DNA from: Oceanispirochaeta sp.
GTDB lineage: Bacteria; Spirochaetota; Spirochaetia; DSM-2461
Direction: 5' to 3'
Length of the DNA: 64,000 bases
Assembly (NCBI GenBank): GCA_963666275.2
Contig: CAXXOA010000001.1
Span: 256,001 to 320,000 of the forward strand
The position numbers and the translations under genes were made by a program. Positions 1-64,000 of the stretch are shown here, in pieces. How positions within the stretch are numbered: position 1 is the first letter of the stretch; each line of letters begins with the position of its first letter. The notes under the pieces were generated by a model. The model made no database searches, was not told where the DNA came from, and worked only from the letters and a program-made list of their open reading frames with translations.

Positions 1-1701
1 TTTGATACACGAGAACTGGATGGAATCCTGGTTCTGATCGCGCTGGGGATTGTCCTGAATACCGGTGCTTCCGTGGCCGTTAAACGGGTCCCTGTGCAGA
101 ATAGAATTGAGAAGCGGAGTCTCCTGGAAGCTCTGAGGATTTTTACTTTTTACATTAAAAGCCCCCAGCATCTGCTTTTCATTCTTCTCTACTGCGGGGG
201 GATGTCCCTTATCGTGCTTTTCAACTTTTCCATTCCCTTCCTGAGAAAAGTTTCCGGAGTTCCTTCCAACCTGATTTTTATATTTACAACCATCAATTTT
301 CTGGGGGTAATAATCTCCAGCCGTCTGATCCGGCCTTTTCTGGACCGGTTCGGCAGTAAACCTCTTCTGACTCTGGTGAATCTTGTTATTTTTCTCCTCT
401 CTCTCCTGTGGATTCCCGGGGACGGAGGTCTGGCGCTCTGGATCTACTTTCTGATGGGGTTTGTATCCATGTTTTTTATAGGTATGATCCGTCTCCTTGT
501 GGAGAGGCTGGTTGTGAATACAATCCCCGAGGACGACCGGATCGGGTTTTCTTCGGCCATAGCGGTTGTCTTCTCTCTGGTTTCTCTTCTTGTGGGACTG
601 AGTGGAGGAGCTCTGGCGGATGTGGCAGCTCTGCCGTCGGTGAAGGTTCCCCACGAATACTCTCTGACTTTCGGCCTGATGGGTCTTCTGGCACTTTTAA
701 ACTTTACCCTTTCCCTTTTTCTCAAGGAGAGGGGGAGTCTGACGGCCAATCAGTTCCTGACGGTTCTGGCCAATCCAAAGAATCTGAAAACCATCCATAA
801 TATCGACCTTCTCAAAAGGGTGAACAACCATGTCAGGAAGGAAGCGATCATGATTGAGCTGGAGTCGGACCAGAGCCATCTCGCCACGGAAGAGATCCGG
901 AAACGCCTTCATCTTTCCACCTTCCGGGATAAGGAGATGGTCCTGCGCTCCCTGTTCTCCCATCCCCGCCCCGAATTGGAGGAGGAACTGATCCGGGAGG
1001 CCCTGGATCCCTTCTCCTGGTGGCGCCAGTCTGCCATTTTTGCCCTGGGGGCGTACCCTTCCCTTCAGTCTCAGAAGGCATTGCGGAAGATCATGAAGGA
1101 AAAATATCCCTATCTGCGCTCAGTGGCGGCCAAGTCCATGGCCCGGATAGGAGATTTTTCCTGCCATGAACAGATACTGGAGGCTCTGGGCACCCAGGGG
1201 CTGGACGTGAGGACCTATCTGAATATGATGATAGCTCTGTCTCTGATAGAGCGGGACGGACAGTACTGGAAGACCATTTTTCAGATGGCTTCCTGGAAGA
1301 GCAGTCACAGATTTATTCAGAGTCTGATGATTATAGGTTCCACCAGACAGAACTTTCAGCCCCCTCTGGCGGAACTCTATTACGAATTGAATCTTTCCGA
1401 GAAGGGGGGATTCGATTCTCTTCTGGAGGAGCTGGCGGATCTGAAAATGCCCGAAGAGGAATTTGACGGGATACTCAAAGACATCCGGGAGAAAAATTTC
1501 CTCTCCCTCTGGGGGTGGTGCCGCAGCCGATGCAAGATGTTCTCGCTTCTTGAGCCCTATGAGTGTCTGAGAAAGAGCATTGTGGATTACAGGAAGCGCT
1601 CTCTGAATCCCTCTCTGGTTCTGGCGGGGCTCTATTTTACCATGCAGCTTGAGCTCATCCATGAGAAGCACCTGAAGTCGTTAAAACATATGCCCGAATA
1701 G
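1..1701 (+). CDS. MFS-type transporter fused to C-terminal HEAT-repeat domain (5' end lies upstream of window)
   Basis: Frame is open from base 1 through the GTG at 73; multiple TM helices with MFS-like loop (LDRFGSKPLL); soluble C-half with HEAT-like motifs (RQSAIFALG, RSVAAKSMARIG). Confidence 0.7.
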   Translation, partial: FDTRELDGILVLIALGIVLNTGASVAVKRVPVQNRIEKRSLLEALRIFTFYIKSPQHLLFILLYCGGMSLIVLFNFSIPFLRKVSGVPSNLIFIFTTINFLGVIISSRLIRPFLDRFGSKPLLTLVNLVIFLLSLLWIPGDGGLALWIYFLMGFVSMFFIGMIRLLVERLVVNTIPEDDRIGFSSAIAVVFSLVSLLVGLSGGALADVAALPSVKVPHEYSLTFGLMGLLALLNFTLSLFLKERGSLTANQFLTVLANPKNLKTIHNIDLLKRVNNHVRKEAIMIELESDQSHLATEEIRKRLHLSTFRDKEMVLRSLFSHPRPELEEELIREALDPFSWWRQSAIFALGAYPSLQSQKALRKIMKEKYPYLRSVAAKSMARIGDFSCHEQILEALGTQGLDVRTYLNMMIALSLIERDGQYWKTIFQMASWKSSHRFIQSLMIIGSTRQNFQPPLAELYYELNLSEKGGFDSLLEELADLKMPEEEFDGILKDIREKNFLSLWGWCRSRCKMFSLLEPYECLRKSIVDYRKRSLNPSLVLAGLYFTMQLELIHEKHLKSLKHMPE

Positions 1702-1705
1702 ATGG

Positions 1706-1731
1706 GGGAACCCTACCTGGTAGGAGTTCCC
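1706..1731. terminator. Hairpin between convergent genes (probable bidirectional terminator)
   Basis: GGGAACCCTAC-CTG-GTAGGAGTTCCC inverted repeat between stops at 1701 and 1739. Confidence 0.55.
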
Positions 1732-1738
1732 TTCCTAT

Positions 1739-2557
1739 TTATTCAAACAGATGGATTCTGCTTTCTATAATTCCTTTTTTGAGTTCTTCCAGGGGGAGGT
1801 TCTGAATCTTTGAGGAAAAAGGCTCATAGGAGAAAATAGCCTCGCATCCCAGTTTCAGGAGTTCTGTAACCTGGGCTTTATTGTCCATGATATCATTTCT
1901 GTCCACAAGGACACGGTCCTCATCTGTAATTTCTTCTTTAGACTTACCCGGATATACTCCAGATACATGTACAAGACCTGTATGTTCGGGAAAAAACTCT
2001 TTTTCATTACTCAGATAGTGATGGAATGTGTCGTGGGTCACTTTGTAGAGATCTTCCAGATCGGTAGCTATAATCGCATCTACAGCCTGCTTTTTGTACC
2101 TCACACTGCAGATTTCAAATCCCAGAGGTTCAATAAGGCCTGTTGTTCCGGTTTCTCTGAAAAGGGGAGCATAGGTTTTAAGAGAGTCTTCCAGATCTTT
2201 TTTCTGATCTTCCGGGGATCTGTCATCATCCGGATCATTGACAGGGCAAAGTACAATAACTTTACATTCTATACTGAGAGCTTCTTTTATAAGATCCTGA
2301 AGCTCTTTTTTCTTTTCCGGAAACAGCTTGGGGTCATTAAATCTCTGAAGAGCATTGATAGTCAGGATGCTGATTCCCTTTTCCTTCGCTTTTGCCCTGA
2401 TTTCCTCGGCAGACTGTCCTCCTTTGATGGTAGGATCCTTGAGATCGTTCCGCAGTTCAATGCCCCCGAACCCTGTATCTGCTGCAAATTCTATAAAGTC
2501 TGTTACAGATATGGCAGGGCTGGCAATCCTGTTTACAGATAGTTTTTCTGGTTTCAC
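1739..2557 (-). CDS. Xylose-isomerase-like TIM-barrel sugar isomerase/epimerase (inosose isomerase-like)
   Basis: GIELRND, INALQRFN, EPLGF, DTFHH, HVSG, SYEPFS metal-binding motifs; GTG start with GGAGG RBS; next to iolG. Confidence 0.8.
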   Translation of the reverse strand: MKPEKLSVNRIASPAISVTDFIEFAADTGFGGIELRNDLKDPTIKGGQSAEEIRAKAKEKGISILTINALQRFNDPKLFPEKKKELQDLIKEALSIECKVIVLCPVNDPDDDRSPEDQKKDLEDSLKTYAPLFRETGTTGLIEPLGFEICSVRYKKQAVDAIIATDLEDLYKVTHDTFHHYLSNEKEFFPEHTGLVHVSGVYPGKSKEEITDEDRVLVDRNDIMDNKAQVTELLKLGCEAIFSYEPFSSKIQNLPLEELKKGIIESRIHLFE

Positions 2558-2587
2558 GGTGGTTTATCCTCCTTTATTTTCTGTTCT

Positions 2588-2615
2588 ATTGTAGCATAGT
2601 CAGTAGGTATGTCAA
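2588..2615 (-). promoter_or_regulatory. Sigma70-type promoter of the TIM-barrel gene
   Basis: Minus strand TTGACA-16-TACAAT with extended -10 TG. Confidence 0.6.
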
Positions 2616-2677
2616 CTTAATTGAAATACTTAGTTTTCAAACTGATTAAGCATTGTCATAGTTTGTAAGATGAAGGA

Positions 2678-3907
2678 TTAATCCATCAGAAAATACTTGT
2701 CTATTCCGTAGGCCGCGGCGCCGGTGAGAGTATTGATGGAGTCTTCGCTTTTAAAGCGTATTTCCGTTGTTCTTTCCGCAAGCCGGGGAAGGGCTATCTC
2801 CCCTATGTTTTCCAGAAGTTTCTGTTCGAAGAAGCGGCTGCCGCAGGCGTAATCGCCTTCTATCAGAATCATGTCGGGATCAAAAAACATGATCACCTGG
2901 GAGATCGATAGAGCCAGCCACTGGGCCGCCTCGTCTGTGAGGGCCATCCCCAGGGGGTCCTTCCTGTCGGCGGCTTTCAGTATAGTACAGATGCCTATAT
3001 TGTCGGGTGAGAGATCTTTCAGGGAAGAGCCGGGAAACTCCGGAGCCCTCTGGATCAGATTCTGTTTCAGCCGGTCAAGGCTGATCTGCTGTTCCAGGCA
3101 TCCTCTGCTCCCGCAGGCGCAGGTCTCCCTGTCCTGCCTGTTGACCCTGATATGACCGATTTCACCGGAAAGATAGTGCTTACCCAGGTAGATCTCACCG
3201 TTCATGATGACTCCCGAACTGATGCCGTGCCAGCCCGCATCGATAAGTACCACCGTATCGTGACCCCTGGCTGTTCCCAGCCGGCTCTCGCCGAACACTT
3301 TGTATCTGGTCCAGGAATCGATATGGATGGGGCAGGGGAGTTCCAGTTTTTCCTGAAGGATCTCCCTGAGGTTGGTAAATGTTCCCCAGGAGGGGAAGTG
3401 GGTGGACTGGATGCAGATTCCCGATTCAGGATTCACATTGCCGTGGATTCCCACAAGGCAGGACAGTATCTTTTCACTTGATGGATCAATCTGATCCTGC
3501 CTTTCCAGAATCCGCTTCATTTTGTCGGCGATCCCGGGAAAAGGATCGTTCAGAGCCATAGGCTCGCTGTCGCTGTAAATGGTGCGGTATTTCAGATCTG
3601 TAATACAGAAGTCGATGGAATTGTATTTTACATGGAAGGCCAGGAGGAAATTCCTCCGGGAATTGAAACGGAAAATGGCCGGCCTTTTACCGCCCTCTTC
3701 TGTGGAATCCCCCTTGCCTGCGTCAATAATAACCTCTTTTTCAAGGAGTTCCTCATTGATCTTCATGACAGTCGTCCGGCTGAGTTTTATGATTTTTGCA
3801 ATCTCTGAAACTGACAGGATCTCCTTTTCTCTGTAGAGATCCGTGATGATCTGGATGTTACGGGACCGGATGTTTTTAGGCTTTCTTCCCAGGGTAGGAC
3901 TGTTCAT
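2678..3907 (-). CDS. ROK-family transcriptional repressor
   Basis: N-terminal wHTH (SEIAKIIKLSRTTV, GGKRP), GEIGH and CACGSRGCLE Zn motif; start placed at ATG 3907 (MNSPT) rather than 3994. Confidence 0.9.
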   Translation of the reverse strand: MNSPTLGRKPKNIRSRNIQIITDLYREKEILSVSEIAKIIKLSRTTVMKINEELLEKEVIIDAGKGDSTEEGGKRPAIFRFNSRRNFLLAFHVKYNSIDFCITDLKYRTIYSDSEPMALNDPFPGIADKMKRILERQDQIDPSSEKILSCLVGIHGNVNPESGICIQSTHFPSWGTFTNLREILQEKLELPCPIHIDSWTRYKVFGESRLGTARGHDTVVLIDAGWHGISSGVIMNGEIYLGKHYLSGEIGHIRVNRQDRETCACGSRGCLEQQISLDRLKQNLIQRAPEFPGSSLKDLSPDNIGICTILKAADRKDPLGMALTDEAAQWLALSISQVIMFFDPDMILIEGDYACGSRFFEQKLLENIGEIALPRLAERTTEIRFKSEDSINTLTGAAAYGIDKYFLMD

Positions 3908-3913
3908 CGTTTC

Positions 3914-3943
3914 ATCATAAAGGCAAAGGATTTTTTGCGTCAA
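3914..3943 (-). promoter_or_regulatory. Promoter of ROK gene (probably leaderless transcript)
   Basis: Minus strand TTGACG-18-TATGAT, 6 nt before ATG, no SD. Confidence 0.6.
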
Positions 3944-3987
3944 GTTAAATGTGAAACAATGTAACGTAACATAGAAACGAAATATTG

Positions 3988-4016
3988 TTGACAAACTGAA
4001 AAGGCAGGCCTAGAAT
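3988..4016 (+). promoter_or_regulatory. Sigma70 promoter of iolG
   Basis: TTGACA-17-TAGAAT. Confidence 0.65.
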
Positions 4017-4087
4017 GACTGACAGGAAAGGCTTTTTCCGGTCTTTCCTCCCTGAAAAATGAGAATAGAATTAAGAGAGGATTTTAT

Positions 4088-5104
4088 ATGTCTGAGAAAG
4101 TTGTCATCGGCATAGTGGGAGCGGGAAGAATCGCCCATGTTCATGCCAAGAGTCTCTTCTTTCACATTCCCGATGCGGAAGTGAAAATGATTGCCGACCC
4201 CTACCTGTCTCCCCAGGCGGAAGAGTGGGCTGCCAAGTTCGGTATTAAAAATACAAGTAAAGACTACAAAGATATTATTAATGACCCTGAAATCGATGCT
4301 GTTCTTGTCTGTTCTTCTACAGATACACATGCTCAGATCACTCAGGAAGCCGCCAAAGCGGGAAAGCATGTTTTCTGCGAAAAACCGATAGATCATGATG
4401 TCAAACAGATCAAGGAAACCCTTGAGATTGTTAAAAAGGCGGGCGTTCAGCTTCAGGTCGGGTTCAACCGCCGGTTTGACCACAACTTCAAAGCTCTGAG
4501 GGATGCGGTTGTAAGCAAGAAAATCGGAGATCTCCATATGGTGAAGGTCACCTCCCGGGATCCCGGTGCTCCCCCCATCGAGTATGTGAAAGTTTCCGGC
4601 GGTATGTTCATGGATATGACTATCCACGACTTTGACATGGTTCGCTTCCTTACGGGCAGCGAAGTCAAGAATGTCTATGCTTCCGCCGCTGTACTGGTAG
4701 ACAAGAAAATCGGGGAAGCCGGTGATATCGATACTGCCGTGATTACCATGGAAATGGAAAACGGAACCATCGCTGTGATCGACAACTCACGGGAAGCTGT
4801 CTACGGTTATGACCAGAGAGCCGAGGTCTTCGGTTCCAAAGGGGCAGTTGCCACCGGCAATGATACCCTTAATACGGCTGTGTTCAGCTCTGCCGACGGT
4901 GTTACAGCAGAAAAACCCCTCTTCTTTTTCCTGGAGCGGTATGAACAGGCTTTTGCCGATGAGATGAAAGCTTTTGTAGACGCTATCAATAAGGGAGAGG
5001 AAACTCCTGTTACCGGTATGGATGGTCTGAGACCTGTGCTGATTGCCGAAGCGGCCAATAGATCTCTGAAATCAGGAAAGAAAGAACCTGTAGAATCTGT
5101 CTGA
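4088..5104 (+). CDS. iolG: myo-inositol 2-dehydrogenase (Gfo/Idh/MocA)
   Basis: GAGRIA Rossmann, CEKP, GFNRRFD, SRDP, DMTIHDFD, YGYDQRAEVFG. Confidence 0.9.
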   Translation: MSEKVVIGIVGAGRIAHVHAKSLFFHIPDAEVKMIADPYLSPQAEEWAAKFGIKNTSKDYKDIINDPEIDAVLVCSSTDTHAQITQEAAKAGKHVFCEKPIDHDVKQIKETLEIVKKAGVQLQVGFNRRFDHNFKALRDAVVSKKIGDLHMVKVTSRDPGAPPIEYVKVSGGMFMDMTIHDFDMVRFLTGSEVKNVYASAAVLVDKKIGEAGDIDTAVITMEMENGTIAVIDNSREAVYGYDQRAEVFGSKGAVATGNDTLNTAVFSSADGVTAEKPLFFFLERYEQAFADEMKAFVDAINKGEETPVTGMDGLRPVLIAEAANRSLKSGKKEPVESV

Positions 5105-5130
5105 AAAACAGGGACTCGTTAGAAAGGGGG

Positions 5131-5172
5131 AAGAGGATGCAGAACTGCTGTGTTCTCTCCTCCTCTTTTTTT
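5131..5172 (+). terminator. Probable intrinsic terminator after iolG
   Basis: AAGAGGA...TCCTCTT stem followed by T-run. Confidence 0.5.
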
Positions 5173-5285
5173 AAAAAGTAATGAAAAAGCGATTTTTTTC
5201 TTACCAGATATTATACTATAGGGTCTATGAACAGCTTTTTTCGACAGTTCCTGACCGGCAGGTTTTCCCGGTGCGGTAATCTCTC

Positions 5286-7307
5286 ATGGTAATATTCAGG
5301 ACTTTCCGTTCCAGAATCCTGTTTATTGTTCTGGGGAGTTTTCTGATCTTTTCACTGTTCTTATCCATTTCAAGCGTCTCTTTCAATTATACCCAGATCA
5401 AAATCGAATCAGAAGAAAAACTTATGAACATGGTCAGGCATCAGACTCTCCTGATTGATGAGATGTTCATACAGAGAAAGACCTCGGGGAATTTTCTGCA
5501 GAACTATATAAGTGATACGGTTGATCCCGACAGAATGCAGAAAGACAGAGGCTATTATCTTTCCTACAAGGAAGAGCTGGAACCGATTATTAATGCCCTG
5601 GCCGAAGAAAATAAGGATGCCTGGTTTTTCTTTAATCCCGACCTGAACGGAGAAGCCCATGATATCTGGTTTGCAGCAGATGAGTCGGGGAAGATGTTCC
5701 GTCTGCCAGAGAAAGATCTGGAATTCTATTCGGTAAGGGAGAACAGGGAGTGGTTTTTTGACGCCAGGGATCAGCGGAAAAATCTCTGGTTCAATCCCTA
5801 TCTCTCCCAAACTGAGGAGTTCACAGGAGAATACTGGATCACTTACTCCTGTCCTGTTTATGTGGATGATATTTTTATAGGGGTCGGGGGGCATGATATC
5901 TATTTCAGCGATCTTGTCAAATCTCTGGAACAGATAAGCATCTACGGAACCGGGTACGCCATTCTTCTCAACGATCATCATGATTTTCTGATTCATCCCA
6001 CCCTAACTCAGGATGTTTCCGCCAGTACCTACAAAGACGGTACCTACAGATGGATGAGTGACAGGATGGATATGGAAGCCACAGGCATTCTGGAGTATGT
6101 CTGGGAAGGGGGGGAGAATAAGTTAATGGCTTATTCCCGTCTCTCCAACAACTGGATTCTTGCGGTCACAGCCAATAAACGTATCATTTACGAACCATTA
6201 TACAGGCAGATCTACAGACTGCTGTTTATGCTTCTTGTCTTTATGGGCTTTTTTATTGTCCTCATATACAGACTGACGTCTCACCTGGCTTCAGGACTGG
6301 AGCATCTGATCTCTGCCATTGCCCAGACAGGGGCCGGCCAGTATGAACTCCCCATACCGGAGGAGTTCTATACCGATGCTACCGAGGTGGGAATCCTGGC
6401 CCGGACAGTGGAAGCCATGAGGCAGAGGCAGAACCGGTCTTTCAATGAGATACAGAAATACAATGAAGAGCTGGAAAGTATGGTCCTGGAAAGGACGGAT
6501 GAGCTGGAGGAAAAAAAGAGGCATCTTGAGGATTCTCTGGAAGCATTGCAGGTGGCTCAGAAGAAACTGATAGAGAGTGAACGATTTGAAGCATCCAATC
6601 ATATCCTGATGGAACTGGCTCACAGACTGAATACCCCTCTGGGAAATGCCAAACTAACATCTTCGATTATTCAGGACAGAGTCGCTGAACTTATACAGAT
6701 GGAACCGCAGAAGCGCTGTTCCTGGGTCGAGGAAAATAAAAATCTCCTTGAAGAGACTCTGGGGCATATACGTCATTCGATAGAACAGTCCATAAAAATC
6801 ATCCAGGGGCTTCAGGAAGTCACAAAAGAGGCAGAACAGAAATCCGAAGAGATCCTCAGTCTGAAACAGTTCCTGAACTTCACCTTTTCACACTACAGGA
6901 TTGCCCATGATGATGAGATTCCTGAATTCTCACTTGATTGCCCCGAGGATATAACGCTCCATACAAATCCGGATATCTTATTGAAGGTCATGAAAAATCT
7001 CTACACCTATTCACAGGAAGAGAGCATGAAAGGCAGTGATATAAAAGAGATAAATATCTTTGTGCGGGTTAAAGGCAGTACTGTGTTTCTGGAATACCAT
7101 GACTCCTCTTCCCTGGAATATTCAGACATGAATGAGCATGTTTTTGAACCCTACTCTTACAGGTCTTTCAAATCAGATGAGAAAGGGATCGAAATGCATC
7201 TTGTCTATTTTCTTGTGAGAAGTGTTCTTTCCGGAGAAATTACCTGCCTTGAAAATGCAGAAGGGAAACCCTATTTTCTGATAGAGCTTCCCTCTGCTTC
7301 ATTCTGA
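5286..7307 (+). CDS. dCache-HAMP sensor histidine kinase-like protein with degenerate ATPase domain
   Basis: Two TM segments flanking Cache domain (WFNPY, GYAILL, HP), HAMP, H-box ELAHRLNTPLG; G boxes eroded. Confidence 0.75.
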   Translation: MVIFRTFRSRILFIVLGSFLIFSLFLSISSVSFNYTQIKIESEEKLMNMVRHQTLLIDEMFIQRKTSGNFLQNYISDTVDPDRMQKDRGYYLSYKEELEPIINALAEENKDAWFFFNPDLNGEAHDIWFAADESGKMFRLPEKDLEFYSVRENREWFFDARDQRKNLWFNPYLSQTEEFTGEYWITYSCPVYVDDIFIGVGGHDIYFSDLVKSLEQISIYGTGYAILLNDHHDFLIHPTLTQDVSASTYKDGTYRWMSDRMDMEATGILEYVWEGGENKLMAYSRLSNNWILAVTANKRIIYEPLYRQIYRLLFMLLVFMGFFIVLIYRLTSHLASGLEHLISAIAQTGAGQYELPIPEEFYTDATEVGILARTVEAMRQRQNRSFNEIQKYNEELESMVLERTDELEEKKRHLEDSLEALQVAQKKLIESERFEASNHILMELAHRLNTPLGNAKLTSSIIQDRVAELIQMEPQKRCSWVEENKNLLEETLGHIRHSIEQSIKIIQGLQEVTKEAEQKSEEILSLKQFLNFTFSHYRIAHDDEIPEFSLDCPEDITLHTNPDILLKVMKNLYTYSQEESMKGSDIKEINIFVRVKGSTVFLEYHDSSSLEYSDMNEHVFEPYSYRSFKSDEKGIEMHLVYFLVRSVLSGEITCLENAEGKPYFLIELPSASF

Positions 7308-7313
7308 TTAAAC

Positions 7314-9662
7314 TCAGGAAAAAACGATCTTTTCCACTTCCTTGAAGGTTTCCACGGGGTGGAAGGTAATTCCCGATTTGACATTTTCGGGGATCTCATC
7401 CAGATCCCGGGCATTCTGCCTGGGAATGATTATATCTTTAATTTTGTTCCTCCGGGCGGCGATGGTCTTCTCTTTAAGACCGCCGATGGGAAGGACTTTT
7501 CCCGTCAGGGAAAGCTCTCCGGTCATGGCAAGGTTCTTTTTGATGGTCTTTCCCCGGATGAGGGAGAGCATTGCCGTGGCCATGGTAATTCCTGCGGAGG
7601 GACCGTCCTTGGGAGTGGCCCCTTCGGGAATGTGGAGATGGATCGTATTCTTTTCAAAGAAGTCCTGCTTGATGCCGAACTTTCCTGCAATCTGCTTCAC
7701 GTGGGAGTAGGCAATGCTGGCGGACTCTTTCATGACATCTCCCATCTGACCGGTCAGCTGGAGACCGCCCTTTCCAGGCATTTTAATCGCTTCGATGATC
7801 AGGGTATCTCCGCCCATGCTGGTCCAGGCCAGTCCTATACTGGTTCCGGGAACCGATGCCCTTTTGATCTCATCTTCCGGAAAGAAGGGCTTTTTCAGAA
7901 ATTCCTCCAGATTCTCTTTGGTAATCCTTATGGGAAATTCCTCCTGGCCGCTGACAATTTTCCTTGCCACTTTCCTGTTGATTTTATCGATCGCTTTTTC
8001 AAAGGTCCTCACGCCTGCTTCCCGGGCATAACCGTCCACAATGCTCCGCAGAGCCGTTTTGTTGAACATGAGCTGTCCCTTTTCGATCCCGTGCTTTTTC
8101 ATGGACTTGGGAATCAGGTATTTCCTGGCAATCTCAATCTTTTCGTCAGTGATGTAACCTGAAAGCCGTATGATCTCCATCCTGTCCAGAAGGGGACGGG
8201 GTATGGTATCCAGTGTATTGGCTGTGGCAATAAACAGGATATGGGAGAGATCATAGGGCAGATCCAGATAGTGATCCCTGAAAGAGACATTCTGTTCCGG
8301 ATCCAGTACTTCCAGAAGGGCTGAAGAGGGGTCTCCCTGGTAGGACTGACCCAGTTTGTCGATCTCATCAATCATAAAGACAGGGCCTTTGGTTTTGACA
8401 ATTTTCAGTCCCTGAATGATTTTTCCCGGCATGGCACCCACATAGGTCCGTCGGTGACCTTTTATTTCCGCTTCGTCCCGCATTCCCCCTACGGAGAAAC
8501 GGAAGAACTCTCTGTTCAGGGCATGGGCAATGGATTTTCCAATCGATGTTTTACCAACTCCCGGAGGGCCTACCAGACAGACGATGGATCCTTTGTTATC
8601 CTCTTTCAGTTTCCGAACCGACAGGTATTCTAGGATTCTCTCTTTCACATCCTCCAGGCCGTAATGGTCCCGGTTGAGGATTTTCTCACCCTTGGCAATG
8701 TCTATCTTTTCGGGGACCGGATCGTCCCAGGGAAGGTTGACGATTGTATCCAGGTAGTTTCTTGTTACAATGTATTCAGAGGAAGAGGGATCCATCAGGG
8801 CAAACTTTTCAAGTTCCCTGTCGACCTGTTCCTTGGCTTCTCCCTGGAAGTCCAGTTTTTCGACCATTTCCTTGAACTTGAGATATTCGCTGGATTTGGA
8901 ATCCATCGGTTCTCCCAGTTCTTTTTTGATGGCTTTGATCTCTTCCCTGAGAAAGTACTCTCTCTGGCTTTTCTCGATCTTTTCATTGATCTGATTGGCG
9001 ATCTTCTTCTGTATTCTCAGCAGATCCTGCTCTTTCTTGATGTAGACAAGGACCTGCTCCATTCTGGCCCGCACATCCAGCTGTTCCAGAACCTTCTGCT
9101 GCTGCTCCCTGTCGATGTTGAGGATCGATGTGATGAAGTCGGCGATTTTTCCGGGATTGTCTATGTTGACCATGTTAAGACGCATCTCTTCAGAAAAAAG
9201 AGGATTATCCTCTGAGATCTGTTTCATCTCGGATATCAGAGATCTTGTCATGGCCTTCAGTTCGTCTTTCTGTTCGTCAATGACAATATCATCCAGATAT
9301 TCCACGGCGCCGATTATGGGGGCTTCGCTTGTGAAGAATTTCCGGATCTTGAAACGCTTCACTGTGGAAATGAAGATATTGACTCCTCCGTCGGGGAGGT
9401 TGATCTTTTTGACTATTTTTGCCGCTGTCCCGATCTTGTAGATATCATCCGGACCTGTCGCCTCGTCGCTGTCTTCCTTGAGGAGGACAAGACCTATGAC
9501 TTTATCATTTTCCATGGCCTGGTTCACTATCTGAATATCATCATTGGAAGTGATCATAATAGGAGTGAAAATCCCAGGAAATATGGGTTTCCCCAGAAGG
9601 GGGACAATAAAGAGTTTATCAGGTAAAGCCTGTTCTGCTACGATTATTTCTCCATCTGCCAT
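7314..9662 (-). CDS. lon: ATP-dependent Lon protease
   Basis: GPPGVGKT Walker A, IDEIDK Walker B, PKDGPSAG catalytic Ser, IGGLKEK. Confidence 0.97.
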   Translation of the reverse strand: MADGEIIVAEQALPDKLFIVPLLGKPIFPGIFTPIMITSNDDIQIVNQAMENDKVIGLVLLKEDSDEATGPDDIYKIGTAAKIVKKINLPDGGVNIFISTVKRFKIRKFFTSEAPIIGAVEYLDDIVIDEQKDELKAMTRSLISEMKQISEDNPLFSEEMRLNMVNIDNPGKIADFITSILNIDREQQQKVLEQLDVRARMEQVLVYIKKEQDLLRIQKKIANQINEKIEKSQREYFLREEIKAIKKELGEPMDSKSSEYLKFKEMVEKLDFQGEAKEQVDRELEKFALMDPSSSEYIVTRNYLDTIVNLPWDDPVPEKIDIAKGEKILNRDHYGLEDVKERILEYLSVRKLKEDNKGSIVCLVGPPGVGKTSIGKSIAHALNREFFRFSVGGMRDEAEIKGHRRTYVGAMPGKIIQGLKIVKTKGPVFMIDEIDKLGQSYQGDPSSALLEVLDPEQNVSFRDHYLDLPYDLSHILFIATANTLDTIPRPLLDRMEIIRLSGYITDEKIEIARKYLIPKSMKKHGIEKGQLMFNKTALRSIVDGYAREAGVRTFEKAIDKINRKVARKIVSGQEEFPIRITKENLEEFLKKPFFPEDEIKRASVPGTSIGLAWTSMGGDTLIIEAIKMPGKGGLQLTGQMGDVMKESASIAYSHVKQIAGKFGIKQDFFEKNTIHLHIPEGATPKDGPSAGITMATAMLSLIRGKTIKKNLAMTGELSLTGKVLPIGGLKEKTIAARRNKIKDIIIPRQNARDLDEIPENVKSGITFHPVETFKEVEKIVFS

Positions 9663-9838
9663 GTATATCTCCTGTGGTGTGTCTGTTTGTTCTTTATCAA
9701 ACCGTCCGGTTATCTGACCGGAAGGCTATTAATACTTAGAATTTATTATTTCCGATCCTTAAAGGCAAGTTAATTCTGGAACTTGGATCAAATTGAGTTG
9801 GCCCGGCTGCTGTGTTGAGGTATGATGGGCTTTACCTG

Positions 9839-10570
9839 ATGAATCGGCTTATCAAAGACAGCTACATACCCCTGGGGGCCCGTCCGCTGGGGGATAATCA
9901 TAAAAGCGTCCAGATCCTGACCTCCCGGAACGGCCTTCTCTATGCGGCAGCCTTCGGTGCAGGGGGGAAACAGAGCCGTTTGCGTGCCCTTATCCAGCCC
10001 TTCTCTCTGTGCGAAGGGGAGCTCTATTTTGATCCTGTGAAAAATCTCTGGCGACTGAAAGACGGAAACTGTCTGGAGATGCGTGACTCCTTCCATGAAA
10101 ACCTGAGTAAGTACTACGCCGCTCTTTTCTGGAGTGAACTTATACGCAAAACCGACGGGGGAGCCGGATCACACGATTTCTTCCAGCTGACCCGGACCTT
10201 TCTGCAGACCCTGGAACGGACGGATCACCCGAATGCTCCCACCATCCTTGTCACCGGGATCTGGCATTTTCTGGATCTGGAGGGAATCCGTCCTGATCTC
10301 AATAACTGCTCCCGCTGCGGCAGAACAGCTCCTGTAAACAAGGCTGTCTGTTACGATACAGAAGGCCATGTGGTCTGCTCCTCCTGCCGACTGGGACATC
10401 TTCCTGTGCTTTCTGCCGGGGGAAGGTCCTACCTGAATGGAGAGAGAGAGTTCCCCTCTCTCCGGTTTGACAGGGAGACCCTCCTGGATTATCTCCTCTC
10501 TATCCTGGTTTCCTCTTCGGGATTCCGCTTTGATCAGGCCGGTATCGATATCATTCTGGGGGCGTCCTGA
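9839..10570 (+). CDS. recO: DNA repair protein RecO
   Basis: N-terminal OB fold (ILTSRNGLL, QPFS), C4 zinc finger CSRCG...CSSC; start uncertain (9812 or 9839). Confidence 0.85.
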   Translation: MNRLIKDSYIPLGARPLGDNHKSVQILTSRNGLLYAAAFGAGGKQSRLRALIQPFSLCEGELYFDPVKNLWRLKDGNCLEMRDSFHENLSKYYAALFWSELIRKTDGGAGSHDFFQLTRTFLQTLERTDHPNAPTILVTGIWHFLDLEGIRPDLNNCSRCGRTAPVNKAVCYDTEGHVVCSSCRLGHLPVLSAGGRSYLNGEREFPSLRFDRETLLDYLLSILVSSSGFRFDQAGIDIILGAS

Positions 10571-10668
10571 AAGAGAATAGGGGCATATGGCTCTGTTTCT
10601 CTATCCGTCTGTCTCCAGTATTATAGGAAAATACCTTCTTTTTTTTAAAAAAATACTCCTTTTTTTTA

Positions 10669-10697
10669 TTGATGGATTTCTATCAAACCAGTATGAT
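10669..10697 (+). promoter_or_regulatory. Putative promoter of MCP gene
   Basis: TTGATG-17-TATGAT. Confidence 0.45.
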
Positions 10698-10756
10698 TTA
10701 GTTCGTGGTTTAATAGAGGTTAACAATTTAATAAGACAAGTAAAAAGGACGGATTC

Positions 10757-12856
10757 ATGAAAGAGGACAAATCGGCAGTGCATTTCAGGGACACTCTCAC
10801 TTTTTCATTCATTAAATATTTTCTGATCTTTCAGATAATCATTTTTGCCGCTCTGGGACTACTCATGAGAAAAGTAGCCAATGAGATGGTGTTCCGAAGT
10901 CAGGAACAGCAGATGATGATCATTGCGGATTCTCTGGAAGACACTGTCAGCGGAACCATCAGAGGCATGGCCAATCTCGTGTATTCCTATGCGCAGAACA
11001 CCGCATTCCGGGATGGACTGACCGGGGGGGATCTCTTTCAGTCTGACAGCCTGATCAAGCTCATTGAAGAGCAGGATATGTATATTGATTCTGTATTTCT
11101 GGCAGATAAAGAGGGGATCATAAGAGCTTCCAATCAGTTCAATATCCTGCGGGTGGATATTTCCGAACGGGACTACTTTCAGGCCGTTACAGCCGGCAGG
11201 GAACAGAAATTCGTGGAAAAGACCGCGATCATATCAAAAGCCTCGGGAGAACCTGTCATTGTCATCGCCGCCCCCATAATGAACAGGACTGAAGTTGTCG
11301 GAATGCTGGGGATCTCTATTGATCTGGGCAGTTTCGGGCGCATTGTGGTGGCCAACAAACAGATCGGCCAGACAGGTTATGCCTATGTGATTGATCATAG
11401 TGATCATGTTATCGTCCACCCGGATCCGGAGCTTATCTTATATGATGCGGGGCAATGGGATTTTATCACCCAGGCGAAATCGGAAGGGAGCAGTCATCTG
11501 TATATGCCCTACACTTTCGAAGGAGAATCGAAGCAGGCTGCCTTTGCCCGGCTGGATGGACTGGACTGGATGGTGGTTGTAACCATTCCGGATAGGGAGG
11601 TGGCCGCCCTTGCTGCCAGACTGACGGAGATACTGGTCCTGGCGATTCTGGTGACAAGCCTTCTGATTGCAGGATTCCTCTTCTTTCTGATTAAATTTAA
11701 GGTCACCGACAGGCTGAAAAACCTGGAACAGCTCATGGGACTGGCCGCTCAGGGAAGCCTGAGCGACCGGGGGATTGAGAAAGGGAAGGATGAATTGTCT
11801 TCCATCATCAGAAGTTACAATACCATGATCGAAGCTCTGAGCGGTTTCTGTTCGAATATCCATCAGCAGCTCCATGTTATGGAAGAGGGCGGAAGCGATC
11901 TGGCCGCCAATATGGAGGAGACCGCAGCCGCAGTGGAGTAGATTCAGGCCAATGTGGGCAGTTCGATGAGCCAGTTCCGTACTCAGGAAGAGAGTGTGGA
12001 TGCCACGGTTTCGGCTGTGGAGCATATGACTGCCAATATTGAAGCTCTGGATCAGAACATAGGCCGGCAGAGCAGCAGCATCGTGGATTCTTCTTCGGCT
12101 GTAGAGGAGCTGATCGCCCAGATTCAGGCGATCTCAAGTTCTGCGGAGGATGCTCAGGGCTGTATGAATGATCTTGTGACCTCATCTGAAAGCGGTCGGT
12201 CCAATCTCCAGTCCGTTTCAGCTATGGTCACAACCATTTCGGACAAATCGAAGGAGCTGGAAGATGCCAACGCTCTGATTTCTGGAATTGCCGCCAGAAC
12301 CAATCTTCTGGCTATGAATGCCGCCATTGAAGCGGCTCATGCAGGAGATGCCGGACGGGGATTCGCCGTCGTGGCCGATGAAATCCGGAAACTGGCGGAG
12401 CAGTCCACAGGCCAGTCCACCCAGGTAAAACAATCCATAGGTGAAATCAAAGCCTTTATTCAGGATGTGGTCCGGGGATCGGAAGTCTCGGACAGATCTT
12501 TCGAAGAGATACGCAGCCATATCAGCAGGATGGAGGGGATTACCCGTGAAATCCGCTCCTCCATGGCTGAGCAGGCTTCAGGAAGCAGTCTGATCCTGGG
12601 AACCCTTGAGGATATGCGGGAGAACTCCTCTCTGGTTCAGGCTGGCTCTGAGAAGATGACCCGGGACAACCGGGTGATACTGGATGCCGTGGGCAGGCTC
12701 AAAGAGGTGAACCGGAATCTGAATCTGGCCATGCGTGAGATCACAGGGGGGATCGAAGAGATCAACCAGTCTGTATTGAACATTACAGGGCTTTCGGAAC
12801 GTAACAGGGAAAGCATTGAAGGGGTGCGCGATGACGCTTCCCGGTATACAATCTAG
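10757..12856 (+). pseudogene. Methyl-accepting chemotaxis protein (dCache-HAMP-MA) interrupted by an in-frame TAG at 11939-11941
   Basis: ORFs 10757..11941 and 11954..12856 share a frame separated only by TAG; signalling hairpin [34 protein letters not shown] in second part. Confidence 0.85.
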
Positions 12857-12859
12857 GGT

Positions 12860-13408
12860 ATGAAAAGACTTTTTCTGGCCCTGCCTCTCTCTCCGGAGGG
12901 AGCCCGTGCTCTCTGGCATGCCTGGGAGCCTCTCCGTTTCAGCCGCATCCGATGGGTCCCTGCTGAACAGTTTCATATTACCCTTGTCTTTCTGGGAGAG
13001 ACAGAGGAGCGGGAGATTCCTGTGATTGTGGAAAGTATGGAAAAGACGGGAGCGTCCTTTTCATCCTTTCCTGTTCTGACCGGAGGGCCCGGCGCCTTCC
13101 CCGGGAAGAAGGGCCCCCGGGTCCTCTTCGAATCCTTTCGGGAAGGCGGAGACCGGATCGCTGAGATCCAGAAGGATCTATCAGGACGGCTTTCTCCCTT
13201 TTTTACTCTGGAAAAGAGGAAATTCCATCCCCATATAACCACCGCCAGGATCAGGCCCGGCACAGGACTACCTTCCGGATTTATTCCCCACGGGGGGACT
13301 TCTCCTGTCAGGGATACACTGAACCGGATTGTCCTGTTCGAATCGGTCCTCTCTTCCCGGGGGGCGGAGTATTACCCCCTGCATGAAACACCCCTGAACA
13401 GGAGTTGA
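12860..13408 (+). CDS. thpR: RNA 2',3'-cyclic phosphodiesterase (2H phosphoesterase)
   Basis: RLFLAL start, two HxT motifs (HITLVFLG, PHITTAR), LFESVL. Confidence 0.9.
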   Translation: MKRLFLALPLSPEGARALWHAWEPLRFSRIRWVPAEQFHITLVFLGETEEREIPVIVESMEKTGASFSSFPVLTGGPGAFPGKKGPRVLFESFREGGDRIAEIQKDLSGRLSPFFTLEKRKFHPHITTARIRPGTGLPSGFIPHGGTSPVRDTLNRIVLFESVLSSRGAEYYPLHETPLNRS

Positions 13409-13486
13409 GGACTGACCTGTTCCTGCGAAAATGGACAGGGACTCTGACTGTTGTATAATAGGGATTGAGAGGAACAGGAGGCGCTC

Positions 13487-14791
13487 ATGCGGGCAGCAGA
13501 TTTGATTATGAAAAAACGGGACGGACAGGTCCTGAGTTACGGGGAGCTCCGGTTTTTTATCGAAGGGTATGTTGCAGGTGAAATACCCGACTATCAGGCC
13601 GCTTCCTGGCTGATGGCTGTCTATTTCAAAGGCATGTCTGCGGAGGAAACAGGAAATCTGACCAAACTGATGATGCACTCCGGAAAGGTTCTTGATCTGT
13701 CTTCTCTCAAAGGCCCGCTTGTGGATAAACACTCCACCGGAGGGGTGGGGGATAAAACCTCTCTGATACTGGCCCCTGTCGCCGCAGCCTGCGGAGTACA
13801 GGTTCCCATGATGAGCGGGAGAGCCCTGGGGCATACAGGGGGGACCCTTGATAAGCTGGAATCCCTGAAAGGGTACAATGTCACTTTCACCGAACCGGAG
13901 ATCCTCAGGATCCTCAGGGAAACAGGGTACATTGTCATGGGACAGACCGAGCACATTGTGCCGGCAGACAGAAAAATGTACGCCCTGAGGGATGTGACTG
14001 CCACAGTGGAGTCCATACCCCTGATCACCGCCAGTATCCTGAGCAAAAAACTGGCCGAAGGGGCGGACTCCCTGGTGTTTGATGTGAAATGCGGTTCCGG
14101 GGCTTTTATGAAAAATGAAGAGGCCGCCCTGGAACTGGCGGATTCTCTTGTGAATACAGGAAAAGCCATGGGCCGGAAGATCATAGCTCTTATCACAGCC
14201 ATGGACGAACCCCTGGGAAATATGGTCGGCAATTTCCTGGAAGTGGAAGAGGCCTGGGAGTGCCTGCAGGGCCGCGGGCCTGAGGATCTTATGGAGGTGT
14301 CAATGGCTCTGGCCGCCCGGATGCTGATGGCCGCAGGAGTCTGTACAAATCCTGAAAAAGCACTTTTCCTTTGCCGGGAAAAAATTGATAATGGGGAAGC
14401 TTCCCGGATCTTTCTGGAGAACCTGAAATCCCAGGGAGGAGATCCCGACTGGTTCCGGGAGAATGCCGGTTCCTGGCGGGCACCTGTGCGGAGAGTTCTC
14501 AAAGCGTCCGCTGCGGGATATATAAGCCGGATTGATGCCTTTCAAACGGGAATGGCCGGGATCAGCCTGGGAGTCGGCCGCAGCAGGGCCGGAGATCCTG
14601 TGGAACCCCATACGGGGATACGGTTTTTTGCCAAAACCGGAGATTTTGTTGAGAAAAATGAAGCGGTCTGTGAAATTTTCGCCTTAAGTAATCAGCAGGC
14701 GGATGAGGCTCTCGGGATTATGGAGAGGGCCGTGAAGACAGACCCTGAAAAACCCGAAGTCATTCCCAGGATCCTTCGGGAAATAACCTAG
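13487..14791 (+). CDS. pdp: Pyrimidine-nucleoside/thymidine phosphorylase
   Basis: DKHSTGGVGDK, SGRALGHTGGTLDKLES, YALRDVTATV. Confidence 0.95.
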   Translation: MRAADLIMKKRDGQVLSYGELRFFIEGYVAGEIPDYQAASWLMAVYFKGMSAEETGNLTKLMMHSGKVLDLSSLKGPLVDKHSTGGVGDKTSLILAPVAAACGVQVPMMSGRALGHTGGTLDKLESLKGYNVTFTEPEILRILRETGYIVMGQTEHIVPADRKMYALRDVTATVESIPLITASILSKKLAEGADSLVFDVKCGSGAFMKNEEAALELADSLVNTGKAMGRKIIALITAMDEPLGNMVGNFLEVEEAWECLQGRGPEDLMEVSMALAARMLMAAGVCTNPEKALFLCREKIDNGEASRIFLENLKSQGGDPDWFRENAGSWRAPVRRVLKASAAGYISRIDAFQTGMAGISLGVGRSRAGDPVEPHTGIRFFAKTGDFVEKNEAVCEIFALSNQQADEALGIMERAVKTDPEKPEVIPRILREIT

Positions 14792-14792
14792 T

Positions 14793-16895
14793 ATGAAATG
14801 GAATAAAAAAGATATAGATCCCCTGAGGGTCAGGAGTCTGTCGGAAAAGATGCATATCGATCTCCTTCAGGCCTCCATACTGGTCAGGAGAGGGATCAGC
14901 GATGAGGATTTCCTCTATTTTCTGGAAGATGATTTACGGTATCTCCACAACCCTTTTCTGTTCGGTCAGATGAGCGATGCAGTGGACCGGGTTCATGCCG
15001 CCATGGATGAAAATGAAAAGGTCATGATCTACGGCGACAGGGACGTGGACGGAGTGACTTCGACAGTACTGCTCTATGAAACCCTGATGGGTCTGGGGCT
15101 GGACGTGGAGTGGCGGGTTCCTGTGGGGAACGATGTCTACGGACTGAGCGAAGAAGCCGTTGAGGAATTCGCCTCCCGTGACGGGACTCTCCTTTTCTGC
15201 GTGGACTGCGGAATCTCCAACTACAGAGAGATTGAAAAGGCCAACTCCTTGGGAGTGGACACCATCATCCTGGATCATCATATTCCCCGTGAGGGAGATC
15301 TGCCCGATGCCTTTGCCATCATAAACCCCCGGGTCAAGGAGGATACCTATCCTTTCGAAGGTCTGGCGGGATGCGGTGTTGTCTCCAAAATGATATGGGC
15401 TCTCTGTTTCTCTCAGACCGAGCTTTACAATCAGGGCTATGCCTTTCTGAATGTTGATGCGGAAGCCCGGAAGTTTCAGATTTTCAAATATGTGAACCTT
15501 CTGGAGACAGACCGGCGGGAGTACTCTCTTGAAAGTTCCGTACCGCTGGATGAACTTTCAGCCTATCTGTCGGGTTGGCTCCTGTTTACCTATGGTCTGG
15601 CTGATCAGAAAGAGGGATTTTCCCGGATCTTCGGCAAAGCAGCAGATCTTCATATCGCTGATATCTCCCAGGAGATCTGCCGGGACTTTCCCTCTCTTCA
15701 GGGGCGGCACTTCCGGGAGCTGCGGGACAACAGCCGCTATGCCCGTTACGCAGCCGAACCCGATAACGGCCGGGCATTTCTCTATCTCTTTTCAGGTCTT
15801 ATGCTCAAAAGGTACTCCCGGGAGTTTGATCCCTTTACAAAGGCTCTGGATCTGGTTGCTCTGGGGACTCTGGCGGATTTGATGCCTCTGACCGATGAAA
15901 ACCGCATCCTTGTCAGAAAAGGACTGCCCTCCCTGGTCCGTCCGGATCGGCCGGGACTGCGGGAACTGTTTATCCGGCAGAGAATTCTGGGGCGCCCTCT
16001 GGAGACCTCAGATGTTTCCTGGCTGATCTCCCCCTGGATTAATTCAGCCGGAAGGATGGGGAAGGCCGACCGGGCCGTGGAGCTCCTTCTGACCCCCGAT
16101 GATGCCAGACGCTCATCTCTTGCGGATGAGATGCATGAGATCAATGGGGAGAGGAAAAAACTGGGAGATACCCTCTGGGAAGAGGCCGCCGGTGAAGCCC
16201 GGGAGCAGATGGAGAAATTTCATAACAAGCTGATCCTTGTCAGCAGACTTGCGGTTCCCCGGGGATTGACCGGAATCGTGGCCTCCCGGATGGTCAACAG
16301 CTTCCGGATGCCTGCGATCATCCTCTCCAGACAGGATGACGGGACCCTTTCCGGATCCGTGCGTAGCCCCGAGGACTGCCCTGTCCGTCCCATCCTGGAG
16401 AGCATGACAGAGCTCTTCAATGACTTCGGCGGGCACGACTGCGCCGCAGGATTCAGTCTGGATGCCTCAAAGGAGGAGCTTTTCTACAGGAAACTCTCGG
16501 ATTTTACAAAAGACTGGGAGCCCGGAGACCGGGAGGAACCGGTTCCCGATGTGGATGCGGAGATTCCCCATAGCTATCTCAATCCCTCCCTCTGGGAGAT
16601 GACAGCCTCCATGGAGCCTTTCGGAGAAGGATACAGACCTCTGATTTTCTACAGTGCGGGCCTGCTTGTGGAAAAAGCCGATCATATAGGAAAGGATCCC
16701 CAGAATCATCTGAAATTCCTCCTGTCCGCGGGAGAGCATAAATTCCCGGCCCTGTACTGGAATGGAGCAGAGAAATTTCAGGATTTTATGCGGCCTGACA
16801 ATAAGGTAAATATGCTTTATCATATTAAAAGGAATTACTACATGAACAAGGAAACCCTGCAGTTGGTTATCCTTGATATGGAGCCGTCTGAATGA
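14793..16895 (+). CDS. recJ: ssDNA exonuclease RecJ (long form with internal insertion)
   Basis: YGDRDVDG, VDCG, DHH, GTLADLMPL, INSAGRM, GGHDCAAG. Confidence 0.95.
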   Translation: MKWNKKDIDPLRVRSLSEKMHIDLLQASILVRRGISDEDFLYFLEDDLRYLHNPFLFGQMSDAVDRVHAAMDENEKVMIYGDRDVDGVTSTVLLYETLMGLGLDVEWRVPVGNDVYGLSEEAVEEFASRDGTLLFCVDCGISNYREIEKANSLGVDTIILDHHIPREGDLPDAFAIINPRVKEDTYPFEGLAGCGVVSKMIWALCFSQTELYNQGYAFLNVDAEARKFQIFKYVNLLETDRREYSLESSVPLDELSAYLSGWLLFTYGLADQKEGFSRIFGKAADLHIADISQEICRDFPSLQGRHFRELRDNSRYARYAAEPDNGRAFLYLFSGLMLKRYSREFDPFTKALDLVALGTLADLMPLTDENRILVRKGLPSLVRPDRPGLRELFIRQRILGRPLETSDVSWLISPWINSAGRMGKADRAVELLLTPDDARRSSLADEMHEINGERKKLGDTLWEEAAGEAREQMEKFHNKLILVSRLAVPRGLTGIVASRMVNSFRMPAIILSRQDDGTLSGSVRSPEDCPVRPILESMTELFNDFGGHDCAAGFSLDASKEELFYRKLSDFTKDWEPGDREEPVPDVDAEIPHSYLNPSLWEMTASMEPFGEGYRPLIFYSAGLLVEKADHIGKDPQNHLKFLLSAGEHKFPALYWNGAEKFQDFMRPDNKVNMLYHIKRNYYMNKETLQLVILDMEPSE

Positions 16896-17845
16896 AAAAA
16901 ATCCTGTTAACCCCCACAATCCTTTTTCTGCTGTCCCTTTTCCCTCTCTGGAGTGTGGATTTCCATATTCCCGATCAGATCCATCCCGGTGAAATCCTGA
17001 CCGTTCTTGTCAGGGAGTGCCGTCCTGACGATTCGGTCCGGTTCATTCTGGTTGATCAGGAGGGAAAGAAGCAGGCCCTTGTGGAGGGGATCCCTTTTAA
17101 AGATACAGATCTGACCGGTGAAAACCGTCTGGGACTGATCGGTATGGACTCCTCTCTGCCAGTGGGAAACTATACCGTCCGGGCGGAAGTGGAAAGCCCC
17201 GTCCGGTCCCTGGAGTTTCATAAACCCCTTCTTGTGAGGACCACAGATTTCCGCAGCGAAGATATTCCTCTCAATCAGGCTATGAGTGATCTCAGGAGCA
17301 GCGATGATCCTGAAAAACTGGCCCAGTCCCGGAAGCTCTGGTCCGTACTGGCGGGAGTGACCCCCGGGGAAGCCTCAGTAAGTCCTCTTATGATCTCTCC
17401 GGTGGAGGACTATATCATGACCTCATGGTTCGGTGACCGCAGGCGTTTTCTCTATTCCGACGGAGGAGTGGGCAGTTCTGTCCATACCGGTGTGGATATG
17501 GCGGCAGATACGGGGACTCCCATCCTGGCCCCCCTGGCGGGGAAGGTTGTGATGGCGGAGTTCCGGATCCTCACGGGGAACAGTGTTGTGCTGGAGCATT
17601 TTCCCGGCATCTATTCTCTCTACTACCATATGGATTCTCTGGATGTGGAAGAGGGGCAGGAGCTGGTTCAGGGGGACAGGATCGGTGATCTGGGATCTAC
17701 CGGACTGGTGACGGGGCCTCATCTCCACTGGGAACTCAGGGTGAATACAATTCCTGTTGATCCCATGAAATATTTGGAGCGGGGACTTATTGACAAAGAT
17801 GAAATTATGAATATGATAGATTCTACTATACAAGAAGGGAGGTGA
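16892..17845 (+). CDS. M23 family metallopeptidase with signal peptide
   Basis: HTGVD and HLH zinc motifs, TGPHLHWE, VDP. Confidence 0.9.
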   Translation: MKKILLTPTILFLLSLFPLWSVDFHIPDQIHPGEILTVLVRECRPDDSVRFILVDQEGKKQALVEGIPFKDTDLTGENRLGLIGMDSSLPVGNYTVRAEVESPVRSLEFHKPLLVRTTDFRSEDIPLNQAMSDLRSSDDPEKLAQSRKLWSVLAGVTPGEASVSPLMISPVEDYIMTSWFGDRRRFLYSDGGVGSSVHTGVDMAADTGTPILAPLAGKVVMAEFRILTGNSVVLEHFPGIYSLYYHMDSLDVEEGQELVQGDRIGDLGSTGLVTGPHLHWELRVNTIPVDPMKYLERGLIDKDEIMNMIDSTIQEGR

Positions 17846-17851
17846 TTTCGT

Positions 17852-18055
17852 ATCGCCAACATAAGAGTTAACGACGATGAGCCGCTTGAAAAAGCGATCA
17901 AACGTTTCAAACGTATGGTGGAAAAGGAAGGTATTATCCGGGAATATAAAAAACGGGAATACTATGAAAAACCTTCCACTATCAAAAACCGCAAGAAAAA
18001 AGCGATGGCCCGCAAACAGGCTAAAAAGCTGAGAAAACTGCAGGGTGGAAAATAA
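17852..18055 (+). CDS. rpsU: 30S ribosomal protein bS21 (not in ORF track; ATC start)
   Basis: Manual translation (M)[41 protein letters not shown]...; SD GGAGGTGAT at 17838-17846. Confidence 0.95.
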
Positions 18056-18075
18056 TCGTTGTTTTTGTAAGAGAG

Positions 18076-18100
18076 AAGAGGTCTACGGGCCTCTTTTTTT
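18076..18100 (+). terminator. Intrinsic terminator after rpsU
   Basis: AAGAGGTC-TACG-GGCCTCTT followed by T-run. Confidence 0.85.
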
Positions 18101-18172
18101 ATTTATAACCTTTTTCCGGATCCGGCGGTATATCCCTTCCAACCCCTATCATAGACAATAGAGACAAATACA

Positions 18173-18206
18173 TTGTTGTCGAGTTTTAAACATAGTATAC
18201 TAAATA
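18173..18206 (+). promoter_or_regulatory. Putative distal ectA promoter overlapped by EctR-like pseudopalindrome
   Basis: TTGTTG-17-TATACT; AACATAGT-AT-ACTAAATA at 18189-18206. Confidence 0.5.
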
Positions 18207-18301
18207 TTAGAGAACACTAAGGTATAATGGTTAATAGTGCAATTAAAGGTGTTTTAAACGACTAATCTTTGTTTGAGTTGGAAAAATATTGCCAATTCCA
18301 A

Positions 18302-18335
18302 TTGACATAGATATAAATAATTATTAGGGTACAAA
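18302..18335 (+). promoter_or_regulatory. Putative proximal ectA promoter with second operator-like site
   Basis: TTGACA-17-TAGGGT; TTAG-GGTA-CAAA at 18324-18335. Confidence 0.45.
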
Positions 18336-18357
18336 TCAAATTAAGAGGAGAACTTTC

Positions 18358-18873
18358 ATGGAATCCGACATTATTATCAGAGAACCCCACAGTACCGACG
18401 GATATGATATCTATCGTCTGATAGCGGAATGTCCTCCCCTGGATACCAATTCGTGCTATGCCAATCTTCTGCAGGCAACGCACTTTTTTCGTACTTCCGC
18501 CATTGCCTGCCGCGGCAGTGATGCCGTGGGATTTGTATCAGGGTATCTCATCCCGGGGCAGAGCGATGTGCTCTTTATCTGGCAGGTGGCGGTTTCAGAA
18601 GATGCCCGGGGTTGTGGACTGGCTGTCAGAATGATCGCGGATATTCTGAACAGGGAGTGGTGCCGGAAGGTCCGCTACCTTCATACAACCATTACAAAAG
18701 CCAATCTTCCGTCCCGGTCTCTTTTCAAAAAAGTAAGCCGTCTTCTGGGGACCGGCCTCAGAGAACAGGATTTCTTCGGCAGCGAGACCCACTTTGCCGG
18801 AAAGAAAGAGTCGGAGTATCTCTTTGTGATCGGTCCTTTTGATCATGATGAAGCTTCCGCCCTGCAGATCTGA
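18358..18873 (+). CDS. ectA: Diaminobutyrate acetyltransferase
   Basis: CPPLDTNSCYANLL, LFIWQVAV, TTITKAN. Confidence 0.95.
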   Translation: MESDIIIREPHSTDGYDIYRLIAECPPLDTNSCYANLLQATHFFRTSAIACRGSDAVGFVSGYLIPGQSDVLFIWQVAVSEDARGCGLAVRMIADILNREWCRKVRYLHTTITKANLPSRSLFKKVSRLLGTGLREQDFFGSETHFAGKKESEYLFVIGPFDHDEASALQI

Positions 18874-18896
18874 ATCCTTCGGGGGCCTTTTTTTAA

Positions 18897-20273
<1,377 letters not shown>

Positions 20274-20274
20274 T

Positions 20275-20658
20275 ATGATTCTTACATCACTGGAGAAAGC
20301 CTGCCTGGACGGACAGGAAATTCACTCTCCCGGAGGGGGGTGGAAAAGTGTCAGGATGATACTGAAAGATCAGAACATGGGGTTCTCCTTTCATATCACC
20401 ACCATTTTTAAAAATGCGGATTTTTACATGCACTATCAGAACCATCTGGAATCGGTGTATTGTATTTCCGGACGGGGAGAAATTACCGATCTGGAGACAG
20501 GCAGGGTGCATACTATTGAACCGGGAACCCTGTACGCTCTGGATAAACACGATAAACACCGTCTCCATGCTCTGGAAGAGCTGGAGCTGGCATGTGTTTT
20601 CAATCCTCCCCTGACAGGCCGGGAAGTTCACAACAAGGAAGGATCTTATGATATCTGA
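20275..20658 (+). CDS. ectC: Ectoine synthase (cupin)
   Basis: MGFSFHITTI, HYQNHLESVYC, YALDKHDKH, CVFNPPLTGREVH; ATG 20275 right after ectB stop. Confidence 0.97.
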   Translation: MILTSLEKACLDGQEIHSPGGGWKSVRMILKDQNMGFSFHITTIFKNADFYMHYQNHLESVYCISGRGEITDLETGRVHTIEPGTLYALDKHDKHRLHALEELELACVFNPPLTGREVHNKEGSYDI

Positions 20659-22117
20659 CAGTAGAAACAGTCACAGCGTAGAGAAAATCGGCGGAACATC
20701 CATGTCTGATTTCAATGCTGTAAAGAATAATATTATACTCAACGACAAGTTTAAAACTGCCCCATATAACAGGATTTTCGTGGTTTCCGCCTATGCGGGG
20801 ATTACCGATGCCCTTCTGGAGCATAAGAAGAGCGGAGACCCCGGTGTGTACGGTTACTTTGCCCGGAGCGATAATTCCAGAGGCTGGGAAGAAGCGCTGA
20901 AGGGTGTGAATCAGCTTTTTGTGGATATAAATCACCGCCTGTTTCAGGATCCCCTTGAGAGAGAAAAGGCTGACCGGTTTATTCTGGACAGGACAGAAAG
21001 CACCCATGAATGTCTGAGAGAACTGGACAACCTCTGCCGTCATGTTCACTTCAATCTGGGAGATCATCTCAGTACCGTCCGGGAGATGCTTGCCAGTCTG
21101 GGAGAAGCTCACAGTGCCTGGAATACCGCCCGTTTACTCCAGCTCCACGGAGTCAATGCCCGGTTTCTGGATCTGACAGGTTGGGAGGACGAGACTAAAA
21201 CACCTCTGGATGACCGGATCCGCCGGGCCTTTGAGGGGGTTGATCTGGAAACGGAACTACCCATCGCCACAGGATACGCCCACAGTGACAGGGGTCTTAT
21301 GGGGACCTTCAACAGGGGCTACAGCGAAATGACTTTCAGCCGGATTGCGGTCCTGACCGGGGCCGCCGAAGCGGTTATTCATAAAGAGTACCATCTCAGC
21401 AGTGCGGACCCCAAAATCGTGGGGGTGGAAAAATCCGTTCCCATCGGGTTTACCAACTACGATGTGGCGGATCATCTGTCCAATCTGGGAATGGAGGCCA
21501 TTCATCCCAAAGCCGCCAAGGGGCTCAGGAAAAACGGGATCTCCCTGAGGATCAAAAATACCTTTGAACCGGAACATCAGGGAACCCTGATCACGCGGGA
21601 TTACTCCTCCACCCGTCCCATGGTTGAAATCATTGCAGGCCGGCGGGATATCTACGCCTTTGAGATTTTTGATCAGGAAATGATCGGCAAGATCAGCCAG
21701 TACGAAACCCGGGTCCTGAATATCATCGAACAGTACCGGGTCTATCAGGTTTCAAAAACCATTAATGCCAATACGATAACCCACTTTCTCAGCGGCAGCC
21801 TCAAAAATCTGGATCGGATCCGGGTTGCTGTGAATGAAATCCTGCCGGCCAGTGAGATCACCCAGAGAAAAGTCGGCCTTGTCTCCATTATCGGTTCGGA
21901 TATGAAAACACCGGGGATCCTGCTGAAAGCCCTCCAGGCTCTCTATGATAATAAAATCAATATAATGGGAGTTCAGCAGAGTACCAGAGAGGTTGAAATT
22001 CAGCTGATCCTTCAGGAGGAGATGGTTGATCAGGCTATCAGAGCTCTCCATGCTTCCCTGATCGAGGTGCATAATCACGGCAAAGCCATCAATCAGTGTG
22101 ATCACAGAGCCTCCTGA
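20648..22117 (+). CDS. ask: Ectoine-associated aspartate kinase (Ask_Ect)
   Basis: HSVEKIGGTSM, RGYSEMTFS, HKEYHLSSADP, GMEAIHP, C-terminal ACT; overlaps ectC. Confidence 0.92.
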   Translation: MISDSRNSHSVEKIGGTSMSDFNAVKNNIILNDKFKTAPYNRIFVVSAYAGITDALLEHKKSGDPGVYGYFARSDNSRGWEEALKGVNQLFVDINHRLFQDPLEREKADRFILDRTESTHECLRELDNLCRHVHFNLGDHLSTVREMLASLGEAHSAWNTARLLQLHGVNARFLDLTGWEDETKTPLDDRIRRAFEGVDLETELPIATGYAHSDRGLMGTFNRGYSEMTFSRIAVLTGAAEAVIHKEYHLSSADPKIVGVEKSVPIGFTNYDVADHLSNLGMEAIHPKAAKGLRKNGISLRIKNTFEPEHQGTLITRDYSSTRPMVEIIAGRRDIYAFEIFDQEMIGKISQYETRVLNIIEQYRVYQVSKTINANTITHFLSGSLKNLDRIRVAVNEILPASEITQRKVGLVSIIGSDMKTPGILLKALQALYDNKINIMGVQQSTREVEIQLILQEEMVDQAIRALHASLIEVHNHGKAINQCDHRAS

Positions 22118-22188
22118 GATGTAAAAGGCGGTTGGAAAACCGTCACTTCCATCTTTTAAACCCTCCGGGGATGTGGTACAATCCCTGC

Positions 22189-22629
22189 ATGACTCAGGTT
22201 ATTGCAGCAGCCGGGGCAGGTATCAGCCTCCTGGCAGGTTTAACATATTACTTCAGAAAGAAAATCAACCGGCGGAGGGAAGAGAAAAATGATCTGACCC
22301 TTCATCGGAATCTTGAACGGCTTATTGATCAGGATCAGTACGAATACTACCTGATCGATGTGCGTTCGGAAAACGAATACAGGAAAGGGCATATTCCCAC
22401 AGCGGTCAATGTGCCCTACGGTGAACTGGGTTCCTTTCTCCCCACGGATAAACTTTTCTGCAATATCGTGGTCTACGGCAGATCTCCTCTTCAGTCCAGC
22501 AGGGCTTCGGCTATCCTGGAGGAAACCGGATATTTTAATGTAACCAGTTTCGGTCCTTTCTTCCGCTGGCGCGGAAAAGTGGCCCGTCCGGAGAGTCAAA
22601 CCAGGGAATCAGCCGTAAAAAGCAGCTGA
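22189..22629 (+). CDS. Membrane-anchored rhodanese-like protein
   Basis: N-terminal TM, IDVRSENEYRKGHIPTAVNVP; active-site Cys replaced (VVYGRS). Confidence 0.8.
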   Translation: MTQVIAAAGAGISLLAGLTYYFRKKINRRREEKNDLTLHRNLERLIDQDQYEYYLIDVRSENEYRKGHIPTAVNVPYGELGSFLPTDKLFCNIVVYGRSPLQSSRASAILEETGYFNVTSFGPFFRWRGKVARPESQTRESAVKSS

Positions 22630-22723
22630 AAATCCTGTCCTTCCATTTTATGGCTTAGTATATTAGTGAAAGAACCTCAGATAATCTTTTGTGTTAGATT
22701 ATTTTCCCACCAAGGAGAGACTA

Positions 22724-25702
22724 GTGTCTGAAAAATTTGAATATCCCGATACATTCCGTCTGATTTCAACAGACGAACTTGAAGAATACAGAGGCAGGGG
22801 CTACCTGTTTGAACATATTGCCACAGGCTGTCAGATCTACCATGTGCATAATGATGACCAGGAGAACCTTTTCTCCTTCAATTTCAGGACTCCTCCGGAG
22901 GACAGCAGCGGGGTGGCTCATATCCTGGAGCATTCAGTGCTCTGCGGATCAAGGAATTTTCCCGTTAAGGACCCCTTTGTTTCCATGATGAAGGGGAGTG
23001 TGAATACATTTCTCAATGCCATGACCTATCCGGATAAAACCCTCTACCCCTCAGCCAGTGTCCTGGAAAAAGACTATTTCAACCTGATGCATGTGTACGG
23101 GGACGCTGTCTTTTTCCCTCTTCTGAAAAAAGAGGTTTTCCGGCAGGAGGGGCATCGTCTGGAACGGGATGACGAGGGCAATCTCCAGAGGGTGGGGATC
23201 GTCTATAACGAGATGAAGGGCAACTACTCCTCACAGGAGAGCATTGCCGCCGAATGGTCCATCCGGTCTCTTTTTCCCGATACCCCTTACGGCGTCGATT
23301 CGGGCGGGGATCCCGAGTTCATCCCCTCACTGACCTATGAAAAATTTCTGGAGTTTCATAAAACCTACTATCATCCCTCGAACTGCCGGATTTTCCTTTA
23401 TGGAGATATCTCCTCTCAGAAAAATCTCTCTTTCCTGGAGGAACACTTCCTTTCTGAATTTACCCGCAGAGAGGTGGATTCGGCGGTTCCGCTTCAGCCG
23501 GATTGGGACGCTCCTGTGGAGATGGAAGCTTCCTGGCCCAGCGGGGAGGACGACAAGTCCGGCGGGATGACCACACTTCTTCTGAACTGGAAAACAATCG
23601 GTCCCGAAGATCCTGTCCGCAGCCTGAGTCTGTCCATTCTGACGGAGATGCTGATGGGCAACAGCGGGGCTCCCCTTCAGAAGGCTCTTCTGGAATCGGA
23701 TCTTGGTGATGATGTCTCCCATGTGAGCGGTATCGATTTTGATCTGAATCAGGCTGCCTTTACCATAGGCATGAGAGGTTCGGATCCGGATAAAAAAGAG
23801 GCCTTCAGAGAACTGGTTTACCGAGTTCTCCGGGAGCTGGCGGACAAGGGATTTCCCGAAGATCTGAAAGAGAGCTGCCTGCGGCTGGTGGAATTCCGCG
23901 CCCGGGAGGTAAAGGGGGGCGGACCCTTCGGTATGCGCCTTCTGAAGAAGGCCCTGAAAGGATGGAACTACGATCATCCCCCTGTGCTGACTATGGAATT
24001 TGCGCCGCATATGGAAACAGTCCGGAAGCTGGCCCGGCAGAAAGGATACTTCGAAGGCCTGCTGAAAGAGCTGATCCTTGACAATCCCCACTGTTCTCTG
24101 GTGGTTGTCAAACCCGATTCCACACTGACCAGAAAGCAGAAAGAGGCCCTGAAACAAGAGCTTGAAGCTCTGGACAGGGCCATGGGAGCGGAAGACAGGG
24201 AGCTTCTTGACAGGGAGAATCAGGCTCTGAGAGTTTTTCAGGAATCGGGAGACACCCCCGAAGCCAGGGAGACCATTCCCTCTCTGGATATCAGTGATAT
24301 CCCCCGGGAGGTGGAAACCATTCCCTGTTCTGTGGAAGAAACCCCTGAAATGACCATTTACAGACAGGAGGTTTTTACCAACGGTATCCTCTATGCGGAC
24401 ATGGCTTTCGACCTGTCCGGACTGGATGAGGCCTATATGCCCTACCTTCCGCTCTTCTGCAAAGCCCTGACCCAGACGGGACTGCCCGGTATCTCCTATG
24501 ATGTGATAACCCGGGAGCTTGCCATGAAAACAGGCGGGTTCGGCGCTTCGGTAGAAGCATCTCACAAGGTGGATTCCTCCCGGGATGATCAGCCGGAAAG
24601 GTATTTTTATGTCCGCCTCAAAATGCTTGAAAATCAGCGTAACGAAGCTCTGGAACTGGCGGGTAAACTGCTTCTCCAGGCGGATTTTGACAATACGGAA
24701 CGTCTCGAGCAGCTCCTGAAAGAGAGCCTGAATGATATGAAAGCCTCGCTGGTTCCCGGCGGGCACTCCTATGTGTCCCTGAGAGCCAACAGCCGCCGTT
24801 CCCGGGCTTCTGCTCTGGATGATCTGTGGTTCGGCATTACCCAGGTGGAATTCCTCTCCCAGTTGAATCAGGCGGATAAAAAGGCTCTGCTTCCGGCTGT
24901 CTCCCGGGTTCTGAAGGGAATCCGTTCCCATGTCATCACTGCCGGAGGAGTCTCTCTGAGTCTGACAATGGATGAAAAATCCATGCCTCTCCACAGCAGC
25001 AGGATTGCGGGGTTCTGGAAAGATCTTCTGCCCGCCTCCGCGGGGGATGTTCCCTTCCCCTCCGGGGATCTGCCGGTTTCTCCGCTGCCTCCCGCTCCCG
25101 AGGAAGGGAGCTTCCAGGAGGGCCTCTCCATCCCCGCTTCCATCGGTTTTGTCGCCGCATCCCTGAAGGGCACCGCCCTGGGAACTCCTGAACATGCCGG
25201 TCAGATCCTGCTGAGTCATCTGATGAAAATCGGTCCACTCTGGGAGAAAATCCGGATGAAGGGAGGCGCCTATGGAGCCTTTTCCTCCCTTTCGGGGCTG
25301 GAAAAGACCTTTACCTTTGCCACCTACAGGGATCCTCATATTGAGGAAACCCTGAAAGCCTTCAGAGAGAGCCTGGAGGAATTCCTTGCTTTTGATGACA
25401 GGGTCGAGCTGGACAAGTCGCTGATTACCGTGATCGGTCGGGAGATGCGGCCCCTTTCTCCCTCGGAAAAAGGGATGATCTCACTGAAACGGCATCTTTA
25501 CGGGATCAGTGATGAGCTGCGGCAGAGGAAACGGGAGCAGCTGATGGCAATGACTCCCCGGGAAATTCAGAAGGCCTCCCGATCACTTCTGGATCTCTGG
25601 GAGAACGCTGTGATCGAGGTTATGGCTCATCCGGATCGTCTTGATTCGGCTGCAGAGCAGTGGCCCGGTTTAAAAGACCGCCGGATCGAGCTGCCCCAGT
25701 AA
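22724..25702 (+). CDS. Insulinase-family M16C metallopeptidase (PreP-like)
   Basis: HILEH inverted zincin, NTFLNAMTYPDKT, VYNEMKG, IRMKGGAYG, TYRDP; start GTG 22724 (or 22691). Confidence 0.93.
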   Translation: MSEKFEYPDTFRLISTDELEEYRGRGYLFEHIATGCQIYHVHNDDQENLFSFNFRTPPEDSSGVAHILEHSVLCGSRNFPVKDPFVSMMKGSVNTFLNAMTYPDKTLYPSASVLEKDYFNLMHVYGDAVFFPLLKKEVFRQEGHRLERDDEGNLQRVGIVYNEMKGNYSSQESIAAEWSIRSLFPDTPYGVDSGGDPEFIPSLTYEKFLEFHKTYYHPSNCRIFLYGDISSQKNLSFLEEHFLSEFTRREVDSAVPLQPDWDAPVEMEASWPSGEDDKSGGMTTLLLNWKTIGPEDPVRSLSLSILTEMLMGNSGAPLQKALLESDLGDDVSHVSGIDFDLNQAAFTIGMRGSDPDKKEAFRELVYRVLRELADKGFPEDLKESCLRLVEFRAREVKGGGPFGMRLLKKALKGWNYDHPPVLTMEFAPHMETVRKLARQKGYFEGLLKELILDNPHCSLVVVKPDSTLTRKQKEALKQELEALDRAMGAEDRELLDRENQALRVFQESGDTPEARETIPSLDISDIPREVETIPCSVEETPEMTIYRQEVFTNGILYADMAFDLSGLDEAYMPYLPLFCKALTQTGLPGISYDVITRELAMKTGGFGASVEASHKVDSSRDDQPERYFYVRLKMLENQRNEALELAGKLLLQADFDNTERLEQLLKESLNDMKASLVPGGHSYVSLRANSRRSRASALDDLWFGITQVEFLSQLNQADKKALLPAVSRVLKGIRSHVITAGGVSLSLTMDEKSMPLHSSRIAGFWKDLLPASAGDVPFPSGDLPVSPLPPAPEEGSFQEGLSIPASIGFVAASLKGTALGTPEHAGQILLSHLMKIGPLWEKIRMKGGAYGAFSSLSGLEKTFTFATYRDPHIEETLKAFRESLEEFLAFDDRVELDKSLITVIGREMRPLSPSEKGMISLKRHLYGISDELRQRKREQLMAMTPREIQKASRSLLDLWENAVIEVMAHPDRLDSAAEQWPGLKDRRIELPQ

Positions 25703-26909
25703 TTCTGCTTTTGAGTATAAGAGGAAGCAGAACGGCCTGAAATCCCAGGACAGGAAGGAATATGAGGAATGTTCTCAGATTATCCTGTCTGAGGGAGGGC
25801 AGGAAATTCACCGCGGAAGTGAAAAGCAGGACCCCCAGCTGGATCTGCCAGAACCGGATCATCACTTTTTTGCGTTTCTGCTGATCCGCCCGGGGGTAGA
25901 GGAATATAAAAAGCAGATAAAGAGGATGGATCAGGAAGGCATTGATATTCTCATGGGCTACCAGATGGTTGGAGAAGAAGGCCAGGAAGTAGAGAAGACA
26001 TCCCGCCAGTCCCAGCGCCAGAAACAGCGTTTTCAGTACAAACCGGCTGAATCGTCTTAGATGGCGGGTGGAGGTAAGGGATCCGGTTTGCAGGAGCAGC
26101 AGGACAAATCCTGCAATCAGGCCGAGCAGAAGGGCCTGATTGCTGTTGGTCGGGGCTCTTTCCGGTATGGACTGGCGGCCTTCCGCCTTTATTCGGTATT
26201 CCGTATTCAGTACAAGGGGCTGTGTCCCTTCCGGGGTACTTATCTGCAGATAGGAGACCTGTTTCATCAGTTCATCCGGCAGGAACATGGTATCCCACTC
26301 GGTAATATCCCTGTCTATGCTCCGGCCCTGGAGAAAAGAAAGGAGCCAGTCTCCCCAGAAACTGTGGCTGCTGTAGCGGCGGAAGCTCTCTCTGAAACTG
26401 GTCACCCCTGAGATCTCTGTGGCTTCCCGGAGCTGCCCGTCTACGGCTTCATCTATGAGATCCCGGATTCTGGTGGAACAGTTGTCCAGATAGTGATGAT
26501 AGAGGTAGGTGTTGTTCCCCGGCTGAACCTTCCACTGCAGATACTCTGCCATAGCGGCAATCTTTTCATCACTCAGATTCAGGGTCTGAATCGTCACATC
26601 CCTGTTCTCCCGGACGATATAGTTCATATAGGCTCTGGCTGATACCCCTACGGAAGAGTATACAAGCCGTCCCATGGCAAAGTTGCGGTAGAAATGGTCC
26701 GCTTCAAATGAGAAATTTCCGAAATCATAGAAAACCGCCCGGCCGGTTTGAGTATTTTCCAGGATCAGCCCCGTATGGCCGAACCAGACGTACAGGGGAT
26801 CTCCCGGACCGACCGTAACAAGGGAACAGTTCCAGATCTTTTCCTCTGAAGAACCAAAGGCTGGAAAGAGAAGTAAAATCATAAAGAGAGCCAACAGCAG
26901 TTTTTTCAC
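25620..26909 (-). CDS. DUF4105 / Lnb-like lipoprotein N-acyltransferase candidate
   Basis: GPGDPLYVWFGH, YDFGNF, YLDNCSTRIRD, FLP motifs plus C-terminal TM helices. Confidence 0.75.
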   Translation of the reverse strand: MKKLLLALFMILLLFPAFGSSEEKIWNCSLVTVGPGDPLYVWFGHTGLILENTQTGRAVFYDFGNFSFEADHFYRNFAMGRLVYSSVGVSARAYMNYIVRENRDVTIQTLNLSDEKIAAMAEYLQWKVQPGNNTYLYHHYLDNCSTRIRDLIDEAVDGQLREATEISGVTSFRESFRRYSSHSFWGDWLLSFLQGRSIDRDITEWDTMFLPDELMKQVSYLQISTPEGTQPLVLNTEYRIKAEGRQSIPERAPTNSNQALLLGLIAGFVLLLLQTGSLTSTRHLRRFSRFVLKTLFLALGLAGCLLYFLAFFSNHLVAHENINAFLIHPLYLLFIFLYPRADQQKRKKVMIRFWQIQLGVLLFTSAVNFLPSLRQDNLRTFLIFLPVLGFQAVLLPLILKSRITGAARSGGLLNRATALQPNQDDPDEP

Positions 26910-27063
26910 CGGAAAAAGTACCTCCAGGTATCAAATCGGAAAAGTTTCAGGATAATATTAATTGATGAGGGTTAATTTTTCTACCCTATTGATTTTTTCT
27001 ATTTATCTCTGGTAAAGATTTATGTTAGAATAAGCCTCAATAAAAAGGCATAAGGAGCAATTT

Positions 27064-27249
27064 ATGGCTGAAAAAGAAACCCTGGTAGTATCTTCCAAGG
27101 TTAAGAATTACATCAAAACCACTGGAGATCTGAAATGTTCTGCTAAAGTTATTGATGTTCTTTCTGACAAGATCCGCGAAATGTGTGACGCTGCTGTCGA
27201 AAATGCAAAGAATGATAAAAGGAAAACCGTACAGGAAAAGGATTTCTAA
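27064..27249 (+). CDS. Bacterial histone-fold protein (Bd0055/HBb-like)
   Basis: LVVSSKVKNYIK...S...IDVLS...AVENAKNDKRKTVQEKDF histone-fold pattern; AAGGAG RBS, own terminator. Confidence 0.9.
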   Translation: MAEKETLVVSSKVKNYIKTTGDLKCSAKVIDVLSDKIREMCDAAVENAKNDKRKTVQEKDF

Positions 27250-27278
27250 TTTGCATTAGAAGCTGTAAAAAATGTATC

Positions 27279-27312
27279 AGGCCGCCCTTGTTGTAAAGGG
27301 TGGCTTTTTTTT
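27279..27312 (+). terminator. Intrinsic terminator after histone gene
   Basis: AGGCCGCCCTT-loop-AAGGGTGGCTT followed by T-run. Confidence 0.85.
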
Positions 27313-27762
27313 GCCCTGATTATTACAGCTTCGGGAGATATGAGCGCGATTGCCTCTCCATATATTAAAATTGTAATTCATCTTTTTCTAGTTCAATTCT
27401 ACATCATCCTAATAAATCATTTATTTCTTACCTTTGAAGTACTGTTGTATTTCTGCAAGTTAATTTTTTTATGAATAGGAATCAAACATACAATGAGAAA
27501 TACAGAATCCCCTCTTCCAGAATGGAACATTGGGATTATTCCTCTCCGGCAGCCTACTTTATAACCATATGCACTAATAACCGTTCCCATTTTATGGGGC
27601 AGGTCTGCAAGAGGAAAATGCAATTGTCTGAGATCGGAAAAATGGCCTATAACAATTGGAAGAATATACCTCAACAGTTTCCCGTTATTGTACTCGATGA
27701 ATTTATCATAATGCCGGATCATATCCATGGTATAATCCGCATCCCCCACCCAAAAAACAGGA

Positions 27763-27870
27763 ATGGTAAAACCTCTGGTGATGGTAAAACACAGGGTGAT
27801 GGTAATAAACAGGGTGATGGTAATAAACAGGGTGATGGTAATAAACAGGGTGATGGTAATAAACAGGGTG
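27763..27870 (+). repeat. 18-bp tandem repeat in RAYT CDS (2 degenerate + 4 identical copies)
   Basis: ATGGTAATAAACAGGGTG x4 at 27799-27870, variants at 27763 and 27781; encodes (GNKQGD)n. Confidence 0.95.
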
Positions 27871-27873
27871 ATG

Positions 27874-27901
27874 GTAAAGACGCGATTAATCGCGTCTCTA
27901 C
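27874..27901. repeat. REP palindrome inside RAYT CDS
   Basis: GTAAAGACGCGATTAATCGCGTCTCTAC. Confidence 0.85.
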
Positions 27902-28206
27902 GGTGGATCAAACCAATACGGATGCAACCTGTCTCTCTGTAACGGCAATTATAAAACCTGTGGATGGACATATCGCTAATACCGGAACTGGTGGTGTAAC
28001 CGGTTCGTATAATCCAATGATAAATCAGAATATTTCCAGGATTATCAGATGGTACAAGGGCAGGACTACATTTGAATGCCGAAAAATCAATAAAAACTTC
28101 GGCTGGCAGGAACGCTATTATGACCACATAGTCAGATCAGATATATCCCTATACAGGATCAGGCAGTATATCAGAAACAACCCGGCAAAATGGCTATCAT
28201 AATCAA

Positions 28207-28252
28207 TATATCCGGGTAGGGACGCGAATAATCGCGTCTCTATCCGGATATA
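28207..28252. repeat. REP palindrome just downstream of RAYT with extended arms
   Basis: TATATCCGG-GTAGGGACGCGAATAATCGCGTCTCTAT-CCGGATATA. Confidence 0.85.
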
Positions 28253-28404
28253 ATCAACGACATAACCACGGATATTTTCTATATATCCAATGGTTTTATG
28301 GATATAACAACCCCTTCCTAAGGTATGACCTTTCAGCTCTTTACTGGACAAATAGAATCACCCGCCGGATAATTTAATCAAAAGTTTATTTCAGGGGTAA
28401 TCAG

Positions 28405-30543
28405 ATGAGTCAATCCATACAGAGATCTGTCAGAAGAAAAGATGCCGTTGACAAGGCATCAGGAAGAATGAACTATCTGGCCGATCAGTTCCCTGTTTCC
28501 CCTTTGTATGGGCGGTTTTATTATTCTACCGTCGCCAGGGGACGGATAAAAAAGGTAAGCCTTCCGGATATTCCCGAAGGATACAGCATTTTCGGTGCAA
28601 AGGATGTGCCTGGTGAAAATGCCATTAATATGATTAAAAAGGATTGGCCTGTTTTTGCAGATACTGAAGTCCGCTATATCGGTCAGATCATTTTTATGAT
28701 CGTAGGACCTGAAAAGGACAGGATTCTGGAACTCCGGGATGCTATCCGGGTTGAGTATGAAGAATTGACTCCCTGCTATACCCTGGAGGATTCTGAAAAC
28801 CTTCTGGGCGGGGCTCAGCATGAAGACAATAATGTTTTTACCGAATACAGGATCAGTTACGGAAATACGGAAGATGTTTTTTCCCGGGCTCACAGGGTTC
28901 TGGATAATCAGTACTATACGGGGTATCAGGAGCATGTCTACCTGGAGCCCCAGAGCCTGTTCGCCCACTGGGAGGATAACTCGGTGGTCGTTCATGCTTC
29001 CGCCCAGTGTCCCTACTATATCCGGCACAGCATGACAAGCGCTCTGGGACTGGATGAGGAACAGGTCAGGATTATCCAGACTCCTACAGGAGGCGCCTTC
29101 GGAGGAAAAGAACACTTCCCCGACGTTCTCGCCTGCCCCCTGGGGGTGGCTGTGTATCATCTGAAACAGCCTGTTCTTGTGGTTCTGGACAGAAAGGAAG
29201 ACCTGGCCTATTCGGTAAAAAGGCATCCCAGTATCACCCATATCAGGACCGCTCTGGACAGGGACGGGAATATCCTGGCCCATGATATTGATCTGAAACT
29301 GGACGGCGGCGCTTTTGAAAGCTGCAGTATGGTTGTGCTGCAGCGGGCTGTTTTTTCGGTTCCCAATGTGTACAACATCCCCCATGTGAGAATCCGGGGA
29401 AGAGCATTCTGTACCAATAAGCCCGCCTCCGATGCTTTCAGAGGATTCGGGGCACCTCAGGCTATCTTTGCCATGGAGTCCCATATGAACTATCTGGCTG
29501 CGGAACTGGGAAAGGATCCTCTCTCTTTCAGACAGGAGTATCTTCTGAAACAGGGGGATCCCACCGTCACAGAGGGGCGGATCCATGAAAACGTCATGCT
29601 TCCTGAAATGACGGAAAGAGTCATGGCAATGTCCGGTTACAGAGAAAAATACGAAGCCTACAAGAGCGAGCCCTATAAGGGAATCGGTCTGTCCTATTTT
29701 ACCCACGGATGCGGATTTACAGGAAGCGGTGAACGGGATCTTATCAAGGCCCGGGTAAAGCTTGTTAAAACAGCGGATGACAGAATAGAAGTTTCAGGGT
29801 CCAACGTTGAGATGGGACAGGGCTTGATTACCACGTTCTGCAAGATCGCTGCCGAAGCGGCGGGAGTGGAACTGGACAGGGTGGAATACATGACTCCCGA
29901 TACGGCTCTGGTACCTGATTCGGGGCCTACTGTGGCATCCCGGTCCATTGCCGTGGTGGGATATCTTATCAAAAAAGCCGCGGAAGAGCTTAAAAGGAAC
30001 TGGAAATCCGGAGAAGAACAGACTGTCTATCAGGATTATACTCCCCCCTCCAATCAGGTTCCCTGGGACGGGGTGGCTCTCAAGGGAGACGCCTATCCGG
30101 CCTACAGCTGGGGAGTCAATGTGATTGAAGTCGAGGTGGATCCCCTGACATTCGAAATAGAAACCACCGGGATATGGGGTGTCTACGATGTGGGTGTTCC
30201 CATAGACAGGAAGATTGTGGAAGGCCAGATAGAAGGCGGTATGATTCAGGCCCTGGGTTATGCCAACCTGGAGAAGCTGGAAGTCAAAGACGGCCGGTTC
30301 CGGCAGGCCACCCTGGCGGACTATATTATTCCCACCAGTATGGATTTTCCGTCCATGGAAAGCGATATCCAGGAGAATCCCTACGAATATGGTCCTTTCG
30401 GAGCAAAAGGGGCGGGAGAGATGGTCTTTGACGGGGCCGCCCCGGCCTATACGGCGGCAGTGTCTCAGGCTGTGGATAGAGTGATTGATGAAATACCGGT
30501 TCTGCCGGAAACCCTTATGGAGTTGACAGATGAAGGAAGGTAA
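28405..30543 (+). CDS. Xanthine dehydrogenase family molybdopterin-binding subunit
   Basis: QEHVYLEP, GGAFGGK, AFRGFGAPQ, EMGQG, GQIEGG, GAKGAGE. Confidence 0.92.
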   Translation: MSQSIQRSVRRKDAVDKASGRMNYLADQFPVSPLYGRFYYSTVARGRIKKVSLPDIPEGYSIFGAKDVPGENAINMIKKDWPVFADTEVRYIGQIIFMIVGPEKDRILELRDAIRVEYEELTPCYTLEDSENLLGGAQHEDNNVFTEYRISYGNTEDVFSRAHRVLDNQYYTGYQEHVYLEPQSLFAHWEDNSVVVHASAQCPYYIRHSMTSALGLDEEQVRIIQTPTGGAFGGKEHFPDVLACPLGVAVYHLKQPVLVVLDRKEDLAYSVKRHPSITHIRTALDRDGNILAHDIDLKLDGGAFESCSMVVLQRAVFSVPNVYNIPHVRIRGRAFCTNKPASDAFRGFGAPQAIFAMESHMNYLAAELGKDPLSFRQEYLLKQGDPTVTEGRIHENVMLPEMTERVMAMSGYREKYEAYKSEPYKGIGLSYFTHGCGFTGSGERDLIKARVKLVKTADDRIEVSGSNVEMGQGLITTFCKIAAEAAGVELDRVEYMTPDTALVPDSGPTVASRSIAVVGYLIKKAAEELKRNWKSGEEQTVYQDYTPPSNQVPWDGVALKGDAYPAYSWGVNVIEVEVDPLTFEIETTGIWGVYDVGVPIDRKIVEGQIEGGMIQALGYANLEKLEVKDGRFRQATLADYIIPTSMDFPSMESDIQENPYEYGPFGAKGAGEMVFDGAAPAYTAAVSQAVDRVIDEIPVLPETLMELTDEGR

Positions 30544-31009
30544 TATTGTTTTCCGGTTGAACGGGAAAGAGACTGTGTATGACGGGTCTCCTTTGAAAAG
30601 ACTGCTGGATGTTCTCCGGGAGGACTTTGAGATGACCGGAGCCAAAGAGGGCTGCGGAGAAGGGGAGTGCGGCGCCTGCAGTGTCCTTCTGGACGGAAAG
30701 CTTGTGAACAGCTGTCTTGTTCCCATGGGACAGCTTCCCGGCCGTGAGGTTACCACGATTGAAAGCCTGAGAGAGACCGATCAGGGGAAATGCATCATCG
30801 ATGCCTTTGCCGATGCCGGGGCGGTACAGTGCGGATTCTGTACTCCCGGAATGGTCATGGCCTCCCAGGTGATCCTTCTTGAAAATCCTGATCCTGATGA
30901 ACAGGAGATCCGGAAGGGCCTGTCGGGAAATCTCTGCCGCTGTACAGGTTACGATATGATTGTCGAGGCCGTCAGAATGGCTTCGGAAAGGGGGAAGGGG
31001 TTATGGTAG
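30530..31009 (+). CDS. Xanthine dehydrogenase family [2Fe-2S] subunit
   Basis: GCGEGECGAC, QCGFCTPG, GNLCRCTGY. Confidence 0.95.
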   Translation: MKEGNIVFRLNGKETVYDGSPLKRLLDVLREDFEMTGAKEGCGEGECGACSVLLDGKLVNSCLVPMGQLPGREVTTIESLRETDQGKCIIDAFADAGAVQCGFCTPGMVMASQVILLENPDPDEQEIRKGLSGNLCRCTGYDMIVEAVRMASERGKGLW

Positions 31010-31866
31010 GCTTTTATTATCCCGAAACCCTCTCGGAAGCTCTGGATCTCCGCAGAGATACCCGGGTTCTTCCCCTGGCGGGAGGAACGGATCTGATGGT
31101 CCGCTATGAAAACTGGAGCAGTCTTCCTCCCCGGTTTCCGGGACATATTATGGGGATTTCCCAGCTGAAAGAGCTGAAATATCTGCGGAAAGAAGACTCT
31201 TTTCTGGCCATCGGTGCCGGAATGACTCTGGGGGAGATTCTGAAGGATCCACTTGTCCCGGATCTTCTTAAATCCGCAGTGAACGAGATCGCCGCCCCGG
31301 CCATACGGAACCTGGCGACCCTGGCCGGCAATATTGCCAACTCTTCTCCGGCGGCGGATTCCCTGCCTCCTCTGGTAGTGGCCGACAGCTCGGTAAGGTT
31401 GGTCTCCTCTATGGGAACAAGGGTGGTAAAACTGAGTGAGTTTATCACTGGTCCAGGAAAGAATGTCCTTGCAGTTGATGAGCTGATCGATGCGGTTCTG
31501 ATTCCGCTGGAATTCATTGAAAAGGAAAAAGAGGGGCGCGGCTTCTACCGTAAAGTCGGTACAAGAAAAGCAAACGCCCTTTCCAAACTCTCCTACAGCG
31601 GCTGGGCAAAGGTTTCGGGAGATCATCTGGATGAGATTCGCCTCTGTGCGGGAGGTGTCGCTCCTGTGGTGGTCCGTCTGCCACTGGCGGAGTCGTCCAT
31701 GGCAGGACATTCCCTGAAGGAACTGAGTGAACTGTGGCAGTCCGTGCGGGGAGCCTATGAGAGCAGAATCACTCCCATCGATGATCAGAGGTCAACAGCG
31801 GCCTATAGAAAGCGGACTGCTCTGAAACTGCTGGATCATATGATCGATCAGCTCTCCTCTTCGTAA
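31003..31866 (+). CDS. Xanthine dehydrogenase family FAD subunit
   Basis: LAGGTDL, IRNLATLAGNIANSSPAAD, PIDDQRSTAAY. Confidence 0.92.
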   Translation: MVGFYYPETLSEALDLRRDTRVLPLAGGTDLMVRYENWSSLPPRFPGHIMGISQLKELKYLRKEDSFLAIGAGMTLGEILKDPLVPDLLKSAVNEIAAPAIRNLATLAGNIANSSPAADSLPPLVVADSSVRLVSSMGTRVVKLSEFITGPGKNVLAVDELIDAVLIPLEFIEKEKEGRGFYRKVGTRKANALSKLSYSGWAKVSGDHLDEIRLCAGGVAPVVVRLPLAESSMAGHSLKELSELWQSVRGAYESRITPIDDQRSTAAYRKRTALKLLDHMIDQLSSS

Positions 31867-32096
31867 GCCAGAGCCTGGGCCAGCTGGTCCGGGCAGGAGG
31901 TTTCCTTTCCATAACAGCGGATTCCCGAGAATCTGCTTATAACTTCCTGACGGTTCATACCGGTTACAAGTGTTTTTATGCCAATAAGATTTCCAGGGCA
32001 GCCCCGGTCGAAGTCTACATTTTTTATGGTATCCCCATCCAGGGTTATGGAGATCCTGCGGCAGCAGGTCCCCTGTGTGTCGTGTTCAATTAACAT
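31848..32096 (-). CDS. TSCPD-domain protein (TIGR03905-like)
   Basis: GTCC, GCPGN, GIRC, TSCPDQLA. Confidence 0.88.
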   Translation of the reverse strand: MLIEHDTQGTCCRRISITLDGDTIKNVDFDRGCPGNLIGIKTLVTGMNRQEVISRFSGIRCYGKETSCPDQLAQALAYEEES

Positions 32097-32212
32097 GGTT
32101 GATTTCCTGTGAAAAGTCAGAATTCGCAGATGCTGGAAGTATCTTAAAGTGAGGGCTTTCCGTGGTCAATCCGTAGAAATGGGATTTTGGACAAAAAGGG
32201 AAAAAGCCTCCG

Positions 32213-32248
32213 GCTTCCCTCTGTCTCCCGGAGGAAACTGAGGGAAGC
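32213..32248 (-). terminator. Hairpin downstream of the oxidoreductase gene
   Basis: GCTTCCCTC...GAGGGAAGC inverted repeat. Confidence 0.45.
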
Positions 32249-32267
32249 GGATCCCGGAACGCTGTGA

Positions 32268-33152
32268 TTATTCCGGGCTGTTCATGGCTTCAAAAACTTT
32301 GTAGAGCCCCTGGGTTCCCAGGTTTTCAAGACCCTGGGCCATGGCGGCGACATAAAACTGGTTTGCCAGAGCCAGTCCGGGAAGACTGAGATTCATGGCC
32401 CCCGCTTCCTTCAGGGCAATGCCCATGTCTTTGACAAAGTGTTTGATGAAAAAACCGGGATCGAAGTTGCCCGCCGCAATCCGGCGTCCCAGATTATTGA
32501 TAGACCAGGAGGCGGCGGCGCCGCTGCCGATGACATCAATGATTTCATCCATATCCAGCCCCGCTCTGTAGCCGTAGAGCAGGGACTCCACTACACCTAT
32601 CATTGTGCCGGCAATGAGGATCTGGTTGCTCATCTTCGTATGCTGTCCTGCTCCGGATTTTCCCATATATTTGATGTTCTGTCCGAAGGCCTCCAGCATA
32701 GGGAGTACCCGGTCGAAGGTCTCTTTCTCTCCGCCGCACATAATGGCCAGTGTCCCGTTCTTGGCTCCGATATCTCCTCCGGAAACAGGAGCATCCAGGG
32801 TTTGAATCCCTTTGCTCTCAGCGGCTTCTGCGATTTTTACAGCCAGGGAGGGTTCGCTGGTGGTCAGATCGACAATCACAGAACCTGAAGGCGCTGTTTC
32901 AAGCACGCCCTTGTCTCCCAGGATGACTGACTCCACATCGCTGGGATACCCGACTATGGTAAAGATCACATCGCAGCCTCTGGCTGCTTCGGCAGGGGAA
33001 TCGCACCATACGGCTCCTTTGGCAATCAGAGCATCCGCTTTGGATTTCGTCCTGTTGAAAACTCTGAGGCTGTATCCCCTGTCCATCAGATGAGCGCACA
33101 TGGAGGCTCCCATAACTCCGGTTCCTATCCAGGCGGCATTTTTGTCTTTCAT
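32268..33152 (-). CDS. beta-hydroxyacid dehydrogenase (tartronate semialdehyde reductase-like)
   Basis: WIGTGVMG, DAPVSGGD, GQHTKMSNQ, HFVKDMGIA. Confidence 0.9.
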   Translation of the reverse strand: MKDKNAAWIGTGVMGASMCAHLMDRGYSLRVFNRTKSKADALIAKGAVWCDSPAEAARGCDVIFTIVGYPSDVESVILGDKGVLETAPSGSVIVDLTTSEPSLAVKIAEAAESKGIQTLDAPVSGGDIGAKNGTLAIMCGGEKETFDRVLPMLEAFGQNIKYMGKSGAGQHTKMSNQILIAGTMIGVVESLLYGYRAGLDMDEIIDVIGSGAAASWSINNLGRRIAAGNFDPGFFIKHFVKDMGIALKEAGAMNLSLPGLALANQFYVAAMAQGLENLGTQGLYKVFEAMNSPE

Positions 33153-33294
33153 ATTCGAACTCCTTGAATTATAGTGGGCTTGTTACTATATTTAGCGATA
33201 TTCATTCAACTGATTAAACCATACCCCCCTATTGTATACCATTTTCAAGGGTCTTTTAAGGTGTATGCATTCTAAAAAAAGAAGAGGATTAACG

Positions 33295-33504
33295 ATGAGT
33301 GAGGATTACATTCAGCTTGATACCCGGATGATGTACATGGAAGATACCTTCCAGCAGCTGAACCGTATTGTGATGGAACAGGACCGGAAAATAGAAGAGC
33401 TGACAAATACGGTTCGGGAGTTGAGAAAAAAGGTCCGGGAGCTGGAAGAGAAGAAAAGGGAGGAAGGGGCCGCCCCTCTGGAAGAGCGCCCTCCCCATTA
33501 TTGA
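33295..33504 (+). CDS. slyX: SlyX family protein
   Basis: Coiled coil, QLNRIVMEQ, terminal EERPPHY. Confidence 0.88.
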   Translation: MSEDYIQLDTRMMYMEDTFQQLNRIVMEQDRKIEELTNTVRELRKKVRELEEKKREEGAAPLEERPPHY

Positions 33505-33507
33505 TAC

Positions 33508-34317
33508 TTACTGAATTTCTTCTGTATACCAGTGAAACAGAGCTTTTACACGGTTGTAGAAGGAGTTGTTGGCCTTTTTCCTGAAGGCATTGATATTCAG
33601 GGAGTCCGCTGCGGTTACACCGTAGAAGAGCAGACCTTTGTCTGTGGGGATGATCACAAGATGTATCTGCATTTTATCCGGCCCGATCACCCGTATCAGG
33701 CTGTTGTAGTACATGGCGGATTTGTTGGTAATAACAGCGGCGATCACGGGACTCTCATAGTAGAACTCCATGATGGATTCATTCTTTCCGAAACTCTTGT
33801 CTTTCTGGTGAATGAAAAAACTGTCCCTTGCGGGAATGGACGTGACCAGGGGGTCGGGGAGCTTGTCTTTGGGGGAGTCTGCATCGGGAATGACCCAGGA
33901 TTCCACAAAGAGGTCTCTCATCTCTTCTCTTGAGGCGGAATAGTACTGAGTTCCCTCGAGAGTGCTCACAGACCTGAGAGTATTGTAGAGCATAAGAGAG
34001 TACCCTTCAGGGTCCTTCCTGTAATCATCCATCGAGAAATCTTTGAAGAGAAACAGCCCCTCTATGCCCATATTCATCTGCTGGGAGGATATGTAATCCT
34101 CAATCCGGCTGCTCTGGGGAATCGGCGGCAGAAGTTCCGTATCGAACTCTCCGAAATGAAAAGCCGTAACCTCCCCTTTGCTCTGAAGCTCTGCCGCCTG
34201 ATCCGCTGTGAGCAGGGATGTCACCTCTTCATAGGAGAGCAGCTGTGACTGGGCAGACAGGGAATAAACGGAAGCAGCCACTGCCAGAGTTAGTAAAATC
34301 TTCTGAATTCTGTACAT
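33508..34317 (-). CDS. Secreted conserved hypothetical protein (spirochaete-type)
   Basis: Signal peptide, SVSTLEGTQYYSASR, QKDKSFG, SFYNRVKALFHW; ATG 34317 with GAGG RBS. Confidence 0.65.
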   Translation of the reverse strand: MYRIQKILLTLAVAASVYSLSAQSQLLSYEEVTSLLTADQAAELQSKGEVTAFHFGEFDTELLPPIPQSSRIEDYISSQQMNMGIEGLFLFKDFSMDDYRKDPEGYSLMLYNTLRSVSTLEGTQYYSASREEMRDLFVESWVIPDADSPKDKLPDPLVTSIPARDSFFIHQKDKSFGKNESIMEFYYESPVIAAVITNKSAMYYNSLIRVIGPDKMQIHLVIIPTDKGLLFYGVTAADSLNINAFRKKANNSFYNRVKALFHWYTEEIQ

Positions 34318-34581
34318 TAAAACCTCATCAAAAATAAAACTGAATCTATCGGAAAACTCTATCAGGAGATCCTGAAAAGCAACAAGGTATAATATACACA
34401 TAGATCCTGTATTTCCCAAGTTTTTTGGGAAAGGGAGGAAAGAAACAGCCCCTCCGCTCCTCTTTCTGTGTAGGAACCGGTATTACCCCCCCCCCGGATT
34501 TCAGCAGCTTTATGATGATGAGTGAAGAGCAGCTCAGTATTCTCTTTCCCTGACCCTTTCCGGATTATTCAGAGCAGGAAA

Positions 34582-34626
34582 TTGACAAATATCCATTCCT
34601 TGTTTATCCTAGTGTTTTAGAACACT
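34582..34626 (+). promoter_or_regulatory. Promoter plus operator copy 1
   Basis: TTGACA-17-TATCCT immediately followed by AGTGTTTTAGAACACT (34611-34626). Confidence 0.8.
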
Positions 34627-34638
34627 TTGAGGTGAGAA

Positions 34639-35709
34639 ATGGATTTAATCATTGACCGGACAATAAGTATTCCTCCGTATCAGCAGATCGTGGGGCAGAT
34701 CCGGGAACAGATCGGAGGCGAACTCCTTCCTGAACACGCCGCACTGCCTTCGGCAAGGGAGATTGTTCAGAAAACCGGCGTCTCCCTGGCAACGGCTCAG
34801 AGGGTTCTCAATGAGCTGAAAAACGAGGGGCTTATCTATAGCCTCCCCGGAAAAGGGAGTTTTGTTTCTCCCTCCACGGCCTCCCTGCCTTCGGTGATTC
34901 ACATCTTTCTTCCCTCTGCGGGGCTTTCTTTCTTCATGGAAATCCTCAAGGGGATCAATGACGCTCTGGGAACCAGGAATATTGAACTGAAACTGCACAG
35001 CCTCAATACGGATAAACTGGTCTGGGGCTGGAAAACAATCGAAGAGCTGGAAGAGGCTGTGAAAAACAGAGAAGCCGTCATCTTTATAGAGGAAGCCTTC
35101 GACTCTGTCAGGGCCGCCTGTCTGAAAGCAGCGCGGCAGATCCCCTTCGTTACCATCGAGTGGGTTCTGGACGGAGCCTGTTCCATCATCAATGACTACA
35201 GGGAATCCTCCTATCATCTTATGGAATACCTTCACAGAGAGAAGAACTGCCGGTCCTTCCTGATCCTTAAGGGAAGGGACTATCAGTTCAATGCATCGGG
35301 AAAGCTGGCGGGTTTTACTTCCTACGCTGAAGATGCCGCTTTGAAAATACCCGGTGATATCCATTTCCTGGACACCGACTTCGATGCCTATACGGGGTAT
35401 GAATCGGTTTCCTCCTTTTTGAATTCAAACAAACTTCCCGATGCGATCTGCTGCGGCAACGACTACGAAGCCATCGGCGTTGTCGGGGCTCTGACCGAAA
35501 AGGGGTATCTTCCCGGACGGGATGTGCAGCTTATCGGTTACGGCGATATGACTGATAAAACAACCATGTACTTTCCTCTGACAACGGTAAGGCAGAATCT
35601 GGAGGAGATGGGACGGCGGGCTGTTCTGCAGCTCCTTGAAAAAGCCGCAGGGGAGAGCACCCCCGCCCAGGATGTGGTTCCCACCGAGTTGATTATCCGA
35701 AAAACATGA
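34639..35709 (+). CDS. GntR-HTH / LacI-type sugar-binding repressor (AraR architecture)
   Basis: PYQQI, LPSAREI, GKGSFV wHTH; CGNDYEAIG, IGYGD, PLTTVRQ, ELIIRKT. Confidence 0.9.
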   Translation: MDLIIDRTISIPPYQQIVGQIREQIGGELLPEHAALPSAREIVQKTGVSLATAQRVLNELKNEGLIYSLPGKGSFVSPSTASLPSVIHIFLPSAGLSFFMEILKGINDALGTRNIELKLHSLNTDKLVWGWKTIEELEEAVKNREAVIFIEEAFDSVRAACLKAARQIPFVTIEWVLDGACSIINDYRESSYHLMEYLHREKNCRSFLILKGRDYQFNASGKLAGFTSYAEDAALKIPGDIHFLDTDFDAYTGYESVSSFLNSNKLPDAICCGNDYEAIGVVGALTEKGYLPGRDVQLIGYGDMTDKTTMYFPLTTVRQNLEEMGRRAVLQLLEKAAGESTPAQDVVPTELIIRKT

Positions 35710-35735
35710 TCAGCCGGAAGGGGAGGTATTCTCGA

Positions 35736-35780
35736 TTGACAAAGGAACTTTTTCCTTGTATTTTAGTGTTCTAAAACACA
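35736..35780 (+). promoter_or_regulatory. Promoter plus operator copy 2
   Basis: TTGACA-17-TATTTT followed by AGTGTTCTAAAACACA (35765-35780). Confidence 0.8.
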
Positions 35781-35812
35781 AGGAAATGTGTGCAGGCAAA
35801 GGAGGAGAGAGC

Positions 35813-37312
35813 ATGCCGAAATACATTCTCAGCGTGGATTTGGGAACGACCAGTACAAAAACGGTTCTCTTTGATGATAAACTGAAGGTCGTTTCGTCTG
35901 CCAAAGCGGAATATCCGACCTTTTATCCCAGTCCGGGATGGGCGGAACAGGATGCCCATGACTGGTGGAAGGCCCTTGTCAGTACCTGCCGGGATGTTCT
36001 TGATAAAAGCGGTATAAACCCTTCTGATATAGCCGGGGTGGGTGTAGACTCCATGTCCAGTATGGCTCTTCCGGTGGATAAAGAGGGAATCCCCCTTCGC
36101 CGGGGGCTGCTCTGGCTGGACCGGCGGGCTCAGAAAGAATCGGACTGGATCAGGAAAACCTACGGAGATGTCCAGATCAGGATCAACAGCAACGATTCGG
36201 ATCCCTCCAACTTTGCCCCCAAAATCCTCTGGATGAAAAACAACGAAAAAGAAATCTATGACAGAACCCACATGTTTCTTCACTGCAACGGCTACCTCGT
36301 CAATCGATTAACAGGAAAAATGACTATGGATATCTCCGAGGCGGGGATGTCCCAGCTTTGCGAAATCCGCAGCGGGCAGTGGTCGGAGGAACTGATCCAT
36401 GCCAGCGGTATCGACCGGTCAAAACTGCCCGAGGTATTCGCCTGTACCGATGTGGTCGGGACTGTGACCCCTCAGGCGGCAAAGGAAACGGGACTTCCCG
36501 AGGGCACTCCCGTTATAGCAGGCGCCATGGACAATGTTTCCGCTACTCTGGGGCTGGGACTGCGTCATGACGGACAGGCCTATATTTCCGCGGGAACCGC
36601 AACCAACGCCGGAGCCTGTGTGGCTTCCGTTCCCTCTGACCCGAGCATGCTAAACTATCATCACGGGGTCCCCGGGCTCTACCTTGTAAACGGGGGAGTC
36701 GATTACGGCGGGGCCGGCCTCCGATGGTTCAAGGCTCTGATCGAAGAAGAGCGTTTTGAAGAGATAGACAAATTGGCCGAAGAAGCGGGGTATCAGGATG
36801 ACATCCTTCTCTATCTGCCCTATATGGTGGGACAAAGGGCTCCCCTGTGGGACCCTCACTCCCGGGCGGTGGCTTTCGGCATGAATCCCGATACCAGCCG
36901 GAAAGCCATGATCCGTATGATCATGGAGGGCATCGCCATGGGGGTCCGGAATGTGTACCGTCTTATGGAAGAGAAGGGCTATACCATTGAAGAGATCGTC
37001 ATGACCGGAGGCTGCGCCAACAGCCCCGTATGGACCCAGATTTTCTCGGACATCCTGGAGAAACACATCATCCTGCCCGGTGAAATGGATGTGGCTCCTC
37101 TTGGGACCGCCATTATGACCGCTGTGGGAGTGGGACTCTTTCCGGATTTCGATGCGGCTCTTGCTGTTCAGACAGTGAGAGCTTCCTATGATCCGGACCG
37201 GAAGAAGACTGCCTATTACCGGGATCTTTTCCAGGCATTTATCCATCTGTATGAAGCGGCCGGTCCGGTTTATGAAGAACTGGACCGGATCAGAACAAAA
37301 TATAAAGATTAA
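35813..37312 (+). CDS. FGGY-family carbohydrate kinase
   Basis: DLGTTSTK, GWAEQD, WLDRRA, PKILWMK, LPYMVGQRAP, TGGCANS. Confidence 0.9.
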   Translation: MPKYILSVDLGTTSTKTVLFDDKLKVVSSAKAEYPTFYPSPGWAEQDAHDWWKALVSTCRDVLDKSGINPSDIAGVGVDSMSSMALPVDKEGIPLRRGLLWLDRRAQKESDWIRKTYGDVQIRINSNDSDPSNFAPKILWMKNNEKEIYDRTHMFLHCNGYLVNRLTGKMTMDISEAGMSQLCEIRSGQWSEELIHASGIDRSKLPEVFACTDVVGTVTPQAAKETGLPEGTPVIAGAMDNVSATLGLGLRHDGQAYISAGTATNAGACVASVPSDPSMLNYHHGVPGLYLVNGGVDYGGAGLRWFKALIEEERFEEIDKLAEEAGYQDDILLYLPYMVGQRAPLWDPHSRAVAFGMNPDTSRKAMIRMIMEGIAMGVRNVYRLMEEKGYTIEEIVMTGGCANSPVWTQIFSDILEKHIILPGEMDVAPLGTAIMTAVGVGLFPDFDAALAVQTVRASYDPDRKKTAYYRDLFQAFIHLYEAAGPVYEELDRIRTKYKD

Positions 37313-37330
37313 CCTGTAAGGAGAATACAT

Positions 37331-38377
37331 ATGAAAGCAGCCGTACTGTACGGAGATAATGATATCCGTTATGAAGAGTGGGAAAAGCCCCAGGCCGGAC
37401 CCGGAGAGGTCCTTGTAAAAGTAAAAGAGTCGGGACTGTGCGGGTCCGATATCCCCCGGACCATCCACAGCGGAGCTCACTTTTATCCTATCGTCCTTGG
37501 CCATGAGTTTTCCGGAGAGATCGTTGCTTTGGGAGAGGGGGTCTCCACCCGTAAAGTGGGAGACCGCATTGCCTGTGCGCCGCTGATTCCCGACAGGAAT
37601 GATCCCCAGAGCCAGAAAGGCAACTATTCCCTCAGCAAGGGGTACAAGTTTATCGGCTCCCGTATTCAGGGGGGATGGGCCGAATACGTGGCCATGCCCT
37701 GGGAGAATACGATTATCCTCCCCGAATCTGTCAGTTATACCGAAGGGGCCTTCTTTGAGCCTATAACAGTCGCCCTTCATGCTCTGAATATCATGAATTT
37801 TCAGGGCGGGAAAGATGTGGCTATTACAGGCATGGGAACTATCGGCCTTTTGACCCTGCAGTGCGTCAGAGCCATGGGGGCCAGGAAAATCACTGTTTTT
37901 GATATTGATGAAGAAAGGCTGGAAGTCGCAAACGAGTACGGCGCCGACCTCTGCCTGAATACCCTGAAAGAGGGGTTTAAGGACGAAGCCCTAGCTTTTA
38001 CCGATGGCAATGGTTATGAGGTTTGCCTGGAAACCGGCGGGGTTCCCGTTACGGAAATCCTCTGTATGGAATTGGCCGCTCCCAAAGGGACGGTCATGTT
38101 TATCGGGACTCCCCATAAACCGGTTACCCTGCAGCCCCACGAGTTTGAATATATAAACAGGAAAGAGATCTTTGTGACCGGATCCTGGATGAATTACTCA
38201 GCCCCTTTTCCCGGATGGGAGTGGGAGATGGCTGTCTATCTGTTCAGTAAGGATCTGGTGAAAACAGAGAAGCTTATCGACAGGAAAATTCCCCTGAGTG
38301 AAGCCGCTTCGGCGGTGAACGATCTGACCATTCCGGGTGCGGTGAAGGGAAAGATCCTTTTTGACTGTGAAAAATGA
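37331..38377 (+). CDS. Galactitol-1-phosphate 5-dehydrogenase-like MDR
   Basis: GLCGSD, GHEFSG, GMGTIG, GSWMNYSAPFPG. Confidence 0.8.
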   Translation: MKAAVLYGDNDIRYEEWEKPQAGPGEVLVKVKESGLCGSDIPRTIHSGAHFYPIVLGHEFSGEIVALGEGVSTRKVGDRIACAPLIPDRNDPQSQKGNYSLSKGYKFIGSRIQGGWAEYVAMPWENTIILPESVSYTEGAFFEPITVALHALNIMNFQGGKDVAITGMGTIGLLTLQCVRAMGARKITVFDIDEERLEVANEYGADLCLNTLKEGFKDEALAFTDGNGYEVCLETGGVPVTEILCMELAAPKGTVMFIGTPHKPVTLQPHEFEYINRKEIFVTGSWMNYSAPFPGWEWEMAVYLFSKDLVKTEKLIDRKIPLSEAASAVNDLTIPGAVKGKILFDCEK

Positions 38378-38395
38378 GAAAAGAGAGGAACAGTA

Positions 38396-39703
38396 ATGAG
38401 CGCAATCAATGATTTTCTGCAGCTAATGAAAGACAACAAAGAGGGAAAACCCCGGGGGATCTATTCGATCTGCTCGGCCCATCCCGATGTGATCAGAGCC
38501 AGTATGATCCAGGCTCTGGAAGACGGTTCCATCGTGCTGATCGAGTCCACAAGCAATCAGGTGGATCAGTTCGGCGGCTATACGGGCATGACTCCTCCCG
38601 AGTTTGTGAGCTATGTGAAAGACCTGGCCGGCGAAGTCTCTTTCCCCGAAGAGAAAATCCTTCTGGGAGGGGATCATCTGGGTCCCAATGCCTGGCAGAG
38701 CCTGCCGGCGGAAGAGGCCATGAAGAATGCCCGGGATCTGATCGAAGCCTATGTAAAAGCGGGGTATCAGAAAATCCATCTGGACGCCAGTATGTACTGC
38801 GCCGACGATGAAGGCGACAGGCATACTCCCCTGGCTGATGAGATTGTCTCCGCCCGGGCGGCAGAGCTCTGCGCCGTAGCCGAAGCGACCTGGGAGACCT
38901 GCTGCCAGGGGCAGCCTCAGCCTGTCTATATCATCGGAACGGAAGTGCCCATTCCCGGCGGCGCCCAGGAGGAGGAAGAGACCGTAACGCCTACCTCTTC
39001 TGCCGATGCGGCCCGGACCATCGAAGTCACAAAAGCGGCTTTTACTGCAAAGGGACTGAGCGACGCCTGGAGCCGGGTGATCGGCCTGGTGGTTCAGCCC
39101 GGTGTGGAGTTCGGAGACGATCAGGTTTTCCATTACGACAGCGCCGCCGCGGCGGATCTGAGCCGGATGATTGAGGGAACCGACCAGTTTGTCTACGAGG
39201 CCCATTCCACGGACTATCAGAGCGAAACCGGCCTGACCAGCCTTGTGAAGGACCATTACTGTATACTCAAAGTAGGCCCCTGGATGACCTTTGCCTTCCG
39301 GGAAGCCCTGTTTGCTCTGGCGGATATGGAAAAGGAGCTTCTGGGAGCATCGGGAGTTCAGCTCTCCCGGCTGAAGGAGACCCTGGAAGAGGTGATGCTG
39401 GACGAGCCGAAGTACTGGCAGAAGTACTACCCCGGCAGTGAAGGGGAGCAGCTTTTCAAACGGAAGTACAGCTTCAGCGACAGGAGCCGCTACTACTGGC
39501 CCGATAAAAGGCTCACCGCCTCTATTGAGCTTCTGAAGAAGAACCTGGATGGAAAGGGGATCCCCCTGAGTATGCTGAGCCAGTATCTGCCGAACCAGTA
39601 CGATGCGGTGCAGGAGGGAAAGATTGCCCTGAAGGCACAGGACCTTATTATCAGCCGGATCCGGGATGTGGTGGGAATCTACGCCCGGGCCTGCGGGTTT
39701 TAA
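38396..39703 (+). CDS. gatZ: GatZ/KbaZ family (tagatose-6-phosphate 4-epimerase candidate)
   Basis: SICSAHP, NQVDQFGGYTGM, GGDHLGP, GTEVPIPGG, EAHSTDYQ, LKVGP, SDRSRYYW. Confidence 0.9.
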   Translation: MSAINDFLQLMKDNKEGKPRGIYSICSAHPDVIRASMIQALEDGSIVLIESTSNQVDQFGGYTGMTPPEFVSYVKDLAGEVSFPEEKILLGGDHLGPNAWQSLPAEEAMKNARDLIEAYVKAGYQKIHLDASMYCADDEGDRHTPLADEIVSARAAELCAVAEATWETCCQGQPQPVYIIGTEVPIPGGAQEEEETVTPTSSADAARTIEVTKAAFTAKGLSDAWSRVIGLVVQPGVEFGDDQVFHYDSAAAADLSRMIEGTDQFVYEAHSTDYQSETGLTSLVKDHYCILKVGPWMTFAFREALFALADMEKELLGASGVQLSRLKETLEEVMLDEPKYWQKYYPGSEGEQLFKRKYSFSDRSRYYWPDKRLTASIELLKKNLDGKGIPLSMLSQYLPNQYDAVQEGKIALKAQDLIISRIRDVVGIYARACGF

Positions 39704-39774
39704 ATAATTGGTATAGACGAAACAGCCCTCCATATAACAGGTAAATACCTCTGTAACGGAGGGTGTTTCGTGAT

Positions 39775-41151
39775 TCAGCAGAATTTTGCGGGAAAATCTC
39801 GATTAAGCTGTATTGCATTGGTTCTGCACACTTCGGCATACCACCTGCCGCTGTCTTTTACATAGCGTTTTTCGCTCTCATAATCTGTGAAGACAATACC
39901 GAATCTTTTTGTAAATCCCAGAGACCATTCGAAATTATCAAGGAATGACCAGACAAAATATCCTTCCATTCTGACTCCCTCCTGGATCGCCTGCCAGACA
40001 GCGCCGGTATGACGGAATAAATAGTCAATTCGTTCCGGATCATGTACTTCTCCATTCTCCAGCAAATCCGGCAGGGGAGTTCCGTTTTCTGTTACCATCA
40101 GAACAGGATTATCATAATCTCTCTTTAATCGTTTCAGCAGATTATAGAGACCTTCCGCATTGTTTTCCCACTCTTCGTAATCCGAAGTGTGCATAAAAGG
40201 GTAGCGGACCTGACGGCATTTCAGAAAATTACCTCTGCTGTCATGACCGATGATACGCCTTGTATAGAAATTCACGCCCATGAAATCACTGTGAGCACTG
40301 ATATCTTTCATATCGCCGCTATGGATTTCAGGGGCATCCTGTCCGTACCACTCCATCATATCCTGCGGATAAGAGCCGTAATAGAGAGGGTCAAGGAACC
40401 AGCGGTTAAAGGCGCCGTCATGCCTGGCCGCAGCGGCCAGATCCCGGGGGGCTTCCGTGGCAGGTTCAATCCATTCCAGATTGTTTACGATCCCGGCTCT
40501 GGCGTCCCTGGAATTCTCCCTTATCACTGGAAGAGCCTTGCCATGGGCCAGGAGCATATGATGCGCTGTCTGAAGTGCTGTCTTCAAATCTTTGACTCCC
40601 GGAGCATGAGTACCATAGAGGTTACCTACAAAGGAGTATACCCAGGGTTCATTGTGGGTCATCCAGTTTTTGATGCGGTCTCCCAGGGCTTTCGTTACGG
40701 TTTCGGTGTATTGCAGATAGTAATTGACGGTTTCTCGATCAGCCCATCCTCCCCGGTCCTGTAGAAACTGGGGCAGATCCCAGTGAAAAAGTGTGGCATA
40801 GGGGGTGATCCCTTTTTCAAGCACGGTATCGATGAGCCTGGAGTAATAATCCAGACCTTCGGGGTTAAGACTTTTACAGTCCCGGCTCATTATCCGGGGC
40901 CAGGCAAGGGAAAAACGGTAGTGCCTGATATTCAAGTCCCTCATCAGAGTCAGATCGTCCCGGAAGTGATGAAAGTGATTACAGGTTACATCTCCGGTGG
41001 ATCTGTCATCGATATTACCGGGAGTATGAGAGAATGTATCCCAGATAGAAGGACTCCGTCCTCCTTCCTTTACTGCTCCCTCTATCTGGTAGGCGGCTGT
41101 GGCGGTTCCCCAAATAAAATGTTCAGGAAACTGAAATGTTCTATTGTGCAT
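39775..41151 (-). CDS. GH1 beta-glucosidase
   Basis: ATAAYQIEG, HNEP, TENG, DNFEW; ATG at 41151 preferred. Confidence 0.95.
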   Translation of the reverse strand: MHNRTFQFPEHFIWGTATAAYQIEGAVKEGGRSPSIWDTFSHTPGNIDDRSTGDVTCNHFHHFRDDLTLMRDLNIRHYRFSLAWPRIMSRDCKSLNPEGLDYYSRLIDTVLEKGITPYATLFHWDLPQFLQDRGGWADRETVNYYLQYTETVTKALGDRIKNWMTHNEPWVYSFVGNLYGTHAPGVKDLKTALQTAHHMLLAHGKALPVIRENSRDARAGIVNNLEWIEPATEAPRDLAAAARHDGAFNRWFLDPLYYGSYPQDMMEWYGQDAPEIHSGDMKDISAHSDFMGVNFYTRRIIGHDSRGNFLKCRQVRYPFMHTSDYEEWENNAEGLYNLLKRLKRDYDNPVLMVTENGTPLPDLLENGEVHDPERIDYLFRHTGAVWQAIQEGVRMEGYFVWSFLDNFEWSLGFTKRFGIVFTDYESEKRYVKDSGRWYAEVCRTNAIQLNRDFPAKFC

Positions 41152-41180
41152 AGTCTGTCTTCCTTTTGGTTTGATATTGT

Positions 41181-42848
41181 TCAATTATCTTCAGAATCGG
41201 GCGAATAAAAAAATGAGTGGAATTCAGCCCATGCGGTTCTTCTGTCCAGATCGATCACGCACATCCCCGTAAAAGTTCCATCGAAGGCGCCCGGACCGTT
41301 ATTGGTAAACTCATCGGATAAAACCGTGGCATCATAAGTCCCGCCGATTCTTACGGGAGGACAGCCGGGTCGCGAATAGGAGAAATTCAGTGACTGCTTC
41401 CGCAAAGAGGCTGTTAAAGTCCAAGGTCCCGCTTCAGGCAAAGCTGTTCTGGCTTCTTCGTACTTTGAGCCGTTCAAACTGATCATCAGCCCCAGACAGG
41501 GAATGCCGAGAGTCTCGCTGTAATAGCGGCGCAGAAAATAGAAGGTCCTGCTGCCTGTCAGGAGGATGAGCCCTGCCATCTGTCTGCTGGCCACGGGCTG
41601 AAAATCGAGCACCGTTTCCATACGGCAGGAGAAATGCTGGATTCTACGGGCAATCAGGGAAAAATCATGGGACGAATAGGGGGAGTTCCTCCCTCTGAGA
41701 CTGAGGACTCCGGGGGTTCTGTCCAGAGAACACCATGTCTTTTCGGGCCTGTCTTTCAGACTGACAAATTCCACCGGCATTCGGCCTTCGGAAAAGCTGG
41801 TTCTGCCGCTGGCTGTGACATCAGTTGCATTGGTTTCCTTCATCATCAGATCTATTTTGTCCGAAGGGAAGGGCGGTGTCCGGGCCAGTTCGGGCCATCC
41901 CTCATGCCAGAGGATTTTCTGTACCGCCGTTTCACGGTTGAGTATACAGCGCTGCTGGGGCATGACTGGGCGGGCGCAGAGATGAAAGAGAAGGCTCTCT
42001 CCCTCTTCCGTATCTATGATCGATCCATGACCGGCTTTCTGAAGAGTCAGCAGGGGGTTGTAGAACCGGGGTTTTAAAAAATCAGGATCACTGTCTATTA
42101 CTCCTGGAGCGGGATCCGGGCGGGAGGTCAGGAGAGGACCCCGGGGCGAGTCCTCATAGGGGCCGGTAATACTCCTGGAGCGGGAGATTTTTACAGCATG
42201 TCCGTATCCTGTTCCCCCTTCTGCGGTGATCAGGTAGTAGTAACCCTCTCTTTTAATGATATGGGGGCCTTCGGTACAGCCGAACAGGGGATCTCCCCTG
42301 TAGAGTATGACGGATTCCCCTGTGAGCTTCCTTGATTCGGCATCAAATTCCTGAAGTATGATAGGACCCGGATGAGAGTATCCCTGCCTGAACTCCCAGG
42401 CCAGGTTCAGCAGCCAGGATCTGCCGTCCTCATCATGGAAAAGAGAGGGATCGAATCCGCTGGAATTCAGATACACCGGATCAGACCAGGGGCCTGTGAT
42501 CTCCGGGGAGGTTACCAGATAGTTGTTCAGATCAAAAAAAGAACTGCTCAGGGATTTTACATCCGTATATACAAGATAGAACAATCCGGTTCTATTGTTG
42601 AAACTAATCTGGGGAGCCCATATCCCGCAGGAATCGGGGTTGCCCCTAAGGTCGAGCTGCTCTTTTCTGTCGAGTAGATGCCCTTTGAGTGTCCAGTTTT
42701 TCAAGTCCCTCGAGTGATAGAGGGGGACTCCGGGAAACCAGTTGAATGAACTGGTTATGATATAATAGTCCCGGCCGACACGGATAGCCGATGGATCGGC
42801 ATTAAAACCGGGAAGTATGGGATTTTTGATTGTGAGAATCTTTTTCAT
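41181..42848 (-). CDS. GH43 beta-xylosidase/arabinofuranosidase
   Basis: NPILPGFNADPS, WAPQ, GFDPSLF, TEGPH, AEGGTG, GHGS, C-terminal beta-sandwich. Confidence 0.92.
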   Translation of the reverse strand: MKKILTIKNPILPGFNADPSAIRVGRDYYIITSSFNWFPGVPLYHSRDLKNWTLKGHLLDRKEQLDLRGNPDSCGIWAPQISFNNRTGLFYLVYTDVKSLSSSFFDLNNYLVTSPEITGPWSDPVYLNSSGFDPSLFHDEDGRSWLLNLAWEFRQGYSHPGPIILQEFDAESRKLTGESVILYRGDPLFGCTEGPHIIKREGYYYLITAEGGTGYGHAVKISRSRSITGPYEDSPRGPLLTSRPDPAPGVIDSDPDFLKPRFYNPLLTLQKAGHGSIIDTEEGESLLFHLCARPVMPQQRCILNRETAVQKILWHEGWPELARTPPFPSDKIDLMMKETNATDVTASGRTSFSEGRMPVEFVSLKDRPEKTWCSLDRTPGVLSLRGRNSPYSSHDFSLIARRIQHFSCRMETVLDFQPVASRQMAGLILLTGSRTFYFLRRYYSETLGIPCLGLMISLNGSKYEEARTALPEAGPWTLTASLRKQSLNFSYSRPGCPPVRIGGTYDATVLSDEFTNNGPGAFDGTFTGMCVIDLDRRTAWAEFHSFFYSPDSEDN

Positions 42849-42852
42849 GGGA

Positions 42853-43683
42853 CTAACCCTTTACTGATCCGGCAGTGACCCCGGCAATAATCCGCTTTGA
42901 AAAAATAAAATATAGAATAATGGGGATAACCGCTACGATAACCATACAGGCAAACTGTACCGCATAGTCCGAGGCATATTCCCCTTCAAAGCGGATGATG
43001 GAAAAGGGAAGCGTCCTTTTGGTTTCAGTCGCCAGATAGGTATTAGCCATAATAAACTCATTCCAGCTATTGATGAACGCCATGATTCCCACAGTCACAA
43101 ATCCGGGTTTGGCCATTGGAGCAATGATCCTCAGAAGGATCGTTCCGAGACCCGCACCGTCCAGATAAGCCGATTCCTCCATGGCATAGGGTAGGGAATG
43201 GAGAAAACCTGTGAACATTAGTACACTGAAAGCAAGAAAGAATGCTGTATAGGGAATAATCAGTCCTAACCGCGTATCAATAAGGCCGAATCGCTGAAAC
43301 CAGACAAAGTTGGGAAGCAGAGTCGTATGTATCGGTATAACCATTCCCAGCAGGACAAAATTGTAAATAACTTTTCTCAGTTTCCATCTCATACGGCTGC
43401 AGGCGTATGCTATGGTAAAAGAGAGAAACAGAATCAGCAGGATCGAAAAGCTTACCACAATGACGCTGTTTAAGAGGTACTGGGGAATCCGTCCGTCCGT
43501 CCAGGCTCTCAGATAGTTCCCCCATTGGGGAGTTTCGGGAATATCAAAAAGCTTCTGACCGAAAAGATTGGAACTCTTCTGAAGTGAGTAGTTGAACAGC
43601 CAGAAAAGGGGGAACAACTGGGCAAGAGCTATGAGTATAAGAAAGATAAAGATTATAATCTGTCCGATGGATAGTTTTTTCAT
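42853..43683 (-). CDS. Carbohydrate ABC permease (MalG-type)
   Basis: EESAYLDGA EAA loop, SWNEF, GVTAGSVKG. Confidence 0.93.
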   Translation of the reverse strand: MKKLSIGQIIIFIFLILIALAQLFPLFWLFNYSLQKSSNLFGQKLFDIPETPQWGNYLRAWTDGRIPQYLLNSVIVVSFSILLILFLSFTIAYACSRMRWKLRKVIYNFVLLGMVIPIHTTLLPNFVWFQRFGLIDTRLGLIIPYTAFFLAFSVLMFTGFLHSLPYAMEESAYLDGAGLGTILLRIIAPMAKPGFVTVGIMAFINSWNEFIMANTYLATETKRTLPFSIIRFEGEYASDYAVQFACMVIVAVIPIILYFIFSKRIIAGVTAGSVKG

Positions 43684-43686
43684 GCC

Positions 43687-44580
43687 TTACTCCTCAAGAT
43701 TCTCATTGGCCCTGGAGAGGTATTTCTGGGCCAGCAGGGTGATAGTCAGAGCAACGATCACAAATACAATAGAAATTGCATTCCCATAGCCGTAGCGGGA
43801 GTAGCGGAAGGCCTGTTCATAGAGGTGGTAGGCCACGAACTGAGTCAGGTTTCCCGGGCCGCCTTCGGTTGAAAGCAGAACAATTTCCATCTGCTTCAGG
43901 CAGGATGTTATGTCTATAATTATGACAGCCTGAATGACAGGCAGCATGTAGGGTATTATCACTGACGTATAACGTCTAACCGGTCCTGCCCCGTCCATAA
44001 CTGCGGCCTCGTGAAGTTCTTTCGGGACTGTTGTCAGACCTGAGTAATAGAACAGAAGCGCCCAGCCGAAGCCGTGCCAGACTGTTATGAAAATTATAGA
44101 TCCCAGAGCTGTTTTCGGATCGCTTATCCAGCTGTGCTGCCAGCTTTCCAGCCCTACAGATGCAAGAAGCTTGTTTATAAGTCCGTAATTGGGATTCATA
44201 ATATTGGTCCACAGCTTTGTTATCACCACCACAGTTAAAATGGCGGGTATAAAATATATGGTTCTCAGAAAAAGTGAGTATTTTTCTTTCAATTGATTCA
44301 GAACAGACGCAAGGATAAATGCCAGGGGATTCTGTATGAATACGGTTACGATCAGCAACAGGAATGCGTTCAGAAGGGAACGCCAGAATGTGGCGTCCTG
44401 CAGGATTACTTCCCTGTAGTTTGCCAGGCCTGTGAAGTCTCTGGCCCCGAAACCCGACCAGTCGGTAAAACTGTAATACACACTCAGAAGTATGGGCGCC
44501 ACTATGGCAAAGAGCATAATCAGCACTCCCGGGCCGACAAGCCAGAAAATGGTTCTCTTACTTGTAAATAATTGGTTCAT
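43687..44580 (-). CDS. Carbohydrate ABC permease (MalF-type)
   Basis: YSFTDW, GLANY, EAAVMDGA, GGPG. Confidence 0.93.
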   Translation of the reverse strand: MNQLFTSKRTIFWLVGPGVLIMLFAIVAPILLSVYYSFTDWSGFGARDFTGLANYREVILQDATFWRSLLNAFLLLIVTVFIQNPLAFILASVLNQLKEKYSLFLRTIYFIPAILTVVVITKLWTNIMNPNYGLINKLLASVGLESWQHSWISDPKTALGSIIFITVWHGFGWALLFYYSGLTTVPKELHEAAVMDGAGPVRRYTSVIIPYMLPVIQAVIIIDITSCLKQMEIVLLSTEGGPGNLTQFVAYHLYEQAFRYSRYGYGNAISIVFVIVALTITLLAQKYLSRANENLEE

Positions 44581-44611
44581 TCTTTTAGCCTTTGAAAATC
44601 TTTAAAATAGA

Positions 44612-44635
44612 CTTCCCTGCATTTCTGCAGGGAAG
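44612..44635. other. Intercistronic stem-loop after SBP gene
   Basis: CTTCCCTGCA-TTTC-TGCAGGGAAG. Confidence 0.55.
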
Positions 44636-44645
44636 CAGAGGCCGG

Positions 44646-45962
44646 TTATTTAAGAGCTTTCTGGAGAGCTTCGTCCAGAGAGGTGCAGAACTGCTGAGGA
44701 GTAATAATACCGGCAGCAAGGTCTTTGCAGAGTTTTTGATGGGATTCCTTGAAAGCCGCATCCAGCATGTCCAGAGAAGTTGTCCCGCTGGTTGCGCGTG
44801 CGGAACCGCTGATACTCAGAAGATCTTTTGCCAGTTGATTGTCATCGTCGTTGGGTTCGATAGCCTGGGCGGGAAAACCGGCCTGAAGATCCCACATGAT
44901 TTTAGGATATTCCCGGGCATATAATTCCAGATAGTCCATGGCAAGGTCCTCATAATCGCTGTCGGCTTTGACTATATAGTTTCCGCCGTACCAGGCAATC
45001 AGATTGTTTCTCTGATCCTCTCTGCCGGCTATCACTGGGAATTTGGCGGCTCTGACATTTGTACGAAACCTTTCCGAGAAGTTTTCATCGCTGGCCATAC
45101 CCATTTCCCAGGGGCCCATCAGATACATGGCTGCCTGTTCCTGACCGAAAAGGTTCCGGGAGGCGCCATAATCCGTGGTGACAAGATCATTCCTGAAAAT
45201 ACCGCTTTCATAGAAAATTTCCTGGTAGAGCTCGGCAGCTTTCAGGAATTCAGGATCCGTGAAATGCCTCTTTCCCTGGAGGGCTTCAGACATGACACTG
45301 TAGTCTCCCGTGACTCTCCAGAGAATATTGTCGTAACTGATACTCAGGGGCCAGCCGTCTTTTCCGTCAGTAACCGCCGGGATGTATCCGGCTGCGGAGA
45401 GTGCAGCCGCTGCGGACTTCATTTCGGTAAATGTGGTAGGGACGTCTATTCCCACTTCGTCAAAAATCGCTTTATTATAAAACACAACCCAGAAGTCTGC
45501 CGTCAGGGGAATTCCGTACAGTTCTCCGCCGTAAACATTTCCCTCCAGAGCGCCGGGCATCCAGGGCAGGGACGCAAAACGCCTTCTGTCCAGGGGTTCC
45601 ACCATCCTACTGTCAACTAGTGGTTTCAGCAGTGTGGAAAAACTCCAGTATTTCATAATATCCGGAAGCTGTCCGGCAGTGGCGTATATCTTGATTTTCT
45701 GCTGATAGGGCTGATCCTGATAGCTTTCCACATCAAATGATACTTCCGGATGCTGTTTAATGAATTCTCTGTTGATGGCTTCCGCTACCGCACCGAGCCC
45801 TACAGTTCTATCGGGCAGATTATCCCCCATTTTAATAACCACCGAATCACCGGCGGCATCACTCTGACCCGAAGCAAAAAGAAACCCTGTCGAAAGCAGC
45901 AGAACCAGTGAAAAGACTAGTGTTTTCATCCGATACTTCATTGAAATTCTCCTTTGTGTCAC
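44646..45962 (-). CDS. Carbohydrate ABC substrate-binding protein
   Basis: Signal ending FASGQ, LPDI, LYGIP, FYNKAIF, AAMYLMGPW; true start probably a few codons downstream. Confidence 0.9.
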   Translation of the reverse strand: MTQRRISMKYRMKTLVFSLVLLLSTGFLFASGQSDAAGDSVVIKMGDNLPDRTVGLGAVAEAINREFIKQHPEVSFDVESYQDQPYQQKIKIYATAGQLPDIMKYWSFSTLLKPLVDSRMVEPLDRRRFASLPWMPGALEGNVYGGELYGIPLTADFWVVFYNKAIFDEVGIDVPTTFTEMKSAAAALSAAGYIPAVTDGKDGWPLSISYDNILWRVTGDYSVMSEALQGKRHFTDPEFLKAAELYQEIFYESGIFRNDLVTTDYGASRNLFGQEQAAMYLMGPWEMGMASDENFSERFRTNVRAAKFPVIAGREDQRNNLIAWYGGNYIVKADSDYEDLAMDYLELYAREYPKIMWDLQAGFPAQAIEPNDDDNQLAKDLLSISGSARATSGTTSLDMLDAAFKESHQKLCKDLAAGIITPQQFCTSLDEALQKALK

Positions 45963-46073
45963 TGTTTATCCCAAGGCGGAAAACAGTAGAAATGATTTGA
46001 TCTGTTTTCAGATTAACACTGGATTTCCTATCCAGAAATGAATCTGGTTATGGTTTCTTGATCTTTTGAATGA

Positions 46074-47243
46074 TTAGTTCTTCCCTTGGGAGGCATACCT
46101 GTTGGGGGTCATTCCTGTGGCTTTTTTGAAAATCCTTGAAAAGTGCTCTACATTGGGATATCCGACATTTTCACTGATTTCATAAACTTTAAGATTGGTT
46201 GCCAGAAGAAGTTCCTTTGCCTGATCCACCCTTACTTTCGTCACATAATCTCTGAAAGTGATTCCCGTTTCTTTATGGAACTGAGAACTCAGATGGGGTT
46301 TGCTGACTTCGACAAAGGAGCTGACTTCCTCCAGGGACAAGGTGGAGGAGGCAAAGTTTTTTTTGATGAATTTTTTCGCTTTTCTTATAATCCTACTCTC
46401 GATGGCCGGGAGGGAGCGTACATAACTGTATTGTCCGGGAATATCCTGGAGGGTTTCGCACTGACAGCTTATAGCATAATCCAGAGAGATATCCATACCA
46501 TTCTGTATGATTTCCAAAAAGTCCCGGCAAAAGGATTCGCAGGTGTTTATTGCGGATTCCAGGCCCTTTTCGACAGAGATTAGAAAAAAAAACTCGCCCT
46601 TTTCTGTCAGAAAAAATGTAACGGTCATCTCTCTTTTTTTCAGAAACTGGGATGCCTGCAGTTTGAGCATTTCCCTCTGAGTTTCCTGAATCGTCTCATT
46701 GCCCCACATATAGCAGAGACGGATCGGCGGCTGGATCCGGATCCCCAGATCTGCCAGGACAGGGAGGGTTATTTCAGGATTCCGGTTTTCAAAAAGGTCC
46801 ATAAGGAGCCTTTGTTTCAGATAGTTCAGGTCTTTTGTATTTAGGGCTGATGTACTGATACCGGAGGGGGAAATCTCATCCTTTTTTCTATTCAGAAGGT
46901 CAAGAAGAGTCGTTTCATCCAGATCTGATTTTAGAATGTAATCAAGAGCTCTCAGTTGAAATGCTTCTCTCACATAGGAATAGTTGTCATTGGCACTGAG
47001 GACTATGACATGGGGAGGGTTCTCCCATTTTTCAAGTTCTCTTAGAAATTCCAGTCCGTCCATGACGGGCATTTGAATGTCCAGCAGGATCAGATCCACA
47101 GTATTATTCCGAAGTTGAAACAGGGCGTCTCTCCCGTCAGAGGCTTCACAGGAAAAGGTAAATCCGTGTTCTTCCCAGTTCAGAAAAGACTGGATCGAAG
47201 CTCTGACAAGGGGTTCATCATCTACGATCATCAGGGATAACAT
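46074..47243 (-). CDS. YesN-like response regulator (REC + AraC)
   Basis: VDDE, LDIQMPVMDG, YILK; C-terminal AraC HTH. Confidence 0.93.
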   Translation of the reverse strand: MLSLMIVDDEPLVRASIQSFLNWEEHGFTFSCEASDGRDALFQLRNNTVDLILLDIQMPVMDGLEFLRELEKWENPPHVIVLSANDNYSYVREAFQLRALDYILKSDLDETTLLDLLNRKKDEISPSGISTSALNTKDLNYLKQRLLMDLFENRNPEITLPVLADLGIRIQPPIRLCYMWGNETIQETQREMLKLQASQFLKKREMTVTFFLTEKGEFFFLISVEKGLESAINTCESFCRDFLEIIQNGMDISLDYAISCQCETLQDIPGQYSYVRSLPAIESRIIRKAKKFIKKNFASSTLSLEEVSSFVEVSKPHLSSQFHKETGITFRDYVTKVRVDQAKELLLATNLKVYEISENVGYPNVEHFSRIFKKATGMTPNRYASQGKN

Positions 47244-48996
47244 CAGAAATCTCCTTATTCAGCGGCAGGTAAATATCCGTGCGGGTATAAAAATCCGGAC
47301 GGCTTCTCATTAAAAGACCGTATTCCTCTCCGTAATTCAGCTTGATTCGTCTATTCACATTATATATACCAATTCTCGTGAGGGTTCCCGCAGGGGAGGA
47401 GTCGGGTTTAACAGGGAAAGGATTTTCTTTCAGATCCACCCCGCACCCGTTATCACATATTCTCAAAAGCAGTTTCTTTTCCTTTCCTATGGCGTGGATT
47501 TGTATCAGTATATAGCCTTTCCCCTTTTTCCGGGAAAATCCATGGATAATAGAATTTTCAATGATAGGCTGAAGCAGCATTTTCAGAATGGAATAGGATG
47601 CCAGTTCCGGGGCTATGGAAAAGCGGAGCTCAATAGGAGTACTGAAGCGTACCTTCATAATGTGGACATAGCTCTCCAGGGATTTCATCTCTTCCTGCAG
47701 AGTCGTCTTATTTCCCTCTCCCCGAAAACTGTCATTTATGATCTGCATTAACGAAGATGTCATATTTTTAATGTTTTCATTTTTTTTCACCACAGCCATA
47801 AGTCGGATGGCATTCAGAGTATTGGCAACAAAATGAGGATTGATCTGATACTGTAGAGCCTGAAGTTCAAGAAGGCTCTTTTCCCTGTCTATACTGGTCT
47901 GTTTTTCTGTCAGTTCCCTTACCTGATTTATCATTCTGTTGAAACTGTGAAACAGATGATTCAATTCCGGCTGATCCGGAACCTGAACCCTGACAGCATA
48001 ATCTCCTTTTTCTACAAGCTGCATTTTTTCAATAAGCATGTTGAGAGGAGATATCATGTTATGAAAAAAGAAAAACGTATACAGAATAAAAAAGATGAAC
48101 AGAACAGCAAAAATAAGATAGAAGAAGCGCCGAATCCTGTAAAAGGGTTGGAGAAAGGCATGAATATCTATGACATGATGGAGAGTCCAATCGGTACTCT
48201 CTATTGTAGAGGTCAGAACCAGCCATCTTGATCTATCTGTTTTTCCATTACTTTCAGGATTTTCCAGAGAGTCCACCATGCTATTTCCTTGCGGTGCCAG
48301 AATAACATTTCCCTCAGCATCGGTCAGATAGGAAAACTGCTGAAGTGAGGAGCTGCTGTAAATCTTATTGAGTATTTTTATCTTATAGGCAAACAGGACT
48401 TTTTCAATGGAAAGCCCGTTTTCTGTCGGCCCCGGATGAACCGCCAGATAGAGGAGGGGATCTTCGGATTCCCCGGGACTATTCCTGTAGATATTGAAAA
48501 AATCGTCCGAGATATGGACTACACCTCTGGTTTCTTCAACTGATTTCAGCAGACGTTCATCCGGAAGCGGATTCTCCGGCAGATTCGCAATCATTGGGAA
48601 GTTCCGGAACAGAAAGACTGGTTTGTTCCTTGTATAGACGAAAACAATTCCCACTTTACTTGTGTAAAGGAACAGGCGGCTCAGTTCCAGATCCAGAGCT
48701 TCGCTCTGTCTGTATATATCCTGCGGATCCACGGCGCTGTCGTAAAGGTCGCAGACCACTTTAAAGTTATCATTATGGATCAGAGCACTGGAGAGTATAG
48801 AGACTGATGCGATTTCATTGTTGAGATTGGATGCTATCTGATTTACTGTTTCCTGCATTTGGATCTTTGTCAGATCACTCTGATACCGGCTGTATGTGAC
48901 ACTAGTGATGAAGGTGAAGATAAAAACGGGGGCAATGACAAGCAGGAGGAAACTGAGTAGGTATTTGATGGATAGAGTGTGAATCTTCAGGTTCAT
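47218..48996 (-). CDS. YesM/LytS-like sensor histidine kinase
   Basis: LQYQINPHF, LQPIIENSIIHG, DNGCG, IGIYNV. Confidence 0.93.
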   Translation of the reverse strand: MNLKIHTLSIKYLLSFLLLVIAPVFIFTFITSVTYSRYQSDLTKIQMQETVNQIASNLNNEIASVSILSSALIHNDNFKVVCDLYDSAVDPQDIYRQSEALDLELSRLFLYTSKVGIVFVYTRNKPVFLFRNFPMIANLPENPLPDERLLKSVEETRGVVHISDDFFNIYRNSPGESEDPLLYLAVHPGPTENGLSIEKVLFAYKIKILNKIYSSSSLQQFSYLTDAEGNVILAPQGNSMVDSLENPESNGKTDRSRWLVLTSTIESTDWTLHHVIDIHAFLQPFYRIRRFFYLIFAVLFIFFILYTFFFFHNMISPLNMLIEKMQLVEKGDYAVRVQVPDQPELNHLFHSFNRMINQVRELTEKQTSIDREKSLLELQALQYQINPHFVANTLNAIRLMAVVKKNENIKNMTSSLMQIINDSFRGEGNKTTLQEEMKSLESYVHIMKVRFSTPIELRFSIAPELASYSILKMLLQPIIENSIIHGFSRKKGKGYILIQIHAIGKEKKLLLRICDNGCGVDLKENPFPVKPDSSPAGTLTRIGIYNVNRRIKLNYGEEYGLLMRSRPDFYTRTDIYLPLNKEISDVIPDDRR

Positions 48997-49101
48997 TTAT
49001 GATTTGTCTCTCATAATATCATCCGATTTATGATTTAACAAATACAGTCTTTACTTTCTTTCCGGGCCTCCCTCTCAGAGGAGATGTATAGGCTTGATCT
49101 T

Positions 49102-49147
49102 AAAAAAAAAAGCTGCAACTAACCCTTTCGGATCTGTAGCAGCTTTT
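49102..49147 (-). terminator. Intrinsic terminator of tat/AOR operon
   Basis: AAAAGCTGC...GCAGCTTTT stem with U-run on minus strand. Confidence 0.65.
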
Positions 49148-49181
49148 CTTAAATCAGACGAATTCCGATTAAAGTGAGAAA

Positions 49182-49364
49182 TTAATCTTTCTTTTCTTTT
49201 GTTTCTTCAGACTTACCGTCCAGCTCGGATGAACCTTCTTCCATTCCGTCTTTGAACTCTTTCTTGGCTTTACCGAGATTTCTTGCAAACTTGGGAATAG
49301 CCGAAGCTCCGAAAAGGAGTACAACAACTCCTCCGATTACCATGACTTCTGTTGTTCCTAACAT
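49182..49364 (-). CDS. tatA: Twin-arginine translocase TatA
   Basis: VLLFG..IPKFARNLGKAKKEFK. Confidence 0.92.
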   Translation of the reverse strand: MLGTTEVMVIGGVVVLLFGASAIPKFARNLGKAKKEFKDGMEEGSSELDGKSEETKEKKD

Positions 49365-49366
49365 AA

Positions 49367-49735
49367 TTATGACTCCTTCTGTTCATCCGGCTTCTCCCCG
49401 GATGAATCGCTTTTATTTATTATTGGGGACGTATCCTCTTTCTTTTCAGTTAAATCATTCGGGTTAAAGGATAAATCCTTTTTAAGGGCTGTATCAAAAT
49501 TCGCGACTTCGCTCCGCATTCTTGCGTTCATCGCCCGGATCTCTTTCATCTCTTCATCGATCCCGATCTCTTTTTCAATATTCATGGCTTCTTTCTTCAC
49601 CATGGTATAATAGTAGTAGACCCTTGCCCATACTTTTCCGATTTTCCGGAAGATCATCGGCAGTTCCTGGGGTTTTACAAATATGAGCAGCAAAGCTGCA
49701 ATTATCAGTATTTCCTGAAAACCTATTCCGTTCAT
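49367..49735 (-). CDS. tatB: Twin-arginine translocase TatB
   Basis: IGFQEILII...PQELP..RKIGK; between tatC and tatA. Confidence 0.8.
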   Translation of the reverse strand: MNGIGFQEILIIAALLLIFVKPQELPMIFRKIGKVWARVYYYYTMVKKEAMNIEKEIGIDEEMKEIRAMNARMRSEVANFDTALKKDLSFNPNDLTEKKEDTSPIINKSDSSGEKPDEQKES

Positions 49736-50514
49736 TGACTAACCTCTTCTCCTTCTCCGAACCGGAATATCTTGGCCACCAGAATAGCACAGAAATAAAG
49801 AATGATCAGCGGGGTGGAGATGATACACTGGGAAATAAAATCCGGAGGCGTTATGATGGCCGCTGCGATAAATACAAGGACAATCACAAAGCGGCTGGCC
49901 TTAAAAAGAGCTTTCCGGGAGAACACATTTAAAATCAGCAGAACCTCCAGAAGGATGGGGAACTGAAAACTCAGCATGATCATCAGGATAAACCGGAAAA
50001 TATAGAGAACGTTTTTCTGATAGTTCAGCATAAATCCCACATTCTCGGGGAGAAAGCCGCTGCTTGTGAAAAACTTAACAGTCAGTGGCAGAATGTAGTA
50101 ATAACCGTAGTAAAACCCTACAAGAACCAGCAGGGCCCCACAGACAAGAGCTCCGAAAAGGACATTTTTCTCTTTCCGCCTGAGGGCGGGCAGAGAGAAC
50201 CTGACAATCATGAAAATTATAATGGGAGCGGCCAGGGTCAGTCCGGCCATAACCGATATTTTCAGTTTTGTCAGAAATCCTTCGAAAAGGAAGTTCACAA
50301 AAAGGGTATCTGATGTTTCCAGTCCTTCCATGGTGGAGAAGGGTTCATACAGGAAGTTGATAACCGGGTCGAAAAAATAAAAGGCTACCGCACTGCAGAC
50401 AACAAGAGCGATGATGGAGACAAGGAACACATTCCTCAATTCCCTGATATGGGTCATGATGGGCTGTTCGATTAAAGTTTCCTCTTGAGGATTATTCTTT
50501 TTTTTCTTTTTCAT
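49732..50514 (-). CDS. tatC: Twin-arginine translocase TatC
   Basis: HIRELR, PAL...EK, FQFP, AAIITPPD. Confidence 0.93.
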   Translation of the reverse strand: MKKKKKNNPQEETLIEQPIMTHIRELRNVFLVSIIALVVCSAVAFYFFDPVINFLYEPFSTMEGLETSDTLFVNFLFEGFLTKLKISVMAGLTLAAPIIIFMIVRFSLPALRRKEKNVLFGALVCGALLVLVGFYYGYYYILPLTVKFFTSSGFLPENVGFMLNYQKNVLYIFRFILMIMLSFQFPILLEVLLILNVFSRKALFKASRFVIVLVFIAAAIITPPDFISQCIISTPLIILYFCAILVAKIFRFGEGEEVSQ

Positions 50515-51194
50515 GCCGATGTCGCATCCAGCAGGTAGAAGAAGGGTGAGGCACTCTCAATTCTTCCTATGATCTCTGCATTTCCTTTACTGAGAATGTC
50601 GCAGGCCCGGGTGGTGGCAATGCTGCGGCTTACAAGAAGAGGCAGCCTGCATACAGCGGCTTTTTCCGCAATTTCCGAGTTGATCCTGCCTGAAGAAAAA
50701 TAGATAAGCCCCGCAGGGGAGACATTTTTCCTGACCGCAGCTCCGATGGCTTTATCAAAGGCATTGTGCCTTCCTACATCCTCATAGAGCGCCAGGATTT
50801 CCTTCCCGTCCGAGAGAGCCGCACAATGAATCCCTCCATGGTCCAGGTACTTGGACGCAGAGTTTTTTATCGTATCCGCAAGGCCCTTCACATCCTCCAG
50901 GGACAGATCCCCGGGAAGTGCATCCGGTACCGGCAAAGTATGCTGCTCCCGTTTCAGTTCTACCCGGATATTATCGTATACATGACCGTTTTCTTCGATT
51001 TTTTCAATTATTAACTGGTCTATCTGTTTTTCTGACTGGATCACATCCCGGCAGAAAAGGTGTCCCACAGCCAGCTCTTCCAGAGCCTCGGGGGTACAGA
51101 GGAAGGAATGGTATAAATCATCCCCCAGATAAAGATAGACTTCGCATTCCTCTACCTGAGGACGCATACATTTTGAAATGGAATTTTTTAACAT
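50511..51194 (-). CDS. fdhD: FdhD/NarQ family molybdenum-cofactor accessory protein
   Basis: TPEALEELAVG, GGIHCAAL, EDVGRHNAFDKAIG, SSGRI. Confidence 0.85.
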   Translation of the reverse strand: MLKNSISKCMRPQVEECEVYLYLGDDLYHSFLCTPEALEELAVGHLFCRDVIQSEKQIDQLIIEKIEENGHVYDNIRVELKREQHTLPVPDALPGDLSLEDVKGLADTIKNSASKYLDHGGIHCAALSDGKEILALYEDVGRHNAFDKAIGAAVRKNVSPAGLIYFSSGRINSEIAEKAAVCRLPLLVSRSIATTRACDILSKGNAEIIGRIESASPFFYLLDATSA

Positions 51195-51749
51195 CTATTG
51201 CGACTCCATACTGCCGACGGACTCCCATTCGGCAAGATATTCAGCCCTGGCTCTGGAAAGATACTTTTCTGAATACAGATAAACATCTCCATTTGAGGCT
51301 TTTGTCCTGAAAATGTCCTTGAACTGGTCATTGTCGGCGACAAGAGCTTCCATCGCTGCCTCAAGCTGTCCGGATTCCAGCCTGTAGGGAGGATCCAGAA
51401 ACATATCAATTCTGCTGGGACGGGGATAGAGTCCGGACTCTTTCCGTACGGTCTCAGCAATGGTTCTGAGATTATCTCCTTCTGCGGCAAAATTCAATGC
51501 TTCCGCATAGGAGTCACTCATTATTTTTTCATCATAGCAGCGCAGTCTTTCTTTTCCCGAAAGGACTCTGACAGGAGACTGTCCGTCGGAGTTCAAATCC
51601 GCCAGAGACTGCCGTATCAGGGAGTTGGAATATTCCTCAGATTCCTGCTCGGCAAAGAGGTCTGTCAGTTCCAGGTCGTCTATAAGTCGCGACTCTGCAG
51701 AAGCGGCCGAAACCGCTTCTGCAAGAATCTCATTCACTGAGATACTCAT
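51195..51749 (-). CDS. YdhW-like oxidoreductase-system protein
   Basis: IAETVR...YPRP, YLYSEKY, EW motifs; directly after YdhV-like gene. Confidence 0.65.
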   Translation of the reverse strand: MSISVNEILAEAVSAASAESRLIDDLELTDLFAEQESEEYSNSLIRQSLADLNSDGQSPVRVLSGKERLRCYDEKIMSDSYAEALNFAAEGDNLRTIAETVRKESGLYPRPSRIDMFLDPPYRLESGQLEAAMEALVADNDQFKDIFRTKASNGDVYLYSEKYLSRARAEYLAEWESVGSMESQ

Positions 51750-51754
51750 AAACC

Positions 51755-53854
51755 TCAGGCAAGCAGACCGAGGCTTTCCAGCTCATCGGCTACATCTTTC
51801 ATTTCATTTTTTTCCAGAGTGGCTCTGGTGGGGATTCCAGTCTCTTCATCCCATCCCATCTCTTTATAGAAAAAGGTAAGAGCTTTATTGTAGTCATCCC
51901 TGTCAAGTTTAATGGTTCCTTCACTGAAGGGTTCTTTATCCGGATCCATGGTGTACTGCCAGCCTGTCAGCTGATCATGGTCTTCTCTCAGATTTTTGGA
52001 GTTCATCTGTTTGGCTGTCAGGGCCCTATGAAGCTGGAATGTCCTTTCCGCATAGCCGTCAAGAGTTTCCTCATTCACATTAAATCCAGTAGCCATGGAG
52101 AAGAACTGGGCTTCCAGAGAGGTATCTCCCCTGTAATTCTGCTCTTTCAGAGGTGATGTAGTCATGGGCCACATCCAGTTACAGAGAGTCAGTGAGTCAT
52201 GCAAAACATTTCTGACGATACTCCATTTGGTAAACTTCGCTTTTGCTTCATTGGCCGGAGTATAGGACGCAGGCTGATCAATGGCGCCTTCACCGAAGAG
52301 TTCTGCCGCAATCTCCTGCTGAATTTCCGTGGGAAGACCGCTTCCCAGCAGGTTCTGATGGGTATGGCACTGGGCGTCTCTGTTGAACATAGAGGAGATC
52401 ACCGCTCCCACAACACCATTGGATTCATTGCTGTGGTGAACCGGGTAACCGACCTTTGTCCAGAGTTTGTTGCCCTTGTATGTCCAGTAGTCTTCAGGAA
52501 GGTCCCATTTTTCCGCCAGGTAGTGAGCACCCTCTCCCAGAGTTGCCAGTTCGCCCTCTTTAAAGGCTATACGGCGATAGAATTCCTGGAAGAAGCTGAT
52601 GTCTCCGGCTTCCAGCTTTTCAAGCTGAAGTGAGTTATACTCTTCCCTGGGAAGAACCTTTTCCAGAATCCCGTGATGCAGGGTGTACTGAAAATCCCGT
52701 CCTATCTGGCCATAGTTACACCAGACACCGTAATCGTCGGCGATCTGAGCTCCCATTGTTCTTCCAATGACGGTCATTTCGTCTTTGGTCTTCCCTTCCA
52801 TTTTATAGTTTCCGTTCATAACGTAGTTGGGGGAGAAGAATCCCATGCAGGAGTTGGACGCGTTGGGGCTGACTCCAAACTGTTCCAGTTCGGGAACATA
52901 GGTATGGGAGTGACAGCGGATAGGACAGGAGGCGCATCCTCCCATTCTCACTGTATACTGAGGAGCAGCAGGTCCCAGGTCCTTGATAGCCTTCATGGTT
53001 CTGTAACCGATTTTGTTATGCTCCTGGGGAGTAATTTCTCCGGTTTCGATAGGATACTCGGCGGCTTCCCATGCCAGTCCCTTCTGGGCTGTCCAGCGGC
53101 TGCCGGGATGATGATATTCCGCCCAGGCCTGGGGTGTGGAGGGTACAACATGCTGGTTGTTGGCTCCAACAACTTTCAGAGCTGCTTCATTCAGGGCATG
53201 CCATTTCAGTTTATCCCCCGCAATCTTGACTGATCCGGTTCCCCGGATACCGATGGCTTTGAGCATCTTGGATCCCATAACACCGCCGTGACCGCCTGCT
53301 GAGTGGCTGGCTCCGGTTCTGATAACAGAGAGGTTTACCTGATTTTCACCGGCCTGTCCGATACAGGCTACCTGGGAATCTTTACCCATAAGGCCTGTTA
53401 CTTCTTTCATGGTATCAAAGGTTCCGTGTCCCCAGAGCATGGTGGCATCTTCCAGGGTGACATCCTGGTCCGCAATACGCAGCCATACGGGTTTGTCAGA
53501 TTTTCCTTCGATAATGATGGCATCATACCCGGCATATTTCAGTTCCACTGCAAAGTGACCGCCCATGTGGCTGTCGGAAACACCGTGGAAGGGGTTGGAT
53601 GCCAGCAGGCTGGTAATGTTGGTCCGGCCGCTGCACATGGCGCCGGTTCCCGTCAGGGGGCCGACTCCGAAAATGATTTTATTTTCTTCGGCAAAAGGGT
53701 GTGTTCCTGTGGGAACTTCGTCCCACATCACTTTATATCCGATTCCCATTCCGCCGATGAAGTATGTATATTTTTCCGTGGATTCACGGGTTATTGATCC
53801 TGTACTAAGGTTTACGCGCAGGATAGTACCTGCCCATCCGCCATTAATTGCCAT
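51755..53854 (-). CDS. Aldehyde:ferredoxin oxidoreductase family protein (YdhV-like)
   Basis: GWAGTILRVNL, GPLTGT, HMGG, ELKYAGYD, GCASCPIRC, DSLTLCNW, MGWD...GIPTRATL. Confidence 0.9.
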   Translation of the reverse strand: MAINGGWAGTILRVNLSTGSITRESTEKYTYFIGGMGIGYKVMWDEVPTGTHPFAEENKIIFGVGPLTGTGAMCSGRTNITSLLASNPFHGVSDSHMGGHFAVELKYAGYDAIIIEGKSDKPVWLRIADQDVTLEDATMLWGHGTFDTMKEVTGLMGKDSQVACIGQAGENQVNLSVIRTGASHSAGGHGGVMGSKMLKAIGIRGTGSVKIAGDKLKWHALNEAALKVVGANNQHVVPSTPQAWAEYHHPGSRWTAQKGLAWEAAEYPIETGEITPQEHNKIGYRTMKAIKDLGPAAPQYTVRMGGCASCPIRCHSHTYVPELEQFGVSPNASNSCMGFFSPNYVMNGNYKMEGKTKDEMTVIGRTMGAQIADDYGVWCNYGQIGRDFQYTLHHGILEKVLPREEYNSLQLEKLEAGDISFFQEFYRRIAFKEGELATLGEGAHYLAEKWDLPEDYWTYKGNKLWTKVGYPVHHSNESNGVVGAVISSMFNRDAQCHTHQNLLGSGLPTEIQQEIAAELFGEGAIDQPASYTPANEAKAKFTKWSIVRNVLHDSLTLCNWMWPMTTSPLKEQNYRGDTSLEAQFFSMATGFNVNEETLDGYAERTFQLHRALTAKQMNSKNLREDHDQLTGWQYTMDPDKEPFSEGTIKLDRDDYNKALTFFYKEMGWDEETGIPTRATLEKNEMKDVADELESLGLLA

Positions 53855-53866
53855 GGTTTACTCCTC

Positions 53867-54517
53867 CTATACCTGAAAGTGTTCTTTGTATTTCTGAAGT
53901 GCCTCAGCCCAGGTCACATAGGACAGGGCGCCGGTGGGGCAGGCTTTGACACAGGCTGTATAGCCGTGGCAGAGAATACATTTGGTTGATACATTGGTTT
54001 CGGGATCCAGAGTGGGGATCCCCCAGGGACAGGCTCTTGTACAGGTTCCGCAGCCGACGCATTTTTCCGCATCCACTTCACGGGCTCCTGTGGCTTCCTG
54101 CTGGAAAATAGCTCCCTGCGGACAGGCCAGACCACAGGCCGGCTGTTCGCACTGGCGGCAGGTGTCAGCTGTCATGGTGTAATTTCCCATTTCTCCGGCA
54201 CCGTGAACCCAGTCGCCTCTGACCCCTTTGGATCCATAGGCCAGATTCTGGCTGACTTTGATTCTGGCTGTTACCTGGCTGGCTTTTCCGTCGTTTCCGA
54301 CAGAACATGTGGATTCGCACATAAGGCAGCCCGTACAGCGGGGCGGTTCATGAATGATCATACCGTCTGCAGCTTCGAATACCTGAATATCTTTTGATTT
54401 ACAACCCGGCAGCAGCCATGAAGCGGCTCCGGCTCCGATTGTTCCCAGTCCTGTAAACTTGAGAAAATCCCGGCGGGTAATTGCCGTGTTTAGAAGTTTG
54501 TTTTCTTTTACGGACAC
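53867..54517 (-). CDS. Multi-[4Fe-4S] subunit with Tat lipoprotein signal (YdhY/X-like)
   Basis: TRRDFLK, LLPGC lipobox, four Cys clusters (CTGCLMCESTC, CRQC..PAC..ACP, CVGCGTCTRACP, KCILC..ACVKACP); GTG 54517 with GGAGGAG RBS. Confidence 0.88.
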   Translation of the reverse strand: MSVKENKLLNTAITRRDFLKFTGLGTIGAGAASWLLPGCKSKDIQVFEAADGMIIHEPPRCTGCLMCESTCSVGNDGKASQVTARIKVSQNLAYGSKGVRGDWVHGAGEMGNYTMTADTCRQCEQPACGLACPQGAIFQQEATGAREVDAEKCVGCGTCTRACPWGIPTLDPETNVSTKCILCHGYTACVKACPTGALSYVTWAEALQKYKEHFQV

Positions 54518-54540
54518 AATATCTCCTCCATTGTTTGTAG

Positions 54541-54640
54541 TCTCCTTTTCAAACACGGGAGGCAGCCATCGTTTCCAAGGTACCCAATGTCCGGAATCCA
54601 TAGACGAAGAGATCGTCCTTAGGGGGGTCCGGATCGGAGC
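54541..54640 (-). ncRNA. Moco-class riboswitch, P3-less (tungsten-cofactor/Wco-type) variant
   Basis: Minus strand CTCCG...CCTAAG...TATGG...GGGT...GAAA...GCCTCCCGTGTTTGAAAAGGAG, matching the Moco RNA pattern, in the leader of an AOR operon. Confidence 0.85.
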
Positions 54641-54652
54641 TTTATGTTTTTT

Positions 54653-54681
54653 ATTATAGGCCCGGAAGTCTTATTCGTAAA
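54653..54681 (-). promoter_or_regulatory. Promoter of riboswitch/AOR operon
   Basis: Minus strand TTTACG-17-TATAAT ending 12 nt before the aptamer. Confidence 0.65.
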
Positions 54682-54871
54682 GTATCTATCGATAAAAAAG
54701 TAGTTATTAAAAGCCTTTATAATTGGGTTGTTGATATAATTTCTTGCTGTCCCTGAAAATAGAGGCATAATTTTTTTTTAGAGGGAAATTCCCGCTTTTC
54801 ACAGGCTCTTTCGGGTGAATAGAACATGAGAATCATGGCATTCCTTATGTAAGCTTGCTATACTCTATAGT

Positions 54872-55393
54872 ATGAAAGAAATAAGCCTTAACGAAGCATT
54901 GAATAAACAGATTAAAAAAATCATGCCTTTCAAATTCCTTGAACCTGTTCCTTCTGACTTTCTGCTTGAACGGTCGGAAGTTTATGAATATGAGGAAGGA
55001 GAGATCATTATCCATCAGGGAGATGTGAACCAGTCTTTCTATTCGATTGTGTCCGGAACTATTAATGTCACTGTTCATAATGAGAACGGAACCGACAGCT
55101 ATATCTGCTCCATCGGGCAGGGAGAAGTCTTCGGTGAGGCAGGAATGTTTCTGAAAGTTCCCCGGACAGCCAATGTCACAGCGGGAGAAACCACCAGGGT
55201 CGTTATGATCCCCAGGAACAGTATTCTGAAGCTGATCAGGGAATTCCCCGAAAACGGAAATAAGTTCCTTCTTATGATTATTTTCAGTCTTCTGAGGAAA
55301 CTGAAGGGATCCAATCAGGAACTGGCCTTTGAGCGGCGCAGCGATTCTGATCAGGATGATATTGATGATCTTGTAAACAGTCTCCTGAGCTGA
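54872..55393 (+). CDS. Stand-alone cyclic-nucleotide-binding domain protein
   Basis: IIHQGD, GEVFGEAG, PRTANV; no HTH. Confidence 0.88.
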   Translation: MKEISLNEALNKQIKKIMPFKFLEPVPSDFLLERSEVYEYEEGEIIIHQGDVNQSFYSIVSGTINVTVHNENGTDSYICSIGQGEVFGEAGMFLKVPRTANVTAGETTRVVMIPRNSILKLIREFPENGNKFLLMIIFSLLRKLKGSNQELAFERRSDSDQDDIDDLVNSLLS

Positions 55394-55394
55394 G

Positions 55395-55442
55395 AAAAAA
55401 AAATCTCCGCCGGGCAGGAAAAATCAACTGGACCGACGGAGA
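55395..55442 (-). terminator. Intrinsic terminator of Zn-dehydrogenase gene
   Basis: TCTCCG...CGGAGA stem with U9 tail on minus strand. Confidence 0.65.
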
Positions 55443-55531
55443 CGTTACCGGGAATCGTAAACCGGAGATCTACATTTTATCTCCTGCGATTCGGTATTGG
55501 CAAGGGAAAGTTCAAAGAAAAAGTAAAGTTT

Positions 55532-56698
55532 TTACGGAATCATAATTCCCTTGAGGTAATCTTCGTCTCCCATCTTTTTCAGAGTATCCAGAAGACCGTC
55601 CAGATCGGTTTTATGGGTAAACATTTTATGGAGAGGGATTGTTTTGTGGCGCTTCAGAATCTGAAACGCCTTGTCAAAGGCTCCGGGATGGTTGGCGCTC
55701 ATTCCGAGGATCCTGGCATGTTTGCTGCAGATCAGTCTGGCCGGATCAAATGAGATCTCTTTGCCCTGGTTCACCATGTTTCCCACTTCCACATAGGTTC
55801 CCAGGCGGCGCATCATTTCTAGTCCGTCAATAAAGGTTTCCACGTTATTGGAGCACTGCATAACCACGTCGGCCCCTCCGCCAGTCAGGTCTTTTACCAT
55901 TTCGATCCGCTGGGAACGGCTGTATTTATGATAGTCGATGACATGATCCACCCCGGCGATCTCTTCTGAAAGATCCAGCCTTTTCTGACGGCTTCCTATC
56001 ATAATCACCTGCTGGGCTCCCATAAGGCGGCAGTAGAGGGCTGTCAGTACTCCCACCTGGCCGGAACCGATGACAACCACCCGGGAGCTTGTTGTGAGGC
56101 CCTGTTCCATGATCCCCGGGCCAGTCAAAGCCAGTTCCACTGCCCTGACCGCTACAGCCATGGGGTCAAGGAGAACCGCAATTTCCGATGGCATATCCTC
56201 CGGAACTTTCCAGAGATAGGTTTCGGGGAATACATAGGTATATTCGGCGAAGCCGCCCATGAAATGGGGCCATCGGCTTATATCTGAACTGATGGTTTCC
56301 TTTCCTTCCAGCCCCAGTTTTGAATAGGGGACTCCGTATACAAAAGAGCTGTCGCAGGTGGTGCAGGTTCCCGGTCTGTTGCTCAGACATCCGGGGCATT
56401 TTCCGCAGGTTATCCAGGGGTACAGAACGACCCTGTCTCCCTCTTTGACGGGGCCCTCATAAATGTTCAGAGAACCCGCTGCTTTCGAGCCCATGCCGAT
56501 TATGGTCCCTGTGACCTCATGGCTCATTATGGCGGGGTAGGGCGGCGTATCCTGAATCAGATGACCATCGGTACCGCAGATACCGGCGGCATCCACTTTT
56601 AAGAGGAGGCCGTCCTCCTTTACCTGGGGAACATCCAGTTCACGAATCTCTATGTCGTATTTTCCCAGCCAGACAGCGGCTTTTCCTTTTTTCTGCAT
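55532..56698 (-). CDS. Zinc-dependent alcohol/polyol dehydrogenase (MDR)
   Basis: GICGTD, SHEVTG, CGKCPGC...C, GSGQVG. Confidence 0.88.
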   Translation of the reverse strand: MQKKGKAAVWLGKYDIEIRELDVPQVKEDGLLLKVDAAGICGTDGHLIQDTPPYPAIMSHEVTGTIIGMGSKAAGSLNIYEGPVKEGDRVVLYPWITCGKCPGCLSNRPGTCTTCDSSFVYGVPYSKLGLEGKETISSDISRWPHFMGGFAEYTYVFPETYLWKVPEDMPSEIAVLLDPMAVAVRAVELALTGPGIMEQGLTTSSRVVVIGSGQVGVLTALYCRLMGAQQVIMIGSRQKRLDLSEEIAGVDHVIDYHKYSRSQRIEMVKDLTGGGADVVMQCSNNVETFIDGLEMMRRLGTYVEVGNMVNQGKEISFDPARLICSKHARILGMSANHPGAFDKAFQILKRHKTIPLHKMFTHKTDLDGLLDTLKKMGDEDYLKGIMIP

Positions 56699-56724
56699 AG
56701 TTATTCCTCCTTTGCATCCCTGTC

Positions 56725-56770
56725 ATTATATTCTGCTTGACAAATTTGTTCTAGTGTTTTAAAACACTAG
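56725..56770. promoter_or_regulatory. Divergent promoters plus operator copy 3
   Basis: Perfect palindrome CTAGTGTTTTAAAACACTAG (56751-56770); TTGACA at 56737 (+); TATAAT at 56725-56730 (-). Confidence 0.8.
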
Positions 56771-56798
56771 GATAATCCAATTCTGCAGGAGAAATATT

Positions 56799-57233
56799 AT
56801 GCTGAAGGGTATACCTAAAATACTCTCTCCCGAGCTTGTAAAAGTTCTGATGGAGATGGGACATGGAGACGAAATTGTCATATCCGACGGAAACTTCCCC
56901 GCTGTTACATGCGGACAGCAGGTGGTCAGGGCCGACGGGCATGGTGTTCCCGAAATTCTGGATGCGATCCTGACCCTTTTTCCCCTGGATCCCTATGGTG
57001 AGGAAGTTCCCGTCTCACTGATGGAGGTGGTTCCCGGAGATACAGTGGAAACCCCCATCTGGGATGAGTACAAGGCCATTGTCAAAAAACACAACTCTGA
57101 TTTCAAGGACTTCAACTTTATCGAGCGCTTTGAATTCTACGAAAGAACCAAAAAAACTTTTGCTGTTGTAGCTACCGGTGAAGCCGCCCTTTATGCTAAT
57201 ATTCTTATCCGTAAAGGGGTTGTGGTCGACTGA
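56799..57233 (+). CDS. fucU: RbsD/FucU family mutarotase
   Basis: MLKGIP, MGHGDEIVISDGNFP, ERFEFYE, TGEAALYAN, KGVV. Confidence 0.88.
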   Translation: MLKGIPKILSPELVKVLMEMGHGDEIVISDGNFPAVTCGQQVVRADGHGVPEILDAILTLFPLDPYGEEVPVSLMEVVPGDTVETPIWDEYKAIVKKHNSDFKDFNFIERFEFYERTKKTFAVVATGEAALYANILIRKGVVVD

Positions 57234-57259
57234 TTCCCTTCCCCGGAGGAAGGTCGTAA

Positions 57260-58303
57260 GTGGATCAGACAAAAGACACATCTCAGCTCCCCCGCATTCT
57301 TATTCTGGATACGGGGGGGACTATCAGCCAGAAACCGGGCAGTCAGGGGGCACTGGAACCCTGTGCCACCGATTATATTGATCTGGTACCCCGGCTTCAT
57401 GAGATAGCCCGGATCAATCATGTCCGTCTGGAAAGGATGGACAGCACCGATATGACCACAGATCTGCGCGGTCAGATTGCCGAAAAGATTGCAGAAGCCT
57501 ACGAAGACCACGATGGCTTTGTGGTCCTTCATGGCACCGACACTATGGCGGATACGGCCGCCTCCCTGAACTATATGCTCCGGGGACTGGGAAAGCCTGT
57601 GGTCCTGACAGGAGCTCAGCTCCCTATCTTCGCTCCCGGTCCCGACGGGATGAACAATCTCTACTATTCCGTTAAAACCGCCGGTATGGATCTGGGGGAA
57701 GTGGTCATCTGTTTTGGAGACCGCATCCTCAGGGGGAGCCGTTCCATGAAAGAGAATGTCCACGGTTTCAATGCCTTCAGTTCCCTCCGTGTTCCCCCTC
57801 TGGGAGAACTGGGAGTTTCGGTTCAGCTGCTGGATCACAGGATCCCCCGCCGGGAGAGCACAGTGGATCTTTTTACAGCCTTTGATTCCGGGGTGATCTA
57901 CCTTCCCATGACTTCCGGGACATCCCTTCCTCTTCTGGATAATCTGGCGCAGTGGAAGGATCTGCATGGTCTTGTTCTGGGGGGATTCGGAACTGGTAAT
58001 ATTCCCACCTCCCAGATGGAGGGTCTGAAAAAGATTCTTGACCGTCAGATTCCCGTGGTTGTTGTAACAACCTGCATGAAGGGCGAAACCAATCTGAACC
58101 AGTATCATGTCGGCCAGGCCGCGAAGGATCTCGGTGTCATAGAAGGGGGAGATCTTTCTCCTTCCTCAGCGGTTCAGAAACTGATGTATGCCCTGGGGCT
58201 TGTGAATGCCTCCCGGCCCGGACTCTCAAATAAGGACAAACTGCAGAAGGTCAGATCCCTTTTCCGGATTCCCATCGGGCTGGATATGGTTTCTTCCAGA
58301 TAG
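57260..58303 (+). CDS. ansA: Type I (cytoplasmic) L-asparaginase
   Basis: TGGTI, HGTDTM, LTGAQLP, GTGN, QKLMYALG. Confidence 0.9.
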   Translation: MDQTKDTSQLPRILILDTGGTISQKPGSQGALEPCATDYIDLVPRLHEIARINHVRLERMDSTDMTTDLRGQIAEKIAEAYEDHDGFVVLHGTDTMADTAASLNYMLRGLGKPVVLTGAQLPIFAPGPDGMNNLYYSVKTAGMDLGEVVICFGDRILRGSRSMKENVHGFNAFSSLRVPPLGELGVSVQLLDHRIPRRESTVDLFTAFDSGVIYLPMTSGTSLPLLDNLAQWKDLHGLVLGGFGTGNIPTSQMEGLKKILDRQIPVVVVTTCMKGETNLNQYHVGQAAKDLGVIEGGDLSPSSAVQKLMYALGLVNASRPGLSNKDKLQKVRSLFRIPIGLDMVSSR

Positions 58304-58394
58304 CAGATTTCAAAGTATCCTCTTTTCATCCCATTTGTATCATTTATGAAATTCAAAAACTATATGAATATAATGCATAGTAAACTATCCTGCC

Positions 58395-58439
58395 TTGACA
58401 TGTTACATAAAATTACGTAAAGATTGTTATTATATGTAA
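58395..58439 (+). promoter_or_regulatory. Promoter with TTAC(A/G)TAA repeats
   Basis: TTGACA 58395; TTACATAA 58403, TTACGTAA 58413, inverted TATGTAA 58433. Confidence 0.45.
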
Positions 58440-58454
58440 TATAGGGGAATATTT

Positions 58455-58880
58455 GTGAGTCGTTCTGTCTATACAGTCAATGAAGCTGCCGAGCTCTGCA
58501 GACTTCATCCGAGAACTATTGTTAGAAAGATCAGAGAAGGCGAGATCAAAGCTCATAAGATCGGCCGTCAGTACAGGATGAGTCATGAAGACCTTGAGAC
58601 CTTTATGGGAGTCCTGCCGGATAAGGGCTTTGCATCAGAGACTTCCGGGGCTGGGCCGGTTCTGGTTTCGTCTGTGGTCGACATGGATGGTATAAGCCGG
58701 GAGGAAAGTCAAAGGATCACCAATACTCTTATGGCAGCCATGAACTCGGAGCACTCTTCCTCCTCCCGGGTGGACTTTCTCTATTATGAGGAACTGAGAC
58801 GGCTCAAAATCGTTATTAACAGCGATCTGGAAAGGACTTCCCGGATCCTGAAAGTTCTTGAAGTTTTTGCACAGCATTAG
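58455..58880 (+). CDS. Excisionase/MerR-like HTH DNA-binding protein with C-terminal domain
   Basis: YTVNEAAELCRLHPRTIVRKIREGEIKAHKIGRQYR. Confidence 0.85.
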   Translation: MSRSVYTVNEAAELCRLHPRTIVRKIREGEIKAHKIGRQYRMSHEDLETFMGVLPDKGFASETSGAGPVLVSSVVDMDGISREESQRITNTLMAAMNSEHSSSSRVDFLYYEELRRLKIVINSDLERTSRILKVLEVFAQH

Positions 58881-58887
58881 AGAGTTA

Positions 58888-58921
58888 TATCCTTCCGTTA
58901 TTTCGGTATAACGGTAGGATA
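58888..58921. other. Intercistronic hairpin
   Basis: TATCCTTCCGTTAT-TTCGGT-ATAACGGTAGGATA. Confidence 0.5.
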
Positions 58922-58963
58922 AATAGCAGGGAATACAAAATAAATTGGATGGGGAGTTGGAAA

Positions 58964-59311
58964 ATGGAATATACGCTTCATGAAAGGGGAGAAAAAACGG
59001 TTACCGAAATTCACAGACTGACCGAGGTTCTTGAGAGTTCCGGGGATTTTCTGGATCTTATGGCCAATTCCCCTTCACGGTACATCCTCCTGCATAAAAG
59101 GAATGTCTGCGAGGAATTTTTTGATCTGAAAAGCCGTCTGGCCGGAGAGATTTTACAGAAAGCTGTCAATTATCAGATACATTTCGGAATCATCGGGGAC
59201 TTCTCTGTATATGAAAGCCCTAGTCTTAAGGATTTTATTTATGAAAGCAACAGGGGACGGCAGATCGTCTTTGTAGAAACTCTTGAGAAGGGCCTGTTGC
59301 TGTTCTCCTGA
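58964..59311 (+). CDS. DUF4180-like protein
   Basis: FFDLKSRLAGEILQK.VNY...IIGDFS...DFIYESNRG. Confidence 0.82.
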   Translation: MEYTLHERGEKTVTEIHRLTEVLESSGDFLDLMANSPSRYILLHKRNVCEEFFDLKSRLAGEILQKAVNYQIHFGIIGDFSVYESPSLKDFIYESNRGRQIVFVETLEKGLLLFS

Positions 59312-59333
59312 TATCCAGGGAAGCCGGGGACAG

Positions 59334-60209
59334 TCAGGATTCAGCGAGTGCCAGAAGGTCTTCCACCAGATTGCCCGGATTCTCCTCCAGATAGACAATG
59401 GCGATCTCCCGGATGAGAGGGCCCCATTCAAAGGGAATCTCTGTCAGGGTTTTCTCAGCCAGCTCTCTTTCCACGGCTTTCCGGGAGATCACAGTCACTC
59501 CCGCTCCTCTGACGCAGAGTGTTCTGATGGCATTCAGGCTGCCGATCTCCAGGGATACCGCATCGGGAGACAGCCTCTCTCCATGCTGTTCAAGATAGGT
59601 TTCAAAGTATTCCCGCGTTCCTGATCCTGATTCCCGGATTATAAAGGGACATTCCCGTATTTCCATGGCGCCTATGTTTTTGTATTTTCCCCAGGGGGTT
59701 GCCGGGGCTGTTACAAAGATCATCTCATCCCTGCAGAGGATCCTGTGGGAGAACTCTCCTTTTCTGAAAAAACCTTCTATAACAGCAAGATCCAGATTTT
59801 CTTTTTTCAGTTCCTCCAGGATCCGTTCGGTATTCCCGATTTGAACCGTCAGCTTTCTCAGGGGATCCCGGTTCTGCAGGCTCTGCAGATAGGAGGGGAG
59901 GATATACTCTCCTACGGTGAGGGTGGCTCCTATGGTATAGGAGCGGCGTCCGCCCCGGAAGGAAGCCAGTTCCCGTCTTATCCGGCTCATCCGGTTTTCC
60001 TGCTTCTGGACTTCCTGCAAAAGGAATCTGCCCGCCTCGGTCAGTCTGAGATACTTTCCCTTTTTAGAAAAAAGCGGGACGCCGTACTCTCTCTCCAGAG
60101 CTTTGATCTGCTGGGATACGGCGGGCTGGGTCAGTCCGAGGATCTCTCCGGTTTTTGTGATATTCTCCGTTTCTCCCGCCAGGAGGAATGTTTTTAAACG
60201 AAAATCCAT
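59334..60209 (-). CDS. LysR regulator (YeiE/CysL-like)
   Basis: TQPAVSQQIKALE, GATLTVGEY, RESGSGTR. Confidence 0.92.
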   Translation of the reverse strand: MDFRLKTFLLAGETENITKTGEILGLTQPAVSQQIKALEREYGVPLFSKKGKYLRLTEAGRFLLQEVQKQENRMSRIRRELASFRGGRRSYTIGATLTVGEYILPSYLQSLQNRDPLRKLTVQIGNTERILEELKKENLDLAVIEGFFRKGEFSHRILCRDEMIFVTAPATPWGKYKNIGAMEIRECPFIIRESGSGTREYFETYLEQHGERLSPDAVSLEIGSLNAIRTLCVRGAGVTVISRKAVERELAEKTLTEIPFEWGPLIREIAIVYLEENPGNLVEDLLALAES

Positions 60210-60320
60210 TCGACCATTATATATAAAATATTATTATAGATAAATAAAAATATATAATTTTTCATTATCATAAGATCCTGATAGTATCCGGGTATCATCA
60301 AAACTTCCCGGAGGTTTCCT

Positions 60321-61319
60321 TTGTTACGTTATATACCCGGCCTGAGTGCCTGCTTTTTTCTGGCTCTGATTTCCCTGGGGCTCAATCACCTCTGGGCTCC
60401 GGCGGGAGCTGCCGTGATCGCCATGTTTCTCGGTATGGTTTTCCGTTACTTCCGGAAGGTTCCGGAAAGCTGGGGTCCCGGTATGGCATTCACATCCAGG
60501 AAACTCCTGAAAACGGCGATTATCTTTCTGGGAGGAAGCATCAACCTGGCAGGGCTCCTTGCGGCGGGGCGGCCCTCCCTCTTTATCATGATTTTTACGC
60601 TGACCGCGGGATTCCTCTCGGCCTGGGTCTTCGGAAAGTATCTGCTGGGAATCCACTTCACCCAGAGGAACCTGATTGCCGTGGGAACGGGGATCTGCGG
60701 TGGAAGCGCCATAGCCGCCCTCTCTCCGGTACTGGAGGCGGATGAACAGGATATTGCCTTTGCCATATCGGCCACCTTCCTTTTTGATGTGCTGGCTGTC
60801 CTTGTCTTTCCCCTGGCCGGGCGGTTTCTGGGGCTCAGCGACTCAGGCTACGGCCTGTGGGCGGGTACATCTGTGAATGATACCAGCTCGGTGGTGGCCG
60901 CCGGGTATGCGTTCAGTGAAAAAGCCGGAGATTTTGCGGCGGTGGTGAAGATGGCCAGGACCACCATGCTCCTGCCTCTGGGGCTTGTACTCAACGGCGT
61001 GATGTTTATCCGAAAGCGGAAGCAGGGGAGAGAAAGTACCGGACAAATCCGGATCTCCCGGCTGATCCCCTGGTTTGTTCTGATTTTTGCCGCTGTTGCT
61101 CTCCTGAACACGTTTATGGGATTTCCCCCGGAAATGAGTCATCTTCTCAAAAGAATCAGTGCCTTTATCATCGCCATGGCTCTGGGAGCCATCGGGTTGA
61201 ATACAGACCTGAGAACTCTGCTGAAAAGCGGTTCCCGCCCCCTTCTCCTGGGAGGAATTGTTTCTCTTGTGGTTGTCTTTGTCAGCCTGGCTGTACAGTT
61301 CCGGGAGGGCCTGGTTTAA
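60321..61319 (+). CDS. YeiH/PSE family membrane exporter
   Basis: GTGICGGSAIAA, GLWAGTSVNDTSSV, VKMART; divergent from LysR. Confidence 0.9.
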   Translation: MLRYIPGLSACFFLALISLGLNHLWAPAGAAVIAMFLGMVFRYFRKVPESWGPGMAFTSRKLLKTAIIFLGGSINLAGLLAAGRPSLFIMIFTLTAGFLSAWVFGKYLLGIHFTQRNLIAVGTGICGGSAIAALSPVLEADEQDIAFAISATFLFDVLAVLVFPLAGRFLGLSDSGYGLWAGTSVNDTSSVVAAGYAFSEKAGDFAAVVKMARTTMLLPLGLVLNGVMFIRKRKQGRESTGQIRISRLIPWFVLIFAAVALLNTFMGFPPEMSHLLKRISAFIIAMALGAIGLNTDLRTLLKSGSRPLLLGGIVSLVVVFVSLAVQFREGLV

Positions 61320-61411
61320 CCCCGGCAGATGTCTGACCATCTTCGGGAATCTCTGTTTTATCCCCTCCGGTCATGTTATAATACAGGTAAGATAATGCAT
61401 GGAGGGGATGA

Positions 61412-62794
61412 ATGAGCTCAATTCTGATCAGAAACTGCGAAGCCCTGTTTCAGTCGGCGGACAAACCGGTCTTAAGGCAGTGTGACATTTTTATAGAGGA
61501 CAACAGGATCAGCCGGATCGGCAGGAACCTGCAGGTCACGGCGGAACGGGTGATCCCCGGAGAAAAAAAGGTTGTTCTGCCCGGGCTCATCAACACTCAT
61601 CATCACTTCTATCAGACCTTTACCCGGAATCTTCCGGCTGTTCAGAACGCAGAGCTTTTTGAGTGGCTTGTCTATCTGTACGATGTGTGGAAGCATTTTG
61701 ACATAGACAGCGTGTATCACTCCTCCCTCCTTGCCATGGGGGAGCTCCTTAAAACAGGATGCACCACCTCCACAGACCATCACTACCTTTATCCAAGGGA
61801 TATCGACGGAGATATCATGGCGTCCCAGTTTGCCGCCGCGGAAACCCTGGGTATGCGGTTTTCGCCTACCAGAGGTTCCATGTCTCTCAGCAAAAAAGAC
61901 GGTGGTCTTCCTCCGGATTCGGTGGTTCAGACCGAAGAGGAGATCATGAAAGACTCTCTGAGAGTTATAAAAACCTATCATGACAACTCTGAGTTCTCCA
62001 TGAAGAAAGTGGTTCTGGCGCCCTGCAGCCCCTTCTCCGTCACCGAGCAGCTCATGAAGGATTCCGCGGCTCTGGCCCGGGAGTACGGTGTCCGCCTGCA
62101 TACCCATCTGGCCGAGACCAGGGATGAAACAGCCTTCTGCCAGGAGATGTACGGCAGACGTCCGCTGAAACTGATGGAGGACTGCGATTTTCTGGGTGAA
62201 GACGTTTTCTTTGCCCATGGTATCCACTTCAACGATGAGGAACTGGATCAGCTGGCTGCCACGGGAACCCATATAGCCCACTGTCCCACATCCAATATGC
62301 GTCTGGGATCGGGAATCTGCCGGGTGACGGAAATGCTCCCTAAAGGGATCAATGTGGCTCTGGGAGTGGACGGATCGGCTTCCAACGATGCCTCGGATAT
62401 GCTGGGCGAAGTCAGAAATGCCCTGATGCTGCAGAGGGTTCATTACGGTGCCGCCGCCGTTACCGCATCAGATGTTCTGAAAGTGGCTACTGAAAACGGA
62501 GCCAGGCTGCTGGGATTTCCCAAAGTGGGAAAACTGGAGATCGGTATGGCTGCGGATCTGGCAATATTCAATGTGGATAAGCTGGAATATGCCGGAGCTC
62601 TGAGCGATCCGGTAGCGGCACTTATCTTTTCAGGTTACAATCATGAAACGGAATATACCATTGTGAACGGCCGGGTCGTTGTGGAAAAGGGAAAACTGAC
62701 CGGCATGGACGAAGAGAAACTGAAAGATTCCTGTATGAATCTTTCAGCCTCTCTCTGGAAAAAAGGGGGAGTGACAACTGGAGAGCCGTCCTAG
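61412..62794 (+). CDS. Amidohydrolase (8-oxoguanine deaminase/SsnA-like)
   Basis: PGLINTHHH, APCSPFSV, HTHLAE, HCPTSN, GVDGSASND. Confidence 0.88.
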   Translation: MSSILIRNCEALFQSADKPVLRQCDIFIEDNRISRIGRNLQVTAERVIPGEKKVVLPGLINTHHHFYQTFTRNLPAVQNAELFEWLVYLYDVWKHFDIDSVYHSSLLAMGELLKTGCTTSTDHHYLYPRDIDGDIMASQFAAAETLGMRFSPTRGSMSLSKKDGGLPPDSVVQTEEEIMKDSLRVIKTYHDNSEFSMKKVVLAPCSPFSVTEQLMKDSAALAREYGVRLHTHLAETRDETAFCQEMYGRRPLKLMEDCDFLGEDVFFAHGIHFNDEELDQLAATGTHIAHCPTSNMRLGSGICRVTEMLPKGINVALGVDGSASNDASDMLGEVRNALMLQRVHYGAAAVTASDVLKVATENGARLLGFPKVGKLEIGMAADLAIFNVDKLEYAGALSDPVAALIFSGYNHETEYTIVNGRVVVEKGKLTGMDEEKLKDSCMNLSASLWKKGGVTTGEPS

Positions 62795-62873
62795 GGAGAC
62801 TCTCTATGCCGTCACTGCTTTCATCCGCTTTTTGAATATAAAAACGGAGCTAAAAATCGAGGAGGATTGCGCT

Positions 62874-63668
62874 GTGAGCAGCCACTTTCTAAAACCCAAA
62901 ACTATTGAAGAAGCCCTGGAGCTGAAAAAACAGTATCCCGGCAGTCTGTTTCTGGGAGGAGGCACCGAGATAAACAATCCGGGTTCCTCTTCGCATGCAG
63001 ATACTCTTATATCCCTGGAGGCTCTCAATCTGAAAGCCTGTGTCAGAGGGCAGCATCACTTTATCATCGGCGCTTCCGCCACATTTCAGGAACTCATTGA
63101 GTGGGATGAGTGCCTGCCCGCCCTCAGGGATGCGGCAGGATTCCTTTTCTCCAGGAATGTCAGGAATATGGCGACTGTGGGGGGCAATATCGGTGTGCAT
63201 CTGAAAGAGTCCTATCTGGTTCCCATCCTGATGGCTCTGGATGCGGATCTCGAGCTGGGGGATGATCAGGTCATCTCTCTGGAGCAGTATGTGGAGGAAA
63301 ACAGGTCCGATCTGATACTGAATATCCGTTTTGCTCACTCTCCTGCCAGATGTGCCGTGAAAAATATGACGCGATCCTCCGGCGGGGAGATGATTGTCTC
63401 TGCTGCGGTCTGTGTTGAATCAGAAGGGGACCGTATTACAAAAGCCGCCATCTCCGTGGGAGGTCTGTTCGATAAAGTGAAGAGGCTTCATGACGTGGAG
63501 GATGCCCTCGTCCGGGGTGATCTTAAAACCGGCGAAGAGATACAGGATGCGGTTAACAGCACTGTTGAGGCAGAAGATAACTATCTGGGCAGCGCTGCCT
63601 ATAAAAAATATGTCTGCGGGATTATTGCAGCTGACTGTGTCGCCCGCTGTATGAGGGGGGATGTATGA
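62874..63668 (+). CDS. Molybdoenzyme FAD subunit (YgfM-like)
   Basis: LGGGTEIN, RNVRNMATVGGN, GSAAYKKY; GTG 62874 with GGAGG RBS. Confidence 0.8.
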   Translation: MSSHFLKPKTIEEALELKKQYPGSLFLGGGTEINNPGSSSHADTLISLEALNLKACVRGQHHFIIGASATFQELIEWDECLPALRDAAGFLFSRNVRNMATVGGNIGVHLKESYLVPILMALDADLELGDDQVISLEQYVEENRSDLILNIRFAHSPARCAVKNMTRSSGGEMIVSAAVCVESEGDRITKAAISVGGLFDKVKRLHDVEDALVRGDLKTGEEIQDAVNSTVEAEDNYLGSAAYKKYVCGIIAADCVARCMRGDV

Positions 63669-64000
63669 GTCAGACCATAAGTATGGAGTGGAGCCTCAAC
63701 GGAAAGCATCTTTTTTCAGAAGTGGATCCTTTTATCAATGCTCAGGTTTTTCTGAAAAGCATGGGAATGCTTTCTGTCCGGGACAGCGATGATCATGCGG
63801 GTTTTACCGGCAGTGATACCATCCTGCTGGATGGAAAGCCCGTGAATGCGGGGCTTCTGATCACAGGCCAGCTGGACGGTCATGAAGTGACTACGGGAGA
63901 AGCCCTTTCATTGGGGAATTCCATGGACCCCGTTCAGGCGGCCCTTGTGGACGCAGGAGTGGTTCAGTCGGGGTATAACTCCCCCGCGGCGGCTCTTATC
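63665..64000 (+). CDS. XdhD-like fused molybdopterin oxidoreductase, N-terminal part (runs off window; not in ORF track)
   Basis: Manual translation MSQTISMEWSLNG...SVRDSDDHAGFTGSDTILLDG...VDAGVVQSGYNSPAAALI, the Cys-less Fe-S-like domain of E. coli XdhD type. Confidence 0.8.
   Translation, partial: MSQTISMEWSLNGKHLFSEVDPFINAQVFLKSMGMLSVRDSDDHAGFTGSDTILLDGKPVNAGLLITGQLDGHEVTTGEALSLGNSMDPVQAALVDAGVVQSGYNSPAAALI

Follow-up and report, generated by a model that had tools for sequence, protein, structure and literature searches.

To our knowledge, bacterial histones have been characterized experimentally in two lineages only, namely HBb of Bdellovibrio and HLp of Leptospira. Alpha3-truncated histones are defined by an alpha3 helix of 3-4 residues and an alpha2 helix that is 4-5 residues shorter than in nucleosomal histones, and those of bacteria are either of the 'bacterial dimer' kind (HBb) or of a tetrameric face-to-face kind (Schwab et al. 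2024). According to the same survey, bacterial dimers carry an RKTxxxD motif and lysines in alpha1 and are without R48 and N52, the residues that join dimers to each other; the class Spirochaetia is listed among their holders. In HBb, R51 and D58 form a clamp that is helped by D49, and DNA is contacted by N22, R57, S9, T53, T8, S24, K10, K12, K52, and K16 (Hu et al. 2024). How HBb binds DNA is disputed, with end-on binding in a nucleohistone filament on one side (Hocher et al. 2023) and DNA bending on the other (Hu et al. 2024). In HLp, the tetramer interface is made of R49, S52, and N53 against F63, T61, and R55, the RD clamp is R55-D62, and the tetramer wraps about 60 bp of DNA (Hu et al. 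2025). Leptospira lacks HU, and SMC is a neighbor of its histone gene (Hu et al. 2025); bacterial histones often coexist with HU/IHF-type proteins (Hu et al. 2024). For a histone of the Spirochaetia, we found no experimental study in the literature searched and catalogue-level statements only (Schwab et al. 2024; Hu et al. 2024), whose supplements may already list the genus.

The protein analyzed here is encoded by a 61-codon gene of Oceanispirochaeta sp., located in a stretch of 64,000 nt that is called the window below. Sequence, profile, fold prediction, and dimer prediction agree with each other, and together they support its identification as a genuine HBb-type bacterial histone. This type of histone is already known in spirochaetes, and the gene adds a further member.

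Gene layout and expression signals

The features at the locus, in window coordinates, are:

25620..26909, minus strand: gene for an Lnb-like membrane protein of 429 aa, the divergent neighbor immediately upstream
26998..27006, plus strand: A/T-rich block TCTATTTAT upstream of the -10 candidate, kept in most same-genus loci
27023..27031, plus strand: extended -10 promoter candidate TGTTAGAAT, with TGnTAGAAT invariant in same-genus loci
27034..27049, plus strand: small hairpin in what is presumably the 5' untranslated region, with a 5-pair stem (GCCTC...GAGGC-like)
27052..27057, plus strand: Shine-Dalgarno sequence AAGGAG, 6 nt before the ATG, read from the sequence
27064..27249, plus strand: histone coding sequence, ATG start, TAA stop, 61 aa, alpha3-truncated HBb-type histone-fold protein
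27279..27312, plus strand: intrinsic terminator, an 11-pair stem (6 GC pairs) at 27279-27306 followed by a T run
27471..28202, plus strand: IS200-like ORF of 243 aa (Y1_Tnp, 30.2 bits)

A preliminary description of the locus had proposed an ORF of 61 aa with its own ribosome-binding site, a -10 element, and a terminator. All four were recovered: the ORF runs from ATG to TAA as described, AAGGAG precedes the ATG, the stem and T run follow the gene, and TGTTAGAAT is present, its status as a candidate -10 element resting on conservation. The gene had also been called stand-alone, which holds at the sequence level. Given a divergent gene on the upstream side and a distance of 222 nt to the next ORF on the plus strand, a monocistronic transcription unit is plausible.

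Conservation of these signals was assessed in an alignment that covered 220 nt before and 120 nt after the histone orthologue in 12 genomes, i.e. the own genome, ten of the same genus, and one of a different genus within the family. TGnTAGAAT and AAGGAG occurred at constant spacing to the ATG in all 11 same-genus loci, despite diverged flanks. The twelfth locus kept AGGAG, which is thereby invariant in 12/12 loci, and matched the -10 element partially. A GC-rich hairpin and a T run follow the stop codon in each of the 12 loci, with differing stem sequences. A two-hexamer sigma-70 scan of positions 26500-27800 found no promoter. The count of TGNTAGAAT in the window was 1, compared with 2.15 expected by chance; since this is not above chance, it is conservation on which the promoter call depends. 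The block TCTATTTAT does not match the -35 consensus, and may serve as a weak -35 or as an UP-like element. The hairpin at 27034-27049 was picked up on the minus strand by a terminator scan, and its clear conservation in the 12-locus alignment is limited to the outer GC pairs. Ten sequencing runs were listed, with no RNA run among them; the stretch or part of it was detected in eight of the ten, and at least half of its words were found in two (share 0.99).

As a reference for codon adaptation, 28 ribosomal-protein and EF-Tu genes of the main ribosomal operon were taken. The histone gene reached an index of 0.770 (reference median 0.700, maximum 0.767). This value is higher than that of 99.9% of 3746 ORFs of at least 250 aa and of 99.65% of random 61-codon windows drawn from these ORFs, the index being a proxy, the background including spurious long ORFs, and a gene of 61 codons giving a noisy value. 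Codon usage thus suggests very high expression of the histone, which agrees with reports that HBb and the Leptospira histone are very abundant proteins (Hocher et al. 2023; Schwab et al. 2024). Four genes in the genome scored above the cut-off of PF00216 (HU/IHF), and the codon adaptation of these paralogues ranges from 0.57 to 0.64. Two of them lie in tandem on the minus strand outside the window (G000:C1:132206-132755; L014 and L015).

Sequence relationship, predicted fold, and dimer type

Against Pfam PF00808 (CBFD_NFYB_HMF), the protein scored 23.2 bits (E = 8.7e-5) at a gathering cut-off of 21.4, and in a genome scan with the same model the gene was again above the cut-off (24 bits). For the NCBIfam model archaea_histone (NF043032), the score of 26.8 bits stayed below the cut-off of 50, so that the protein does not qualify as an archaeal nucleosomal histone. 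The residue pattern from which the preliminary description had read a histone fold is present in full in the 61-aa protein, as are the two cysteines that it had pointed out (C25 and C41). The net charge, counted from the sequence, is approximately +2.

A phmmer search of the PDB returned HBb/Bd0055 as the best solved relative (8fvx/8cmp, E = 1.6e-11, residues 5-60), followed by HLp of Leptospira perolatii (9qt0, E = 4.4e-9) and the archaeal HTkC (9f2c, E = 0.002). A family profile built from 43 spirochaete homologues was also searched against the PDB. It matched HBb with 2e-20 (76 bits), HLp with 1.4e-14 (57.5 bits, about 19 bits lower), and HTkC with 6.1e-11, and gave weak values of about 0.09-0.3 for HMfA/HMfB and NF-YB-type chains. 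HBb is hence the best solved match for the single sequence as well as for the family profile. Across the 43 homologues, no variation was seen at K12, K14, S26, K54, and T55, and conservation of K18, R53, and D60 was 90% or more. We also considered a subunit of an NF-YB/HAP3 heterodimer and rejected it, given a single histone-fold match in the 5.27-Mb genome and E-values of 0.15-0.18 for NF-YB chains.

The AF2 model, computed from a 43-row alignment, consists of two helices (residues 2-20 and 27-50) and a turn at the C-terminus (58-60, HHH), i.e. the helix-loop-helix-loop-helix topology of histones. Confidence of the monomer was moderate (mean pLDDT 74.7, pTM 0.50). With 24 residues in alpha2, alpha3 confined to residues 58-60, and five residues after the RKTV loop, the predicted structure has the proportions of the alpha3-truncated histones. 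In a Foldseek search of the PDB, HBb entries ranked first (TM 0.62, probability 1.00, E = 8.3e-3), followed by HLp, the Asgard histone HHoB, and HTkC (TM 0.61 for HTkC), and all of the 44 matches listed through rank 50 were histone-fold chains. E-values no better than 8.3e-3 are expected, because the chain has only 61 residues.

Multimer prediction had been suggested as a check, and a two-copy run predicted a head-to-tail handshake dimer. The homodimer score was 0.62 (0.61, 0.65, and 0.62 in three runs), as opposed to 0.00 for the best of three controls; of the benchmark proteins, 20 of 30 solved as pairs and one of 23 solved as single chains reached the same mark. Contacts agreed to 100% among the three runs, and the partner pLDDT was at least 83. 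Residues 23-26 of loop L1 are predicted to contact residues 54-56 of the partner's loop L2, and the alpha2 helices to contact each other through residues 33, 37, and 40. As HBb dimers have already been solved, the passing score may reflect likeness to them and is not to be read as independent proof. The preliminary description had named the lack of a histone-fold match or of a predicted handshake dimer as grounds for giving up its claim; the match and the predicted dimer were both obtained. We regard a histone-fold dimer as very probable.

Residue numbers of HBb equal those of the Oceanispirochaeta histone minus 2, as judged from the phmmer alignments. The ten DNA-contact positions of HBb therefore correspond to S10, S11, K12, K14, K18, K24, S26, K54, T55, and K59. 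Seven of them are identical (S11, K12, K14, K18, S26, K54, and T55), two are conservative changes (T8 to S10 and R57 to K59), and one is different (N22 to K24). The clamp is kept as R53-D60, as is the extra aspartate (D51). The motif of the bacterial dimers is found as R53-K54-T55...D60 together with K12, K14, and K18, where the offset of one to K11, K13, and K17 in the logo of Schwab et al. (2024) comes from alignment.

These residues bear on the question of whether the protein could assemble like HLp, that is, as a face-to-face tetramer wrapping about 60 bp of DNA. In both searches HLp came second among the solved relatives, it has the truncated alpha3 and the RD clamp in common with the protein, and Leptospira belongs to the same phylum. 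The positions of HLp R49, S52, and N53, however, are occupied by N47, N50, and D51, so that among the face-to-face residues R49, N53, and R55 only the equivalent of R55 (R53) is kept. In an alignment of 111 histones, all from loci fetched in this analysis, R47 and N51 occurred together in 5/5 rows of one family (f34), none of the other 106 rows had R47 or N51, and the f34 rows were split from all others with an SH-aLRT of 100. One f34 sequence is nearly identical to HLp, for which reason f34 is presumably the Leptospira family. With the tetramer residues of HLp absent, a family profile that favors HBb by the 19 bits given above, and a separate f34, the protein is by sequence of the HBb 'bacterial dimer' type and not of the Leptospira tetramer type, and a tetrameric assembly appears very improbable. 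Of the likeness to both Bdellovibrio and Leptospira histones that had been proposed at first, the HBb part stands and extends to the dimer type; the Leptospira histone is more distant, and its tetramer type is not matched.

Set against the described systems one by one, the protein is closest to HBb/Bd0055 (PDB 8fvx, 8cmp, 9ezz, and 9f0e), with 53-54% identity over 54-57 aligned columns. Both have a short alpha2, a single-turn alpha3, the RKT loop, the R-D clamp with an extra Asp, lysines in alpha1, and a Cys in mid-alpha2; both are without the tetramer residues, and both coexist with HU/IHF-type proteins. They differ in phylum and in loop L1, where K24 takes the place of the main contact N22 and C25 that of T23. 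Structures of HBb have been solved, whereas the Oceanispirochaeta histone is known from sequence and models. HLp (PDB 9qt0-9qt2; 41% identity) and the L. interrogans histone, of about 61-65 aa and from the same phylum, share the alpha3-truncated fold, the RD clamp, and a single histone gene per genome. In contrast to the present protein, HLp forms its tetramer via R49, S52, and N53. Leptospira further differs by being without HU, compared with four PF00216 genes in this genome, and by its SMC neighbor, compared with no conserved chromosome-related neighbor at this locus. HTkC of Thermococcus kodakarensis (PDB 9f2c) likewise has an alpha3-truncated histone fold, but is archaeal, forms a torus-shaped face-to-face tetramer, and is 25% identical. 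The archaeal HMfA and HMfB are alike in histone fold, handshake dimer, and the loop motif R-T...D, but have a full-length alpha3, a longer alpha2, and form tetramers and hypernucleosomes; their profile match is weak (E = 0.09-0.2). HU and IHF are the usual DNA benders of bacteria. Their fold (PF00216) is unrelated, and what they would share with the histone, as a proposal, is the character of an abundant small dimer that bends DNA non-specifically.

The two cysteines differ in their distribution. C41 is Cys in 12/12 rows of the own family, 62/65 rows of named spirochaetes, 11/11 rows of Myxococcota/Deltaproteobacteria, and 2/2 rows of Bdellovibrionales. In the predicted dimer it contacts the hydrophobic core of the partner (V13', Y16', I17', and L33'). 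Since the equivalent position in the alignment is Cys in HBb too and the predicted contacts are with core residues, C41 looks structural. The redox modulation by the two cysteines that the preliminary description had considered found no support. C25, in loop L1, is Cys in all 12 own-family rows and in 61 of 65 named spirochaete rows; the position is Thr in the Myxococcota/Deltaproteobacteria (11/11), Bdellovibrionales (2/2), and f34 (5/5) rows. By these counts, C25 is the only one of the two that is largely spirochaete-specific. Its place in this presumably DNA-binding loop is flanked by the counterparts of N22 and S24, two DNA contacts of HBb, and in the predicted dimer it touches the partner's T55; no contact between C25 and C41 was among the lowest-error pairs listed for that dimer. 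The spirochaetes in question are mostly anaerobic or microaerophilic. Were C25 to render DNA binding sensitive to oxidation or thiols, which we think decidedly doubtful, these spirochaetes would have a redox-responsive chromatin protein.

Distribution, phylogeny, and gene neighborhood

Queries with the protein and with PF00808 showed that the histone gene is single-copy in the 5.27-Mb genome. All 24 sampled genomes of the own family have a histone, with one match each, and in other families of the class a match was found in 2/16, with one genome per family. Of 401 genomes sampled evenly over the phylum, 93 had a match, including 72/75 of f34 (41-49% identity), 8/8 of f28, and 4/6 of f42; with this query, no match was obtained in f18 (0/50), f39 (0/38), f33 (0/17), or f37 (0/11).

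Among GTDB species genomes, 446 histone loci were confirmed, and the best 80 are mostly spirochaete-named records. The closest named record among these 80 is 'Spirochaetaceae bacterium 4572_59', with a histone of 98% identity and neighboring genes in common, in line with the host having been taken for a spirochaete other than Leptospira. Records of Myxococcota, Deltaproteobacteria, and Bdellovibrionales within the 446 loci showed 57-67% identity. A word-index search gave 125 homologues of 59-100% identity, nearly all of 61-62 aa, which include proteins of Thiospirochaeta perfilievii and Entomospira nematocerorum. Some relatives are named 'histone H3/H4', 'histone-like protein', or 'NFYB/HAP3 family transcription factor subunit'. 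With histone names attached to relatives, and with the class Spirochaetia listed by Schwab et al. (2024), the earlier remark that such a gene is easily missed as hypothetical does not hold.

An exhaustive search retrieved 460 cluster representatives at E ≤ 0.001, including numerous doublets and fusions. Within proteins P0121-P0270, many of the closest representatives are doublets with two matched stretches (126-274 aa) or have N-terminal extensions of 40-180 aa. Such forms are in agreement with the fused alpha3 histones in the literature, of the ZZ type and others, and none is encoded in this genome.

For phylogenetic analysis, a tree of 103 rows and 62 columns was built, omitting seven of the 11 near-identical same-genus/same-family loci (L002-L012) as well as L088, which is cut at a contig end. 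The Myxococcota/Deltaproteobacteria and the Bdellovibrionales sequences (loci L077-L097 and L103-L114) formed one clade each, both with an SH-aLRT of 98. Both clades nest among spirochaete families without Cys25 (SH-aLRT 83), which hints at histone transfer between phyla. In an AU test, a single spirochaete HBb-type clade received a borderline p of 0.049 on the 62 columns; because of this p-value and the shortness of the alignment, we claim neither transfer between phyla nor monophyly.

The Lnb-like protein encoded upstream has a periplasmic Lnb_N domain and a transmembrane domain of five helices. Its gene adjoins the histone gene in 11/11 genus/family loci and in 18 of the 80 named loci, with no functional link to the histone apparent. 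Further upstream is a gene for an M16C/PreP-type peptidase, and downstream of the histone gene the IS200-like ORF is followed by the gene for a molybdenum subunit of xanthine dehydrogenase. As no IS200-like relative is found beside the histone gene in the 11 genus/family loci or in the 80 named loci, this ORF looks like a recent, genome-specific insertion between the histone and xanthine-dehydrogenase genes. It contains an in-frame 18-nt tandem repeat at 27777-27878 (5.7 copies, GDGNKQ-like units).

Proposed mode of action and significance

We consider the best explanation of the whole, at a probability of roughly three in four, to be that the gene encodes a minimal alpha3-truncated HBb-type histone acting as an abundant, nucleoid-associated, DNA-bending dimer. 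By analogy to HBb, a role as a non-specific DNA-binding nucleoid protein is likely, and for bending as the mode of binding, which also derives from analogy, the case is evenly balanced. We infer DNA binding, bending, abundance, and the nucleoid role, for which the codon index and the kept DNA-contact residues of HBb serve as proxies. The histone gene would be transcribed as a unit of its own, from the conserved extended -10 promoter to the intrinsic terminator. Two chains of 61 residues would then form the handshake dimer, with the alpha2 helices crossing near residue 37 and loop L1 (residues 23-26) paired with the partner's loop L2 (54-56), the latter being held by the R53-D60 clamp with the help of D51. 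As in HBb, the dimer would bind DNA without sequence specificity, through the minor groove and the backbone. The alpha1 face (S10, S11, K12, K14, and K18) would provide one set of contacts, and the paired L1-L2 loops, with K24, S26, K54, T55, and K59, would provide further ones. Binding would bend and compact the DNA, and the histone would work as an abundant nucleoid-associated protein beside the four HU/IHF-family proteins.

Dimers might instead bind end-on and coat straight DNA as a nucleohistone filament without bending it. The filament was first proposed for HBb/Bd0055, the closest relative of this protein, from a crystal structure with end-on binding and a sheath of dimers (Hocher et al. 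2023); different co-crystals, solution data, and simulations favor bending (Hu et al. 2024), and we hold the filament to be unlikely. Quite improbable, in our view, is a specialized role of a histone-fold protein, as a specific transcription regulator or a protein-protein adaptor and not as a global chromatin protein. The 'NFYB/HAP3' naming of relatives points in this direction, the general role in the nucleoid could be taken by the four HU/IHF genes, and a caveat raised by Schwab et al. (2024) is that prokaryotic proteins with a histone fold need not all be genome organizers. Yet one histone-fold gene in the genome leaves no NF-YC-like partner, top-of-genome codon usage and presence throughout the family fit an abundant housekeeping protein, and the residues for non-specific DNA contact in HBb are kept. 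The chance of a spurious or non-functional small ORF is negligible. The gene is indeed short, with 61 codons, and its -10 motif count is not above chance, but conservation already refutes this reading: the 125 homologues are of conserved length, 446 loci are confirmed among GTDB species genomes, K12, K14, S26, K54, and T55 are invariant, and the ribosome-binding site, promoter candidate, and terminator are conserved as well. An abundant HBb-type dimer that binds and possibly bends DNA remains the preferred reading.

The current picture of bacterial histones is unchanged by this gene, because the category and its presence in the Spirochaetia have already been published. What the gene illustrates is that the Spirochaetota carry both histone types, that of HBb and that of HLp, in different lineages. 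In the family of Oceanispirochaeta, the HBb type is universal among the 24 sampled genomes and has codon usage indicative of high expression despite the presence of HU/IHF genes. Close homologues exist in cultured relatives (Thiospirochaeta perfilievii and Entomospira), in which the way that minimal histones organize bacterial DNA and share the nucleoid with HU could be tested independently for a third time.

Follow-up and report, generated by a model that had tools for sequence, protein, structure and literature searches.

A predicted exported Class V W/Mo oxidoreductase encoded beside the single Tat gene set found in an Oceanispirochaeta genome

The initial annotation of the operon at positions 49,182 to 54,681 of the window (the whole 64,000-nucleotide stretch of Oceanispirochaeta sp. 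DNA that was analyzed) described a lipid-anchored periplasmic aldehyde oxidoreductase that carries a dedicated Tat translocase and places that machinery under pterin-cofactor control, and the question raised by the locus is which of these linked proposals hold. The gene order itself was borne out: Rfam, NCBIfam, and Pfam profile matches and folding located, all on the minus strand, an RNA motif, worS, worL, ydhW, an fdhD-like gene, tatC, tatB, tatA, and a terminator. From worS to tatA, the successive intergenic gaps were 12, 5, 0, -4, -4, and 2 nt. Just upstream of the RNA motif, a sigma-70-type promoter (54653..54681, minus strand) showed 10 of 12 consensus matches; it was the best of 10 consensus sites found, with 7.9 expected by chance, and similar -35/-10 hexamers occupied the same location in eight relatives. 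The consensus scan revealed no internal promoter above chance within the operon and listed no terminator after tatA, though folding showed an intrinsic-terminator-like hairpin there (about 49102..49147, minus strand; -24.8 kcal/mol, with a 10-U tail). The operon is a further example of a recently described exported W/Mo enzyme family and not a new kind of system; periplasmic orientation and adjacent tat and fdhD genes are already published for Class V WORs (PMC13328260, in the text available).

The 699-amino-acid bis-pterin Mo/W subunit encoded by worL (ydhV; 51755..53854, minus strand) scored 1086.7 bits against the YdhV equivalog model NF007354 (cutoff, 868), compared with just 106.6 for the other AOR of the genome, and was 60% identical to the WorL of Cetobacterium somerae (locus L023). 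Because its AFOR_N domain begins at residue 9, WorL has no signal peptide of its own, as had been claimed. The combination of a YdhV-clade WorL, a WorS with a Tat signal, and the further gene ydhW makes the operon enzyme, by sequence, a Class V (clade 41, YdhYVW-type) WOR. Residues C307, C310, C314, C558, and C336 were invariant in 27 of 27 aligned proteins. The first four are probably 4Fe-4S ligands, and C336 is probably a metal ligand of the YdhV/BamB type, a role taken from PMC12096430, whose available text describes Cys as the metal ligand in the YdhV and BamB clades and the YdhV clade as lacking the AOR second-shell residues. The structure model of WorL (pLDDT, 89.5) had BamB (4z3w) as its top Foldseek match (TM, 0.74; 22% identity), which tied with aldehyde-oxidizing AOR/FOR relatives, and the HMM alignment of WorL to 1aor was weak around the active-site region, where the second-shell Glu/His of AOR sensu stricto, a group whose metal has no protein ligand, would lie. 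The label “aldehyde oxidoreductase” is doubtful given the invariant Cys336 and the behavior of C. somerae WorL, the one Class V enzyme assayed, which oxidized none of 46 aldehydes according to the accessible part of PMC13328260. As described there, the assayed protein was purified without WorS and produced without YdhW and FdhD, so aldehyde activity may yet be present in the family. We lean slightly toward a reductase of some periplasmic substrate over a dehydrogenase, and not a classical aldehyde oxidase.

The partner gene worS (53867..54517, minus strand) encodes a YdhY-type polyferredoxin of 216 amino acids from a GTG start; an ATG at 54601 was rejected as the start since it lies within the aptamer and the homologues begin at the GTG. 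The best NCBIfam match of WorS was the YdhY-type model NF007382 (185.9 bits, below the cutoff of 213), its score against PF10518 was 17.4 bits (below the cutoff of 22.7), and its 16 Cys residues are enough for four clusters. The export signal region (54401-54517) contains a twin-arginine motif at residues 14-20 and a lipobox ending at Cys39, and R15, R16, and F18 (RR-x-F) were invariant across 34 aligned homologues. These features support the prediction that the enzyme is exported and lipid anchored, in agreement with the annotation, although not every WorS protein has a lipobox (33 of the 50 that were scored do). The window WorS lacks a C-terminal heme or flavin tail. Among the C termini of 80 homologues, 16 carried an ApbE motif, 48 carried CxxCH, 16 carried neither, and none carried both; by chance, the two motifs occurred in 8 and 7, respectively, of 6207 ORFs. 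The 16 flavin-tailed proteins grouped as one clade in a WorS tree that took in 39 of 47 rows, with eight left out, and thus count as one event. No longer WorS fusion was found at an E value of ≤1e-45 among 7999 scored candidates, which is weak evidence.

Two further genes of the operon encode candidate maturation factors. YdhW (worW; 51195..51749, minus strand) is an acidic protein of 184 amino acids with tandem winged-helix domains and no signal; it scored 123.9 against NF007411 (below the cutoff of 203) and 0.96 for YdhW_C in Atlas. Foldseek gave no match at an E value of ≤0.001, and VIA-align gave generic winged-helix matches alone (best Z score, 9.5). The pI of YdhW is 4.35, and those of its homologues were 4.2 to 5.6 in 28 of 28 cases; this acidity alone speaks against a DNA-binding protein, which is disfavored, and YdhW is a candidate private chaperone. 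The fdhD-like gene (50511..51194, minus strand; PF02634) is the sole FdhD gene found in the genome. The catalytic Cys loop of the FdhD sulfurtransferase is absent from the window copy; by a crude sequence pattern, it is present in 21 of 39 FdhD ORFs from WOR41 loci, and it was seen in clostridial and fusobacterial copies.

The three Tat genes are tatC (49732..50514, minus strand; PF00902), a tatB-like gene (49367..49735, minus strand; TIGR01410, 44.2, E = 2e-11, below the cutoff of 56.5), and tatA (49182..49364, minus strand; TIGR01411, above the cutoff). The genome-wide search found one TatC and one such TatA, so the operon tatCBA is the single Tat set found. Flavoproteins predicted to be twin-arginine lipoproteins are also encoded by four genes outside the operon, and the description “dedicated” does not fit a sole Tat set that also has these predicted clients. 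The tatCBA genes thus seem, from the predicted signals, to be common to WorS and the four flavoproteins, that is, to at least five predicted substrates. For two of these flavoproteins, orthologues were present in 2 and 3 genomes among 23 of the family; each of these genomes is TatC positive, and the full-length orthologues adjoin their own tatC in relatives. In the TatC tree, the window protein fell within a spirochete clade (100/99) of nine WOR-linked and eight flavoprotein-linked TatCs; two TatC lineages were seen, which speaks against a single ancient WOR41-tat cassette. Nor is Tat a rarity among spirochetes, as TatC was present in 116 of 401 sampled genomes of the class. Substrate-linked Tat operons are known, as in TatAdCd/PhoD of Bacillus subtilis (PMC13673990, in the part available).

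The RNA motif ahead of worS (54526..54651, minus strand) matched the Moco/Tuco family RF01055 at 43.1 bits (cutoff, 36) and was the only Rfam match in the window. In the alignment P3 is deleted, and the P3-less form is described in PMC2408646 as correlating with Tuco. A TupA-like operon elsewhere in the genome lies under a second such motif, and tungsten is the more likely metal; Mo may serve instead, since ModA is also encoded. The worS Shine-Dalgarno (SD) sequence (54523..54529, minus strand) lies downstream of and outside P1, beginning 16 nt after the start of the P1 3' strand, and the start codon is 24 nt past P1, with no terminator found in those 24 nt. The moaA-type OFF platform, in which the P1 3' strand contains the SD sequence or a terminator follows the aptamer, is thus not seen here, and an SD sequence outside P1 predicts ON rather than OFF. 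A conserved CCUCCC in the P4 3' strand/P5 (54557..54562, minus strand) is the predicted anti-SD sequence in the ligand-free fold, where its putative pairing with the SD sequence had a probability of 1.00 here and 0.82 to 1.00 in all eight worS leaders scored; because CCUCCC can base pair with any consensus SD sequence, such pairing is expected wherever one follows. When the aptamer was forced in folding, the SD sequence was freed only partly (0.24 to 0.64), and for the tupA leader of this genome folding pointed to neither direction (0.22 versus 0.15). From this modeling, the motif is most likely a translational ON switch acting on worS alone. To our knowledge, the ligand of the Moco RNA class has not been directly shown. 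The claim that the Tat machinery is under pterin-cofactor control survives only in part: since the ribosome-binding site (RBS) covered by the switch is that of worS, no terminator precedes the start codon, and worL carries a separate RBS, tat could be controlled at most indirectly, and because Rho is present, polarity might still pass the effect on to tat.

The electron route was the part of the operon left unexplained in the initial annotation, which had correctly noted that there is no membrane electron-acceptor subunit such as YdhU; the 97% complete genome likewise gave no match to PF01292 (YdhU type) or PF03916 (NrfD). Among 75 WOR41 loci, 19 were of a flavin type (an FMN-binding or flavinylation-motif neighbor, an Ndh2 neighbor, or a flavin-motif WorS tail), 17 were of a heme/cytochrome b type (a CxxCH tail or cytochrome b), no locus was of both types, and 39, many of them on short contigs, were neither. 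At loci L006 and L010, genes for Ndh2, an FMN lipoprotein, ApbE, and a prenyl synthase lie directly upstream of worS, and at L032 an FMN-type gene is inserted between worL and ydhW; L036 was dropped as an Ndh2-neighbor locus because its gene is of the CoA-disulfide-reductase/rhodanese type. The window operon has no flavin neighbor. The Oceanispirochaeta genome itself encodes an Ndh2 39% identical to the L006 neighbor, a two-FMN PplA-like lipoprotein 33% identical to the L032 insert (C3:86404-87213; score 54.9, far under the family cutoff of 325), ApbE, a prenyl synthase, MenA-like and MqnP-like proteins, Rnf, Nqr, and 16 flavoprotein lipoproteins; no multiheme protein was found in it. Ndh2 was present in 16 of 18 WOR41 genomes, yet it also occurs in 138 of all 401 genomes and in the majority of members of those same families. 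PplA-like proteins were present in 13 of the 18, and ApbE and PF07456, counted in WOR41 genomes only, in all 18. Electrons probably pass through flavin-tagged proteins encoded in trans. Listeria flavin-based extracytosolic electron transfer involves Ndh2, DmkA, DmkB, FmnB, and PplA. Gut flavin reductases have been placed in flavin-based extracytosolic electron transfer as well (bioRxiv 2022.12.26.521950, in the part available). In two flavinylation surveys searched, no link to a WOR-family enzyme was found, and a search of mainly open papers yielded no report of the ON layout, a YdhY lipobox, or flavin or heme tails on WorS.

The favored scheme joins a periplasmic Class V WOR, a shared Tat translocase, an ON switch on worS, and a flavin route in trans; as a whole, we rate it somewhat better than even. 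WorL would take up its bis-pterin cofactor in the cytoplasm, aided by YdhW and the FdhD-like protein, and bind WorS, and the twin-arginine signal of WorS would take the pair across the membrane, as motifs and Tat precedent suggest, after which WorS would be lipidated at Cys39. The sole tatCBA would also export the four flavoprotein lipoproteins encoded elsewhere. Without cofactor, the CCUCCC strand would mask the worS RBS, which the folded aptamer would free when cofactor is bound. The Fe-S wire of WorS would then exchange electrons with ApbE-flavinylated PplA-like lipoproteins and, through them, with an Ndh2/menaquinone chain, and such trade with flavinylated periplasmic lipoproteins would account for an operon that lacks a membrane subunit. 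A bolder extension appears improbable: Class V WORs would be periplasmic terminal enzymes with a swappable WorS electron plug (c-type heme, a covalent FMN tail, or a free flavinylated lipoprotein), the tungstoenzyme being the end point of an Ndh2-quinone-PplA chain in cytochrome-poor anaerobes, and here a W-cofactor ON riboswitch would, via Rho polarity, gate the sole Tat system and, with it, whether four unrelated flavin reductases are exported.

The original picture, in which a periplasmic aldehyde oxidoreductase has a translocase to itself and the pterin cofactor switches both together, fares worst of the alternatives and seems very doubtful. Tight junctions from worL to tatA, a single terminator, the lack of an internal promoter above chance, and the presence of Rho favor it, as does the finding that 14 of 18 spirochete WOR41 genomes have tatC no more than about 2 kb from worL, that it is the sole TatC match in 9 of them, and that it is present at 42 of 75 WOR41 loci; however, no second translocase was found for the four further predicted Tat lipoproteins, 99 of the 116 genomes with TatC gave no match to WOR41, the motif is predicted to act on the worS SD sequence only, and Cys336 and the inactive C. 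somerae enzyme (PMC13328260) count against the aldehyde assignment. An unlikely but more serious contender keeps the same exported enzyme as a dehydrogenase of an aldehyde or other low-potential donor, feeding periplasmic flavin carriers, flavin reductases, or Rnf/quinone, with the published inactivity due to the missing WorS, YdhW, and FdhD. Most characterized AOR/WOR-family clades oxidize aldehydes (PMC12096430, as far as the available text goes), the fold matches to AOR/FOR equal that to BamB, the assayed protein lacked its partners (PMC13328260), and this reading fits the flavin route and the many periplasmic flavin reductases of the genome, which need donors. The absent second-shell residues of the YdhV clade oppose it, and so does the direction of flow in the neighboring systems. 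Ndh2-PplA-type systems, as in Listeria extracellular electron transfer, usually drive electrons outward.

Less probable again is an unrecognized membrane partner, such as a NapH-like Fe-S protein or, by direct contact, Rnf, with the flavin neighbors elsewhere reflecting general periplasmic redox clustering. A NapH-like gene is present (C1:1310847), relatives have such genes on the flanks of flavoprotein-tat cassettes, the window operon has no flavin neighbor, and the compared kin are not independent; mutually exclusive heme and flavin tails and an FMN-type gene inside the L032 operon are hard to square with loose clustering. As unlikely as the dehydrogenase is the possibility that the RNA works as a conventional OFF switch or has decayed into a functionless aptamer, the operon being controlled at its promoter. 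The sole tested member of the class is an OFF switch (PMC2408646, in the text available), of the genome's three copies the one in the operon scores lowest and contains a mismatch in P5, and 7 of 18 spirochete and 11 of 11 nonspirochete loci scanned lack the motif in front of worS. Set against this, it is found ahead of worS in the other 11 of the 18 spirochete WOR41 genomes, with 60 to 73 bits retained in relatives, and all worS leaders examined have the SD sequence outside P1, whereas three leaders of uptake genes have it within P1.

The favored scheme offers a handle on Class V WORs by naming a candidate electron partner, whether a flavinylated lipoprotein or an FMN or heme WorS tail, and two candidate maturation factors, YdhW and the FdhD-like protein, that were absent from the C. 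somerae preparation as described (PMC13328260). The locus also provides a compact four-gene version of the enzyme suited to expression, and a W-type version of the Moco RNA motif that acts as an ON switch, if true, would be a useful test case for the riboswitch class.

Among known systems, the C. somerae CsWOR41 LSW cluster with fdhD and tat genes, published in 2026, is alike in having a Tat-signal worS, worL, and worW followed by fdhD-like and tat genes without a membrane subunit (PMC13328260, available text). The window operon differs in its WorS lipobox (none in the C. somerae copy), its TatCBA of a separate lineage (TatAC in C. somerae), its RNA motif (none in L023), and its FdhD without the Cys loop, and the tup and moeA genes of its genome lie elsewhere. 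Escherichia coli ydhYVWXUT, whose YdhV has bis-Mo-MPT (Reschke 2019, as cited), shares YdhY, YdhV, and YdhW orthologues and the Cys metal ligand; unlike it, the operon here has no YdhX, YdhU, or YdhT but includes tat and fdhD, and the genome encodes TupA. BamB(C) of class II benzoyl-CoA reductase resembles WorL in fold, in Cys on the metal, and in its polyferredoxin partner (PMC12096430), whereas BamB is cytoplasmic, in a 1-MDa bifurcating complex whose other subunits are absent here. The E. coli moaA Moco RNA has the same P1, P2, P4, and P5 core, from which the window motif departs in its missing P3 and in its SD sequence outside P1 (PMC2408646). The genome parallels the Listeria-type flavin chain in having Ndh2, ApbE, a prenyl synthase, and MenA-like, PplA-like, and many flavin-reductase lipoproteins. 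As with B. subtilis TatAdCd/PhoD (PMC13673990), the tat genes are encoded beside a substrate, but the single window set would serve at least five predicted substrates.

Profile and sequence checks placed all seven genes of the operon (49182..54681), and its two RNA elements, on the minus strand exactly where the initial annotation had put them, and the operon is a genuine, tidy member of the known Class V (clade-41, WOR41) family. worS begins with the GTG at 54517 and encodes a polyferredoxin of 216 residues, which has a twin-arginine motif and the lipobox Cys39. WorL exceeded the cut-off of the YdhV equivalog model (1086.7; cut-off, 868), the models for YdhY, YdhW, FdhD, and TatB all matched under their own cut-offs, and TatC was 0.8 bit short of the TIGR00945 cut-off and well above that of PF00902. 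The junctions from worS to tatA measure 12, 5, 0, -4, -4, and 2 nt, a strong hairpin with a ten-U run lies 3' of tatA, and the sigma-70-like promoter immediately upstream of the RNA motif recurs in eight relatives. The closest WorL relatives were spirochaetal (82% to a Marispirochaeta contig).

Several features surround these elements. A TTTATCGA-like motif just 5' of the -35 box (about 54686-54697, minus strand) occurred in 6 of 9 aligned leaders and is a possible regulator site, and an out-of-frame 7-codon mini-ORF (about 54509-54532, minus strand), whose ATG is not conserved in relatives, overlaps the Shine-Dalgarno (SD) sequence and start of worS. The divergent gene at 54872-55393 (plus strand) encodes a lone cyclic-nucleotide-binding domain; a profile search gave no HTH match, and the gene was not seen to be conserved as a neighbour of the operon. 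Downstream lie two-component system and sugar ABC transporter genes unrelated to the operon (43687-48996, minus strand), and upstream, within 55532-57233, an alcohol-dehydrogenase-family gene and a second gene that we take to be RbsD/FucU-like.

The proposal that the enzyme carries a dedicated translocase fits poorly with the genome (97% complete), in which a single TatC and a single TatA exceeded the cut-off and four other twin-arginine lipoproteins are predicted besides this sole set. A TatFind-like scan gave 74 raw matches, and among the 27 listed near plausible starts, five combined a canonical motif, a hydrophobic stretch, and a lipobox: WorS and four FAD_binding_2 flavoproteins (C1:2520208, C2:768636, C2:1144137, and C2:1442826). 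Two of the four were traced in 23 family genomes; orthologues (77-92%) were found in 2 and 3 genomes, all TatC-positive, and in none of the 13 TatC-less genomes, and every full-length orthologue adjoins a tatC. In the genome studied here, neither has tat genes of its own alongside, so both, if exported, must use the tat set of the operon.

Within the class, WorL matched in 18 and TatC in 116 of 401 genomes; 17 of the 18 WorL-positive genomes had TatC, and 99 TatC-positive genomes had no WorL match. tatC lay within about 2 kb of worL in 14 of the 18, being the sole TatC match in 9 of those 14, and the two matches were on separate contigs in three of the 17 genomes having both. Among WOR41 loci from all phyla, many of them short, 42 of 75 contained tatC. 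A 40-row TatC tree set the clostridial and fusobacterial WOR-linked TatCs apart from a spirochaete clade (support, 100/99) in which 9 TatCs are WOR-linked and 8 flavoprotein-linked; the window TatC belongs to this clade. These counts and the two-way split suggest that, in these bacteria, tat genes travel with the substrates of the translocase and that their association with WOR41 probably arose more than once. In one relative (L118:3299-5545), a twin-arginine NADH:flavin oxidoreductase-family gene, a predicted further Tat substrate, converges on tatA of the WOR41 operon. A recurring spirochaete cassette (L106, L107, L108, L112, and L117) consists of a Tat flavoprotein and tat genes, mostly with a NapH-like Fe-S membrane protein and, in L107, an FMN-binding gene. 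In four spirochaete genomes (L111, L114, L115, and L116), tatC adjoins clusters resembling radical-SAM maturase genes by sequence appearance, the two genes examined having no Pfam match, and L111 and L114 include a long TatB-like fusion.

Profile and motif searches of the genome found no YdhU-type cytochrome b, NrfD, or multi-haem protein. Of the 75 WOR41 loci, 17 had a candidate electron exit of a haem type, either WorS with a CxxCH tail or a gene for cytochrome b. Another 19 had one of a flavin type, either an ApbE motif in the tail of WorS or a neighbouring gene for Ndh2, an FMN-binding protein, or a protein with a flavinylation motif. No locus combined the two types, and 39 had neither. 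In two Anaerosolibacter loci, genes for Ndh2, an FMN lipoprotein, ApbE, and a prenyl synthase lie directly upstream of worS; elsewhere, Ndh2 and prenyl synthase genes follow tatA (L028), or an FMN-type gene lies between worL and ydhW (L032). The wider flanks in 12 spirochaete genomes included an FMN-motif lipoprotein in 4, Ndh2 in 1, menaquinone genes in 1, and none of these in 6, among them the window. The C-terminal ends of 80 WorS homologues (P0015-P0031, L030:7272-7979, and L031:7017-7979 versus P0033-P0081) had an ApbE motif in 16, CxxCH in 48, and neither in 16, the two tails being mutually exclusive; chance rates for the terminal motifs were 8 and 7 of 6207 ORFs, respectively. When the tails were left out of the WorS tree, the proteins with flavin tails formed a single clade near the tailless clade of the window, and therefore represent one event, not sixteen. 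The accessible part of one source speaks broadly of subunits that contain cytochromes or are "unknown flavin-binding" (PMC13328260); the largely open-access literature searched contained no report of the WorS tails or of a link to extracytosolic electron transfer, and the exclusive tails merit family-wide study. A flavin chain is encoded in trans in the genome: Ndh2 and prenyl synthase (C1:2474515-2477473), ApbE, and a two-FMN, PplA-like lipoprotein with homology to the L032 insert, together with MenA- and MqnP-like genes, Rnf, Nqr, and 16 flavoprotein lipoproteins. Against a flavin route, however, such genes are common in kin, Ndh2 occurring in 138 of 401 genomes and PplA-like proteins in 13 of 18 WOR41 genomes.

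The RF01055 copy ahead of worS lacks P3, a class linked to tungsten cofactor by Regulski et al. in the accessible part of that paper (PMC2408646). Two further copies precede a tupA-moeA-moaA operon and an ABC-type cluster, and ModA is likewise encoded. The strongest motif of the genome (77.6 bits) heads a gene set at C3:317824-322839 that encodes a sugar-type binding protein, a double permease, and a lipoprotein in which a molybdopterin domain resembles that of sulfite oxidase, possibly for cofactor uptake; the layout recurs in L002. The motif preceded worS in 11 of 18 spirochaete genomes and in none of the 11 non-spirochaete loci scanned; one relative has two tandem P3-containing motifs there (L093:8-307). 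In Escherichia coli moaA, as described in PMC2408646, the SD lies within P1 and ligand binding represses, whereas the worS start codon is 24 nt past P1 and a terminator is absent. In folding, the aptamer CCUCCC paired with the SD at a probability of 0.82-1.00 in all eight scored worS leaders, and forcing P1 and P4 raised SD accessibility from 0-0.18 to 0.24-0.64. Since any good SD is complementary to CCUCCC, the evidence for direction comes from the layout and not from the pairing figure, and we lean towards reading the motif as an ON switch for worS. Three uptake-gene leaders are arranged as in moaA, with the start 5-6 nt past P1; three others, including the tupA leader of this genome, are long and of unclear direction. 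The predicted switch would act on worS, and a separate SD serves worL 12 nt beyond the worS stop, so the switch would not directly reach tat; Rho is encoded, and Rho polarity may couple the two.

YdhW, found in 63 of 78 loci clustered, is modelled as an acidic tandem winged-helix protein (pLDDT, 93.8); the accessible part of PMC9103625 states that no cofactor chaperone for YdhV is known, and YdhW would be the obvious candidate. The Cys loop, present in 21 of 39 FdhD copies, is absent from the window FdhD, which may thus carry cofactor rather than sulfur; this sole copy in the genome has a possible second client in an FdhF-like gene at C1:467946.

Whether this is an aldehyde oxidoreductase in function, as first annotated, is doubtful. 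WorL C336 is invariant (27/27 aligned WorL), and a fold search placed BamB at the top, tied with AOR/FOR structures; the YdhV and BamB clades, as far as PMC12096430 is accessible, have a Cys metal ligand and lack the AOR second-shell residues. According to the accessible part of PMC13328260, Cetobacterium somerae WorL, purified without WorS, preferred W over Mo and was active on none of 46 aldehydes. The name is thus best read as a family label. IscS copurified with that WorL (PMC13328260) and is the FdhD sulfur donor (PMC13653126), which hints, speculatively, that the WorL assayed there was an unmatured intermediate. A second AOR-family gene (C1:2544070-2545809), with ThiF-like and sigma-54 activator neighbours, has no signal and shows CxxG where the CxxC of the first Fe-S motif is expected.

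The same part of PMC13328260 uses the term Class V WOR for clade-41 enzymes with a Tat signal on WorS, includes one spirochaete in its genus table, and describes fdhD, tatA/E, and tatC downstream of the C. somerae LSW cluster, so that the periplasmic orientation and adjoining tat genes are already published. The predicted sharing of the translocase and the either-haem-or-flavin pattern for the electron exit add to that picture, and the window operon is set apart from the C. somerae cluster described there by a predicted lipid anchor, the lineage of its TatCBA, an FdhD without the Cys loop, and the riboswitch.
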